A stretch of 48,669 nucleotides of DNA from Eubacteriales bacterium (GTDB taxonomy: Bacteria > Bacillota > Clostridia > Oscillospirales > CAG-272). The stretch lies in contig JAZNEQ010000023.1 in NCBI GenBank assembly GCA_045588715.1, forward strand, positions 1-48,669, written 5' to 3'. Positions 1 to 48,669 of this stretch are shown in pieces (positions within the stretch are counted from its first letter, which is position 1; each line of letters starts with the position of its first letter). The position numbers and the translations under genes are program-made. The notes below the pieces were generated by a model, which searched no databases, was not told the DNA's origin, and saw nothing but the letters and a program-made list of their open reading frames with translations.

Positions 1-127
1 TTTGATGAATTTTTGTGGGGCGAGGCGCAGGGAAGTGTGGACTTTTGGGTCCGAGCCACGCAAAAAGGCGCGGAAATTGATCGTCGAGAGGCTCGTTGGT
101 TCGAGTCCCGTTTGGTTATGCGTGACA

Positions 128-176
128 GATAGCGGTTCCAAAGACAAAAACGTATTTTGAGCCGCTATCCTTTTTT
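128..176 (+). terminator. Rho-independent terminator of an upstream transcript
   Basis: GATAGCGG (128-135) pairs with CCGCTATC (162-169), followed by a T-tract. Confidence 0.6.
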
Positions 177-200
177 ATTTCTGATTCCACTCAAAAAATG

Positions 201-229
201 TTTACAAAAAAGATATTCCATGATATACT
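201..229 (+). promoter_or_regulatory. sigma-A promoter of the MFS-GDPD operon
   Basis: TTTACA-17 nt-TATACT with an extended TG at 221-222. Confidence 0.65.
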
Positions 230-259
230 GAATTTATCACATTTTGAAAGGAAACGACC

Positions 260-1666
260 ATGAAATTAAACTACAAACGCGTTTTGCTTGTCGGTATGGC
301 ATTTTTTCTTATTTCTGCCTTTTGGCAAGCGTACGATGCCATCGTTCCCCTGATCCTTACCAACCACTATGGTCTGCCCCAATCGGTATCGGGTGCCGTT
401 ATGTCCATTGATAACGTGCTGGCGGTCTTTATGCTCCCCATCTTCGGTGCGCTCTCCGACCGTGTAAACACCCGCTACGGAAAACGCACACCCTTTATTC
501 TCATTGGTACCGTCATTGCCGTGATCTCCTTCGTCGCCCTCACCTTGATCGATAATTATCAGCTTTCCCTGCTTGCCGCAAAAGGCATTCCCGAGCTTGC
601 AGCAGGCGGACTTACCGACGAAGCGATCGCCGCGAAGGTCAGCGAAATGACCCTGCAATTAACGCTGGAAAATCCCCTGCCCTTTATCGGTTTCATCGCA
701 ACACTTCTGGTCGTTCTGATTGCCATGGCGACCTTCCGCTCCCCCGCGGTGGCTCTCATGCCCGACGTTACAGTCAAGCCCTTGCGCTCCAAGGCAAACG
801 CGATCATCAACCTTACGGGTACGGCAGGCGGCATTCTCGTGCTGGTTCTCGGCATTGTTTTTGCCACCTCCAAAAACCATTACATGCAATACACGGGCTA
901 CGTGGTAGCAGTCGTTTCGATCATGCTGGCGGGGCTTATCGTCTTCCTCCTCTCGGTCAAGGAAAAGAAATGGGCAGAGGAAATGACGGCAGATTCCATC
1001 CGCCTCGGTCTTGAGGAAGCACCGGAGACAGAAACGGCAGAAAAGCGAAAGCTTTCCCGCCCTGAGCTTACCTCGCTTCTGCTCATCCTTGCATCCGTGG
1101 CGCTTTGGTACATCGGATACAACTCCATCACCAGCAAATATTCGGTTTACGCTACCAATATTCTCGGCTTTGACTTCAATCTCACACTGATCATCGCACA
1201 GGCGGCAGCAATCGTCACCTACATCCCTGTGGGAATGATCGCCTCAAAGCTTGGACGCAGAAAAACCATTCTCGGCGGTGTTCTGATTCTCGGTACAGCA
1301 TTTTTGATCGGCTATTTCATCACACCCGATACGCCCGCCTTCGTTATGTATCCTATCTTTATTATGGCAGGCATCGGCTGGGCAACCATCAACGTCAATT
1401 CCTTCCCCATGGTCGTTGAGCTTTCTCACGGCGGCGACGTTGGAAAATACATGGGTTACTACTATACCGCGTCGATGTCGGCACAGATCGTAGCACCTAT
1501 TCTGTCGGGCGTTCTTTACGATCTGATCGGTATGCGCCACGTATTCTTTACCTTTGGCGCGATCTTCGTTTACCTCTCCTTTGTCACCATGTTCTTCGTA
1601 AAGCACGGTGACGCCAAAATCATTGAAAAAAAGGACCTGCTCTCGCAGCTGGACGTGGATAACTGA
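260..1666 (+). CDS. MFS transporter (sugar/maltose permease-like)
   Basis: About 12 TM helices; MFS motif A 'GALSDRVNTRYGKRTPF'; SD GAAAGGA. Confidence 0.85.
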   Translation: MKLNYKRVLLVGMAFFLISAFWQAYDAIVPLILTNHYGLPQSVSGAVMSIDNVLAVFMLPIFGALSDRVNTRYGKRTPFILIGTVIAVISFVALTLIDNYQLSLLAAKGIPELAAGGLTDEAIAAKVSEMTLQLTLENPLPFIGFIATLLVVLIAMATFRSPAVALMPDVTVKPLRSKANAIINLTGTAGGILVLVLGIVFATSKNHYMQYTGYVVAVVSIMLAGLIVFLLSVKEKKWAEEMTADSIRLGLEEAPETETAEKRKLSRPELTSLLLILASVALWYIGYNSITSKYSVYATNILGFDFNLTLIIAQAAAIVTYIPVGMIASKLGRRKTILGGVLILGTAFLIGYFITPDTPAFVMYPIFIMAGIGWATINVNSFPMVVELSHGGDVGKYMGYYYTASMSAQIVAPILSGVLYDLIGMRHVFFTFGAIFVYLSFVTMFFVKHGDAKIIEKKDLLSQLDVDN

Positions 1667-2481
1667 TGCCTATCTTTCTTTATATTCTTGTACCGATCCT
1701 CTCCTTTCTTTTCCTCCTGCTCCTTTTGTATCTGCTTCTCTTTATTCGCCCTCACAAGGCAAAAAACATCGATCCCGCGCTTCTTTGCGACTATGCGCAC
1801 CGCGGACTTCACAGCAAAGAAATTCCCGAAAACTCCTTGTCCGCGTTCCAAAAGGCGGTCGACTGCTCCAAGGGGATCGAGCTTGACGTTCAACTCTCCC
1901 GCGACGGACACGTGATGGTATTTCACGATGCCACACTGACCCGTATGACGGGGTGCGAAAAAAAGCTTTGCGAGCTTACCGCAGAGGAGCTCCGTACGCT
2001 TTCCCTTGCGGACAGTGATCAAAAGATCCCACTGTTTTCCGAGGTGCTTTCCCTGGTCAACGGGCAAGTACCCTTGCTTGTAGAATTGAAGGGTGAAAGC
2101 TTTGACACATCTCTTTGTGCCAAGGTTGCAGAGCTTTTGCGCACCTATGACGGTCCCTATTGCATCGAATCCTTCAACCCTCTCCTGATCAGGGAGATGC
2201 GGCGAGAGCTTGGGGATGCCTTTTACGGACTTCTTTATACCAACGTTTGCCGTGATAAAAAGAAGGTGTCGTTTCTCAACGTTCTTTTGACCGTTATGGC
2301 ATTCAACTTCTTGGCACACCCCGATTTTATCGCCTATAACAAGGACGATCAAAAAACGCTCCCCGTTTGGATCACCACCGCGCTTTACCGCGCCCCCAAA
2401 TTCGTTTGGACAGTGAACACAGAGGAAGAGTTCAACCAAGCAAGAGAGACGAATGCGCACCCCATTTTCGAGGATCTTTAA
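1666..2481 (+). CDS. Glycerophosphodiester phosphodiesterase (GDPD) with N-terminal membrane anchor
   Basis: AHRG, PENS, 'GIELDVQLSRDG..VFHD' motifs; TGATG overlap with the MFS gene. Confidence 0.9.
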   Translation: MPIFLYILVPILSFLFLLLLLYLLLFIRPHKAKNIDPALLCDYAHRGLHSKEIPENSLSAFQKAVDCSKGIELDVQLSRDGHVMVFHDATLTRMTGCEKKLCELTAEELRTLSLADSDQKIPLFSEVLSLVNGQVPLLVELKGESFDTSLCAKVAELLRTYDGPYCIESFNPLLIREMRRELGDAFYGLLYTNVCRDKKKVSFLNVLLTVMAFNFLAHPDFIAYNKDDQKTLPVWITTALYRAPKFVWTVNTEEEFNQARETNAHPIFEDL

Positions 2482-2496
2482 ATTTTAAAATTTTCT

Positions 2497-2544
2497 AAAA
2501 ACCGAAGTGCCCGTGTTCACCTTGAACACGTGCACTTCGGTTTT
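2497..2544. terminator. Bidirectional terminator between GDPD and ferritin
   Basis: AAAA-ACCGAAGTGC..GTGTTCA / TGAACAC..GCACTTCGG-TTTT hairpin. Confidence 0.8.
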
Positions 2545-2554
2545 GATAAGCCGA

Positions 2555-3064
2555 TCAGAGCACCAACGACGGTGCCGTATAAACTCTTGCGGCAAGCTCC
2601 TGGTTGAGCAGATACAGGCTTCGGGGATCCGTTCCGAACAGCTCCATTTTGGTGATCATATCGTTTGCGTTGGTCTCCTCCTCGCCCTGCTCCTTGACAA
2701 ACCAATCCAAAAACTGCATGGTGCGGAAATCGCGAGCTTCATACGCTGCGGCATAAATGTCATTGATCAGCGAGGTAACATACTTCTCGTGCTCAAGCCC
2801 CGCCTTTAAAACGTCCATGTGCGCCTCAAACGTTTTGTCGGGCTTTGCGATCGCCTCAAGCGTTACAACTTGGCTTTCGTTTTGGAGGTATTGATAAAAG
2901 AGCATTGCGTGATCTCTTTCCTCCTGTGCCTGGATCATATACCAGTTTGCAAATCCGTCAAGACCGCGCGCCTTGAAATAGTTTGAAAAATCGAGATAAA
3001 GATATGCGGAGTAAAATTCCTTATTGATCTGTGCGTTCAGCAGTTCATGTACCTTTGTATGCAT
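2555..3064 (-). CDS. ftnA: Non-heme bacterial ferritin
   Basis: 'LNAQINKEFYSAYLY', 'QAQEERDHA', 'FLDWFVKEQGEEE' ferroxidase motifs. Confidence 0.92.
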   Translation of the reverse strand: MHTKVHELLNAQINKEFYSAYLYLDFSNYFKARGLDGFANWYMIQAQEERDHAMLFYQYLQNESQVVTLEAIAKPDKTFEAHMDVLKAGLEHEKYVTSLINDIYAAAYEARDFRTMQFLDWFVKEQGEEETNANDMITKMELFGTDPRSLYLLNQELAARVYTAPSLVL

Positions 3065-3105
3065 TTATGTATTCTCCTTTGCCGTTGTTTTTTGTTTACG
3101 AGCTT

Positions 3106-3146
3106 ATTATAACAGTTTTTTTGTGCCGTTTCTGTGACAAAGTCAC
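3106..3146 (-). promoter_or_regulatory. Ferritin promoter: TATAAT (3106-3111) plus candidate Crp/Fnr box GTGAC-N3-GTCAC (3134-3146)
   Basis: Palindromic box 22 nt upstream of the -10; same geometry at the trxA promoter. Confidence 0.7.
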
Positions 3147-3211
3147 GTTTTTGGTTGATTTTTTCAAAAAAGCGTGGTACAATGAAAAAAAACGAAGGTA
3201 CGGAGGCATTT

Positions 3212-3892
3212 ATGAACCAAACAGAGCTGACAGCGCTTTTTGAAAACACCTTTCCCTTTTGGGAAAAGATGACAGAGGACGATCGCGCAACCTTTCTTGC
3301 CTCATCACAATACGTACAGTTTAAAAAAGGAACCAACATCCACGACGGGAACCGTTGTACGGGTGTGATCCTTGTCAAATCGGGGGCGCTCCGCCTGTAT
3401 CTCCTTTCAGAGAGCGGCAAGGAGGTCACGCTTTACAGACTGTTTCCCGGGGATATGTGCATTCTCTCTGCCTCCTGCGTGCTGGAAACGTTGACCTTTG
3501 ACGTTTTTGTGGACTCCGAGGAAAACAGCGAGTGCGTGGTGGTTGGCGGTTGCGCCTACGAGGATCTTTCGCGACGCATGCCCGAGGCAAAGATCTTTGC
3601 CCTGGAAAGTGCCCTTTCCGCCTTTTCGGACGTGATGTGGGTCATGGAGCAGATCCTTTTTATGAGCATGGACCGACGCCTTGCCATCTTTTTACTTGAC
3701 GAATGTTCAAAAAACGCATCCGACACCGTCCATTTAACACACGAGCAGATCGCCAAATACATGGGATCTGCCCGTGAGGTGGTATCCAGAATGTTAAAAT
3801 ACTTTGCGTCGGAGGGGATGGTATCCGTTTCAAGAAGCGATGGGATCCGCATCCTTGACAAGGGACGCCTCAGAGCGCTGACCCGCTCGTGA
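3212..3892 (+). CDS. Crp/Fnr family transcriptional regulator
   Basis: cNMP-binding beta-roll plus HTH 'THEQIAKYMGSAREVVSRMLK'; start placed at ATG 3212 after GGAGG; promoter TTGATT-17-TACAAT at 3155-3183. Confidence 0.92.
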   Translation: MNQTELTALFENTFPFWEKMTEDDRATFLASSQYVQFKKGTNIHDGNRCTGVILVKSGALRLYLLSESGKEVTLYRLFPGDMCILSASCVLETLTFDVFVDSEENSECVVVGGCAYEDLSRRMPEAKIFALESALSAFSDVMWVMEQILFMSMDRRLAIFLLDECSKNASDTVHLTHEQIAKYMGSAREVVSRMLKYFASEGMVSVSRSDGIRILDKGRLRALTRS

Positions 3893-3893
3893 A

Positions 3894-4202
3894 TCAAGCC
3901 TCCAGCATCGCAAGGATCTGTGCCTTGGGACGCGCTCCCGCGGATTGCTGCACCACCTGCCCGTTTTTCATCACAACAAGCGTGGGAATGCTGACAACGC
4001 CAAACGCCCCTGCAAGCTCGGGCTCCTCGTCTACGTTGATCTTTCCGACAAGGTATTCGGGATGCTCTGCGGCAATCTCATCCACGATAGGCGAGACCAT
4101 GCGGCACGGACCGCACCAGGATGCGTAAAAATCAAGCAGTACGGGCTTTTCGCTCTTCTTTATTTCCTCAAAATTGTTTTGATTGATCACTTGTGCTGAC
4201 AT
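3894..4202 (-). CDS. trxA: Thioredoxin
   Basis: WCGPC active site, SIPT cis-Pro motif. Confidence 0.95.
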   Translation of the reverse strand: MSAQVINQNNFEEIKKSEKPVLLDFYASWCGPCRMVSPIVDEIAAEHPEYLVGKINVDEEPELAGAFGVVSIPTLVVMKNGQVVQQSAGARPKAQILAMLEA

Positions 4203-4244
4203 TTTTATATTCTCCTTTTCTTTTTTATCTTGGTTTACGCCTAT

Positions 4245-4285
4245 ATCATAGCATATTTTTCCCCGTGCTTCCGTGATTTAGTCAC
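4245..4285 (-). promoter_or_regulatory. trxA promoter: TATGAT (4245-4250) plus candidate Crp/Fnr box (4273-4285)
   Basis: GTGAT-TTA-GTCAC lies 22 nt from the -10, the same spacing as at the ferritin promoter. Confidence 0.7.
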
Positions 4286-4350
4286 AAACCGCAACGAAGA
4301 CAAAGCATGGAGCCGCGGATTTTCTCTCAAAGCGCCGCCCCACGTCTTTT

Positions 4351-5061
4351 TCATTTGTCTTTTTCTTTGCTTTTTCCTAACAGACTCAAAGCAAGAAGCA
4401 CCTGCGACGGAAGATAAAACACCCAGGCAAGGTTAAAATCGGGATTGAGAAGCACGTGCAAAAAGGAATCTGTGGGAATGGTAAGATAAGGGTCGATACA
4501 GGAAAGCCCTACCACCGTATCGCATAGGATAAACAGCGCAAGCCCCCAGGAGAAAAGCGAACGAAAACCGTTTTGCAAAAATGAAAAAACAACGTTTAAA
4601 AGCAAGCTTGCATAATACGCCATGGAAACCAGCGCTACGGCATCTGCCTTTTCCCCCAGCACCAAAACGGTCAGGAGAAGTGCCACCGCGACCGTACCCG
4701 CCCGCACGGCAAGGTGCACTCTTCGACGCGTTTTATTTTTATCCTCAAAATAAAGGCGTAGGAAATAAAAGGTCTGCGCAAAAAGGAAAAAGATCATAGC
4801 GGGAAGCTGCTCTCTTTCCACGATCAAAACAAGAAAATAATCCGCCCCCACCGTACAAAGGAGTGCTGCCTGGGTAAACCAATAAGCAAGGTGACGACTT
4901 GCAAACGCCACGCAAAAAAGGCAGGCAAGCACCACAGACGCATAAGATGAAACGCGAACCGCATCTCCCTCTGCGCATTGTAAAAAGACACCGAGAAAGC
5001 CTTCGATCAAAACAAAGCTCACGCACAAAAACACGCACAGCCGTTTATTATTTAAGATCAC
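4351..5061 (-). CDS. YhhN/lysoplasmalogenase-like membrane protein
   Basis: Multi-TM; 'GADYFL', 'LFILCDTVVG', 'WVFYLPSQ' motifs; GTG start after GGAGG; promoter TTGACT-17-TATAAT at 5142-5114. Confidence 0.65.
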   Translation of the reverse strand: MILNNKRLCVFLCVSFVLIEGFLGVFLQCAEGDAVRVSSYASVVLACLFCVAFASRHLAYWFTQAALLCTVGADYFLVLIVEREQLPAMIFFLFAQTFYFLRLYFEDKNKTRRRVHLAVRAGTVAVALLLTVLVLGEKADAVALVSMAYYASLLLNVVFSFLQNGFRSLFSWGLALFILCDTVVGLSCIDPYLTIPTDSFLHVLLNPDFNLAWVFYLPSQVLLALSLLGKSKEKDK

Positions 5062-5199
5062 GGGTGGTACACCTCCTCTTTTTCCCAAACGAAAGAGATA
5101 TGGAAACGTATCTATTATACAGGAAGTCCGTTATCAAGTCAAGAGAAGCCCCCAAAAAAGCATTTGTTTCCACAACACCAAATCGATAGGAGACGTATT

Positions 5200-5985
5200 T
5201 TGAGTACTTTAAAGGAAAAAATTCAAAAAAGCGAAAAGCTGTGCGGCACCATTATCAGCCTGACCGACCCTGCCATTGGTGAAATTTTCGGCGGCATTGG
5301 ATACGATTACGTTTGGATCGATATGGAGCACACCTATATGTCCTACAAGGAGGTGCTGTGTCACCTCAACGCAGCGCGCTCACAAGGATGCGCGGGAATC
5401 GTGCGTGTGCCGCAAAACGATTTGACCGCTACCAAAAAAATTGCGGATATGGGGCCCGACGGCATTATTTTTCCCATGGTAAAAACGCCCGAGGAGGCCG
5501 ACGAGCTTATCGCCATGACACTTTATCCTCCGCGTGGAACGCGCGGCTTTGGTCCCATGCGCGCCATCGGCTACGGCAAAACCGATGCCAAGCTCTACAC
5601 CGATGAAAAAAGCCTTACCATGTGTCGCTTTATCCAGATCGAGCACGTTGAATGTATCGAAAATCTTGAAAAAATCCTTCAAAATCCTTATATCGACGGC
5701 TTTATTTTCGGTCCCAACGATCTCTCCGCCTCCCTTGGCGAGATCTGCAATACGGGCGCCGATGCAGTTACAAGGGAAATACAGCGTGCCATCGCGCTTT
5801 TGCGAAAGCATCAAAAATACGTCGGTGCCGCCGTCGGACACTCCGAAGCATCGGTCAGATACTGGACACAGTTTGATATCGACATGATGACCACGGGAGC
5901 CGACTGGAATTATCTGTACGACATGGGGACGCAAAACCTTGAAAATCTCAAGCGATTCCATTTAAAAGAGGAGCATACGTCATGA
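5200..5985 (+). CDS. HpcH/HpaI aldolase/citrate lyase family protein
   Basis: 'WIDMEH', 'YPPRGTRGFGP', 'QIEH', 'FGPNDLSASLG'; TTG start after AGGAG. Confidence 0.88.
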   Translation: MSTLKEKIQKSEKLCGTIISLTDPAIGEIFGGIGYDYVWIDMEHTYMSYKEVLCHLNAARSQGCAGIVRVPQNDLTATKKIADMGPDGIIFPMVKTPEEADELIAMTLYPPRGTRGFGPMRAIGYGKTDAKLYTDEKSLTMCRFIQIEHVECIENLEKILQNPYIDGFIFGPNDLSASLGEICNTGADAVTREIQRAIALLRKHQKYVGAAVGHSEASVRYWTQFDIDMMTTGADWNYLYDMGTQNLENLKRFHLKEEHTS

Positions 5986-6794
5986 AACTTAGCGTATGGT
6001 CAAGCTTTTTTTACGACCTTTCCCCCGAGGATGCGATCCTGACCCTTGCCAAACACGGATATCACTACTGCGAGCTTTCCGACGAACACGCTGCTGTATT
6101 GCTTGAGCGGGGCGACAGTATAAACGTTGGACGTTCATTCGGTGAATTTTCCGCCGCGCACGGCGTGAGCGTATCCCAAGGGCACCTCTTTCTCCGCACG
6201 CACATTTGCGATCCGGCGCACCAAACGCTTCTCAGGCAACAGGTCGACCTGTTTTGCGCGATCGGAATTAAAAATGCGGTGCTTCACTGCGATACGCTGT
6301 CCGACGCGCCCGAACGCACTGAGGAACAATTGCGCGAAAAAAATCTCGCAGCCTTGCGCGAGCTTGTAGCGTATATAGGCGCGCGCGATCTTTGCATCTG
6401 TCTTGAAAACCTGCGTTCCGTTTTTGTTTCATCAAGCGACCTTCTTTATTACGTCAACACGCTGCAAAGTCCGCATCTTGGCATTTGTCTTGATACGGGG
6501 CATCTCAACATTTCAAAGGCGCAAACGCAAAAGGAGTTTATCATGCAAGCAGGCAAGCACCTGCGCGCTCTACATATTGCCGACAACGAAGGGGTTACCG
6601 ATCAACACGTCCTCCCCTTTGGAAGGGGAACGGTTCCCATGAATGAGGTAATAGACGCGCTTGCGCTCGTCGGCTACGACGGTCTTTATAATCTTGAAAT
6701 TCCCGGCGAGGGGCGCGCCCCTTTAAAGATCAGAGAATTAAAGCTGGACTACATTCAAAAAATGTTTCAGTATATTCAAGGGCCCTCTCTTTGA
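5982..6794 (+). CDS. Sugar phosphate isomerase/epimerase (xylose isomerase-like TIM barrel)
   Basis: 'LENL', 'CLDTGH', 'HIADN', 'DQH..P..G' metal motifs; ATGA overlap with the aldolase. Confidence 0.85.
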   Translation: MKLSVWSSFFYDLSPEDAILTLAKHGYHYCELSDEHAAVLLERGDSINVGRSFGEFSAAHGVSVSQGHLFLRTHICDPAHQTLLRQQVDLFCAIGIKNAVLHCDTLSDAPERTEEQLREKNLAALRELVAYIGARDLCICLENLRSVFVSSSDLLYYVNTLQSPHLGICLDTGHLNISKAQTQKEFIMQAGKHLRALHIADNEGVTDQHVLPFGRGTVPMNEVIDALALVGYDGLYNLEIPGEGRAPLKIRELKLDYIQKMFQYIQGPSL

Positions 6795-6950
6795 TCGTTC
6801 ATTTTTTGTTTACTGCTTTTTCATATGCTGTACTTATTTTTTTTGTATAATGTTTACACGATATTTTTAAATCAGTCAAAATCCGTACCTTTTATAACGT
6901 GTTTTTCAATTCAAAACACGCGATTCTATACGTAAAGGAGATATTCGGCC

Positions 6951-7280
6951 ATGAAAATGATCACTGCGATTATCAACAAAAGGGATGCGAATGAAGTATG
7001 CTTTGCCCTCACAGACAACCATTTTGAGTTTACAAAGCTTGCTACCACGGGCGGCTTCCTCCGCGCGGGCAACACCACCCTGCTGATCGGTGTGGAGGAT
7101 GAAAAGTTGGATGCGGTCCTCGATCTTATCCGCAAGAATTGCGCAAAGAGAATGGAGCGCGTTCCCACGGTTCCCACCTCGGAGATGGCTCCCATCGGTT
7201 ACCACTCCTACCCTGCCGAGGTCATGGTCGGCGGTGCGATCGTATTTGTAAACGACGTATGCCACTTTGAAAAAATGTAA
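6951..7280 (+). CDS. darA: PII-like cyclic-di-AMP receptor (DarA/PstA/YaaQ)
   Basis: 'TKLATTGGFLRAGNTTLLIGVEDE' and 'VGGAIVFV' signatures. Confidence 0.92.
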   Translation: MKMITAIINKRDANEVCFALTDNHFEFTKLATTGGFLRAGNTTLLIGVEDEKLDAVLDLIRKNCAKRMERVPTVPTSEMAPIGYHSYPAEVMVGGAIVFVNDVCHFEKM

Positions 7281-7400
7281 TCTTTTGCGGTCAAAGGGAT
7301 ATCGGCAAATGGCAGCATGCTTTGTTCGGTATCTCTTTTTGCGTTTAAGTATTTTAGCACGTAATACAAAATAAAAACCAACACTAAAGGAGATACCAAA

Positions 7401-8201
7401 ATGAGCTTTCTCAAGGGTAAAACAGCAATTATTACAGGAGCGGGCTATGCTGCGCTCTCTAACGGAAAATGCGGCTCCATCGGCTACGGGATCGCGACCG
7501 CCTACGCAAAGGAAGGCGCCAATCTTGTCATTACGGGAAGAAACGTAGCAAAGCTGGAAAAGGCAAAGGAGGAATTGGAGCGTCTTTATTCCATTCGTGT
7601 TTTGGCACTTCCCGCAGACATTTGCGAGGGAGCCGATAACGAAGCCACCGCGCGCGGCGTTGCAGAAGCCGCAATGAAGGAGTTTGGCAGAATCGACGTG
7701 CTCATCAATAACGCGCAGGCTTCCGCATCGGGGGTCACCATCCAGGATCACACCACCGAGCAATTTAACCTTGCCATGTATTCTGGCCTCTATGCAACCT
7801 TCTACTACATGAAGGCATGCTATCCTTACCTTAAGGAGACCCAAGGCAGCATCATCAACTTTGCCTCGGGTGCGGGACTGTTTGGCAATTACGGTCAATG
7901 CTCCTACGCCGCCGCAAAAGAAGGGATCAGAGGCCTATCCCGCGTTGCCGCTACCGAGTGGGCAAAGGACGGTATCAACACCAACGTGGTATGCCCCTTG
8001 GCTTGGACGGCACAGCTCGAGGGCTTTGAAAAAGCGTATCCCGATGCGTTTAAGGCAAACGTAAAAACGCCCCCCGCAGGTCACTTTGGCGACCCCGAAA
8101 CAGAGATCGGCAGGGTGTGCGTTCAGCTTGCCTCCCCCGACTTTAAATATATGAACGGCGAAACGTTGACGCTGGAAGGCGGCATGGGACTTCGTCCTTA
8201 A
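7401..8201 (+). CDS. SDR oxidoreductase, probable NADP-dependent 12-alpha-hydroxysteroid dehydrogenase
   Basis: YAAAK catalytic motif; 'SIGYGIATAYAKEGANLVITGRN', 'NNAQASASG', 'GETLTLEGGMGLRP' match my recollection of clostridial 12-alpha-HSDHs. Confidence 0.8.
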   Translation: MSFLKGKTAIITGAGYAALSNGKCGSIGYGIATAYAKEGANLVITGRNVAKLEKAKEELERLYSIRVLALPADICEGADNEATARGVAEAAMKEFGRIDVLINNAQASASGVTIQDHTTEQFNLAMYSGLYATFYYMKACYPYLKETQGSIINFASGAGLFGNYGQCSYAAAKEGIRGLSRVAATEWAKDGINTNVVCPLAWTAQLEGFEKAYPDAFKANVKTPPAGHFGDPETEIGRVCVQLASPDFKYMNGETLTLEGGMGLRP

Positions 8202-8254
8202 AAAGAAAATGGGACTGCCTCAAATCGTTGATTTGAGGCAGTCCCTGTTTTTTT
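8202..8254. terminator. Bidirectional terminator
   Basis: Perfect 16-bp stem GGGACTGCCTCAAATC / GATTTGAGGCAGTCCC with flanking A and T tracts. Confidence 0.85.
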
Positions 8255-8294
8255 CAAACAACGCGCAAGGTGCGGTTCACTGCTCTTGGCTCTC

Positions 8295-9374
8295 TTAGGA
8301 AGCCGCGGCGGCATTCTCCGATTTGAAAAATTTGATTTTTCCGATCCCCTTTACGACCAGCTTCACAAGCAGACTGAAAAGGTACGCTACGATACAGGAA
8401 ACAATGACGGCGCATACAAAATGCCATACCTTATCCGTTTTGGCATATCCCTTTCCGAAAACGGATTTGAGATAGACATTCTGACGGTAATGGTTCAACA
8501 CGATCAAGGTGCTTGCCGTTCCCAATGCGCGAAGCCACTTTGCGCGAAACAGGTAGGAAGAATAGGAAAGTCCGCAAATACCGATCAAAAGCAGTCCGAA
8601 AAGCACACCTACCAAAACATAATCGTAAGAGCTGGTGGAATGCTCGTGCATCGCATAAAAGAAGTACGCAAAGCCACAAAGCTCGACAACGGTAAAGACG
8701 ATGCGCCCCACACGCGTTACCTGCTTGTTTGCAAGCCCATTACCGATTTCATAGAGCAAGCATCCTGCCGAGCAACCGGCAAGCGCCCTTAAAACGCCGG
8801 CATTCACCATCTTCTCCTCCAAAAATTCGGGACCGACAGCGATATGACCGTAAAAATGACTCAACACACCGTAAAAGAAAAATATTGCAAGCGGGCACGC
8901 GACCAATGTAAAGTTACTTTTATACTTTCTGCAAAAAGGATACAGAATAGCAAGCGCCAAAAACATGGAGGATAGATACCAAGAAATTCCGACAACGTAA
9001 ACCCCTTTAAAACCCGCCGTTCTCAACGGAAAAACCTCAAATATCAAAAGCGGCAAGCGGTCAAGTGCGGTAAGGACATCATGGTTATTGCCAATGGAAG
9101 ACAGCACAAAAGCGATCACTACGGACGGCAGCAGTATGGGAAACAGCGCCATATATTTATGACCGAGAAAACGAGCGGTCGCTTTTCCGCTCCCCTCCAA
9201 GGGATGTTTGTCTCTTTCGATCGACTTCATCATCAAAAAGCCCGTGATCATAAAAAAGCCTTCTACTGCGATACGCCCACCCGGGAACCACCCCGTACCG
9301 AGATGAAACTCCGCAATTATGATCGCAAAGATGAATTTGATCACGTCAATGTAATAATTTCTTTTTGAGGTCAT
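8295..9374 (-). CDS. Acyltransferase-3 (OafA-like) membrane O-acyltransferase
   Basis: 'RNYYIDVIK', 'VEGFFMITGF', 'SWYLS' motifs; ~10 TM; start at 9374 after GGAGG; promoter TTGACA-17-TATAAT at 9465-9437. Confidence 0.82.
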   Translation of the reverse strand: MTSKRNYYIDVIKFIFAIIIAEFHLGTGWFPGGRIAVEGFFMITGFLMMKSIERDKHPLEGSGKATARFLGHKYMALFPILLPSVVIAFVLSSIGNNHDVLTALDRLPLLIFEVFPLRTAGFKGVYVVGISWYLSSMFLALAILYPFCRKYKSNFTLVACPLAIFFFYGVLSHFYGHIAVGPEFLEEKMVNAGVLRALAGCSAGCLLYEIGNGLANKQVTRVGRIVFTVVELCGFAYFFYAMHEHSTSSYDYVLVGVLFGLLLIGICGLSYSSYLFRAKWLRALGTASTLIVLNHYRQNVYLKSVFGKGYAKTDKVWHFVCAVIVSCIVAYLFSLLVKLVVKGIGKIKFFKSENAAAAS

Positions 9375-9753
9375 ATCAATCCTCCACAGCTTAAGCAAAA
9401 TCAAAGAAGAGAGAGCCTGTCGCTCTCTTCCGCTGTATTATATCACACCCCAACGCTTTTGTCAAGCACCACCGTTTTCCAATCGTCTGTGCACAAGACG
9501 ACAATATTTCGTTCCTGCACTGTATTTGGTTGGAACGGTTATAATTGCCGTTTTTATACTTCTCCAATTTGTCATTATCGCCGCACACAAGGAACAAATG
9601 CGCATAGAAAGCACGGAAGCCCCGACACAGTTCGAGCAAATTCCACCGTCTCTTACAAATTGATTTTCAAAAGCGAAACGCCCAACCTTAAATACGGAGC
9701 TTGACGTTTCACTTTTGTGATTTGGCAAATATGCACAAAAAGCACGGATTCAC

Positions 9754-9782
9754 TTGACAAAATCATGTTTTTTTGTTATAAT
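9754..9782 (+). promoter_or_regulatory. sigma-A promoter of the GtrB-like gene
   Basis: TTGACA-17-TATAAT with an extended TG. Confidence 0.8.
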
Positions 9783-9825
9783 AACTGTGTTTATATCCAT
9801 TCTTTTTGTTTTGGAAAGGACCGAA

Positions 9826-10797
9826 ATGAAACTTTATCTCGTCATTCCCTGCTATAACGAAGAAGAAGTACTTCCCGAAACCGCCGCGCGTTTGGAAGAA
9901 AAGTTCCGTACGCTCACAGAAAGCGGAAAAATAAATACTGACAGCCGTATCGTGTTTGTCAACGACGGCTCCCGCGACCGCACGTGGGAGCTGATTTGTG
10001 ATCTGCACAAGCAAAACAAGCTCTTCCGCGGCATTTCTCTCTCCCGCAATCGCGGACATCAAAATGCCCTTTTGGCAGGACTTATGACCGTGAAGGATGA
10101 ATGCGACGCGGTAATCAGCATGGACGCCGATCTTCAAGACGATATCAATGCCATTGACGCAATGATCGAAAAATACAACGAGGGATACGACGTCGTTTAC
10201 GGTGTCAGAAGCTCGCGAAAAAAGGATACGCTCTTCAAGCGCGGCACCGCGCAAGCCTTTTACCGTTTGATGCGTGCCATGGGGGTGGAGAGCGTTTACA
10301 ACCACGCAGACTACAGACTCATGAGCCGCCGCGCGCTGAACGGGCTTTCTGAGTTTCGCGAGGTCAATCTCTTTTTGCGCGGCATCGTTCCCTTGGTGGG
10401 CTTTCAAAGCACGACCGTTCCCTATGAGCGCGGAGAGCGCTTTGCCGGAAGATCCAAATATCCGCTCAAAAAAATGCTTGCCTTTGCACTTGAGGGGATC
10501 ACCTCGCTTTCTATCAAGCCCATCCGTATGATCGCAACTCTGGGGCTTCTCATTTTCCTTGGCAGTATTGGCATGGCGATCTGGTCGATCGTACGCTATT
10601 TCATGGGATATACCGTCAGCGGTTGGGCATCTCTCGCCGTTTCTATCTGGGCACTGGGTGGGATCCAATTGCTCGCCATCGGTGTCATCGGAGAATATAT
10701 CGGAAAGATCTATCTTGAGACCAAGCACCGCCCCGCTTTTCTGATTTCGGAGTATCTTTGTGATGCTGAAGCCGATTTTCAGGCAAAAAAAGGATAA
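9826..10797 (+). CDS. GT2 polyprenol-phosphate glycosyltransferase (GtrB-like)
   Basis: 'VIPCYNEE', 'NDGSRD', 'SRNRGHQNA', DADLQD and two C-terminal TM helices. Confidence 0.9.
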   Translation: MKLYLVIPCYNEEEVLPETAARLEEKFRTLTESGKINTDSRIVFVNDGSRDRTWELICDLHKQNKLFRGISLSRNRGHQNALLAGLMTVKDECDAVISMDADLQDDINAIDAMIEKYNEGYDVVYGVRSSRKKDTLFKRGTAQAFYRLMRAMGVESVYNHADYRLMSRRALNGLSEFREVNLFLRGIVPLVGFQSTTVPYERGERFAGRSKYPLKKMLAFALEGITSLSIKPIRMIATLGLLIFLGSIGMAIWSIVRYFMGYTVSGWASLAVSIWALGGIQLLAIGVIGEYIGKIYLETKHRPAFLISEYLCDAEADFQAKKG

Positions 10798-10894
10798 AAT
10801 CCCCATATACGGACAAGATTCTACCGTTTCCCTATTGAAAAAAGTTTTTTCTTATGATATAATACACTGAAAGTTGATTAACCGGGAGATAGCT

Positions 10895-13405
10895 ATGAAA
10901 ATACTTGAAAATATGGATTTATGCTACGGTTGCGAAGCCTGTGCGAACGTTTGCCCAAAAAAAGCAATCAACATGGTGTCTGCCGACGACGGATTTATCT
11001 ACCCCACGGTAGACGACAGTCTTTGCATAAATTGCGGCGCTTGCCAAAGGGTGTGCCCCGCGATAAACCGTGTTTATGATAATTTCCCCTCCCCCAAGGT
11101 TTTTGCCGCAATGGCAAACGATGACGTAAGAGCAAAGAGCGCCTCCGGCGGAGTTTTTTCTCTGCTTGCGGAGTACGTGCTTGATCAAGGCGGATACGTT
11201 GTAGGTGCGGCATTCGACGACGGTTATCTTTCCGTCAGCCATATCATGATCAATTCAAAAGCCGAGCTCGATCGGCTGCGTCGTTCAAAATACATACAAA
11301 GCAGAAACGGCGACATATATAAACAGGTGAAGGAGAAGCTTGCCGAAGGGGCTTACGTCCTCTTTACGGGCACTCCTTGTCAGTGTGCAGCACTCAAGTC
11401 CTTTTTAAAAAAGCCCTACGACAAACTGATCATCGTCGATCTGATCTGTCACGGCACCCCCTCCCAAAAGGCATGGGAAGGCTTTGTCAAGGAGGTTTCC
11501 GCGGGCAAGCAGATCGCCGACGTTAACTTCAGATACAAGGGCGTGATCGGATGGTCTGCTACGACCTATCTTAAATTTGACGACGGAACCGAGTACGTCA
11601 AGCTCTTTAAAGACGACCCCTTCGAGCAGGCGGCATCAAAAAATCTCATCTCCAGAAAATCCTGTTCCTCCTGTCAATTTGCACGCGTTCCGCGTCAAGG
11701 CGACCTCACCATTGGAGATTTTTGGGGGATCAGCAAAAAGTACGATGACAGAAAAGGCACCTCGGCGATTCTTGTCAGCACCGAAAAAGGTAAACGTGTG
11801 CTTGATGATTTGAGCGCTAAGGGATCGTTCAAAACGCTTGTCGAAATACCGTTTTACGAAGCATTCGGAAAACGGAATCCCAACGTTTGCAGATTTCCTC
11901 ATGCAAGTCCGGGCAGAGCCCGTTTCTTTGAAAAACTAAACTCCGGCGCAAAATTCTCCGAGGCACTTGAGGCATCGAAGTCGGAAAAATACGATGCTGT
12001 TCTTCTCAGTATATGGTACGCCGCAAATTACGGCTCGCTTATGACGAACTTTGCGCTTTATAAAACGCTTGAGGACAAGGGACTCAACTGCATTTTCGCA
12101 GAGATCCCCGATCACCTTTGGCCTACGAGTGTCAATCACAGGCACCCGCTTTTCGTAACGCGCAGATTTGCCTACAAGCATTTTAAGCTTACCCCGAAAT
12201 ACAAAAACAGAACCGACCTAAAAAAGCTTAACGACGTTGCCGACTGTTTTATCGTCGGCTCGGACCAGATTTGGAACTATCAGCTCTGCAAGAGCGCCGA
12301 TACCTACTTTTTCCTCGATTTCGTTGAGGAACACAAGAAAAAGATCGCCTACGGCACGTCCTTCGGGCACAGTTCCTTCCGTGGCAGCGAGGAAAACAAA
12401 AAGGCTGCGGGATATTATCTAAACCGTTTTGACTTTGTGTCTGTGCGCGAGGATTATGCGGTCGATCTGTGCCAAAACGACTTTGGCGTTTCGGCACGGG
12501 AGGTTCTTGACCCCGTATTTATGTGCGACAAAAAGCACTATCTTGAGTGCATCAAGGAATCCGCCGTTGGCAAAGATCCGCCCCGGCGTGATTACGTGCT
12601 TGCCTATATTCTTGACCCCACCGAAGAAAAACAGCGCGCGATCGAGGACATGGCGGCACGTTTTGATGCCGACATCATTTGTATTCCAAACGCAAAAGTC
12701 AGCGCGGACATGAAAAAAGCATGGCGCCTCCCCATCAAGGAAAATATAGATATGGAGGACTGGCTTTGGTATTTTAAAAACGCAAAAGCGGTCGTTACAG
12801 ATTCTTTCCACGGGACCTGCTTCTCTATCATTTTTGAGCGTCCCTTCGTAGCAATCGAAAACAGGCGGCGCGGTGCGGCAAGATTTGCTTCTCTTCTTAA
12901 CAAGTTTGGTCTTGAAGACCGTCTTGTTGATTCCGCAAGCGATATTATAGGAAACGATGCGTTCCTTTCGGACGTGGATTACGCTAAGGTGAACGAAAAG
13001 CTCAACGAGCTTCGTCAAGACAGCATGGCGTGGCTTGATGCAGCACTTGCATCTTCCAAAAAGCCCACGGTATATTCTTCATACGACATAACGGACAAGA
13101 GAATAGACGCTGTAATAAAAGACGCCAACGCAAAACAAGAGGCAACCATCAAAGAGCTTGAAGCTTTAAAAAAGCTTGTAAAAGACCAAAAGACAGAGCT
13201 TGCTAACTTGAACGAACTGTATTCACAAAGTATAAAAAAGCTTGAAGAGCAGTTTGAAGAGCAGCTTGAGGAAAACAGACAAGCGCTTCTTGAGCAAAAG
13301 CTGACGGAAGAGCAACGCTGGCTTCTTCTCGCTACAGAAAAAAGAAAGGTGTTTCAAAAGTCGATCAAAAACCAATTAGAGCCACCCCCCACAGAGGGCG
13401 CATAA
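10895..13405 (+). CDS. Fusion: 2x[4Fe-4S] ferredoxin + FrhB-like domain + polysaccharide pyruvyltransferase + C-terminal coiled coil
   Basis: Two CxxCxxCxxxCP motifs; 'SASGG', 'GTPCQ', 'DLICHG', 'DLTIGDFWG'; then 'NYGS', 'VGSDQIWN', 'SVRE', 'LDPV', 'TDSFHG'; promoter TTGAAA-17-TATAAT at 10835-10863. Confidence 0.88.
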   Translation: MKILENMDLCYGCEACANVCPKKAINMVSADDGFIYPTVDDSLCINCGACQRVCPAINRVYDNFPSPKVFAAMANDDVRAKSASGGVFSLLAEYVLDQGGYVVGAAFDDGYLSVSHIMINSKAELDRLRRSKYIQSRNGDIYKQVKEKLAEGAYVLFTGTPCQCAALKSFLKKPYDKLIIVDLICHGTPSQKAWEGFVKEVSAGKQIADVNFRYKGVIGWSATTYLKFDDGTEYVKLFKDDPFEQAASKNLISRKSCSSCQFARVPRQGDLTIGDFWGISKKYDDRKGTSAILVSTEKGKRVLDDLSAKGSFKTLVEIPFYEAFGKRNPNVCRFPHASPGRARFFEKLNSGAKFSEALEASKSEKYDAVLLSIWYAANYGSLMTNFALYKTLEDKGLNCIFAEIPDHLWPTSVNHRHPLFVTRRFAYKHFKLTPKYKNRTDLKKLNDVADCFIVGSDQIWNYQLCKSADTYFFLDFVEEHKKKIAYGTSFGHSSFRGSEENKKAAGYYLNRFDFVSVREDYAVDLCQNDFGVSAREVLDPVFMCDKKHYLECIKESAVGKDPPRRDYVLAYILDPTEEKQRAIEDMAARFDADIICIPNAKVSADMKKAWRLPIKENIDMEDWLWYFKNAKAVVTDSFHGTCFSIIFERPFVAIENRRRGAARFASLLNKFGLEDRLVDSASDIIGNDAFLSDVDYAKVNEKLNELRQDSMAWLDAALASSKKPTVYSSYDITDKRIDAVIKDANAKQEATIKELEALKKLVKDQKTELANLNELYSQSIKKLEEQFEEQLEENRQALLEQKLTEEQRWLLLATEKRKVFQKSIKNQLEPPPTEGA

Positions 13406-13441
13406 CAAAAAACGCGTTATGCTTGAAAGGACGGTTTGTTT

Positions 13442-14284
13442 ATGAAAAAGCAAATAAAAATATTTATGTGCATCCACAAGCCGTTCTCCTTTGTTCCTCC
13501 CTTGGCAACGGCGGTACAGGGTGGCGCTGCCATTCATCATCGCATAGAGGGAGCAGTCGGCGATGACGGCGCAAACGGCTCAATTTCAGAAAAAAACGCC
13601 GAATATTGCGAGCTGACAGTGCAGTACTATGCATATAAAAACGAGAGCGCAGACTATTTCGGCTTTTGCCATTACAGAAGATTTTTTGGAGGTGCCAAGA
13701 AAAACGGTGCTCCCTATACGGTCATGGGAAAAATAACAGAAGAAAAAGCCGGGCGCCGGCTTCTTGGCGAAGCTGACATCACCGCGCTTTGCGATCAATA
13801 CGACGTCATTCTTCCCCGTGCCGAGGATATGGGAATAAGCGCATATCGGCAGTACGCAGGTGCCAAGCATCACCACAAGGAGGATCTGGATCTTTTCCTT
13901 TCTTTGCTGAAAGAAAAATATCCCTTCCTTGCTCCATTTGCCGACGAATATCTCTCGGGTACCAAACAGTATTTTTGTAATATGTTCATCATGAAAAAGG
14001 ATATTTTCTTGGAGTACTGCGAGCTTTTATTCCCTCTCCTTTCGGATTTTGATGAAAAAAAGACGCTTCACGAGGGGTTTGCAGACAATCGTACCGACGG
14101 ATATCTCGGAGAGAGATTTCTCGGTATCTTCATAGCATACGCAAGATCAAAGGAAAAAAAGGTATTTGAATGTAGGAGAACAGACGCGGACTGCTCTTTA
14201 AAAAAGCGCACGTCCTATTTGCTTTTCCCACCTGAAAGTAAACGAAGGATTTTTATAAAACGGCTTCTCGGTATGTCAAAATAA
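13442..14284 (+). CDS. DUF4422 family putative glycosyltransferase (often Galf-related)
   Basis: 'ISEKNAEYCELT', 'GFCHYRRFF', 'NMFIMKK', 'GYLGER'. Confidence 0.85.
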   Translation: MKKQIKIFMCIHKPFSFVPPLATAVQGGAAIHHRIEGAVGDDGANGSISEKNAEYCELTVQYYAYKNESADYFGFCHYRRFFGGAKKNGAPYTVMGKITEEKAGRRLLGEADITALCDQYDVILPRAEDMGISAYRQYAGAKHHHKEDLDLFLSLLKEKYPFLAPFADEYLSGTKQYFCNMFIMKKDIFLEYCELLFPLLSDFDEKKTLHEGFADNRTDGYLGERFLGIFIAYARSKEKKVFECRRTDADCSLKKRTSYLLFPPESKRRIFIKRLLGMSK

Positions 14285-14305
14285 TCAAAAAAAGGAATTT
14301 TCACT

Positions 14306-15493
14306 ATGAAAAAAGCGGTAATTATCGGCGGCAGCAACGGCATCGGTCTTTCCATTGCCGCAAAGCTCGTATCCGACGGCTTCCACGCACTCATCCTTGA
14401 CAAGGTTGCCCCGGAGACAGGCACACTGATGAAAGACGGCGATTACACCTATATCGCTTGTAATCTGCTAAGCGACAACGACGTCCAGCTCAAAGCTCTT
14501 GCAGACGACCCCGAGGTCTCCTGTCTTGTGATCACGGCAGGATACGGCAGAATTTGCAGCTTTGAAAATCTACACGTTGCCGAAATACGAAACATGCTTA
14601 CCGTCAACACGGTATCCGTGATCGGTGCTCTTCGTATTTTCTACGACAGATTGCTCGCCAAGGAGGGCTTTGACTGCGCGGTTATGGGCTCTATTGCAGG
14701 GCTTGTAAGCTCCCCTCTTTTCTCGGTGTATGCGGCATCCAAGGCGGCGCTTTGCAGATTTATCGAAAGCGTTAACGTAGAGCTTGAGGAAAGCGGCACG
14801 CAAAACAGAATTCTCAACGTATCCCCCGGCTCCATCAAGGGAACGCGATTTCACGGGGGAGACAACGACAGCTCGGCAACCGCATCTCTTGCCGAAGAGA
14901 TCGTTGAGAAAATGCAAAAGAAAGAGCTTCTTTTCATACCCGATTACGAAAAGACCTATAAGGGCGTGATCGAGCGTTACAACGCCGATGCACACGAATA
15001 CGGAAAGCACAGCTACCGGTACAAGATAAGCTCCGGAAGAGTTGCAAACAAGCGCGGCGTACGCGTGGGCTATCTGTCCGGAACGTTTGACCTGTTCCAC
15101 CTGGGGCATCTAAACCTTTTGAAAAGAGCGAAGGAGAAGTGCGACTATCTGATCGTAGGCGTTCATCCCGATGCAAGCCATAAGGCGAAAAAGACCTTCA
15201 TTCCTTTTGAAGAGAGAATGGCGGTGGTAGGCGGCTGCAAATACGTTGACAAGGTCGTTCCCTCCTGTCGCGAGGACAGCGATGCGTGGGATCTGCACCA
15301 CTACGACGTTTTATTCGTCGGCAGCGACTACAAGGGCACCGAGCGCTTTATCAGATACGAGGCGTATTTTAAGGACAAAGGTGTTGACATCGTTTATTTC
15401 GATTATACCAAGGGCACCTCAAGTACCATCATCAGAGAAAATATTATAAAGGAAACCCTATCAGAGATCAATAAAAAGGAGAACAACCAATGA
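14306..15493 (+). CDS. Fusion: SDR reductase + TagD-like (HxGH) cytidylyltransferase
   Basis: GGSNGIG and YAASK; then 'GTFDLFHLGHLNLL', 'FEER', 'VGSDY', 'TKGTSST'. Confidence 0.85.
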   Translation: MKKAVIIGGSNGIGLSIAAKLVSDGFHALILDKVAPETGTLMKDGDYTYIACNLLSDNDVQLKALADDPEVSCLVITAGYGRICSFENLHVAEIRNMLTVNTVSVIGALRIFYDRLLAKEGFDCAVMGSIAGLVSSPLFSVYAASKAALCRFIESVNVELEESGTQNRILNVSPGSIKGTRFHGGDNDSSATASLAEEIVEKMQKKELLFIPDYEKTYKGVIERYNADAHEYGKHSYRYKISSGRVANKRGVRVGYLSGTFDLFHLGHLNLLKRAKEKCDYLIVGVHPDASHKAKKTFIPFEERMAVVGGCKYVDKVVPSCREDSDAWDLHHYDVLFVGSDYKGTERFIRYEAYFKDKGVDIVYFDYTKGTSSTIIRENIIKETLSEINKKENNQ

Positions 15494-18492
15494 TACTTCA
15501 GGACATATTGTATCCAAACGTTGAAACCTGTGCAAGAGTTGGAATGTACTTTAAGGGTCCTTCCCTTAAAACCTTTATGGAAGAGCATTTTTGCATTATT
15601 GAAAAGGGGACGTCACTATCCTCCTTCACCTACTTTAACAGCTTTTCTATAGGAAAATGGAAAAAGTACACTCAACTTTCCAACCTTAAGCTCAGGCTCG
15701 CACTTGAGGGAGAATTTTCGATCCACGTGCGCCACGCAAGAAAGATGAATAACGAGATCAAGGACGTCATTATTGCCGAAAAAAGAGCAGTAACAAGCGG
15801 CCGCGAGGACGTAACGATCGAGGTCCCCGTAAACAACGACGTCGGTCTTTACTATTTCGTCATTAAAGCGATCTCCGACGACGCAAAGTTTTTCGGCGGC
15901 GCTTACGAAACCGACATTGACGAAAAAACGCTTCCCGACGTAAAGCTTGCGATTGGTATTTGCACCTTCAGGCGCGAAGCATACGTCGCAAGAAATATGG
16001 AGCTGTTTAACCGTCATATTCTCCAAAATCCCGCGTCCCCTATGTATGGCAAGCTTGAAATTTTCATCAGCGACAACAGCCAAACACTTGATGAGGAGCT
16101 TGCAACCGACCAAATCCACATTTTCAAAAACAAGAATCTTGGCGGTTCGGGTGGATTTACACGCTCGATGATCGAGGTCATGAAGGTAAAGGAAGAAAAA
16201 GGCTTTACCCATATCATGATGATGGACGACGACATTAGTCTGAACCCCCACTCGATCATAAGAACCTACGCACTCCTTCAGCTTTTGAAGCCCGAGCACA
16301 GAGACGCTTTTGTCGGCGGTCACATGCTTAAGATCGATGCTATGCATATTCAGTCGGAGGCGGCAGACCACTGGGATATCGTCACGCACCACCCCGTAAA
16401 ATACAACTACAACCTCGAAAAAGGGGATATGCTCATCAAAAACGAGATTGAGGACAGCGTAAACTACTTTGGATGGTGGTACTGCTGTATGCCCGTCTCT
16501 GTCCTCAACGACAACAACCTCCCCCTGCCTATATTTATTAAGAGGGACGACATCGAGTTTGGACTCAGAAACGGGAAAACCTTTATCACCCTCAACGGTA
16601 TCTGCGTATGGCATGAGCCTTTTGAATACAAATACGCTACCTACCTTGAATACTACTATTTCAGAAATATGTGTATCATGAACTCCCGCCATCGCTTAAG
16701 CTTTACCAAGGAGCGCCTGATCAGCGAGATGAAAAACAGAGTGAAGGATTTCGTTCTCAGATACAGGTTTAAGGATGCGGAGCTGAGCATGCTCGGTATC
16801 CAGCACTACCTCAACGGTATCGATTGGTTTAAAACGCTTGACGGCGAGGGGCTCAACACCGCCATTATGCAGCTTGGGTACAAAAAAGAGCCCATCGAAA
16901 ACTTTAACTACGTATTCACACACGGTGTCTACGAAAAGAATTTAAAAAAGGCGCCCCCTTCCGCAAAAGTGCGCAAAAAGCGCCGCCGTACCCTGAACGG
17001 TTGGCTTCTCAAGGCAAAGGCAAACAACGTACTGGTACCTGCATACCAGCCTCCGGTCCATCACTTTTACCGTGCGAAAAAGGTGATCAACTACGAAGAG
17101 GTGACCAACACTGCCTTTATCACCGAAAAGAGCTATTCTTCCCTGTTCTACATCCTCAAGATGTACAGAAAGACCGTGAAGATGATCAACAAAAAGTTTG
17201 ACACGGTAACAAGTGAATACCGTGACAGATACGGTGAGATCACAAATATCAACTTCTGGAACGACTATCTCTTTACACAGGGAACGGTACCCGAAATCAA
17301 ATCCGGCCTTGATAAGAAAAAGAGACCCAAGAGCACAAAAGCGCAAAGAAAAATGCTCTTCGTTTCCAGAGCGCTCAGATTGATCCAGGCGCTTCTTTTC
17401 TGGCTCCCGACCAAGAAAAATCGCGTTATGCTTTACGTGCACGGAAGAAAAGGTCTTACCTGTAACCCCAAATACATCGCAACCGAGCTTCGTCAGCGCT
17501 TTGGTGATAAGCTTGACCTGATCTGGGTAACCAGTCACCCCAACACCTGCCAAGAAGCAGAGGAGCTGGGCATCCGAGTGGTTCCTGCCAAGAGCGCCCA
17601 AGAATTTAAGCTTTATCTGCGCTGTCGCGTTTTCATCACCAACGATTCCTTCCCTGCATGGGCACTTCGAAGACCCGGTCAAAAGTGGATCAACACCTGG
17701 CACGCCGGTATGAATTATAAGCACATCGGCTACGACTACCTCCAGCCGAAGAGCCGTGCCGACGCGAAAATATTCAGAATTAAAAACCGTCAGCCAAACT
17801 TCTACCTCTCCGGTAGCCGCTTCTTTACCGAGGACACCTCAAAATCCTTCCGCTTCAACAAAAAAATATTCGTTCCGACGGGACTGGCACGCAACGACCT
17901 CTTTTTTGCAAACAAGCCCGAAATTGCAGCAAAGGTACGCACGTACTACGGAATCGACGCCGACACGAAAATGGTGATTTTTGCGCCTACCTTCCGCGTG
18001 GGAATGAACTCCAGCACCTTCGGTATGGATTTTGAAAAGGTTTGCAATGCGCTTTCCGAGCGTTTTGGCGGCAAGTGGGTCCTCCTGTTCAGAAATCACA
18101 ACTTTGTAAAAGTTAAGGGTACCTACGCCGGCACGATAGACGTTTCTGCATATCACGACATGCAAGAGCTCATGTACGCAGCCGACGTGCTGATCAGCGA
18201 TTATTCCTCTTGCCTTTACGATTTCTGCTTCTCGGGCAAGCCTGCCTTCGTTTACGCAACCGATATTGCCACCTATGCATCAAGCGACCGCTCCTTTGCA
18301 TATCCTCTTGACAAGTGGCCCTATCCCATGGCAAGCTCCAACGAAGAGCTTGTCGAAAAGATCCTTGCATTTGACGAAGAGGATTATAAAGCAAGGGTAA
18401 ACGAGCATCTTACAGACGTGGGTGCGTATGACAAGGGCGAGGCCGGGGCCGCCGTTGCCGAGATCGTTAAGAAATACTGTCTTAAAAAATAA
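15490..18492 (+). CDS. Fusion: GlfT2-like GT2 galactofuranosyltransferase + TagF-like CDP-alditol phosphotransferase
   Basis: 'NLGGSGGF', 'MMDDD', 'GWWYC', 'LPIFIKRDDIEFGLR'; then 'CNPKYI', 'NTWHAG', 'FAPTFR', 'DVLISDYSS'. Confidence 0.88.
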   Translation: MILQDILYPNVETCARVGMYFKGPSLKTFMEEHFCIIEKGTSLSSFTYFNSFSIGKWKKYTQLSNLKLRLALEGEFSIHVRHARKMNNEIKDVIIAEKRAVTSGREDVTIEVPVNNDVGLYYFVIKAISDDAKFFGGAYETDIDEKTLPDVKLAIGICTFRREAYVARNMELFNRHILQNPASPMYGKLEIFISDNSQTLDEELATDQIHIFKNKNLGGSGGFTRSMIEVMKVKEEKGFTHIMMMDDDISLNPHSIIRTYALLQLLKPEHRDAFVGGHMLKIDAMHIQSEAADHWDIVTHHPVKYNYNLEKGDMLIKNEIEDSVNYFGWWYCCMPVSVLNDNNLPLPIFIKRDDIEFGLRNGKTFITLNGICVWHEPFEYKYATYLEYYYFRNMCIMNSRHRLSFTKERLISEMKNRVKDFVLRYRFKDAELSMLGIQHYLNGIDWFKTLDGEGLNTAIMQLGYKKEPIENFNYVFTHGVYEKNLKKAPPSAKVRKKRRRTLNGWLLKAKANNVLVPAYQPPVHHFYRAKKVINYEEVTNTAFITEKSYSSLFYILKMYRKTVKMINKKFDTVTSEYRDRYGEITNINFWNDYLFTQGTVPEIKSGLDKKKRPKSTKAQRKMLFVSRALRLIQALLFWLPTKKNRVMLYVHGRKGLTCNPKYIATELRQRFGDKLDLIWVTSHPNTCQEAEELGIRVVPAKSAQEFKLYLRCRVFITNDSFPAWALRRPGQKWINTWHAGMNYKHIGYDYLQPKSRADAKIFRIKNRQPNFYLSGSRFFTEDTSKSFRFNKKIFVPTGLARNDLFFANKPEIAAKVRTYYGIDADTKMVIFAPTFRVGMNSSTFGMDFEKVCNALSERFGGKWVLLFRNHNFVKVKGTYAGTIDVSAYHDMQELMYAADVLISDYSSCLYDFCFSGKPAFVYATDIATYASSDRSFAYPLDKWPYPMASSNEELVEKILAFDEEDYKARVNEHLTDVGAYDKGEAGAAVAEIVKKYCLKK

Positions 18493-18512
18493 AATTCACG
18501 AGGCATTGATTT

Positions 18513-19619
18513 ATGAAAAAATACGATTATCTGATCGTTGGTGCCGGACTTTTCGGTGCCGTGTTCGCGTACGAAGCAACACAGCGGGGCAAAAAATGCT
18601 TGGTGATCGATAAGAGAGATCACGTCGGCGGTAATATCTACTGCGAAAAGATCGAGGATATCAACGTACACAAGTACGGTGCGCACATCTTCCACACCTC
18701 CGACCGCGCAGTTTGGGATTACGTCAATCGCTTTGCACAATTCAATCACTATATCAACTCCCCTGTGGCGATCTATCACGACGAGCTTTACAACCTCCCA
18801 TTCAACATGAACACCTTCAGCAAAATGTGGGGAGTAAAAACGCCCGACGAAGCCAAGGCAAAAATTGCGGAGCAGATCGCAGAGCTTGGCATCACCGACC
18901 CCCAAAACCTTGAGGAGCAAGCGCTCTCCTTGGTTGGAACCGACGTTTATAAAAAGCTGATCAAGGAATACACCGAAAAGCAGTGGGCAAGAGACTGCAA
19001 GGATCTTCCCTCCTTTATCATCAAGCGTCTCCCTCTCCGCTTTACCTATGATAACAACTATTTCAACGACCGTTATCAGGGAATCCCGATTGGCGGATAC
19101 ACCCCCATCATTGAAAAAATGCTGGAGGGCTCGGATATTCTGCTCAAGACAGATTATTTCGACTTCATCAAGGAAAACAAGGATGCAGCCGAAAAAACCG
19201 TCTTTACAGGACAGATCGACCGCTTCTTTGATTTCAAGCTCGGCGTATTGGAATACCGCAGTGTCAGATTTGAAACCGAGGTTCTGGACACCGAAAACTA
19301 TCAGGGCAATGCGGTAGTCAATTACACCTCGCACGAGCAGCCCTATACAAGAATCATCGAGCATAAGCATTTCGAGTTTGGAAAACAGCCCAAAACCGTT
19401 ATTTCCAAGGAGTATTCCTCCGAGTGGAAGAGCGGAGATGAGCCGTATTATCCCATCAACAACGATCGCAACAACGATTTGTATCTGCAATACAAGGCAC
19501 TGGCGGACAATACTCCCAACGTCATCTTTGGCGGCCGTCTTGGGCAGTACAAATACTACGACATGGACAAGGTCATCATCGCAGCACTTGAGGCGGTAAA
19601 AGCCGAGTTTGACAGTTGA
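18513..19619 (+). CDS. glf: UDP-galactopyranose mutase
   Basis: GAGLFG FAD motif, 'HKYGAHIFHT', 'EPYYP', 'GRLGQYKYYDMD'. Confidence 0.97.
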   Translation: MKKYDYLIVGAGLFGAVFAYEATQRGKKCLVIDKRDHVGGNIYCEKIEDINVHKYGAHIFHTSDRAVWDYVNRFAQFNHYINSPVAIYHDELYNLPFNMNTFSKMWGVKTPDEAKAKIAEQIAELGITDPQNLEEQALSLVGTDVYKKLIKEYTEKQWARDCKDLPSFIIKRLPLRFTYDNNYFNDRYQGIPIGGYTPIIEKMLEGSDILLKTDYFDFIKENKDAAEKTVFTGQIDRFFDFKLGVLEYRSVRFETEVLDTENYQGNAVVNYTSHEQPYTRIIEHKHFEFGKQPKTVISKEYSSEWKSGDEPYYPINNDRNNDLYLQYKALADNTPNVIFGGRLGQYKYYDMDKVIIAALEAVKAEFDS

Positions 19620-19652
19620 TCGATCCAATTATCAAAAATCGAGGTAACACGC

Positions 19653-21368
19653 ATGCGAATACAGAGAATCGTTATTTCATCGGGTGAGCACCCTTCGCTG
19701 TATTTCCGCGGCGGAACCGAACAGGAGGGGCGCATCACACTCAAAAGTGGGGAGCGCCTCTTTTTTGATACCTACTTTAACTGCTTTACCTATACCAAGT
19801 ACAGAGAATATACAACGATTGAGGAAATCACTTTTTGCGGCATGCTCGAAGGGCACGCGCGCATATCCCTTTGCATCTATGACGGTGCAAAAGAACGTAC
19901 ACTGACAGACTGTCATGCCACCAAAGACTTTTCTTTAACACTTGCTCTCTCTTCCCTTCCCGAAAACGCTTTCCTTTATCCCGTCATCGAGGCGATCGAT
20001 GACACTGTGTTCCTCGCAGGCGAATACTGTGCCGAAGCAGCTCCAATGCCTCCGTCCTGTGCCATTGCCATTTGTACCTATCACCGCGAGGAATACCTGG
20101 AAAACAATTTAAAAATTTTAAACGAAGCCAAAATTCCTTACATCGATCACATCCTCGTGGTTGATAACGGGGGAACCTTAAACGCCGATTCCCTCCCCCC
20201 CATCGCCACACTTTTTAAAAACCCCAATTACGGTGGAAGCGCCGGCTTTACACGCGGTATGATCGAAGCCCGAAAAAGAGGCTTTTCGCATGTGATCCTG
20301 ATGGACGACGATATCGTGATCTACCCCGAAGCGCTTGAGAGAATGACGGCATTTCTTTCAATACTCCGTCCCTCCTTCAAAAACGCGCACCTCAGCGCGG
20401 CAATGCTTCCCACCTCGTGTCTTTACCGTCAGCATGAAAAGGGCGCGCGATGGAACGGTTCACACATCGAAAGCATGCATCCAAAGCTGGACGTGCGCAA
20501 TCGTGAGGCTCTAGTCGAGAACCTAAGCGACGGTCCTATCGAATACGGCGCATGGTGGTGCTTTTGTCTGCCCTTAACAGACGTTGACACGTTTGGCCTC
20601 CCCCTTCCCCTGTTTATTAAATTTGACGACGTTGAATACGGCACACGCTGTTGCAAAAATACCGCTCCCATCATCACAATGAGCGGTTTGGCGGTAGCGC
20701 ACGCCGATTTTGATGCGAAGTACAACATCCATCTGGAATATTACTCCATCCGAAATCAGTTGATCATGCTGGCATCTCACGGCATGCAAAACGCTTTTGG
20801 TTGTATTTTTCGCTTAATAAAGGTCTTTCTAAAAAATCTCTTTCTCTACCGCTACGTTTCCTTTCCCATCGTATTGCGCGCATTTAACGATTTTCTGCGC
20901 GGCGCTGACTTTCTTATGAGTGTGAACGCGGAAGAACTCAACCGCGAGATCATGGCGATGTCACCGCCTGCCACGGAGCTTGCAGCTCTTCCCGACTGGG
21001 ATCCGGAATTCCGTACGTCTTACCAACCTCCAAAGCAAAATCCGCTTCTTTGGATCGTTAACTTTCTTACGCTGGGGGGGCATCTCATTCCGCGATGCTT
21101 TATGAGCAAAAAAACGGTAGCGGCACCTCTTCCCTCGGCGAAAATAGGAGCTTGCTTCCTTCATCGCCGCACGATACAATATCAAGAAGCTTCGGATAGC
21201 GGTTACGTTTTTGAAAAGGATTCAATTCAATTTTTTGCATGCTTTGCCTCCGCTCTGAAAATGAGCTTTAAGATCCTGTTCTCCTATCACCGCGCAAAAA
21301 AAAGCTATCAAAAGAATTTTTCAAAAATGACCTCCCTTGAATTTTGGGAACGGTATCTTCAACTTTAA
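19653..21368 (+). CDS. GlfT2-like GT2 galactofuranosyltransferase (paralogue of the N-half of 15490..18492)
   Basis: 'NYGGSAGF', 'LMDDD', 'AWWCF', 'LPLFIKFDDVEYG', 'EYYSIRN'. Confidence 0.85.
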   Translation: MRIQRIVISSGEHPSLYFRGGTEQEGRITLKSGERLFFDTYFNCFTYTKYREYTTIEEITFCGMLEGHARISLCIYDGAKERTLTDCHATKDFSLTLALSSLPENAFLYPVIEAIDDTVFLAGEYCAEAAPMPPSCAIAICTYHREEYLENNLKILNEAKIPYIDHILVVDNGGTLNADSLPPIATLFKNPNYGGSAGFTRGMIEARKRGFSHVILMDDDIVIYPEALERMTAFLSILRPSFKNAHLSAAMLPTSCLYRQHEKGARWNGSHIESMHPKLDVRNREALVENLSDGPIEYGAWWCFCLPLTDVDTFGLPLPLFIKFDDVEYGTRCCKNTAPIITMSGLAVAHADFDAKYNIHLEYYSIRNQLIMLASHGMQNAFGCIFRLIKVFLKNLFLYRYVSFPIVLRAFNDFLRGADFLMSVNAEELNREIMAMSPPATELAALPDWDPEFRTSYQPPKQNPLLWIVNFLTLGGHLIPRCFMSKKTVAAPLPSAKIGACFLHRRTIQYQEASDSGYVFEKDSIQFFACFASALKMSFKILFSYHRAKKSYQKNFSKMTSLEFWERYLQL

Positions 21369-21443
21369 CCGTATTGCGGGGGCTATCACACCAAATTAAG
21401 TGACGCCCCCCCTTTTCGGGTCATCAAAGAAAGGATTTCTCCT

Positions 21444-22856
21444 ATGCTTGAGCTTATCTCATCTCTCGTAAGCGCGATCAGCAATGCTATGTACAGCTAT
21501 CTTCTGATCCTACTCCTGGTCCTTGCAGGCGTTTATTTTACCGTACGCACCAAAGGCACACAATTAGGAACGCTGCGGGAGCAATTTAAGGTCGTTACCG
21601 AAAAACCCAAGGATAAAAAAGGGGTTTCCTCCTTTCACGCTCTTATGGTTTCTACCGCATCTCGCGTGGGAACCGGAAACATCATCGGTGTCTCCACCGC
21701 CCTATGTCTTGGCGGTTTTGGGGCGGTTTTCTGGATGTGGGTCATTGCCCTGGTGGGTGCCGCTTCTGCTTTTGTTGAAAGCACCTTGGCACAGATCTAC
21801 AAAAAGCGATCTCCCGACGGCACTTCTTACGGCGGTCCCGCGTATTACATGGAAGCAGCACTCCGTTGCCGTCCGCTTGCCATTGTTTTTTCCGTCCTTT
21901 TGATCTTCACCTACGGCATCGGCTTTAATATGCTTGCCTCCTACAATCTGCAATCCACCTTCTCCGTTTATTCCTTTTACGACGCCGACGTAACCCCTTG
22001 GATCATCGGTCTTATCACCGCCCTTGCGGTATGCTACTGTCTTTTTGGTGGTGGAAAGCGCCTCATCAAGCTGACAAGCCTGATCGTTCCCATCATGGGG
22101 ATCGCCTATATCGCCGTCGCTCTTTTAATCGTTTTGCTCAACGTCACAACGCTCCCCTCCGTGCTTGCACGCATCTTTAGAGAGGCGTTTGATCTGTCCG
22201 CGATCTTCGGCGGATTTAGCGGCTCCTGCGTCATGTACGGTGTTAAGCGCGGATTGTTCAGCAATGAAGCAGGCGTGGGCTCTGCCCCCAACGCCTCCGC
22301 ATCCGCAGAGGTCTCCCACCCCGTAAAGCAGGGCTTGGTGCAGATCCTCTCCGTCTTTATTGACACGTTACTCGTCTGCACTGCAACCGCCTTTATGTGT
22401 ATGTGCTCGGGAATTGAACCCACCGCAGCCTTGGCAGGAGCTCCCTACGTACAAGAATCCCTGAAAGCAACACTCGGTGCGCCGGGTCCGATCTTTATCA
22501 CCGTTGCTATGATCCTTTTTGCTTTTACCACCTTGATCGGGAACCTTTACTACGTCAATCAGGCGCTCTCGCACATTCTCGGTCACGTCCCCGGAAAAAA
22601 AGCGAACTACGTTTACTATATTCTCGCCTCTGCCGTTATTTTTGTAGGTGCGGGACTTAGCGCAGGGCTTCTCTGGGACGTTGCGGACATTGCGATGGGA
22701 CTGATGGTCATGATCAACATCCCCGTCATCTTCTATCTTGGTAAGTACGCATTTCGTGCCCTTCGCGATTATAAAGCACAAAAAAAGAAAGGGTGTGACC
22801 CTGTTTTTTGCGCCAAGGATATCGGCATTACCGATCCATTGGATTATTGGAATTGA
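21444..22856 (+). CDS. alsT: Alanine/glycine:cation symporter (AlsT family)
   Basis: 'RVGTGNI', 'ESTLAQIYK', 'GGPAYY', 'RGLFSNEAGVGS', 'VKQG'. Confidence 0.92.
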   Translation: MLELISSLVSAISNAMYSYLLILLLVLAGVYFTVRTKGTQLGTLREQFKVVTEKPKDKKGVSSFHALMVSTASRVGTGNIIGVSTALCLGGFGAVFWMWVIALVGAASAFVESTLAQIYKKRSPDGTSYGGPAYYMEAALRCRPLAIVFSVLLIFTYGIGFNMLASYNLQSTFSVYSFYDADVTPWIIGLITALAVCYCLFGGGKRLIKLTSLIVPIMGIAYIAVALLIVLLNVTTLPSVLARIFREAFDLSAIFGGFSGSCVMYGVKRGLFSNEAGVGSAPNASASAEVSHPVKQGLVQILSVFIDTLLVCTATAFMCMCSGIEPTAALAGAPYVQESLKATLGAPGPIFITVAMILFAFTTLIGNLYYVNQALSHILGHVPGKKANYVYYILASAVIFVGAGLSAGLLWDVADIAMGLMVMINIPVIFYLGKYAFRALRDYKAQKKKGCDPVFCAKDIGITDPLDYWN

Positions 22857-22867
22857 TATATTATATA

Positions 22868-22910
22868 AAAAAGAAAGCGCTTATGACGTTATAAACGCTT
22901 TCTTTTTTTT
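22868..22910. terminator. Bidirectional terminator
   Basis: AAAAAGAAAGCG...CGCTTTCTTTTTTT between convergent genes. Confidence 0.75.
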
Positions 22911-22921
22911 ATGTGCTTCTC

Positions 22922-23584
22922 TTACCAAGGTAGAGAGTCCCCGTCGCCGATCTTTCGCGGGTGGTCGAGCAGCACGTCCGCACCGTTTTCAAGCAGCTCC
23001 TCTTTTCCGCGAAAGCCCCACAGTACTCCCACCGTGAAAATCCCCGCATTTTTTCCCGTTTGCATATCGGTAGAGGTATCTCCAAAATAAAAGCATTCCT
23101 CCCGAGATGCTCCAAATTTCTTCATGACCTCCAACACCACCGTGGGATCGGGCTTGAGGATCCCCCCCGGCTTTTGTCCTGTAACGTAATCAAAATACCC
23201 CTCTCCGAAAAGTGCCTTCACCACGGTCTGCGTCGCGAAATCGGGTTTGTTGGATACGATGGCAAGCTTAACGCCTCTTCTCTTAAGCTCGTCAAGAGAC
23301 TCCAAAAGCCCTTCATAAATGGTAGTCCCCTTGGCAACGTCTTTATTATACTCCGTATCGTAATCGTAAAAAACACGCTCGTAAAGCGCTTCGCTATAGC
23401 AATTGCGGTATTCCAGCATTCCCTTGACAAGATTGGCGATCCCACGTCCCACCAAAAAATTATACTGCTTTTTTTCAATCGGCTCAATACCGTTTTTTTC
23501 AAGCGCGTTATTCGCGTAATAGGCGATCGTTCCCACCGTGTCCAGTACCGTTCCGTCCAAATCAAAAATACAAAGCTTGATCAT
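22922..23584 (-). CDS. HAD-superfamily phosphatase (phosphoglycolate phosphatase-like)
   Basis: 'FDLDGTVLDT', 'SNK', 'KPDP', 'GDTSTD'; start at 23584 after GGAGG. Confidence 0.9.
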   Translation of the reverse strand: MIKLCIFDLDGTVLDTVGTIAYYANNALEKNGIEPIEKKQYNFLVGRGIANLVKGMLEYRNCYSEALYERVFYDYDTEYNKDVAKGTTIYEGLLESLDELKRRGVKLAIVSNKPDFATQTVVKALFGEGYFDYVTGQKPGGILKPDPTVVLEVMKKFGASREECFYFGDTSTDMQTGKNAGIFTVGVLWGFRGKEELLENGADVLLDHPRKIGDGDSLPW

Positions 23585-23600
23585 TCCATTCCTCCGTTTA

Positions 23601-24260
23601 TTAAAGCAATTCAAATTTGTTTTTTTCGCACGCAATGATCCCCTCGCGCCGAAGCTTTCCGATCTCCGCAGAAAGTCCGCTGCGATCCACCTCAAGGTAA
23701 TCCGCCAAAGCCTGACGGTCAAAAGGGATCTCAAATGCGTTATCCCCCACGTCTCTTGCGCGGGATGCAAGATATGACAAAAGCTTTTCCCTGGTCGTAC
23801 GCTTGGATGTGATCTCCGTTTTTTCATGAAACATTACGTTTTTTTGCGCCAGATCCTTCATCAGGTTGTAGATCAGCATTTGGTGATGCACACAGTACTT
23901 CTCACAGGTATGCAAAATGTGTGAGCAATCGATCAACATAACCTCGCTCATCTCATTTGCCACCACACTCACAGGAAGCGCCGACAGCCCCGCACAGGCA
24001 AACGACTCCGAAAAGATCTCTGATTCTGAAATATGAAACAAAACGCTCCGATTGCCGTAATAATCGTTCTGAACGATTTGGGCAGACCCGGAAAGCTGGA
24101 TCCCAATATACCTGGCGGGGGACCCTTGTGCCATGATCGTGTATTTCTTATCAAAGCACTCTATCCTCGCTCCAAGGCAGGAAAGCATTTTCAAAAGATC
24201 GTTTTCCTCGATTCCTACAAACAAGGGGCATTTTTTTAATTTTTCCAGATATTTTTTCAC
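23601..24260 (-). CDS. Crp/Fnr family regulator (HcpR-like)
   Basis: cNMP-binding domain; 'RQALADYLEVDRSGLSAEIGKL' HTH. Confidence 0.9.
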   Translation of the reverse strand: MKKYLEKLKKCPLFVGIEENDLLKMLSCLGARIECFDKKYTIMAQGSPARYIGIQLSGSAQIVQNDYYGNRSVLFHISESEIFSESFACAGLSALPVSVVANEMSEVMLIDCSHILHTCEKYCVHHQMLIYNLMKDLAQKNVMFHEKTEITSKRTTREKLLSYLASRARDVGDNAFEIPFDRQALADYLEVDRSGLSAEIGKLRREGIIACEKNKFELL

Positions 24261-24274
24261 TTTTTTCTCCGTTT

Positions 24275-24290
24275 TGTTGAAAATTCAACA
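24275..24290. promoter_or_regulatory. Palindrome TGTTG-N6-CAACA, candidate operator of the adjacent Crp/Fnr regulator
   Basis: TGTTGAA-AA-TTCAACA in the divergent intergenic region. Confidence 0.5.
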
Positions 24291-24389
24291 TACTTTTCGG
24301 GAATATTATACTATAATAATCTCGGAAAATCAAGAGAAAAGGAAAAATACTTGTATTTCGAAAACATTTTCCGTAAGAGGTAAATTCCT

Positions 24390-25424
24390 ATGAAAATTGC
24401 ATTTTTTGATACAAAGCCGTACGACAAGCCTGCCTTTGATAAATACGGCGTCGAAAACGGCATTCAATTTAAATATTTTGAAACCAAGCTTTCCGAGGAT
24501 ACCGCAGAGCTTGCCCGCGGATACGACGGCGTATGCGTTTTTGTAAACGACACGGTCAACAAGCCCGTCATCGATAAACTGACCAACTTTGGGATCCGCC
24601 TGCTTGCGCTTCGATGCGCGGGCTTTAACAACGTGGATATGAAATACGCCCACGGAAAGCTCCACGTCTTTCGTGTGCCCGCGTATTCGCCGTATGCCGT
24701 TGCCGAGCACGCGATCGCACTCCTGCTCACCTCCATTCGCCGTATCCACAAGGCGTATATCCGCACACGTGACTTTAATTTCAGCCTCGCGGGAATGACC
24801 GGCTTTGATCTGCACGGAAAAACGGTAGGGGTCGTCGGCACCGGACGTATAGGCCGTGCGTTTATCGACATTTGCCTGGGCTTTGGCATGAAGGTGTTGG
24901 CGTACGACAAATTTCCCGCACAGGATCTTGCTGTCAAAGAGCGCGTCTCCTACGTCTCCTTGGACGAGCTTTTTGCGGGCAGCGATATCATTTCTCTGCA
25001 CTGCCCCCTTGCCGAGGACACCTATCACCTTATCCAGCGAGAGACACTTGCAAAATGCCGCCGCGGTGTGGTGATCTTAAACACCTCACGCGGTGCGCTC
25101 ATTGATGCCGAGGATCTTCTGGAAGCGATCAAAGCACGCCACGTAGGCGCTGCGTGTCTTGACGTATACGAGGAGGAATCCGAATTCTTCTTCGAGGACT
25201 TCTCCGGTCACATTATCGACGATGACGTATTGGCAAGACTGATCTCCATGCCCAACGTGATCGTCACCTCTCATCAAGCCTTTCTGACCGAGGAGGCATT
25301 GCAAAGCATTGCCGAAACAACGGTAAACAATCTTGTTACCTTTGTAAAAAACGGACAGTGTGAAAACGAGCTTTGCTATCGCGGTGGAACGACCGAGGAT
25401 TGCAAAAGCGGAAAATGCTTTTGA
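24390..25424 (+). CDS. ldhA: D-lactate / D-2-hydroxyacid dehydrogenase
   Basis: 'RCAGFNNVD', 'YSPYAVAEHA', GTGRIG, 'NTSRG', 'LDVYEEE', 'TSHQAFLT'. Confidence 0.9.
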   Translation: MKIAFFDTKPYDKPAFDKYGVENGIQFKYFETKLSEDTAELARGYDGVCVFVNDTVNKPVIDKLTNFGIRLLALRCAGFNNVDMKYAHGKLHVFRVPAYSPYAVAEHAIALLLTSIRRIHKAYIRTRDFNFSLAGMTGFDLHGKTVGVVGTGRIGRAFIDICLGFGMKVLAYDKFPAQDLAVKERVSYVSLDELFAGSDIISLHCPLAEDTYHLIQRETLAKCRRGVVILNTSRGALIDAEDLLEAIKARHVGAACLDVYEEESEFFFEDFSGHIIDDDVLARLISMPNVIVTSHQAFLTEEALQSIAETTVNNLVTFVKNGQCENELCYRGGTTEDCKSGKCF

Positions 25425-25439
25425 TATCAAGGAGGGTCC

Positions 25440-26090
25440 ATGAACAAAAAAACAATACAGATCGATCAAACAAAATGTAACGGCTGCGGCGCTTGTGCCG
25501 CAGCCTGCCACGAGGGTGCCATCGAGATGATCGACGGCGTGGCGGTGCTGACCCGGGAGGATCATTGCGACGGCTTGGGAGATTGTCTCCCTGCCTGCCC
25601 CACGGGCGCGATCACGCTGGTAGAAAAGCAAGCTCCCTCCACCCTCTATAAAAAAGCGGCTTGCCCCGGAAACGCGGCAAAATTACATACGGTGACCACC
25701 CCCACAGCACCGCGCGCCACAGCCAAAAGCCAACTCATGCAATGGCCTTGTCAGATCAAGCTGATTCCTATCAACGCCCCTTATTTCGACTCGGCAGAGC
25801 TTCTCATTGCCGCAGACTGCGCGGCATATGCTTACGCATCCTTTCACGAGGACTTCATGCGCGATCACATTACCTTGATCGGCTGTCCCAAGCTTGACGG
25901 CGTTGATTATACCGAGAAATTGACGGCAATCATCAAAACGAACAATATAAAAAGCATACGGATCGTTCGTATGGAGGTCCCCTGCTGCTCACGGCTTGAG
26001 CTTGCAGTTAAAAATGCCTTGCAGGAGAGCCAAAAAACGATCCCGTGTCGGGTCATCACACTTTCTACAGATGGAAAAATCATACAATAA
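25440..26090 (+). CDS. 4Fe-4S dicluster protein of the type often found near hcp/Crp genes
   Basis: CNGCGACAAACH, CDGLGDCLPACP, 'WPCQIKL', 'GCPKLD', 'MEVPCC'. Confidence 0.85.
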   Translation: MNKKTIQIDQTKCNGCGACAAACHEGAIEMIDGVAVLTREDHCDGLGDCLPACPTGAITLVEKQAPSTLYKKAACPGNAAKLHTVTTPTAPRATAKSQLMQWPCQIKLIPINAPYFDSAELLIAADCAAYAYASFHEDFMRDHITLIGCPKLDGVDYTEKLTAIIKTNNIKSIRIVRMEVPCCSRLELAVKNALQESQKTIPCRVITLSTDGKIIQ

Positions 26091-26106
26091 CGGAGGGAAA
26101 TAAGTA

Positions 26107-27900
26107 ATGCAGATCACCAAGGATATCAGATACATTGGAGTTAACGATCACAAGGTAGACCTTTTCGAGGGGCAATACCCGGTTCCAAACGGAATGGCGT
26201 ATAATTCCTATGTCATTCTGGACGAAAAAATCGCCGTTATCGATACGGTAGACGCGGGCTTTACCCACGAATGGCTCGACAATCTTCAAACAACGCTTTC
26301 CGGGAAAAGTCCCGATTACCTCATCGTTCAACACATGGAGCCCGATCATTCAGCAAATATTCAAAGTTTCCATAAGGCATATCCCAATGCAACCATTGTG
26401 GCATCCGCAAAAGCGTTTCCCATGATGAAAAACTTTTTCGGAACCGATTTTGAAGAGGCGCAGCTTGTCGTTGGCGAGGGGGACACCTTGAGTCTCGGAA
26501 AACATACGCTTACCTTCGTCACCGCTCCCATGGTACATTGGCCCGAGGTCATCGTCACCTACGATTCGTATGATAAGGTGCTTTTCTCCGCCGACGGATT
26601 TGGAAAATTCGGTGCCTTGGACATCGACGAGCCTTGGGCAGACGAGGCAAGGCGTTATTATATCGGTATTGTCGGAAAATACGGCGTTCAAGTGCAAAAA
26701 CTGCTGCAAAAAGCAGCAGGGCTTGACATTTCCGCGATCTGCCCCTTGCACGGTCCTGTCCTCAAGGAGGATCTTGGCTATTATATCGGGCTTTACAACA
26801 CCTGGTCAAGCTACGAGGTTGAGGACGAGGGCATCGTCATCGCCTATACCTCAGTCTACGGCAATACCAAACGCGCGGTCAACGTTCTTGCCGAAAAGCT
26901 GCGTGCCGCAGGTGCTCCCACGGTAAAGGTGTACGATCTTGCAAGGTGTGATATTACGGAAGCTGTCGCCGATGCCTTCCGTTATTCCAAGCTTGTTCTG
27001 GCAACGACCACCTATAACGGCGATATCTTCCCCTTTATGCGCACCTTTATCGATCATCTGACCGAGCGCAATTTTTCAAACCGCACCGTAGCCCTTATCG
27101 AAAACGGAAGCTGGGCACCTCTTGCAGCCAAGGTGATGCGCGGAATGCTTGAAAAATCCAAAAACCTCACTTTCAGCCCCACAGCGGTACGGATCTTGTC
27201 TGCCATGAACGACGAAAGCCGTGCGGCACTTGACGAAATGGTAAAGGAGCTTTGCCGCGAATACCGCGAGCAAAGCGACACCACCGCAAACAAAAACGAT
27301 CTTTCTGCACTTTTCAATATTGGATACGGCTTATACGTGGTCACCTCCAACGACGGAAAGCGCGACAACGGACTCATCGTCAACACCGTCACACAGGTGA
27401 CAAGCATTCCCAACCGCATTGCCGTTACGATCAACAAGCAAAACTACTCTCACCATATCATCAAGCAAACGGGCAAAATGAACATCAACTGCCTGACGAC
27501 CGATGCCCCCTTTGCCGTATTTGAAAAATTTGGATTTACCAGCGGAAGAAACACCGATAAATTTGCGGGGTGCGAACCGCTTCGCTCTGACAACGGACTC
27601 ATCTTTTTACCAAGGTATATCAACTCTTTCCTCTCCCTTACGGTAGAAAGCTACGTCGATCTTGATACCCACGGTATGTTCGTGTGCACGGTCAGCGAGG
27701 CGCGCGTCCTGTCTGACAAGGAATCCATGACCTATGCGTATTACCACGAAAACGTCAAACCAAAGCCCAAGACAGAGGGAAAGAGCGGATACGTCTGCAA
27801 GATCTGCGGATACGTGTATGAGGGCGAGACGCTCCCCGAGGACTTTATCTGCCCACTTTGTAAACACGGCGCTTCCGACTTTGAGCCCTTGGAGAAATAA
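26107..27900 (+). CDS. fprA: Multidomain flavodiiron protein (MBL + flavodoxin + flavin reductase + short rubredoxin)
   Basis: HMEPDH, HWP, SAD and HG iron ligands; 'SVYGNT' flavodoxin; 'YGLYVVTS' flavin reductase; CKIC..CPLC. Confidence 0.9.
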   Translation: MQITKDIRYIGVNDHKVDLFEGQYPVPNGMAYNSYVILDEKIAVIDTVDAGFTHEWLDNLQTTLSGKSPDYLIVQHMEPDHSANIQSFHKAYPNATIVASAKAFPMMKNFFGTDFEEAQLVVGEGDTLSLGKHTLTFVTAPMVHWPEVIVTYDSYDKVLFSADGFGKFGALDIDEPWADEARRYYIGIVGKYGVQVQKLLQKAAGLDISAICPLHGPVLKEDLGYYIGLYNTWSSYEVEDEGIVIAYTSVYGNTKRAVNVLAEKLRAAGAPTVKVYDLARCDITEAVADAFRYSKLVLATTTYNGDIFPFMRTFIDHLTERNFSNRTVALIENGSWAPLAAKVMRGMLEKSKNLTFSPTAVRILSAMNDESRAALDEMVKELCREYREQSDTTANKNDLSALFNIGYGLYVVTSNDGKRDNGLIVNTVTQVTSIPNRIAVTINKQNYSHHIIKQTGKMNINCLTTDAPFAVFEKFGFTSGRNTDKFAGCEPLRSDNGLIFLPRYINSFLSLTVESYVDLDTHGMFVCTVSEARVLSDKESMTYAYYHENVKPKPKTEGKSGYVCKICGYVYEGETLPEDFICPLCKHGASDFEPLEK

Positions 27901-27905
27901 CACGT

Positions 27906-28658
27906 ATGGAACTTGTATTATTGACTGCCGTCGGAGTGGGAGGCGCTACCGTCATCGGTGCCATCATCGGCTTTTGCTTTAAGCGCATCTCCCACACCTT
28001 CTCCGATATCGTTCTTTCCTTTGCCGCAGGTGTCATGCTGGCAGCAGCCGTACTGGGGTTGATCCTTCCTTCCCTGGAGTACGGCGGTGATCTCGGGCTT
28101 CTTTACGCCGTTCTCGGAATTTTTTGCGGTGCGATCTGTCTCAACCTTATCGATAAACTTGTACCGCACCTACATAAGCTGGCGGGTGTGGATAGCGAAA
28201 CCCACACCAACAAAAATATCAGCCGCGTCCTGCTTTTCGTCAGTGCCATTGCGATCCACAATCTCCCCGAGGGAATTGCGGCAGGCGTTGGCTTTGGCTC
28301 GGGCGACACCTCGCAGGCACTCATTATTGCGGGCGGTATCGCTCTGCAAAACATCCCTGAGGGAATGGTCATCATTGGTCCTATGCTGTCAGCAGGGATC
28401 AAGCCCGGCAGGACCTTCTTTCTTGCCATGATGACAGGACTTGTCGAAGTGGTGGGAACCTTGATCGGTTACTTCGCGGTATCCGTTTCCACGGCGATAC
28501 TTCCCTTTGCCCTCGCCTTCGCGGGAGGAACCATGCTATACGTGATCAGCGATGAAATGATTCCCGAAACACACGCGCACGGACATGAGCGCGGTGCTAC
28601 TTACGCACTTCTGGTCGGCTTTTGCCTGATGCTTGCCACCGACGTATTGCTTGGATAA
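27906..28658 (+). CDS. ZIP family metal transporter (ZupT/GufA-like)
   Basis: 'FAAGVML', 'HNLPEG', 'QNIPEG', 'EMIPE'. Confidence 0.92.
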   Translation: MELVLLTAVGVGGATVIGAIIGFCFKRISHTFSDIVLSFAAGVMLAAAVLGLILPSLEYGGDLGLLYAVLGIFCGAICLNLIDKLVPHLHKLAGVDSETHTNKNISRVLLFVSAIAIHNLPEGIAAGVGFGSGDTSQALIIAGGIALQNIPEGMVIIGPMLSAGIKPGRTFFLAMMTGLVEVVGTLIGYFAVSVSTAILPFALAFAGGTMLYVISDEMIPETHAHGHERGATYALLVGFCLMLATDVLLG

Positions 28659-28666
28659 AAAATAAA

Positions 28667-30522
28667 GGGGCTAGCTCAAATACAGTAAAATGTTTTTGGG
28701 CTAGTTTCTTTTTTTATTTTTTTGTCATCGGAAACAAAAACAAAAGAAAAAAGCCTCTAAACGAGGCAAAAATGAGCACGACGAAAAGAGGATCGATTAA
28801 ATCCTCAATTTTGAGAGTTATACAATTCCGTAGAGAATTGGTTTAAGAGGCGTTCAGAGCGAACAAATCCAAGCCAATTCTTCCTTTTTTCGTGCGGTTG
28901 CATAGTTTTTCAATATTTAAAGCGAAAGCCAGAAGGAAAAATTGTGTTTCTATGTTCTTCTTTCCTCTCGTCAAAAAACGTCTGAATCCATAGTCTTCTT
29001 TAAGTACACCAAACACACCTTCTACCTGAATAGATCTGTTCATACGCAGAAGTGTTCCTTCTTCACTCGTCAGAGCTTCAAGTGTTTTTGGTCTGTGTTC
29101 AAGGATTACTTGGTTTACCTTAACCGTTCTGTAACCGGTTTTAGATTTATGGCATTTATCTCTGTGTGGACATCTTCCGCATTTGTCATTGCTGTAATAT
29201 TTTGTAGAGATAGTATATCCGTTCTCGGTAGTCTTTTTACTTTCTCTCCTAAATTTTAACTTTCTTCCGTTAGGACAAGTATACTCATCTCTTTTAGCAT
29301 TGTAATCCATATTTTCTACAGTATACGGATTTGCCTTGTAGCTACGTTTCTTGCTTATCTCGTAATTCTGCGGTTTAATGAAACAGTTTTGTCCGTTCTC
29401 TTCAAGATAAAGATAATTCTCGCTGCTCTCGTATCCCGCATCTGCTATTATGTTCTCGAATTTTCTGTTAGTGTGTTTTCTTATTCTGTTAAGAAAAGGT
29501 ATTAGAGTTCCTACGTCACTTCTGTTAGAGAAGGAACCTACACCTACAATATATTCGCTTTCTACACCTATTTGTATATTGTATCCCGGTTTAAGCTGAC
29601 CGTTACGCATATAATCTTCCTTCATATGCATAAAGGTTGCGTCGGTATCTGTTTTAGAAAAGCTTCTTCTATTACCGAATTTGCCGAGATGTGAGCAATA
29701 TTCGCCCTTCTTGTCTATGTATTCTCGGAGCTTTTCAATATCTCTTTGAAGCTGTATTTTATGCTTTCCTTTTCCAACCGCAAATACAAGATTGAGCCAC
29801 TGAGCCTGTAAGCAAAGTTGCTCATAGCATTCTTCAAGGGATATGTTTTCGCTAAAACCGTACCTTTCCGAAAGTACAGAAAGCAGAACAGATATTTTCT
29901 TTTCAAGCTTTGCAAGATTCTTTTCAACCGCACTTTTCCACACAAACGTATACTTGTTTGCATATGCTTCTATCTTTGTACCGTCTACGAAAAGATTCTT
30001 GTATTTTACCTCTCCCATTTCGTAAAGTTTATTTACAAACTGGTAGAAAAGTCCTTCTATGGCTTCGGATAATTTTTCGCCTTGAAATCTCTTTATTGTT
30101 GCTACACTTGGAGTAGGTTCGCCTTCAAGTAACCACATAAATCTTATATCTGTACGACAAGCCTTTTCGATTGCATATGATGAGAATTTCCGTTCCATAT
30201 ATCCAAACACCAACAGTTCAAACATAGTTATTGGATTTACTTTTCTCCAGCTGCGAAGATACGTATTGAACAGTTCTGTATAATCCAAACTTTCGCAAAT
30301 TTCTGCTACTTTGAATACAAAATCTCCCTCGGGAATACAAATTCCTAAATCTAATGGTAAAACTACTTGATTTTTCTCTATCATTGTTGTATAATTATCT
30401 CGCTTTCTTGTGGGTTATTTTGTGGTGATTTAATTATACAACAAAGCAAGCGGATGCTCAATACCTTTCGGTAAAGAACATCCGCTTTTTCTTTTTTTAG
30501 GTTAGCTTAATGAGCTAGCCCC
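28667..30522 (-). mobile_element. IS1182-family insertion sequence
   Basis: Terminal IRs GGGGCTAGCTCA (28667-28678) / TGAGCTAGCCCC (30511-30522), extendable by AAA/TTT; markedly AT-rich; one transposase; no clear TSD. Confidence 0.9.
28843..30384 (-). CDS. IS1182-family DDE transposase
   Basis: 'FVDGTKIEAYANKYTFVW', 'SKTDTDATFMHMKED', 'GYNIQ', 'ADAGYES', 'RSIQVEGVFG'. Confidence 0.95.
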   Translation of the reverse strand: MIEKNQVVLPLDLGICIPEGDFVFKVAEICESLDYTELFNTYLRSWRKVNPITMFELLVFGYMERKFSSYAIEKACRTDIRFMWLLEGEPTPSVATIKRFQGEKLSEAIEGLFYQFVNKLYEMGEVKYKNLFVDGTKIEAYANKYTFVWKSAVEKNLAKLEKKISVLLSVLSERYGFSENISLEECYEQLCLQAQWLNLVFAVGKGKHKIQLQRDIEKLREYIDKKGEYCSHLGKFGNRRSFSKTDTDATFMHMKEDYMRNGQLKPGYNIQIGVESEYIVGVGSFSNRSDVGTLIPFLNRIRKHTNRKFENIIADAGYESSENYLYLEENGQNCFIKPQNYEISKKRSYKANPYTVENMDYNAKRDEYTCPNGRKLKFRRESKKTTENGYTISTKYYSNDKCGRCPHRDKCHKSKTGYRTVKVNQVILEHRPKTLEALTSEEGTLLRMNRSIQVEGVFGVLKEDYGFRRFLTRGKKNIETQFFLLAFALNIEKLCNRTKKGRIGLDLFALNAS

Positions 30523-30549
30523 TTTTGATATATTACACGTCAAATTACA

Positions 30550-31659
30550 TTATATCCACATGAAAGTGCGGAATTTTTCGTTTTTAAACCAACGGCGCTC
30601 CGTCTTAAGCTTGCCCTCCTCGGTAAGTCGCCAAAGCACGTCGTAAACCAGCCTTGCATGCTGGAAAAGAGGATGATCACCGGGGAAAATATCGCGCATT
30701 TCTCTTGCTATCGCAAGTTCAAGGTCATCAAAATACAGAGGCTCGTCAGCTTTTCCCTGAAGCATGCCGACTATTCTGTTATATCCGTCCTCAAACACCT
30801 CGGGAGTAATCTCGCTTATCTCCTCGCCCTCCATCTTATCCTCTGTAGCAATTCTGATATTGTCCTTCGTGATTTCACACGGGTACATTATAGGCAGCTG
30901 CTGATATTCACCGGGCAATCCGTCCGGGAACGCGAATCTCGTCGTTGCGATATACATGCCGTCCTCGGTTTTAAGGGTTGCCGCAGGTCTTGTTGTGCGA
31001 AGCACGTAGATTCTGTCCGGAGTTGCAACGTTAATCATTTCAAGTACTCCGTCTTTGTATAAATAGGAATCAACCTTGGACATGGCAGCCGTCATGCTCA
31101 TTCCTTGATTATAGTAATAATGAACGGCATTCGTACGAATCTCTGCGCCGCTCGTATTAGCGCCGTTCTTGAGCACGGGCATATTGCGCTTTGTAGGAAC
31201 CCGCATCTCAGCCTCGTTTGCATTAACACTCACGTTCTGATAATCGGCAAGTCCGTTTTTCTCAAAAACCTCGCCGCGGAACTTGTATCCCGCATCGCAA
31301 AGCATTTCGGCAAGCGAACGACTTCTTGCCGCAACGTCGCCTATACTTATTCCCGTTCCGTTGGTTACGCCCGCCATGGTTTCATCGGGAGTGATAAACG
31401 GATGAGCCATAACGTATGAATCATTCTTTCCACCCGGTCTTGTATGAGCAATCCCGATTGTGCCGGGCAGATAGAGCGCATCGGTATGCTTTATAAGCGC
31501 GTCAACGTCACCTACTATCTTTCTGTAATAAAGTCTGCCTTCGTGAATAGTTGCAATTCCCGTGCACATTCCTCCGTCATAATCCTGCTGACGGCGAAGC
31601 ATCTCAAGAAGTATCGGCGCTGCGGCTCTTTTACCTACGTATCCTGCTATATTACACAT
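30550..31659 (-). CDS. Standalone class II glutamine amidotransferase-like (Ntn hydrolase) protein with unknown C-terminal domain, paralogue 2
   Basis: MCNIAGY N-terminal Cys, 'GIAHTR', 'HPF', 'TNG'; start at 31659 after GGAG. Confidence 0.72.
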   Translation of the reverse strand: MCNIAGYVGKRAAAPILLEMLRRQQDYDGGMCTGIATIHEGRLYYRKIVGDVDALIKHTDALYLPGTIGIAHTRPGGKNDSYVMAHPFITPDETMAGVTNGTGISIGDVAARSRSLAEMLCDAGYKFRGEVFEKNGLADYQNVSVNANEAEMRVPTKRNMPVLKNGANTSGAEIRTNAVHYYYNQGMSMTAAMSKVDSYLYKDGVLEMINVATPDRIYVLRTTRPAATLKTEDGMYIATTRFAFPDGLPGEYQQLPIMYPCEITKDNIRIATEDKMEGEEISEITPEVFEDGYNRIVGMLQGKADEPLYFDDLELAIAREMRDIFPGDHPLFQHARLVYDVLWRLTEEGKLKTERRWFKNEKFRTFMWI

Positions 31660-31676
31660 GTTTTTTCTCCATGCTT

Positions 31677-32720
31677 TTAAATCCACATAAACGTGCGGAA
31701 CTTTTCGTTTTTAAACCAACGGCGCTCTGTTTTTAGTTTTCCTTCTTCCTTCAGGCGCCAGAGAACGTCATAAACCAGCCTTGCGTGCTGAATAAGTCTG
31801 TGGTCACCGGGAAAAAGGTCGCGCATCTCGCGTCCCACGGCAAGCTCAAGGTCGTCAAAATGGAGGGGCTCGTTGCCCTTGCCGCGAAGCATGTCGCAGA
31901 TTCTCTTATATCCCTCTTCAAGACTGTATTCGGTAAGCTCGCTGACCTCCTCGCATCCAGTCATTTTTTCGTCGGTGACTATAATTTCGTCATTAGTAAT
32001 TTCGCACGAGTGCATTAACGGGAGCTGAGTGACCTCGCCTTTAATTCCGTCAGGAAATGCAAATCTCGTGGACGCGACGTATATTCCGTCATCGGTCTTT
32101 AACGTTGTGGCGGGGCGTGTTGTGCGAAGTATGTAAAATCTGTCCGGTGTTGCAACGTTGACTGCGCCGAATACGCTGTCGGTATAGCATTCGACAGACA
32201 TTTTTGCTATTGCCGCAGACATACTCATTCCGTGATTATAGTAGTAGTGAACAAGATTTGTGCGCGTTTCAACGCAGCTTATATGGCTTCCGTTTTTTAG
32301 GACTGGAAATTTAGTTTCCATCGAAGCAAAAGCTTCGCCGCGGAATTTATAGCCCTCGGATTCAAGGAAATCCGTCGCTCTCTGAATGTCTACGTGATAC
32401 TCAGGAAACGGTGCCGTTCCGTTTGTAAAGCCCGCAATGGTTTCATCCTGCGTCACAAAGGTGTGAGCAAATGCATAGGTCTGATTGCTTCCACCAGGTC
32501 TTGTATGCGCTATACCTACAGTTCCCGGAAGATAAAGCGCATCGGTGTGCTTAATAAGCGCATCTACGTCACCTACTATCTTTCGGCTGTAAAGCCTTCC
32601 CTCATAAATCGTTGTAATTCCCGTGCATACACCGCCGTCAAAATCCTGCTGACGTCTTAGCATCTCAAGAAGTATCGGCGCTGCAGCTCTTTTACCTGCA
32701 TATCCTGCAATATTACACAT
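31677..32720 (-). CDS. Standalone class II glutamine amidotransferase-like (Ntn hydrolase) protein, paralogue 1
   Basis: MCNIAGY, 'GIAHTR', 'TNG'; near-identical termini to 30550..31659. Confidence 0.72.
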   Translation of the reverse strand: MCNIAGYAGKRAAAPILLEMLRRQQDFDGGVCTGITTIYEGRLYSRKIVGDVDALIKHTDALYLPGTVGIAHTRPGGSNQTYAFAHTFVTQDETIAGFTNGTAPFPEYHVDIQRATDFLESEGYKFRGEAFASMETKFPVLKNGSHISCVETRTNLVHYYYNHGMSMSAAIAKMSVECYTDSVFGAVNVATPDRFYILRTTRPATTLKTDDGIYVASTRFAFPDGIKGEVTQLPLMHSCEITNDEIIVTDEKMTGCEEVSELTEYSLEEGYKRICDMLRGKGNEPLHFDDLELAVGREMRDLFPGDHRLIQHARLVYDVLWRLKEEGKLKTERRWFKNEKFRTFMWI

Positions 32721-32838
32721 TTCTACTCTCCTTATTCAAAAATTATAGGCAGGAGTTTTTCCTCCCTATATAATACTATAACGTTAGGTTTTTGTAAAGA
32801 GATTTAATCAAAATTGTTTTAAATTTTCATGCTTTATA

Positions 32839-34379
32839 TTAAAACAAAAGCTTTCCTTCAATTTTTGTAAGCTCTTTTCCCTGAAATATCTCAAATGCGT
32901 TTTTTTCATAGTCAAGAGGTGTCAATTCTCTTACTCTCTCGATATTATTAGTATTTTTGGGACTCACCTCATAAAGCCATACCGTGCCGGGATATACGAA
33001 GTTAGTCATAAGAGTGTCGAGAAGATCATTCCAATCTATCTTTCCCTCTCCGGGAAGAAGATGCCTTTCATTTACGAAATCGTAGTCGGAAATATGTAAG
33101 GCTACTATCTTGCTTCCGACAGCTTTAGTGAAGTCTTTATAGCTTTCGGAAAGAAGGTGGTTTGTGTCGTAACAAACGCGAAGAAGCGGGTGTGCTGATA
33201 TGAGTTCAAGAATTTCCGCAGAATCTCTGCCAAGGCAGGTACGTGGCAAATTTTCAACTGCAATAATCGCTCCACACTCAGCCGCTATTTCAGCAAGTCT
33301 GGCAAGGCTCTTCTTAGCGCATTCCATTCTCTCTGCTCTCTCGGAATCAGCAATCGGCTCTCCGCTTGCGTGAACTACAAATTTCGCTGATTTATACATA
33401 TTCTCTGCCATTGCGCGGCGTATAATATCCGCCATCATCTCAACCGATGCGTCTGCAAGCTCGGGCTTAGAAATATCTATTTTGTCAAATGGGCTGAATG
33501 GGAGATGTATCGAATCTACGGTAACTCCGTAATCGTGTGAAAGTCTTGCGAGCTTTTTGAAATCCATCTGTGCCATGTGGCATTCCGGCAGCGAAAGCTC
33601 CGTATAATAGATAAATCCCTTTCTGTATGAATCGAAAAGCTCATCGTTTATGTCCTCAAGATTGTTACCGCACGTGGACATTCCTCGGTTGTAACCCGTT
33701 TTCTTGTTAGAGGTCTGGAAAACCGTATACTGATATCCGTTGGGGTTATCCTGAACGATATTGTTAACGTATATATCCCTTACGTCAGCGCGCAGCTCCA
33801 AGGCAAACTTTGCATTTCTTGAATGAACCCCGTTAATGTATATATTGTTAATATCTCCTGCTGTATATCCGTCACCGTAACCCGTGTAAAGACAAAGCAC
33901 AGACCATTTTGCGCCCTGCTCGCTTTCCTCGATATTTTCTATATTTACGTTATAGACCTTATCGCCGTTTGCCGCAAGACATATCATAACGTGATGCAAA
34001 CCGCCGACTTTTACGTTTTTAACCTCTATATCGTGAATGTCATGTGAATAACCGTCAACGCATCCTGCAGCCATCGTCATCGGATATACTGACTTTGCAT
34101 TCGGATACGTATATCTGATGCCTTTTGATAATGCCGTACATGCAACGCCGTCATCCGTAACGTAGCCCGTAAGATTTTCAACCTTACAGTGATGGCAGCC
34201 CGATCTGAAATCAATTCCGTCGCCGTTCTTGCAGAAAGAATAGATTGCAATATCGTGAATATATACGTTAGAGGACCACTCAAACGTTATTGCCCAACAC
34301 ATAGTTTTGGAAAGCTCAATACCCGATATTTCAAAATTATCAGCCTTGGCAAAGGCAATCATCATGGTGCGCCAGCCCC
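32839..34379 (-). pseudogene. 5'-truncated GH28/pectin-lyase-fold beta-helix fused to a sugar-phosphate epimerase TIM barrel
   Basis: 'NGDGIDF', 'TDDGVA' GH28-like motifs start mid-domain; C-half has 'VENLPR', 'CYDTNH', 'HISDY', 'ERHLLPGEG'; frame open, possible restart at ATG 34365. Confidence 0.6.
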
Positions 34380-34382
34380 TTT

Positions 34383-37300
34383 TTATTTTGTTTTGCGCTT
34401 TTTCTTTCGCCGCAAAATCGTAACCGTTGCTATTCCTCCACCGATGAGGGCAAGCCCTCCCAAAACGCAAGGAAGCACCAGCTCCACCAAAAGGTTATTG
34501 TTGTTTCCGGTATCGTAATTCACATCCCGTATGGCGCGGATAAACTGTGCCTCAAAGACAAGCTCGTGCTCATCCCCTGTCAAAATAACAGGTACGTTTT
34601 TCCCCCAGGAAACGAAATTATAAACGTACCTGTCATCCCCTTCCTTGTGGGGATTTGGCGGAATTTCAAGCTTTTCACCATACCCGTAGGTCTTCTCGAG
34701 AAGTACCTTTCCTTCGGATTTAAAAACAACGTGATAAACAATGGGTTCCACCACAAAGGAAACGTCCACAGCACTCTCAGGCATTACAAAGCTATATCCA
34801 TCCAGCACGATCGTATTCCCGTCAGCATCCTTCACCTCGATCCCCGTGATCTCATATCCCGTATCACAGGTCACGTTTAAGGATACGGTACTTCCGATCA
34901 AGGCATCGGCATCAAGCGCCATTGTGTTGCAAAGTGGATTGTGCTGTACTCTGAGCGGATACGCGTACGCGAGGCGCACAGTCACCCCCGAAAAAGCAGG
35001 AATACTGCCTTGCTCGATCCGCGTTTCCTCCCCGGAGACGTCGCACAGGAAAAATGCAGTTCTTTTTCCGTCTTCAAATTCCCGGTGGGGTAAATGCAGA
35101 GCGGTAACCCCTTCTTCGAGCTGAATTTCCCGAAGGGCATTGTCATAAAAGCGTAGCTCGTAAAAATCCTCTCCATCACTTTCAAAGCTTTGAAGAACGA
35201 TCCGCGTACATCCCGCATCCCTTAAGGACGTAAGGTGTTTAAGGGAAACGGAAAGCTTGCATCCGTTCTCCCACAAAAGAGAAAGTCCCTTTTCAAGCTC
35301 TGCTGCATATCCCAAGGTATCCGCCACCCCTACAGAGGAGAATTCACCCGCGAGAACAGTCAGGGTGTGTTGGTCGGTCGTAATGGGCAAAGGCTCCGAT
35401 ACCCCTCCGATCGCATAAGGCTTTCTTTCATAAAGAGCGGTATAGGTAGCTTCCCCCTTGACCGCCTCAATTTCGGGAGAAAAACCAAGAAACGTGCATC
35501 TCTCGTTTGGTGAAACAATTGCCGTTTCTCCGCTAAAGGAAGGAATAGAGCCGTATTCCCACATCTCGGTGGTAACGTTCTCCCCTACCTCCCAATGGAT
35601 CGCAAACTTTTTTGTGATCCTTTGAAATTCACCAACGTAAGTAACGTCTCCCGTCACTCTTCCGATCTCTTGATTCCAACCCGAAAATTGATACGCATAT
35701 CCATAGGTATCGTATGACCTACAGGGTACGTCCGTCCCGGGCTTTGGAATGCTTCCATAAGACCAGCGCGCTGTGTGATCCGTCACAACGCCATCCCCGT
35801 CCTTGATCCTCCAGGTAACGGTGTAGATCTTTTGTGTCATTTCATAATGCGGATAAACGTCGATATCCGCCACGACAAGGGAAAGGTCCACCGTCTCGCC
35901 GTCAGCACCAACCCACCCAAGAGTACGGTAGGTGTAGGCAGGGGACAAAGCATGCTCGGGCACTTCTTTATAAACTCTTCCACCGTAATTGACACTGACG
36001 GTATCCAATACGGTTCCGTCGATGTCGTGGAAGATCACTGTTTTTTGATTGGTAATGGATACGTTACGCAAAAGCGTTTTCGAAAACGAAAGCTCCATAT
36101 CCTCAATAGGACCGTTGTATTTTTTTAGCGTTCCGTTTCGAACCTCCTCGGCAAGGCGCATGGACAAGGGCTCGGCATCGGGAAGCATGGGTGGACTTGC
36201 AGGATAGCTCTCCACCCTTTCGGGAATTCCCCCTTCATCGGGATCGGCAACGGCGGCAGGCGCCGTACCGGGATGCTCTACCGCCTCGGGAGCGATCGGC
36301 TTTCGATCGGGACGCGCTACGCTTGGCGCCTTGACAGGCGCGGGGCAAGCGGCTTCCTCCGCATACGCCGGCATGGGAGACACGCGGGGATCCCAGTCTC
36401 CGTCGGCAAGAATTTGAATAGGCTCCACGATCTCACCAAGTCGAAATCCCACGATCTTCCACTTTGAATCATCCCTTTGACCGCTCTCATCAAGACAGGT
36501 GGAAATAACGTATAATTGGCCTATCAGCTGCAAATAGTGCTCCCGCTTCCCCTCCATGTCAAGCACCTGCTCTACACTCGTGTTTTCAAGCAATGCACTC
36601 AGCGACATATACAGATTGGTAAAATGGAGCTTCAATTCCTCATAATGCTCTGAAAAATAAGCATATCGTTTGGCTGTTCCCTGATATCCGGACGTGGCAG
36701 CCGTCCAATACAAAGGATCGTAGCCGGTAATCAGCTCACGAAGCGCTACGGTCGAATCCCCGGCAAGATTCACGTCCTCCTCCGAACAGAGGAGCACGTC
36801 AACGAGCTCATCCTTTCGGTTTATCACCTCGGTGACCGTAGAGCCCATGATCGCACCGCGCAGACTCCATCGCCTGCTGTCCGATACGTAAATATAATCC
36901 ATCAAGGCAAGCTTTGCTTCGACGGTCGCCATCGAAGCAAGATAATTTTGATAAGCGGTGTATTTACTGTACTCCGCCTCATATTCCCTTACTTTTTCGT
37001 AATACTTCTGCCACTGCTCGTACGCGGCGTTTTTGACGATGTATTCACTCCGCGCCTCGCGGTATGCGTCATATGCCGCCAACTGCTCGTTGTAGGAGGC
37101 AAGCGCCTCACAGTAGGCGGTATAGGCGGCCTTGTTTGTTAAATACGTTTGCCAAGTGTTATATGCGTCGACCTTGCTTTGGTATGCCTCAAGCTCTTCC
37201 TCATAGCCTGCCATCGCATCGTAAGCAGCCTTTCCCACAAGATAAGCTTCGTTTCTCAACGTTGTCACGGTCTCCTTCGGTACCGTAACGCTCCAGCTGT

Positions 37301-37778
37301 AGTCCACCTCCATTTCGAAATCCTCGGAGCGAAACAAATTTCCAAAATGACCGGTATAATGATCCCCCTCCGGGGTAAGCTCAAGAACCTTTCCGTCAAC
37401 TCTTGCCGTTGTGGGAAGCCACGTTACGGTGGCCCCGTTGGTGGCTGTATATTGATAGGGACGCACCGTAATGGAAAGTACCCCTTCCTCTCCGTCATAG
37501 TCGGTCGAGACTGCGGAGGCGGGGATCGCACTGTTATAGCCAAACGTGATCCCCATTTGGTCCAAATACTCTGCCGTAGCATTGGTGGGATCCTTTTCAA
37601 AAAGATAGCGGTACAGATCCGCCCCCCTGTATTCCGTATTGTTTTCGCGGCCATAGAGTCCAAAATCCAAGGAGTTCTCCTCCTCTGCCGCCGCGGGCAG
37701 TGCCGCCCCCAACGGAATCGCGGCACATAGCAAGAGCGCCAGAAGCATGGCCACGCAATATATCATTCTACGTTTCAT
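34383..37778 (-). CDS. Large membrane-anchored surface protein (signal peptide, Tyr/Ala helix, Pro-rich linker, B-repeat-like domains, C-terminal TM + basic tail)
   Basis: N-terminal signal peptide; repeated 'Y(T/H)V.(W/F)...YG..P...F.GW' units; TM followed by RRKKKRKTK; promoter TTGACT-17-TATCAT at 37839-37811. Confidence 0.8.
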   Translation of the reverse strand: MKRRMIYCVAMLLALLLCAAIPLGAALPAAAEEENSLDFGLYGRENNTEYRGADLYRYLFEKDPTNATAEYLDQMGITFGYNSAIPASAVSTDYDGEEGVLSITVRPYQYTATNGATVTWLPTTARVDGKVLELTPEGDHYTGHFGNLFRSEDFEMEVDYSWSVTVPKETVTTLRNEAYLVGKAAYDAMAGYEEELEAYQSKVDAYNTWQTYLTNKAAYTAYCEALASYNEQLAAYDAYREARSEYIVKNAAYEQWQKYYEKVREYEAEYSKYTAYQNYLASMATVEAKLALMDYIYVSDSRRWSLRGAIMGSTVTEVINRKDELVDVLLCSEEDVNLAGDSTVALRELITGYDPLYWTAATSGYQGTAKRYAYFSEHYEELKLHFTNLYMSLSALLENTSVEQVLDMEGKREHYLQLIGQLYVISTCLDESGQRDDSKWKIVGFRLGEIVEPIQILADGDWDPRVSPMPAYAEEAACPAPVKAPSVARPDRKPIAPEAVEHPGTAPAAVADPDEGGIPERVESYPASPPMLPDAEPLSMRLAEEVRNGTLKKYNGPIEDMELSFSKTLLRNVSITNQKTVIFHDIDGTVLDTVSVNYGGRVYKEVPEHALSPAYTYRTLGWVGADGETVDLSLVVADIDVYPHYEMTQKIYTVTWRIKDGDGVVTDHTARWSYGSIPKPGTDVPCRSYDTYGYAYQFSGWNQEIGRVTGDVTYVGEFQRITKKFAIHWEVGENVTTEMWEYGSIPSFSGETAIVSPNERCTFLGFSPEIEAVKGEATYTALYERKPYAIGGVSEPLPITTDQHTLTVLAGEFSSVGVADTLGYAAELEKGLSLLWENGCKLSVSLKHLTSLRDAGCTRIVLQSFESDGEDFYELRFYDNALREIQLEEGVTALHLPHREFEDGKRTAFFLCDVSGEETRIEQGSIPAFSGVTVRLAYAYPLRVQHNPLCNTMALDADALIGSTVSLNVTCDTGYEITGIEVKDADGNTIVLDGYSFVMPESAVDVSFVVEPIVYHVVFKSEGKVLLEKTYGYGEKLEIPPNPHKEGDDRYVYNFVSWGKNVPVILTGDEHELVFEAQFIRAIRDVNYDTGNNNNLLVELVLPCVLGGLALIGGGIATVTILRRKKKRKTK

Positions 37779-37880
37779 AGCATCATTCCTTTATATAAAG
37801 ATACACAGTAATGATACCATAATAAGGTGTGAAAGTCAAGTAAACAATTTAGAATAGTGAGAAACGTAAAGAATTCTCAC

Positions 37881-38489
37881 TCAACGATAAGAGGAAAAGA
37901 CCTCCAAAAGCTTAAACCGAACGCGGTATACGGGATGATCGGTCTCGGTAATGACCTGATATTGCGACGGGGTAAGTCCCACCGAAATAAAGGCATCCTC
38001 CGCTCGCTCCCCCGAAACCGATGCCGCGCCGAGACACAAGGGGGGGAAAAGACAGCACCACCAGTTTTTTCCCTCCCCGTCACCGATACGAATCTGCAAG
38101 GAAACATATTCACCCGCGGGAAAGCAAAAGCTGTCATAGTTTTTTTCGGGATAGTACTCTTCGCTCAAAAGGACCGTTACGCTGTCATCCTTTCCCGCTT
38201 TTTGCAGAACAGAACGCGCCGCTTCTTCAATTTGCTGCGTTTGACGTGAAAGAAGAGAAATGGCTTCCTTGCGGTCAGTGCAATTTGAAAGGATCGGATT
38301 GGTCAACTTAAGCACCTCGTCACGCACTGCCAATTTGATTGCCTGATCCTCCTCGCTGTCCGAATTTGCAATCACGTGTAACCGCACCGTGGTTTGGTAT
38401 ATTTTCTCCTCACCGTGAACGGGCATGATCGCGATCAGAAAAAGCAACAGCGTAAACGAAAGGGTGAGCGTAAATATTTTTTTACACAT
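37881..38489 (-). CDS. spoIIR: Stage II sporulation protein R
   Basis: 'RLHVIANSDSEEDQAIKLAVRD', 'FPAGEY', 'GKNWWCCLFPPLC'; start after AAAGGAGG. Confidence 0.95.
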   Translation of the reverse strand: MCKKIFTLTLSFTLLLFLIAIMPVHGEEKIYQTTVRLHVIANSDSEEDQAIKLAVRDEVLKLTNPILSNCTDRKEAISLLSRQTQQIEEAARSVLQKAGKDDSVTVLLSEEYYPEKNYDSFCFPAGEYVSLQIRIGDGEGKNWWCCLFPPLCLGAASVSGERAEDAFISVGLTPSQYQVITETDHPVYRVRFKLLEVFSSYR

Positions 38490-38550
38490 AAAAAGATCCT
38501 CCTTTTTGGAAAGCATTACGTTATCTTTTTCCAAAAAGGAGGCATTTTAT

Positions 38551-39549
38551 TCAATTTAGCAAAGAAAAGTCAATTGCATCCAAAAGCTTTTTCTGCGCCT
38601 CGACAATATCTGCGCCAAGGATCGTACATCCCGCAGCCTTCACGTGTCCCCCACCACCAAAGGAAGCACAGAGGGCCGAAACGTCAAAACCGCACGCACT
38701 TCGCGCAGAAACACGGAATTTTCCCTCGGGAGAGGGTTGGCGGATGACAAATGCAAGCAACACTCCCGCCACCGATCTTGCAACGTCAATCAAGGTTTCC
38801 AGGTGTACGTCCTCAAGTTCCAGGTCGTTTTTCAGAGTATAGGGAAACGCGATTACCGCTACACGCCCATCCGCATAAAGCGAAAGCTTGGAAAAGCCTG
38901 CCGCCTCGGCACGCAGCTGCTCCATGCTTTTGCTCTCAAACAAAAGATGGTTAATGCTTGCCGCGTCGATTCCAAAGGAAAGAAGCTCGGCGGCACGCAC
39001 GTGCGTGTGTGGCGTGGTGTTGGAAAAGCGAAATCCGCCCGTGTCCGAGCTGATCGCGGCATAAAGCGCGGTGGCAAGCTTTTTTGTAAATACAAGCTTT
39101 TTTTGATCTGCCAAAAGCTTGCAAAGATCAAATAAGATCTCCCCTGTCGCGGCAGCGTCGGGACGTATATATGCAAATTTTGCATACACCTCACCTTTCC
39201 CGTGATGGTCGATCATCAGATCGACCCGATCGCCGAAGCGTTCATAAAGGCTGTCCAACTGAGAGGGAGAAGCAGTATCCACGCTCACAATGCGGGAAAC
39301 GGAGAAATCGCTTGGAATGCTTTCGGAAAGCACGCTTCCCTGCTCCCCAAACAAAAGGAAGGAGAGACGTGTGGAAACCTCACAAGCACAAACGCAGTAC
39401 GCGCGGGAGCCAAGCGCCTCCAAAATTTTTTTCATAGCGTAAGCAGATCCAACGGCATCAGCATCGGGAGCACGGTGAAAGAGCACCAGCGTATCCTGTA
39501 CTGTCTCCAATTTGGGAAGGATCGAATCAAACGAAATATATTCGCTCAT
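38551..39549 (-). CDS. nrnA: DHH/DHHA1 bifunctional oligoribonuclease / pAp phosphatase
   Basis: 'H..PDADAVGS', 'VDT', DHH, 'SDTGGFRF', 'GGGGHVKAAG'. Confidence 0.9.
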   Translation of the reverse strand: MSEYISFDSILPKLETVQDTLVLFHRAPDADAVGSAYAMKKILEALGSRAYCVCACEVSTRLSFLLFGEQGSVLSESIPSDFSVSRIVSVDTASPSQLDSLYERFGDRVDLMIDHHGKGEVYAKFAYIRPDAAATGEILFDLCKLLADQKKLVFTKKLATALYAAISSDTGGFRFSNTTPHTHVRAAELLSFGIDAASINHLLFESKSMEQLRAEAAGFSKLSLYADGRVAVIAFPYTLKNDLELEDVHLETLIDVARSVAGVLLAFVIRQPSPEGKFRVSARSACGFDVSALCASFGGGGHVKAAGCTILGADIVEAQKKLLDAIDFSLLN

Positions 39550-39932
39550 GCCTCGTTCCCATCCTCTTCACTTTCTTCTTCATCCTCCTCGGGAGAAATG
39601 TCAAGATTGTTGAGAATGGACGCGATGTGCGCACCGTAAGCAACCGAGGCATCCTCGATAAAGGTCAATTCGGGGGTCATTCTCAAATTGAGAGAGCCCG
39701 CCAGCTCGCGGCGGATAAAGCCTGCCGCTGCACGAAGCCCCTTTGCGATCTCTTTTTTGTCTCCGCCCATTGCCGAATAATATATTTTTGCATACTTAAG
39801 GTCTGCGGTACAATCTGCCGCCGTAATGCTGATAAAAGCGTCGCTGACTCTGGGATCCTTTACACGACGCAGGATCACGGTCAGCTCCTTTTGCATTTCC
39901 TCGTTAATTCGACCTCTTCTGTATTTAGCCAT
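39546..39932 (-). CDS. rbfA: Ribosome-binding factor A
   Basis: 'KDPRV', 'DLKYAKIY', 'AAGFIR', 'LRMTPELTFIED'; start at 39932 after AAAGGA. Confidence 0.95.
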   Translation of the reverse strand: MAKYRRGRINEEMQKELTVILRRVKDPRVSDAFISITAADCTADLKYAKIYYSAMGGDKKEIAKGLRAAAGFIRRELAGSLNLRMTPELTFIEDASVAYGAHIASILNNLDISPEEDEEESEEDGNEA

Positions 39933-39960
39933 ATTACATTCCTTTCTTTTAAAACGAAGG

Positions 39961-40006
39961 ACGGGGGTGTCCAAATGCGTTTCGCATTTTACCGACACCC
40001 CCGTTT
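39961..40006. terminator. GC-rich hairpin/terminator after the small acidic protein gene
   Basis: ACGGGGGTGTC...GACACCCCCGT stem with inner AAATGCG/CGCATTT. Confidence 0.6.
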
Positions 40007-40028
40007 TGGATGTAGAAACGAAGAAAAA

Positions 40029-40301
40029 TCAGTTCTCTTCTACAGCGTCGATCTCAGCTGCTTCTTCAACTGCTTCTTCAGCTGCTTCCTCAGCCTCGAC
40101 CTCAATAGCCTCATCCTCGGCGCCCTCTTCAACAGCGGCAACCTCATCCTCAGCCTCGATAGCCTCTACAGCCTTCTTCTTACCGAAGATCTTTACAAGA
40201 ACAACAGCGGCAACTGCGCAAACTGCAAGAGCAGCAGCAACGATACCGATGATCTTCCAGATCTGGCCGTCCTTCTTTACTACGATAACATCGTGTTCCA
40301 T
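40029..40301 (-). CDS. Small single-TM protein with Glu/Ala-rich acidic tail (hypothetical)
   Basis: Strong SD AAGGAGGG; one TM followed by KKK, then an E/A-rich tail; biased codon use (GCT, GTT, GAG/GAA). Confidence 0.75.
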   Translation of the reverse strand: MEHDVIVVKKDGQIWKIIGIVAAALAVCAVAAVVLVKIFGKKKAVEAIEAEDEVAAVEEGAEDEAIEVEAEEAAEEAVEEAAEIDAVEEN

Positions 40302-40500
40302 GATAAGCCCTCCTTCTTTTTTAGCACCATCTCTCAAGGAGACATCATATGCTTTAATAACAGTATATCATTTTTTTAAAAAAAATCAATACCCTGACAA
40401 AAAAATTTTATTTTTTTTCAAAATCTATTTCTTTTTATTTTAAAATGTGATAACATATAAGGGAATTTCAAGGAGCAAACGTAAAAAAGGAGAAAAAGCA

Positions 40501-41316
40501 ATGACCTATCAAGAGCTTACAAGTACACTTTCCGCATCGGGGATCGAAGCTGCCGAGTGGGAAGCCCAGCTCATGCTCTCTCATTTTTTCTCCGTTGGGC
40601 GCGCCTCCCTTATGTCCTCTCCCGATGCATCTTATGAGAGTGAGGACTTCAGAACCGCTCTTTCGCGCAGATGCAAAAGAGAGCCGCTTCAATATATCCT
40701 TGGCGAATGGGATTTTTACCGTCAAAGCTACGAGCTCTCGCCCGATTGTCTCATTCCAAGGAGCGACACCGAGATTTTAGTGGAGGAAGCAATCAAGCGT
40801 CTCCCGAAAGATGCCGTTTTTGCCGATCTTTGCACGGGGAGTGGGTGCATTGCGATCTCCGTTCTTGCCGAGCGCCCCGACACCGTTGCCTATGCCGTAG
40901 ATAAATTTGAGCGCACCCTCGCCTTGGCAAGCCGTAATGCACTAAAAAACAACGTAAAAGACCGCTTTACGCCTCTTTGCTTTGACGTTTTGGAAAAGAA
41001 TTTTCCATCTGACATCCACTTTGACGCGATCCTGTGCAACCCCCCTTATATTCCGTCAAGCGATATTGCCGGGCTTTCTCCTGAAGTGCAGTTTGAGCCA
41101 TTGGCGGCGCTGGACGGCGGAGAGGATGGGCTTTTGTTTTACCGCACACTCCTGCAAACGATGCGTCCGCACCTCAAGAAAAACGGATTTTTCCTGTTTG
41201 AGATCGGATACGATCAAGGGAATGCGCTTATGTCACTTGCTAAGAAGCACCGTTTCCAAGAGGCTTACGTATTACGTGACCTTGGCGGGAACGACAGAGT
41301 TGTATATCTCTCATAA
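40501..41316 (+). CDS. prmC: Release factor glutamine methyltransferase
   Basis: 'EPLQYILG', 'LIPRSDTE', 'DLCTGSG', NPPY, 'EIGYDQ'. Confidence 0.95.
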   Translation: MTYQELTSTLSASGIEAAEWEAQLMLSHFFSVGRASLMSSPDASYESEDFRTALSRRCKREPLQYILGEWDFYRQSYELSPDCLIPRSDTEILVEEAIKRLPKDAVFADLCTGSGCIAISVLAERPDTVAYAVDKFERTLALASRNALKNNVKDRFTPLCFDVLEKNFPSDIHFDAILCNPPYIPSSDIAGLSPEVQFEPLAALDGGEDGLLFYRTLLQTMRPHLKKNGFFLFEIGYDQGNALMSLAKKHRFQEAYVLRDLGGNDRVVYLS

Positions 41317-41330
41317 GAAAGGAACGAAAG

Positions 41331-42371
41331 GTGAAGATCATAGTACTTGCGGGCGGTTACTCGCCCGAGCGTGAGGTCTCGCTAACCTCCGGAAGTCTCA
41401 TTGCCAACGCATTGATGGAAAACGGGCATCGCGTCTGCCTTTTGGACGTATACGTAGGATTGTCCACCCTTCCCGCCGATCCCGATACGCTGTTTCGCAC
41501 TGTCGGCTCATATCACCACAAGGTCAGTGAGGTCATTCCCGATCTTGCCGCACTCAAGCAAGAAACGCAAAACGGCGATGCAATGATTGGCAAAAACGTG
41601 ATAGAGCTTTGCAAACGCGCAGACATCGCATTTTTGGCACTCCACGGCGGAATTGGGGAAAACGGACAGCTTCAGGCAACGCTTGACAGCTTTGGGATCC
41701 CCTATACGGGCTCCGGCTATATCGGCAGTCTCCTTGCCATGGACAAGGACATTGCAAAAAAGCTTTTGCGTGCCGCAGGAGTCAACACCCCCGACTGGCT
41801 CGCCGTCGATCCCAAAACCACTACCTCGCGCGAGATCCTTTCAAAAATCGATCTCCCCTTGGTAGTAAAGCCTTGTAGCTGTGGCTCCAGCGTAGGGGTA
41901 TCGATGGTAGAGAGTGAGGAAGATCTAAAAAATGCCCTTGCTGCCGCGGCAGCATGGGATGACTGCGTTCTTGTGGAAAAAAGAATCGAGGGGCGCGAGC
42001 TTACCGTCGGTATTCTTGACAGAATGACACTCCCCGCCGTAGAGATCATCCCCAAAGAAGGCTTTTACGATTACAAAAACAAATACCAAGGCTCCACGGA
42101 AGAGATCTGTCCTGCCCCCATTTCCGGGGAGATAGCAGACGAGGCGGCACACATGACGCGCATCGGCTTTGATGCGTTACGGCTTTACGGCTACGCGAGA
42201 TTTGACTACCTTCTGGATCGTCAAGGAACTTTATGGTGCCTGGAGGCCAATACCTTGCCCGGTATGACTCCCACCAGCCTTTTGCCGCAAGCCGCAGCGG
42301 CGGTCGGTATCGGCTACAACGCACTTTGTGAAAAGCTGATCGAGGTCAGCTTAAAAAAGAAAGCAACGTAA
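41331..42371 (+). CDS. ddl: D-alanine--D-alanine ligase
   Basis: 'GGYSPEREVSL', 'LHGGIGENG', 'GSSVG', 'FYDYKNKY', 'EANTLPGMT'. Confidence 0.95.
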   Translation: MKIIVLAGGYSPEREVSLTSGSLIANALMENGHRVCLLDVYVGLSTLPADPDTLFRTVGSYHHKVSEVIPDLAALKQETQNGDAMIGKNVIELCKRADIAFLALHGGIGENGQLQATLDSFGIPYTGSGYIGSLLAMDKDIAKKLLRAAGVNTPDWLAVDPKTTTSREILSKIDLPLVVKPCSCGSSVGVSMVESEEDLKNALAAAAAWDDCVLVEKRIEGRELTVGILDRMTLPAVEIIPKEGFYDYKNKYQGSTEEICPAPISGEIADEAAHMTRIGFDALRLYGYARFDYLLDRQGTLWCLEANTLPGMTPTSLLPQAAAAVGIGYNALCEKLIEVSLKKKAT

Positions 42372-42376
42372 AAACC

Positions 42377-42430
42377 AAAAGCGTACAAAAAGACTTCGGC
42401 ATGCCGAAAGCCTCTTTGTACGCTTTTATT
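42377..42430. terminator. Bidirectional terminator between ddl and malQ
   Basis: AAAAGCGTACAAA..TTCGGCATGCCGAA..TTTGTACGCTTTT. Confidence 0.8.
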
Positions 42431-42459
42431 TTCTTGAAGCGGAGGGTAAAAAAGTCATC

Positions 42460-43887
42460 CTACCGTCCGTAAAGTCGATTCCAATTTCTAAATTTTTTAG
42501 CGGAAAGCCCCGAGATCTGCGTACCCGTAATCCGATAGCTCCAGTTTCCGTCGGCGCTTCCCGGGGTATTGAGTCGCGTATCCCGCCCAAAGAGGAGAAG
42601 ATCCTGCACCGGAAGGATCAAAAGACGCGCGTGACTTGCAAACATGGTACGCAACACGGCATCATAGCATCCGTCCCAGTCGCCTTCATATCCGCAATAC
42701 CTCATCAAGTGCTCCCTTTGTGCCTCGGTCTGCTCCCAAACGTAGCCCAGAAGTGTATTGTTATCGTGGGTTCCCGTATACGCCACACAGTTAAGATCGT
42801 AGTTGTGCGGAAGGTGCGGAGAATTATCATCCCCCAAAAAGCCGAATTGAAGCACGCGCATTCCGGGATATCCGCTGTCACGAACAAGTTTTTCCACTGC
42901 GGGAGTAACGTCCCCAAGATCCTCCGCGATCATCAATGCATCGCGACAAATAGGGGAGATGGCACGGATCAATGCCATGCCGGGCCCCTTTTTCCATTTT
43001 CCGTTCCTTGCCGTGGTGTCTTTGGCAGGGATGCTGTAATAGGATTCCAAGCCTCTGAAATGATCGATCCGCACACCGTCAAAAAGCTCCATCATAAAAC
43101 GCATACGAGCGCGCCACCAGGCGTATCCGTCGGCTTTCATGCACTTCCAATCATACAGCGGATTTCCCCAAAGCTGTCCATCCTTTGAAAAATAATCGGG
43201 AGGGCAACCGGCGACCGCCTTCATGTTTCCCGCCTTGTCCAATTGGAAAAGCGTGCGGTTTTCCCACACGTCGGCGCTGTCGTACGCCACGTAGATCGGC
43301 ACGTCCCCTACGATCGAGATGCCCTTTTTATTGGCATAGTCCCTTACCGCCATCCATTGCTTATAAAAGGTATATTGCGTAAACGCCCATGCAAAGAACA
43401 CGTCCTCGTCAAAGGATTCGCCCTTCCATTCGTTCCACGCCACGCCTCCCTCAGCCTCTCTGATCGCCATATAACGGCAAAAGCTCTCGGTGGCAGGATG
43501 CGCTTTTATGAATTCCAGAATCGCAGAACGATCCTTCACTCGCGCCGCCGCACGCGCAAGAAGCGCAAAGCGTTCTCTGTCCAAGCGTTCAAACTCACAG
43601 GCATAGGGTGTTTTTTGCTTTGCTTCCTCCAATTCTTCCTTGGTAAGAAGCCCCTCCGTATAAAGCGTGGGAAGATCGATAAAATTGGGATTAAGGCTAA
43701 AAGCACCAAAGGATTTATAGGGAGAATGATATTCGTCCGGAATACAAAACGGAAGCACCTGCCACACCCCAAAGCCACTCTCGGCAAGAAAATCGATCCA
43801 CTCAAATGCTTCTCTTCCGAGAGAGCCCTCGGAATATTCTCCCCACAAGGAAGAGACGTGCATTAATACACCGCTTTGTCTTTTCAT
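42460..43887 (-). CDS. malQ: 4-alpha-glucanotransferase (amylomaltase, GH77)
   Basis: 'WQVLP', 'GDVPIYV', 'PPDYFS..GQLWGNPLY', 'RIDHFRG', 'AEDLG', 'YTGTHDN'. Confidence 0.96.
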   Translation of the reverse strand: MKRQSGVLMHVSSLWGEYSEGSLGREAFEWIDFLAESGFGVWQVLPFCIPDEYHSPYKSFGAFSLNPNFIDLPTLYTEGLLTKEELEEAKQKTPYACEFERLDRERFALLARAAARVKDRSAILEFIKAHPATESFCRYMAIREAEGGVAWNEWKGESFDEDVFFAWAFTQYTFYKQWMAVRDYANKKGISIVGDVPIYVAYDSADVWENRTLFQLDKAGNMKAVAGCPPDYFSKDGQLWGNPLYDWKCMKADGYAWWRARMRFMMELFDGVRIDHFRGLESYYSIPAKDTTARNGKWKKGPGMALIRAISPICRDALMIAEDLGDVTPAVEKLVRDSGYPGMRVLQFGFLGDDNSPHLPHNYDLNCVAYTGTHDNNTLLGYVWEQTEAQREHLMRYCGYEGDWDGCYDAVLRTMFASHARLLILPVQDLLLFGRDTRLNTPGSADGNWSYRITGTQISGLSAKKFRNWNRLYGR

Positions 43888-43959
43888 ACTTTTATTCCTT
43901 TCCTCACTGACAAATTGGGGTAAAAAAAGGACCGATCCATTTGTGAATCGATCCTTTTT

Positions 43960-44035
43960 TGGAGCTGGTAATCAGAATCGAACTGATGACCTCGTCATTA
44001 CCAATGACGTGCTCTACCGACTGAGCCATACCAGC
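43960..44035 (-). tRNA. tRNA-Thr(GGT)
   Basis: 76-nt cloverleaf, anticodon arm CGTCA-TTGGTAA-TGACG, encoded CCA; promoter TTGACA-17-TATAAT (44083-44055); terminator 43922-43960. Confidence 0.97.
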
Positions 44036-44135
44036 AATGTCTTACGACTTTGTTATTATAGCAGATTCGGTAACGTTTGTCAATAGTTTTTTGAAATATT
44101 TTAAGGAAAATATTTTTGTGCCAAATGTCAAAGAC

Positions 44136-45299
44136 TTATTCCGGCAACTCCATGCGTTGCAATTTTTCAATCAGTGCAACCCCGCTTTGTGCCTTGTCAA
44201 TACGTTCCTCAAAAATCATTTGCATAAGATTTGTCAAAAGCTCGTTATGCGCCTCGCAAACAAAAATATTTTTCATTTTAGGAGTCTTTGCACGGAAGCC
44301 ATCGGCGATCATATCCACCGTAAAGGAGGAAAGCTCCTCATAATACCCAAACCTTGTGGGAACAAGACACCACGAGTCAAAGAGCTGTGCAAGTGCTTTC
44401 TCGTTACCGATGGGAGCATTGATGTATTCCATATACTTCTCAAAGCAAGCCTTTTCCTCGCCGTCAAGAAGAACGATATCCGTGTCAAAACGGTAGGGAT
44501 GGATCAAGAGTGTAATTTTCTCGCTTGAAATGTTCAATTCGGTGATATATCCGTGAAACCACGCGGGGGTCACGTTTGGAAAATGCGGGAAATAAAAGTT
44601 CCCCATGCCGTAAACAATAGGGGCTCCGTGATAGATTTCGTAGCCTTGCGGACAGTGCGCATGCATACAAACCACCGCAGCAGCACCGATATCCACAAAA
44701 TGGCGACAGATCTCGCGGCGGCGAGGCGACGGGAAGGGATAGCCCTCGTGTCCCGTATGGAAGTAGATGATGGGAAGCATTCCCTTCTCCCTCGCCGAAA
44801 GGATCTCATGCGTAACGTACTCCAAGCGATAAGAGGAGGTTCCCGGCTCGCACTCCGAAGCTCCGCCAAACTCGTTTTCACAAATTGCGATCAAGGCTAT
44901 CTTCACACCATCCTTTTCAAGAACGGCAGGGCGATACGCCTCTTTTATGCTTTCACCGGCACCAATACAAAGATATCCCTCGCGCTCAAAAAGAGCCTTG
45001 GTTTCCCGCATTGGGGCAGCACCGTAATCCATGGTATGGTTGTTCGCAATTCCCACCACCGTGGGGGAAAGCGCGCGGATATATTCTGCATAGGCTTTGC
45101 TTGAGATCAGATTGGGACCGTCTTTTACAATGGGAGTATGCGCTTCGCGCTCTCCGAATACGTTTTCCAAATTAACGATCGAAAAATCAGCCTTTTGAAA
45201 CAATGCGGCAGGCTCACGCATTGCTTCATGTATTTTTTCTTTTTCGGGAATGCCTTCAATATAGTTAAAGGACATATCCGCAGCCAACATCAGCTTCAT
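44136..45299 (-). CDS. CapA/PgsA-family metallophosphoesterase
   Basis: 'VNLE', 'ANNHTMDYG', 'HTGHE', 'HAHCPQG', 'YGMGNF'. Confidence 0.88.
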   Translation of the reverse strand: MKLMLAADMSFNYIEGIPEKEKIHEAMREPAALFQKADFSIVNLENVFGEREAHTPIVKDGPNLISSKAYAEYIRALSPTVVGIANNHTMDYGAAPMRETKALFEREGYLCIGAGESIKEAYRPAVLEKDGVKIALIAICENEFGGASECEPGTSSYRLEYVTHEILSAREKGMLPIIYFHTGHEGYPFPSPRRREICRHFVDIGAAAVVCMHAHCPQGYEIYHGAPIVYGMGNFYFPHFPNVTPAWFHGYITELNISSEKITLLIHPYRFDTDIVLLDGEEKACFEKYMEYINAPIGNEKALAQLFDSWCLVPTRFGYYEELSSFTVDMIADGFRAKTPKMKNIFVCEAHNELLTNLMQMIFEERIDKAQSGVALIEKLQRMELPE

Positions 45300-45507
45300 T
45301 GTTCAGTTCCTCCCAAAGAATCTTTTTTGGTTGATAGCAGGATCTATACTCCTCCAATTGTAACATATAAAAAAGCCAAAGTCAACAAAATCAACTATAC
45401 TTTTTTGCTTCCTTTGTACGTTTTTGAAAAAGAAAAACTTTTTTCAAAAAAGGTATTGACAAACAAATCCAAATGCTGTATAATATCAAAGTACGAAAAA
45501 CGAATAT

Positions 45508-45584
45508 GTGGCATTAGCTCAGCTGGATAGAGTGTTTGGCTACGAACCAAAAGGTCGGGGGTTCGAATCTCTCATGCCACGCCA
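45508..45584 (+). tRNA. tRNA-Arg(ACG)
   Basis: 77-nt cloverleaf, anticodon arm TTTGG-CTACGAA-CCAAA, encoded CCA; promoter TTGACA-17-TATAAT at 45456-45484. Confidence 0.97.
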
Positions 45585-45726
45585 AAAGCCCAACAGGATC
45601 GCATCGTGATTCTGTTGGGCTTTTGTTATGTTATTTGACATTCGAACCCCCACAAATTGCCATAGCAATTTGTATGAATTTGCGTTATCCCAACAACAAC
45701 ACAGCAGAGCATATCAGCGCAAATTT

Positions 45727-45754
45727 GGGTTCATGAATCCCTCATGCCACGCCA
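45727..45754 (+). repeat. Imperfect direct repeat of the tRNA-Arg 3' end (att-like)
   Basis: GGGTTC(AT)GAATCCCTCATGCCACGCCA vs tRNA GGGTTCGAATCTCTCATGCCACGCCA; ends 170 bp downstream of the tRNA end. Confidence 0.85.
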
Positions 45755-45761
45755 AAGCATC

Positions 45762-45795
45762 AAAACCGAGGAAATAACAGATTTCCTCGGTTTTT
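45762..45795. terminator. Bidirectional terminator
   Basis: AAAACCGAGGAAAT..ATTTCCTCGGTTTTT. Confidence 0.75.
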
Positions 45796-45908
45796 CTTTG
45801 TTTTTCTCTTTTTTTCTAATGTTTGCGTGTTTCGATTGAACATCGTCTTATGGGCTGTTTTAGGCGTTTTAAGTGTACTTTTTGCTGTTTTCTGTTGTCA
45901 AAGTGTGG

Positions 45909-48668
45909 TCATGCCGCACCGTACCCACAGTACGCAAACAGCCGTTCCTTCTCTTCCTTGGAAAGATCCAGCTTGTTGATGTACGCCTTGACTTGGTTCG
46001 CACCGTTCGTTTGGCGATATCCAAGATACCCCATCACCATGTATTTTTCCGTTGCCGTAAGCCTTAAGGAAGACACAAGCTTTGTGACCTTCGCTTTGCG
46101 AGAGCCGCTGATCGTCTTGCGTGCCTTCCGCTCCTCCGGGGTAAGATCCTTCCGTTTCAGCTCTTGCTTGATGGCGCGCACCTCACCGATGCCGTCAAAG
46201 AATCTGCCAACGTTCTTCATAGCATCCGCGGAGAACATGGTCAAGGAGCGCCCGATCTCGTTCTTGGAGCGCATCAAAGCACTTCGCTCGGTCATAAGGG
46301 AGTTTTGCTGGGTCTCCAAAATCACGCGTTCGAGCAGCTTCCCCGCGGCAACCTTATTTTCCTCGGTGCCGACCTTGGGACCGCCGTTCTTTTCCACCTG
46401 TGCCTGGCACGCGCCCCATGCAACGTAAATGACGTTGCGATCCGACCACCCGATGGGCTTCATCAAAACATCCACCGCCGTGTTCCTGGCTCTCTTTGCA
46501 ACGCTCTGCGCCTCGACCGCGGTATTTTCCTCGTGTCGAAGCTTGGCAAGCGGACAGTACTTGTCTACTTCTTTTTCTTTTACCTTTTTTGAAGCCTTGG
46601 CATTATTTTCATAAAATTCATTGTTGACATTCAGAGCTTTTCGTAGTATACTGGTAATGAAAAGGTGACCTTCGTCGCGGATACCCTCACTCTTTTGAGT
46701 GGTTGGCTCCGTATTGAACGACGAGGTTGCCTTTTCTGTTATTACATCGTGTAAATACATCCGTTGGCTCTGATTGTCGCGTTGAATCATAACACCCATA
46801 TAATATTTTTCGCCTGCGATGGTGATAGGAGCCGCAACGGTAATTCTTTGATAGGGCTTATTGTCCGGTTTCCAAACGTCAATAATACGCCCTTTTGCAA
46901 TAACTTCCGGAATCGCGGCAAAAGAAATCACTTTTTGTCTTGTCAATCCATGAGCTTTATCATCTCGAAAACTGGATTTTGTTATCGAAACAGCCCCAAG
47001 TTCAGGGTGCACCGCGCTATTTCCAAAAGAATCAAAGAAGTTAATTACGCGATCCTTCAAAGACGTAGCCCCATCGTCGGCAAATTCCTGTCCCGAAAGT
47101 TCTGAAACGTTTTTCATTTTCAAAACAGCTTTAGCGTTTTTGTGAAGTTTCTCCTCACTCATCCCCGCTTCGATGCGGTTGGGGTGTTCCTCCGCCTCCC
47201 GCCTTGCCTCCGAGAAAGCCTTGGCAATTCCGCGCGCGATGCAATCTCCATCCAAAACGTTGTTAGCGGCAATCACAGAGGAATACTGTGAGAACCACAC
47301 CTTCGGGTTGGCACCGAGAACGCTTGTCGCGTAGGCGCCTCGCACCTTGCCGATGAGCTTATCAAGGGTACGGTCGGTCTCCGACATGGAGTGCATCCCC
47401 TCAATATCGTTTTTGAGAGTGCGGAGGTAATTCATCGCGTATTTGCCAAAGCCCGTGTCAAGCTCGGTATTGACCGTAACGGGAACACCGGGACCGTCGT
47501 TGATATTGAGGTTTGCCAGCTTGTTGAAGTTATCTACAGCGATCGAAAGGCCATTGTAAATGCTGACCTGGTTGATATGCCGCAAAATTACGGCATCCAC
47601 GGTATCGATGTAAAGCATGGCATTCGCGCCCTTGACGGTATCTTTGTTCATGGAGAGGTTATTGACACGCTCCATGGCTTCCAGGATCGAATCTGAATCC
47701 AGGTTGATGGGACGGGAGGAGCGCACGATCGGGTAATAGTAGTTGTCAAGATCCACGTTGGTACGACCCTGGCGCTCGTTGTCGGTCTCGATCTTCAGCT
47801 TGGCGCATTCGCCGATCACGTCCTCCACGTGCTTGATATATGCAAGATCGGTGCTATCAAGCACTCCCTCGATATCCGTTTGCAAAGCCTTGACAAGTGC
47901 CAGAGCTTCGGCATCGGAATACTTGGCAGCGGGATCACCTAAGGGGGCAAGCTTATGGGAATCGTTGGTCTTTTTATCTGCCCAAACGTATCCGCTCTCT
48001 ACAAGTCCCTTATGGGAGTGCTCGCGCTTGCTCGTCATGTAAAGGGAGATCAGCACGTTTCGCGGGATCTTGTGTCCGCGGAATTCCACTTCCTCGGCAA
48101 GTCGGTTCTCGTACTTGTTGTGCTCTTCAAAAAAGGATTGATACTTGTGCCCAAGCTCAGCACGGAGTAATGCAGTCTTCATGCAGCCTTGGCGCAGGTC
48201 CTCATAAACCGAAGTAAAGAAGCCCTTGCGGTACCCGTCGGCATAGCGCATCACCGCAGCGGGATCCAGTACGTCCTTAAGGAGTTGAAAGATCTTATCC
48301 GTCACGCCGCGTTTCAGCTTTTTCACTCTGCGGACGTTTGCAATATTCTTCTTCGCGATCTCCACGGCGTCCACGTACCGCCCGTTTCGATAGACCATGT
48401 TGTAGGTTTCAATCAGCTTGGAGAAGTAAGAGACCGCGAGATCGGCACGCTTGATATCCTCGCCTGTCAGCCGCCCCTTGCCCTTGGCAAGCGCTTCCAG
48501 GCACGCCTTGACCTCTTCGTTGTAATAGCGGTTAAGCTCAATCTTTCCGTCGTCCGTCGAATGGTCACGGAAAAGCTCGTTCTCCTTCGTGTACCACTCG
48601 TTCACCGACGCGAAGAGCTTGCGCGTATTCTTATCCAGGAGCTGGCCCGCGCGCGTCATGCCCGTGAG
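45909..48668 (-). CDS. 3' part of a large polyvalent protein of phage/conjugative-element type, with an LPD3-like domain; 5' end outside the window
   Basis: Frame open to the window edge; mostly helical; GC-richer than neighbouring genes by eye; internal 'FAAIPEVIAKG...AAPITIAGEKY...RMYLHDVI' resembles LPD3/BECR-fold domains. Confidence 0.6.
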   Translation of the reverse strand, partial: LTGMTRAGQLLDKNTRKLFASVNEWYTKENELFRDHSTDDGKIELNRYYNEEVKACLEALAKGKGRLTGEDIKRADLAVSYFSKLIETYNMVYRNGRYVDAVEIAKKNIANVRRVKKLKRGVTDKIFQLLKDVLDPAAVMRYADGYRKGFFTSVYEDLRQGCMKTALLRAELGHKYQSFFEEHNKYENRLAEEVEFRGHKIPRNVLISLYMTSKREHSHKGLVESGYVWADKKTNDSHKLAPLGDPAAKYSDAEALALVKALQTDIEGVLDSTDLAYIKHVEDVIGECAKLKIETDNERQGRTNVDLDNYYYPIVRSSRPINLDSDSILEAMERVNNLSMNKDTVKGANAMLYIDTVDAVILRHINQVSIYNGLSIAVDNFNKLANLNINDGPGVPVTVNTELDTGFGKYAMNYLRTLKNDIEGMHSMSETDRTLDKLIGKVRGAYATSVLGANPKVWFSQYSSVIAANNVLDGDCIARGIAKAFSEARREAEEHPNRIEAGMSEEKLHKNAKAVLKMKNVSELSGQEFADDGATSLKDRVINFFDSFGNSAVHPELGAVSITKSSFRDDKAHGLTRQKVISFAAIPEVIAKGRIIDVWKPDNKPYQRITVAAPITIAGEKYYMGVMIQRDNQSQRMYLHDVITEKATSSFNTEPTTQKSEGIRDEGHLFITSILRKALNVNNEFYENNAKASKKVKEKEVDKYCPLAKLRHEENTAVEAQSVAKRARNTAVDVLMKPIGWSDRNVIYVAWGACQAQVEKNGGPKVGTEENKVAAGKLLERVILETQQNSLMTERSALMRSKNEIGRSLTMFSADAMKNVGRFFDGIGEVRAIKQELKRKDLTPEERKARKTISGSRKAKVTKLVSSLRLTATEKYMVMGYLGYRQTNGANQVKAYINKLDLSKEEKERLFAYCGYGAA

Positions 48669-48669
48669 C

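Follow-up and report, generated by a model that had tools for sequence, protein, structure and literature searches.

ISEcp1, of the IS1380 family, uses surrogate right ends to capture DNA downstream of its transposase gene, and the resulting units are flanked by 5-bp duplications. Within the IS1182 family, the closest described system is TnSha1 of staphylococci, which combines IS1272 with sh-fabI and is bounded by an alternative inverted repeat (IRL') that is 69% identical to the IS ends (PMC4923244). Its layout is given as IRL'-cargo-IRL-tnp-IRR, and it is reported to target terminator hairpins, to delete part of the hairpin and to make no duplication; its circular intermediates are reported to have escaped detection (Furi et al., 2016; PMC4923244). 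For IS1272 itself, an “inverted-repeat (stem-loop) replacing” transposition has been described, in which the target inverted repeats are replaced and no target-site duplications (TSDs) arise (Wan et al., 2017; PMC5678879). The targets in that account are inverted-repeat structures of 21-85 bp downstream of genes, with no sequence similarity among them (PMC5678879). In the literature searched, no IS1182-family element other than that of TnSha1 was described as mobilising neighbouring genes via an alternative inverted repeat.

A comparable arrangement is found in an uncultured animal-gut Eubacteriales bacterium. The window, a stretch of 48,669 nt (contig JAZNEQ010000023.1), contains a 5713-bp block (28667-34379) that, judged from its sequence, is probably (at a probability of about 0.8) one transposition unit of TnSha1 type (Table 1). 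The original prediction was that an IS1182 element had captured adjacent DNA via a cryptic inverted repeat, and the empty allele, the exact truncation of a gene and a second unit argue for it at that same level. It did not know of such capture as a described behaviour of IS1182 elements, and a correction is needed here: this behaviour is already published for IS1272 in TnSha1 (PMC4923244). The mechanism is not new for the family, and the modest addition made here is the occurrence of two nested units from one IS-cargo junction.

Table 1. Features of the IS-cargo unit and its host flanks (positions in the window).
Feature	Position	Strand	Remarks
Host ZIP-family metal transporter gene, left flank	27906..28658	+	Pfam PF02535; contiguous with empty-site contigs
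A-rich tract	28659..28666	.	Precedes terminator hairpin in empty allele; now left flank of unit
IS1182-family insertion sequence, 1856 bp	28667..30522	-	Perfect 12-bp terminal inverted repeats; GC 0.364
IS end downstream of tnp (IRR in the element's own orientation)	28667..28678	+	GGGGCTAGCTCA
Transposase gene, 513 aa	28843..30384	-	NCBIfam NF033551; Pfam DDE_Tnp_1_6 + DUF772
IS end upstream of tnp (IRL)	30511..30522	+	TGAGCTAGCCCC
Probable captured foreign DNA (cargo), 3857 bp	30523..34379	-	Every gene on minus strand
Cargo gene, 378 aa, class-II glutamine-amidotransferase-like N-terminus	30550..31686	-	NCBIfam GlmS N-terminal region, E 7.7e-16, below cut-off
Cargo gene, 347 aa	31677..32720	-	Tandem paralogue of 378-aa gene
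5'-truncated GH28-like::xylose-isomerase-like TIM-barrel gene, 508 aa from first ATG	32839..34365	-	Pfam PF00295 fragment + PF01261; L064 homologue
Second IR-like native 12-mer, 8/12	33820..33831	+	TGAATGAACCCC; end of shorter unit in G478:C84
Putative surrogate end (IRL') of the 5713-bp unit	34368..34379	+	TGCGCCAGCCCC; native G-W-R-T codons read on minus strand
T-tract	34380..34384	.	Follows terminator hairpin in empty allele; now right flank of unit
Host 1131-aa gene, right flank, convergent with ZIP	34383..37778	-	Contiguous with ZIP in empty-site contigs

The transposase scores 368.4 bits against NF033551 (IS1182 family transposase; cut-off 270), with residues 4-495 of 513 covered, and this above-cut-off score, together with inverted repeats bounding one transposase gene, places the element in the IS1182 family. 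Its best annotated plasmid matches are ISClbu1-like, at 46% amino acid identity. One terminal repeat (TGAGCTAGCCCC) is the exact reverse complement of the other (GGGGCTAGCTCA), and the ends are flanked by AAA on the 28667 side and by TTTT on the 30522 side. A terminator scan additionally pairs IRL with 30500-30507 as a small hairpin. Mapping the ends of further copies, as had been suggested, gave the same termini in genome G327, where IS copies 99-100% identical to that of the window have other T-rich flanks, so the IS also moves on its own. Among the contigs of the source metagenome-assembled genome (MAG; G000), the IS is single-copy, and beyond that copy only a 45-bp fragment of contig C149 matches.

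At the far end of the block, TGCGCCAGCCCC matches the IS end at 10 of 12 positions, in the same orientation as the end at 30511, and is followed by TTTTT. The IS ends, this site and the short distances to the neighbouring stop codons were all recovered as originally predicted: the ZIP stop (28656-28658) lies 8 nt before the IS, and the stop of the 1131-aa gene (34383-34385) 3 nt past the IR-like site. The GH28-like ORF is likewise cut where predicted. Its full-length relatives (17 proteins, P0002-P0018) measure 625-651 aa, and P0002 (647 aa, 93% identical) aligns to the window ORF from its residue 136 (GWRT), leaving residues 1-135 of the ~647-aa protein absent. Homology ends at 34379, and the outer C at this position is the exact end of similarity to the full-length homologues. 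A natural start of such proteins near 34365 does not fit these homologues, which carry ~135 more N-terminal residues. The window holds six 12-mer matches with up to 2 mismatches, compared with 2.23 +/- 1.41 in shuffles (2/100 shuffles reach 6); this count alone is unremarkable because the IS's own ends account for two of the six. From the shuffle count, ~2.3e-5 such matches are expected per position and strand, and by our own arithmetic a correctly oriented match would fall on 34379, give or take 1 nt, with a chance on the order of 1e-4. The position of TGCGCCAGCCCC, unlike the match count, is not chance.

Four public gut-metagenome runs were examined for the site, and two of them, from two studies, each yielded one contig of the empty ZIP/1131-aa junction, as had been anticipated. 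These contigs (849 nt in X1, 637 nt in X3) join window position 28672 to 34373 across 32 other letters, matching 28266-28672 and 34373-34782 in X1, and 28285-28672 and 34373-34589 in X3, with 3-6 differences per side. In this empty allele, the two convergent genes are separated by a 45-bp terminator hairpin composed of the 32 letters plus GGGGCT and CAGCCCC (both kept in the window), with a 14-bp perfect stem and a 17-nt loop (arm complementarity checked by hand). The hairpin is flanked by the A-tract and the T-tract, and the window carries the IS and cargo in its place. The contigs are free of both the IS and 30523-34379, as the capture hypothesis had it. Two other details of the original prediction need revision: removal of 28667-34379 does not restore nearly abutting genes, and the insertion was not into a bare intergenic spacer, since a terminator hairpin was replaced, with no target duplication. 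No direct repeat flanks the unit, the bordering letters being AAATAAA on the left and TTTTTAT on the right.

Identity between the unit ends and the hairpin arms over 6 nt (GGGGCT) and 7 nt (CAGCCCC) makes the precise positions of the cuts ambiguous, and the target lost amounts to 32 to 45 bp. By hand comparison, the arms match the IS ends at 9 of 12 positions. A 537-bp derivative, whose ends are of the same kind, lies at a position that holds a terminator hairpin in three other genomes, and the hairpin displaced by this related element is not IR-like. The empty allele stands at approximately flank depth in X1 and X3, where the cargo is also present. None of the contig pieces listed for the four runs bridges the filled junctions (28666/28667 and 34379/34380) as in the window, so the filled allele is seen in the window contig only. 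The ZIP protein shares ~89% amino acid identity with orthologues adjoining the same flavoprotein gene in two other genomes (G005:C107 and G022:C106), and the 1131-aa gene has no family match in Pfam or NCBIfam.

The predicted AT-richer insert with foreign codon usage is borne out by composition. GC content is 0.364 in the IS, 0.450 in the cargo and 0.50-0.52 in the flanks (genome 0.502); ATA makes up 0.40-0.44 of Ile codons in cargo genes vs. 0-0.10 in flank genes, and AGA 0.35-0.58 of Arg codons vs. 0-0.17. The 378-aa cargo gene has no Pfam match. Three other MAG species (G005, G326, and G478) carry parts of the cargo at 99.9-100% identity, and the cargo was not found in 400 other genomes sampled from the same order. 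In the search for a donor of 30523-34379, relatives with the full-length gene were recovered, and a donor at near 100% identity with an intact GH28-like gene was not, the closest relative sharing 93% amino acid identity.

One contig from the MAG of another species (G478:C84, locus L068) is identical to window 30433-33831 (3399/3399 bases). Its cargo stops 548 bp earlier than that of the window, after a native CCCC-ended, IR-like 12-mer, which is directly followed by TTTTTT, with the stop codon of another convergent host gene 7 nt further on. As the contig switches after TGAATGAACCCC, the same IS-cargo junction gave two different CCCC-ended termini. An 8/12 match is common by chance (~3e-3 per position by our own arithmetic), and the contig begins 90 nt inside the IS, with the full IS and left flank outside it. 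This putative second unit, with its different terminus, supports the use of surrogate ends. Cargo ends were also seen in metagenome contigs: a 1337-nt contig in X1 ends exactly at 34379, and a 7833-nt contig in X5 covers 31501-34384 and continues for 4949 nt unlike the window, a flank that may belong to a diverged version of this locus and need not mark a new site. A scan of genome contigs for the 34379 end gave 0 records besides the window's own genome, which the scan may omit, and the corresponding scan of metagenome contigs gave only a 70% homologue.

In the origin we propose, an IS1182-family IS would have landed in the donor ~25 nt past the stop codon of the 378-aa gene. As partner for the IS end at 28667, the transposase would later have used a look-alike of the other end, GGGGCTGGCGCA on the minus strand, 3.86 kb beyond the true end at 30522, in place of that true end. 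This look-alike corresponds to the GWRT codons inside the GH28-like::TIM-barrel gene, and a cut after its terminal CCCC would have severed the first 135 codons of that gene, with three genes carried along with the IS. The unit would then have entered the terminator hairpin that the convergent ZIP and 1131-aa genes share, removing the hairpin without target duplication in the inverted-repeat/stem-loop replacing mode published for IS1272. With the terminator lost, transcription from the 1131-aa gene could run into the same-strand cargo genes. The anatomy of the block, the empty allele, the point of truncation and a second unit ending at another surrogate end are directly documented; the location of the donor site, the role of the transposase in the cuts and the occurrence of a single event are what we infer. 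As in TnSha1, the alternative repeat is inverted relative to the distal IS end and bounds the unit, here both at the end of homology and at the host junction, and hairpin sequence is deleted with no target-site duplication.

The same structure could have arisen in two steps, the IS alone replacing the hairpin and the cargo entering later, its left side by homologous recombination in the IS and its right side by an illegitimate join (...AGCCCC to TTTT). The IS does move alone in G327, and the IS-cargo DNA circulating among several species at 99.9-100% identity means that incoming DNA with an IS handle exists. Nevertheless, such a history is improbable: an IS-only allele (30522-to-34380 joint) is absent from the joints reported in the four runs, the right join would have to hit by accident exactly the outer base of the IR-like 12-mer and the hairpin foot, and a further accident of this sort would be required for the G478 unit. 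Integration with no transposase, in which microhomology-mediated illegitimate recombination joined a foreign fragment at its ends to the arms of the hairpin, has a similarly slim chance. It would account for the 6 and 7 nt of identity and for the likeness of the arms to the IS ends, but on the left the unit stops at the very last base of an intact IS, and on the right its likeness to the IS end extends past the hairpin-shared part (TG.GC, on the inner side). The second unit also ends after another CCCC at a T-tract, and the replacement of a hairpin that is not IR-like by the 537-bp element indicates that hairpin replacement in this group has no need of microhomology.

The two junctions lie exactly at either foot of a single hairpin, unlike a random mis-join, and no more than 6-12 nt of sequence are shared there, an overlap that would be too short for de Bruijn assemblers to join in a k-mer graph. 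It is accordingly very improbable that the contig wrongly joins host flanks to the IS and cargo of another organism, even though the source genome is a MAG of 176 contigs, X1 and X3 hold the empty allele at about flank depth alongside the cargo, and no listed contig piece bridges the filled junctions.

A TnSha1-type unit, as the primary account outlines it, has in common with the window unit a single IS1182-family IS joined to adjacent chromosomal DNA, cargo on the IRL side upstream of tnp in the layout IRL'-cargo-IRL-tnp-IRR, and insertion at a hairpin terminator with hairpin loss and no target duplication (PMC4923244). An alternative repeat serves as second end in both, at 69% identity in TnSha1 and 10/12 (83%) in the window unit (PMC4923244). 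Compared with what is outlined there, the window unit differs in its host (uncultured animal-gut Eubacteriales vs. staphylococci), its cargo (three metabolic-type genes vs. a drug-target gene), a surrogate end that lies inside coding sequence and truncates a gene, and two alternative surrogate ends for one IS-cargo junction (PMC4923244). The transposase is also distant, as gauged by its nearest annotated matches (ISClbu1-like, 46%). In agreement with the replacing mode as set out for IS1272, the target is an inverted repeat, of 45 bp, that was replaced with no TSD; unlike in that description, the replacing element is an IS with cargo, and the target arms resemble the IS ends at 9/12 (PMC5678879).

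As with ISEcp1, one IS copy mobilises adjacent DNA via IR-like sequences at variable distances; unlike ISEcp1, the transposase is of the IS1182 family, the cargo lies upstream of tnp and there is no duplication. An ISEcp1-like unit was rejected on family membership, as no IS1380 model is among the NCBIfam matches at E <= 0.01, and a target duplication around the whole unit (AAATAAA / TTTTTAT) is also absent. A composite transposon, in which IS and passenger genes likewise move together, was rejected because the window and the source contigs hold one IS copy and not two around the cargo; the second end here is a 12-nt look-alike inside a gene.

The window locus is a second, independent case, from an uncultured animal-gut Eubacteriales, with an empty site and two end points, which suggests that neighbour-gene capture is an IS1182-family property and not a staphylococcal oddity. 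A bolder and rather doubtful extension is that hairpin-replacing IS1182-family elements capture DNA through surrogate ends routinely and repeatably, in contrast to the one-off event of TnSha1, and that nested units shuttle metabolic genes between gut Clostridia species. If so, the transposase would read outward from one IS-cargo junction to any native CCCC-ended, loosely IR-like sequence, and nested units, with 3.3 kb and 3.9 kb of cargo seen, would be moving between species at 99.9-100% identity. Because the arms of the target hairpin also resemble the IS ends, recognition of surrogate ends and of the target hairpin may be the same act, the enzyme treating any IR-like arm pair as ends, and this would give a mechanistic basis for “cut-paste-and-cut.” Standard IS and transposon annotation would miss units of this kind, which have a single IS, lack a duplication and end distally in a truncated gene, and their presence as identical DNA in several species would blur MAG binning. 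With the shared terminator removed, a host promoter may drive the cargo genes. The ATG of the truncated ORF sits 12 nt behind AAAGGGG.

The window is the entire contig C23 of a 2.18-Mb metagenome-assembled genome (MAG; 176 contigs, 92% complete). Its insertion sequence (IS) begins 8 nt beyond the stop codon of the ZIP metal transporter gene, and its transposase scored 368 bits on the NCBIfam model for IS1182 (cut-off 270); the top annotated plasmid matches were ISClbu1-like, at 46% amino acid identity. GC content is 0.364 in the IS and 0.450 in the adjoining cargo versus 0.50–0.52 in the flanks, and ATA makes up 0.40–0.44 of isoleucine codons in the cargo versus 0–0.10 in the flanks, which sets the IS and cargo apart from their surroundings. 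The coordinates and counts of the original prediction were all correct.

Features of the IS-cargo unit and of a related short derivative
Feature	Location	Strand	Size	Description
IS element	28667-30522		1856 bp	Perfect 12-bp inverted ends GGGGCTAGCTCA / TGAGCTAGCCCC
Transposase	Single gene in IS 28667-30522	minus	513 aa	
Cargo	Right of IS, to 34379		3857 bp	Three minus-strand ORFs
Two cargo ORFs	30550-32720	minus	378 aa and 347 aa	Paralogues, glutamine-amidotransferase-like N-termini
GH28-like::TIM-barrel ORF	32839-34365	minus	508 aa	
IR-like 12-mer closing cargo	34368-34379			TGCGCCAGCCCC, 10/12 vs IS end
Short derivative	L031 1422-1958 (G022:C40), also G342:C18		537 bp	Non-coding, MITE-like, from related IS; ends GGGGCTGTCTCA

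The inverted repeat (IR)-like 12-mer that closes the cargo lies 3 nt before the stop codon of the convergent 1131-aa host gene. Read on the minus strand it supplies the codons for G-W-R-T, and standalone GH28-like relatives carry DFWGWRT at residues 133–143; the 12-mer is therefore native coding sequence, and the GH28-like gene is severed exactly there. A protein search found 17 fused GH28-like::TIM-barrel proteins of 625–651 aa, the best of which (P0002, 647 aa, 93% identical) aligns from residue 136, at GWRT, through to its end. A full-length gene of 70% identity on a metagenome contig is identical to the window over 21 nt around the motif, and its similarity to the window ceases at 34379. 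The ORF thus lacks 135 codons and is broken at the outermost base of this IR-like stretch. By chance, 2.2 matches to the 12-mer with at most two mismatches would be expected in the window, and our arithmetic puts the probability that one falls on precisely that base, correctly oriented, at the order of 1e-4. The GH28::TIM-barrel fusion itself was considered as a second breakpoint and rejected, since it is natural and has 17 full-length relatives. This family (P0002–P0018) joins a GH28-like, pectate-lyase-fold domain to a xylose-isomerase-like TIM barrel, and most members bear PF01261 as their sole label. The two remaining cargo ORFs are tandem paralogues with 71–80% nucleotide identity over parts; their N-termini resemble the glutamine amidotransferase of GlmS without the sugar-isomerase half, and neither had a Pfam match at 1e-3.

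Four public animal-gut metagenome runs were mapped onto window positions 27000–36000. The empty ZIP/1131-aa gene junction anticipated by the original prediction is present in two of them, from two studies (an 849-nt contig in X1 and a 637-nt contig in X3), with IS and cargo missing jointly. Both contigs contain the same joint, in which 28672 is connected to 34373 through 32 other letters, and their flanks differ from the window at 3–6 positions per ~400 nt. The 32 letters prolong GGGGCT and CAGCCCC into a perfect 14-bp stem with a 17-nt loop, preceded by an A-tract and followed by a T-tract. This hairpin, which separates the two convergent host genes, is a terminator acting in both directions. 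In its place the window has 5700–5713 bp instead of 32–45 bp, given as ranges because 6 and 7 nt at the ends of the unit also occur in the hairpin arms, and no target duplication is present. The insertion cost the 1131-aa gene its terminator, so its transcript, judging from the sequence, may run into the cargo genes. Holes in cover in X4 (33020–34223) and X5 (34525–36000) were set aside and no evidence was drawn from them.

A MAG of another species (G478:C84, locus L068) contains a second unit. Its contig begins 90 nt inside the IS, shows zero mismatches to window positions 30433–33831, and departs from the window right after the native sequence TGAATGAACCCC, which matches the IS end at 8 of 12 positions and is likewise CCCC-ended. 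This terminus is followed by TTTTTT, and the stop codon of a different convergent gene comes 7 nt later. The two units thus share one IS-cargo junction and have two different IR-like, CCCC-ended termini, each beside a T-tract behind a host gene. An empty site for the second unit was sought through its flank, which was matched in 0 of 40 relatives of G478. Several observations agree with this picture: one cargo contig in X1 terminates exactly at 34379, and a 7833-nt contig in X5 continues five T beyond it, followed by 4949 nt unlike the window; the IS by itself occurs at 99–100% identity in G327 with different T-rich flanks; and the 537-bp derivative in G022 and G342 occupies the place of a hairpin found in G349, G347, and G006, with its right boundary precisely at the hairpin foot. 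The possibility that target hairpins generally mimic IS ends was rejected, as the hairpin replaced by this derivative is not IR-like; the 9/12 match between the window's target hairpin arms and the IS ends may accordingly be a coincidence. Several further short derivatives were seen in G478.

We consider it probable (about 0.8) that a single transposase-made event, in which 34368–34379 would have served as surrogate end, produced the unit. A two-step origin is unlikely, a microhomology join formed without transposase slightly less likely still, and an assembly chimera very improbable. A weak point of the main reading is that among the pieces listed from the four runs none bridged the filled junctions.

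Capture through a surrogate end was the mechanism put forward by the original prediction, and that part holds; its view that such behaviour was undescribed for IS1182 does not, as TnSha1 of staphylococci had already been published. IS1272, an IS1182-family element, is mobile as one unit with the adjoining sh-fabI, the unit boundary being an alternative IRL′ with 69% identity to the IS ends; insertion is always into terminator hairpins, which are partly deleted without duplication (PMC4923244). Wan et al. termed IS1272 “IR-replacing” (“cut-paste-and-cut”), with targets of 21–85 bp (PMC5678879). The window unit has the TnSha1 layout, IRL′-cargo-IRL-tnp-IRR, and its anatomy is that of TnSha1. A full-text search for IS1182 with one-ended transposition found nothing, and the full-text literature searched suggests that TnSha1 is the sole printed case in the family, in which case the present locus would be a second one, and the first to show alternative ends that are nested.

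No donor of the cargo was found among 400 other genomes sampled from the order, by the right-end search of genome_contigs, or by the protein search (best 93%). Cargo DNA was absent from those 400 genomes save for one 243-bp match at 73%, and among 77 other genomes of the genus only G005 and G326 had parts of it (99.7–99.9% identity). The exact right-end pattern returned 0 records in genome_contigs and one 70% homologue in metagenome_contigs, and the IS-cargo junction pattern returned 0 records in viral_contigs.

A third cargo arrangement, corresponding to window 30508–33371, was observed in G005 (C197 465–3332; L004/L067) and at the end of G326:C82 (L057). The G005 segment, made of 18 nt from the IS end and cargo to about 33371 (99.9% identical), separates two convergent gene remnants, one from an integrase-like gene (first ~38 codons) and one from an XRE-type HTH gene (first ~25 codons); direct repeats about 150 bp long lie outside the remnants. 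The right breakpoint is common to both genomes. Neither junction is CCCC-ended, and the one on the left (TAATGAGC...) breaks within the loop of a small hairpin formed by the IS end (30500–30520).

Species representatives of the genus have about 70–75% DNA identity and a different arrangement. No comparable empty site exists in G005 or G022, because another gene, whose homologue is on C132 of the window's MAG, follows ZIP there. An IS-end-like sequence behind ZIP in G005:C107 (alignment reaching window 28680) was rejected as an IS trace, being that genome's own terminator. In both genomes a ~170-aa gene separates ZIP from a flavoprotein gene, and a ~335-aa gene comes after ZIP; the corresponding homologues in the window's MAG lie 25 kb away in the window (2558–3076) and on another contig (C132 2659–3654), so the surroundings of ZIP in this species have been rearranged without involvement of the IS. 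The 1131-aa protein (34383–37778) had no Pfam or NCBIfam match, and its gene shows weak DNA-level conservation in the genus. Immediately left of the profiled region, positions 24000–24600 are low in GC (0.37).
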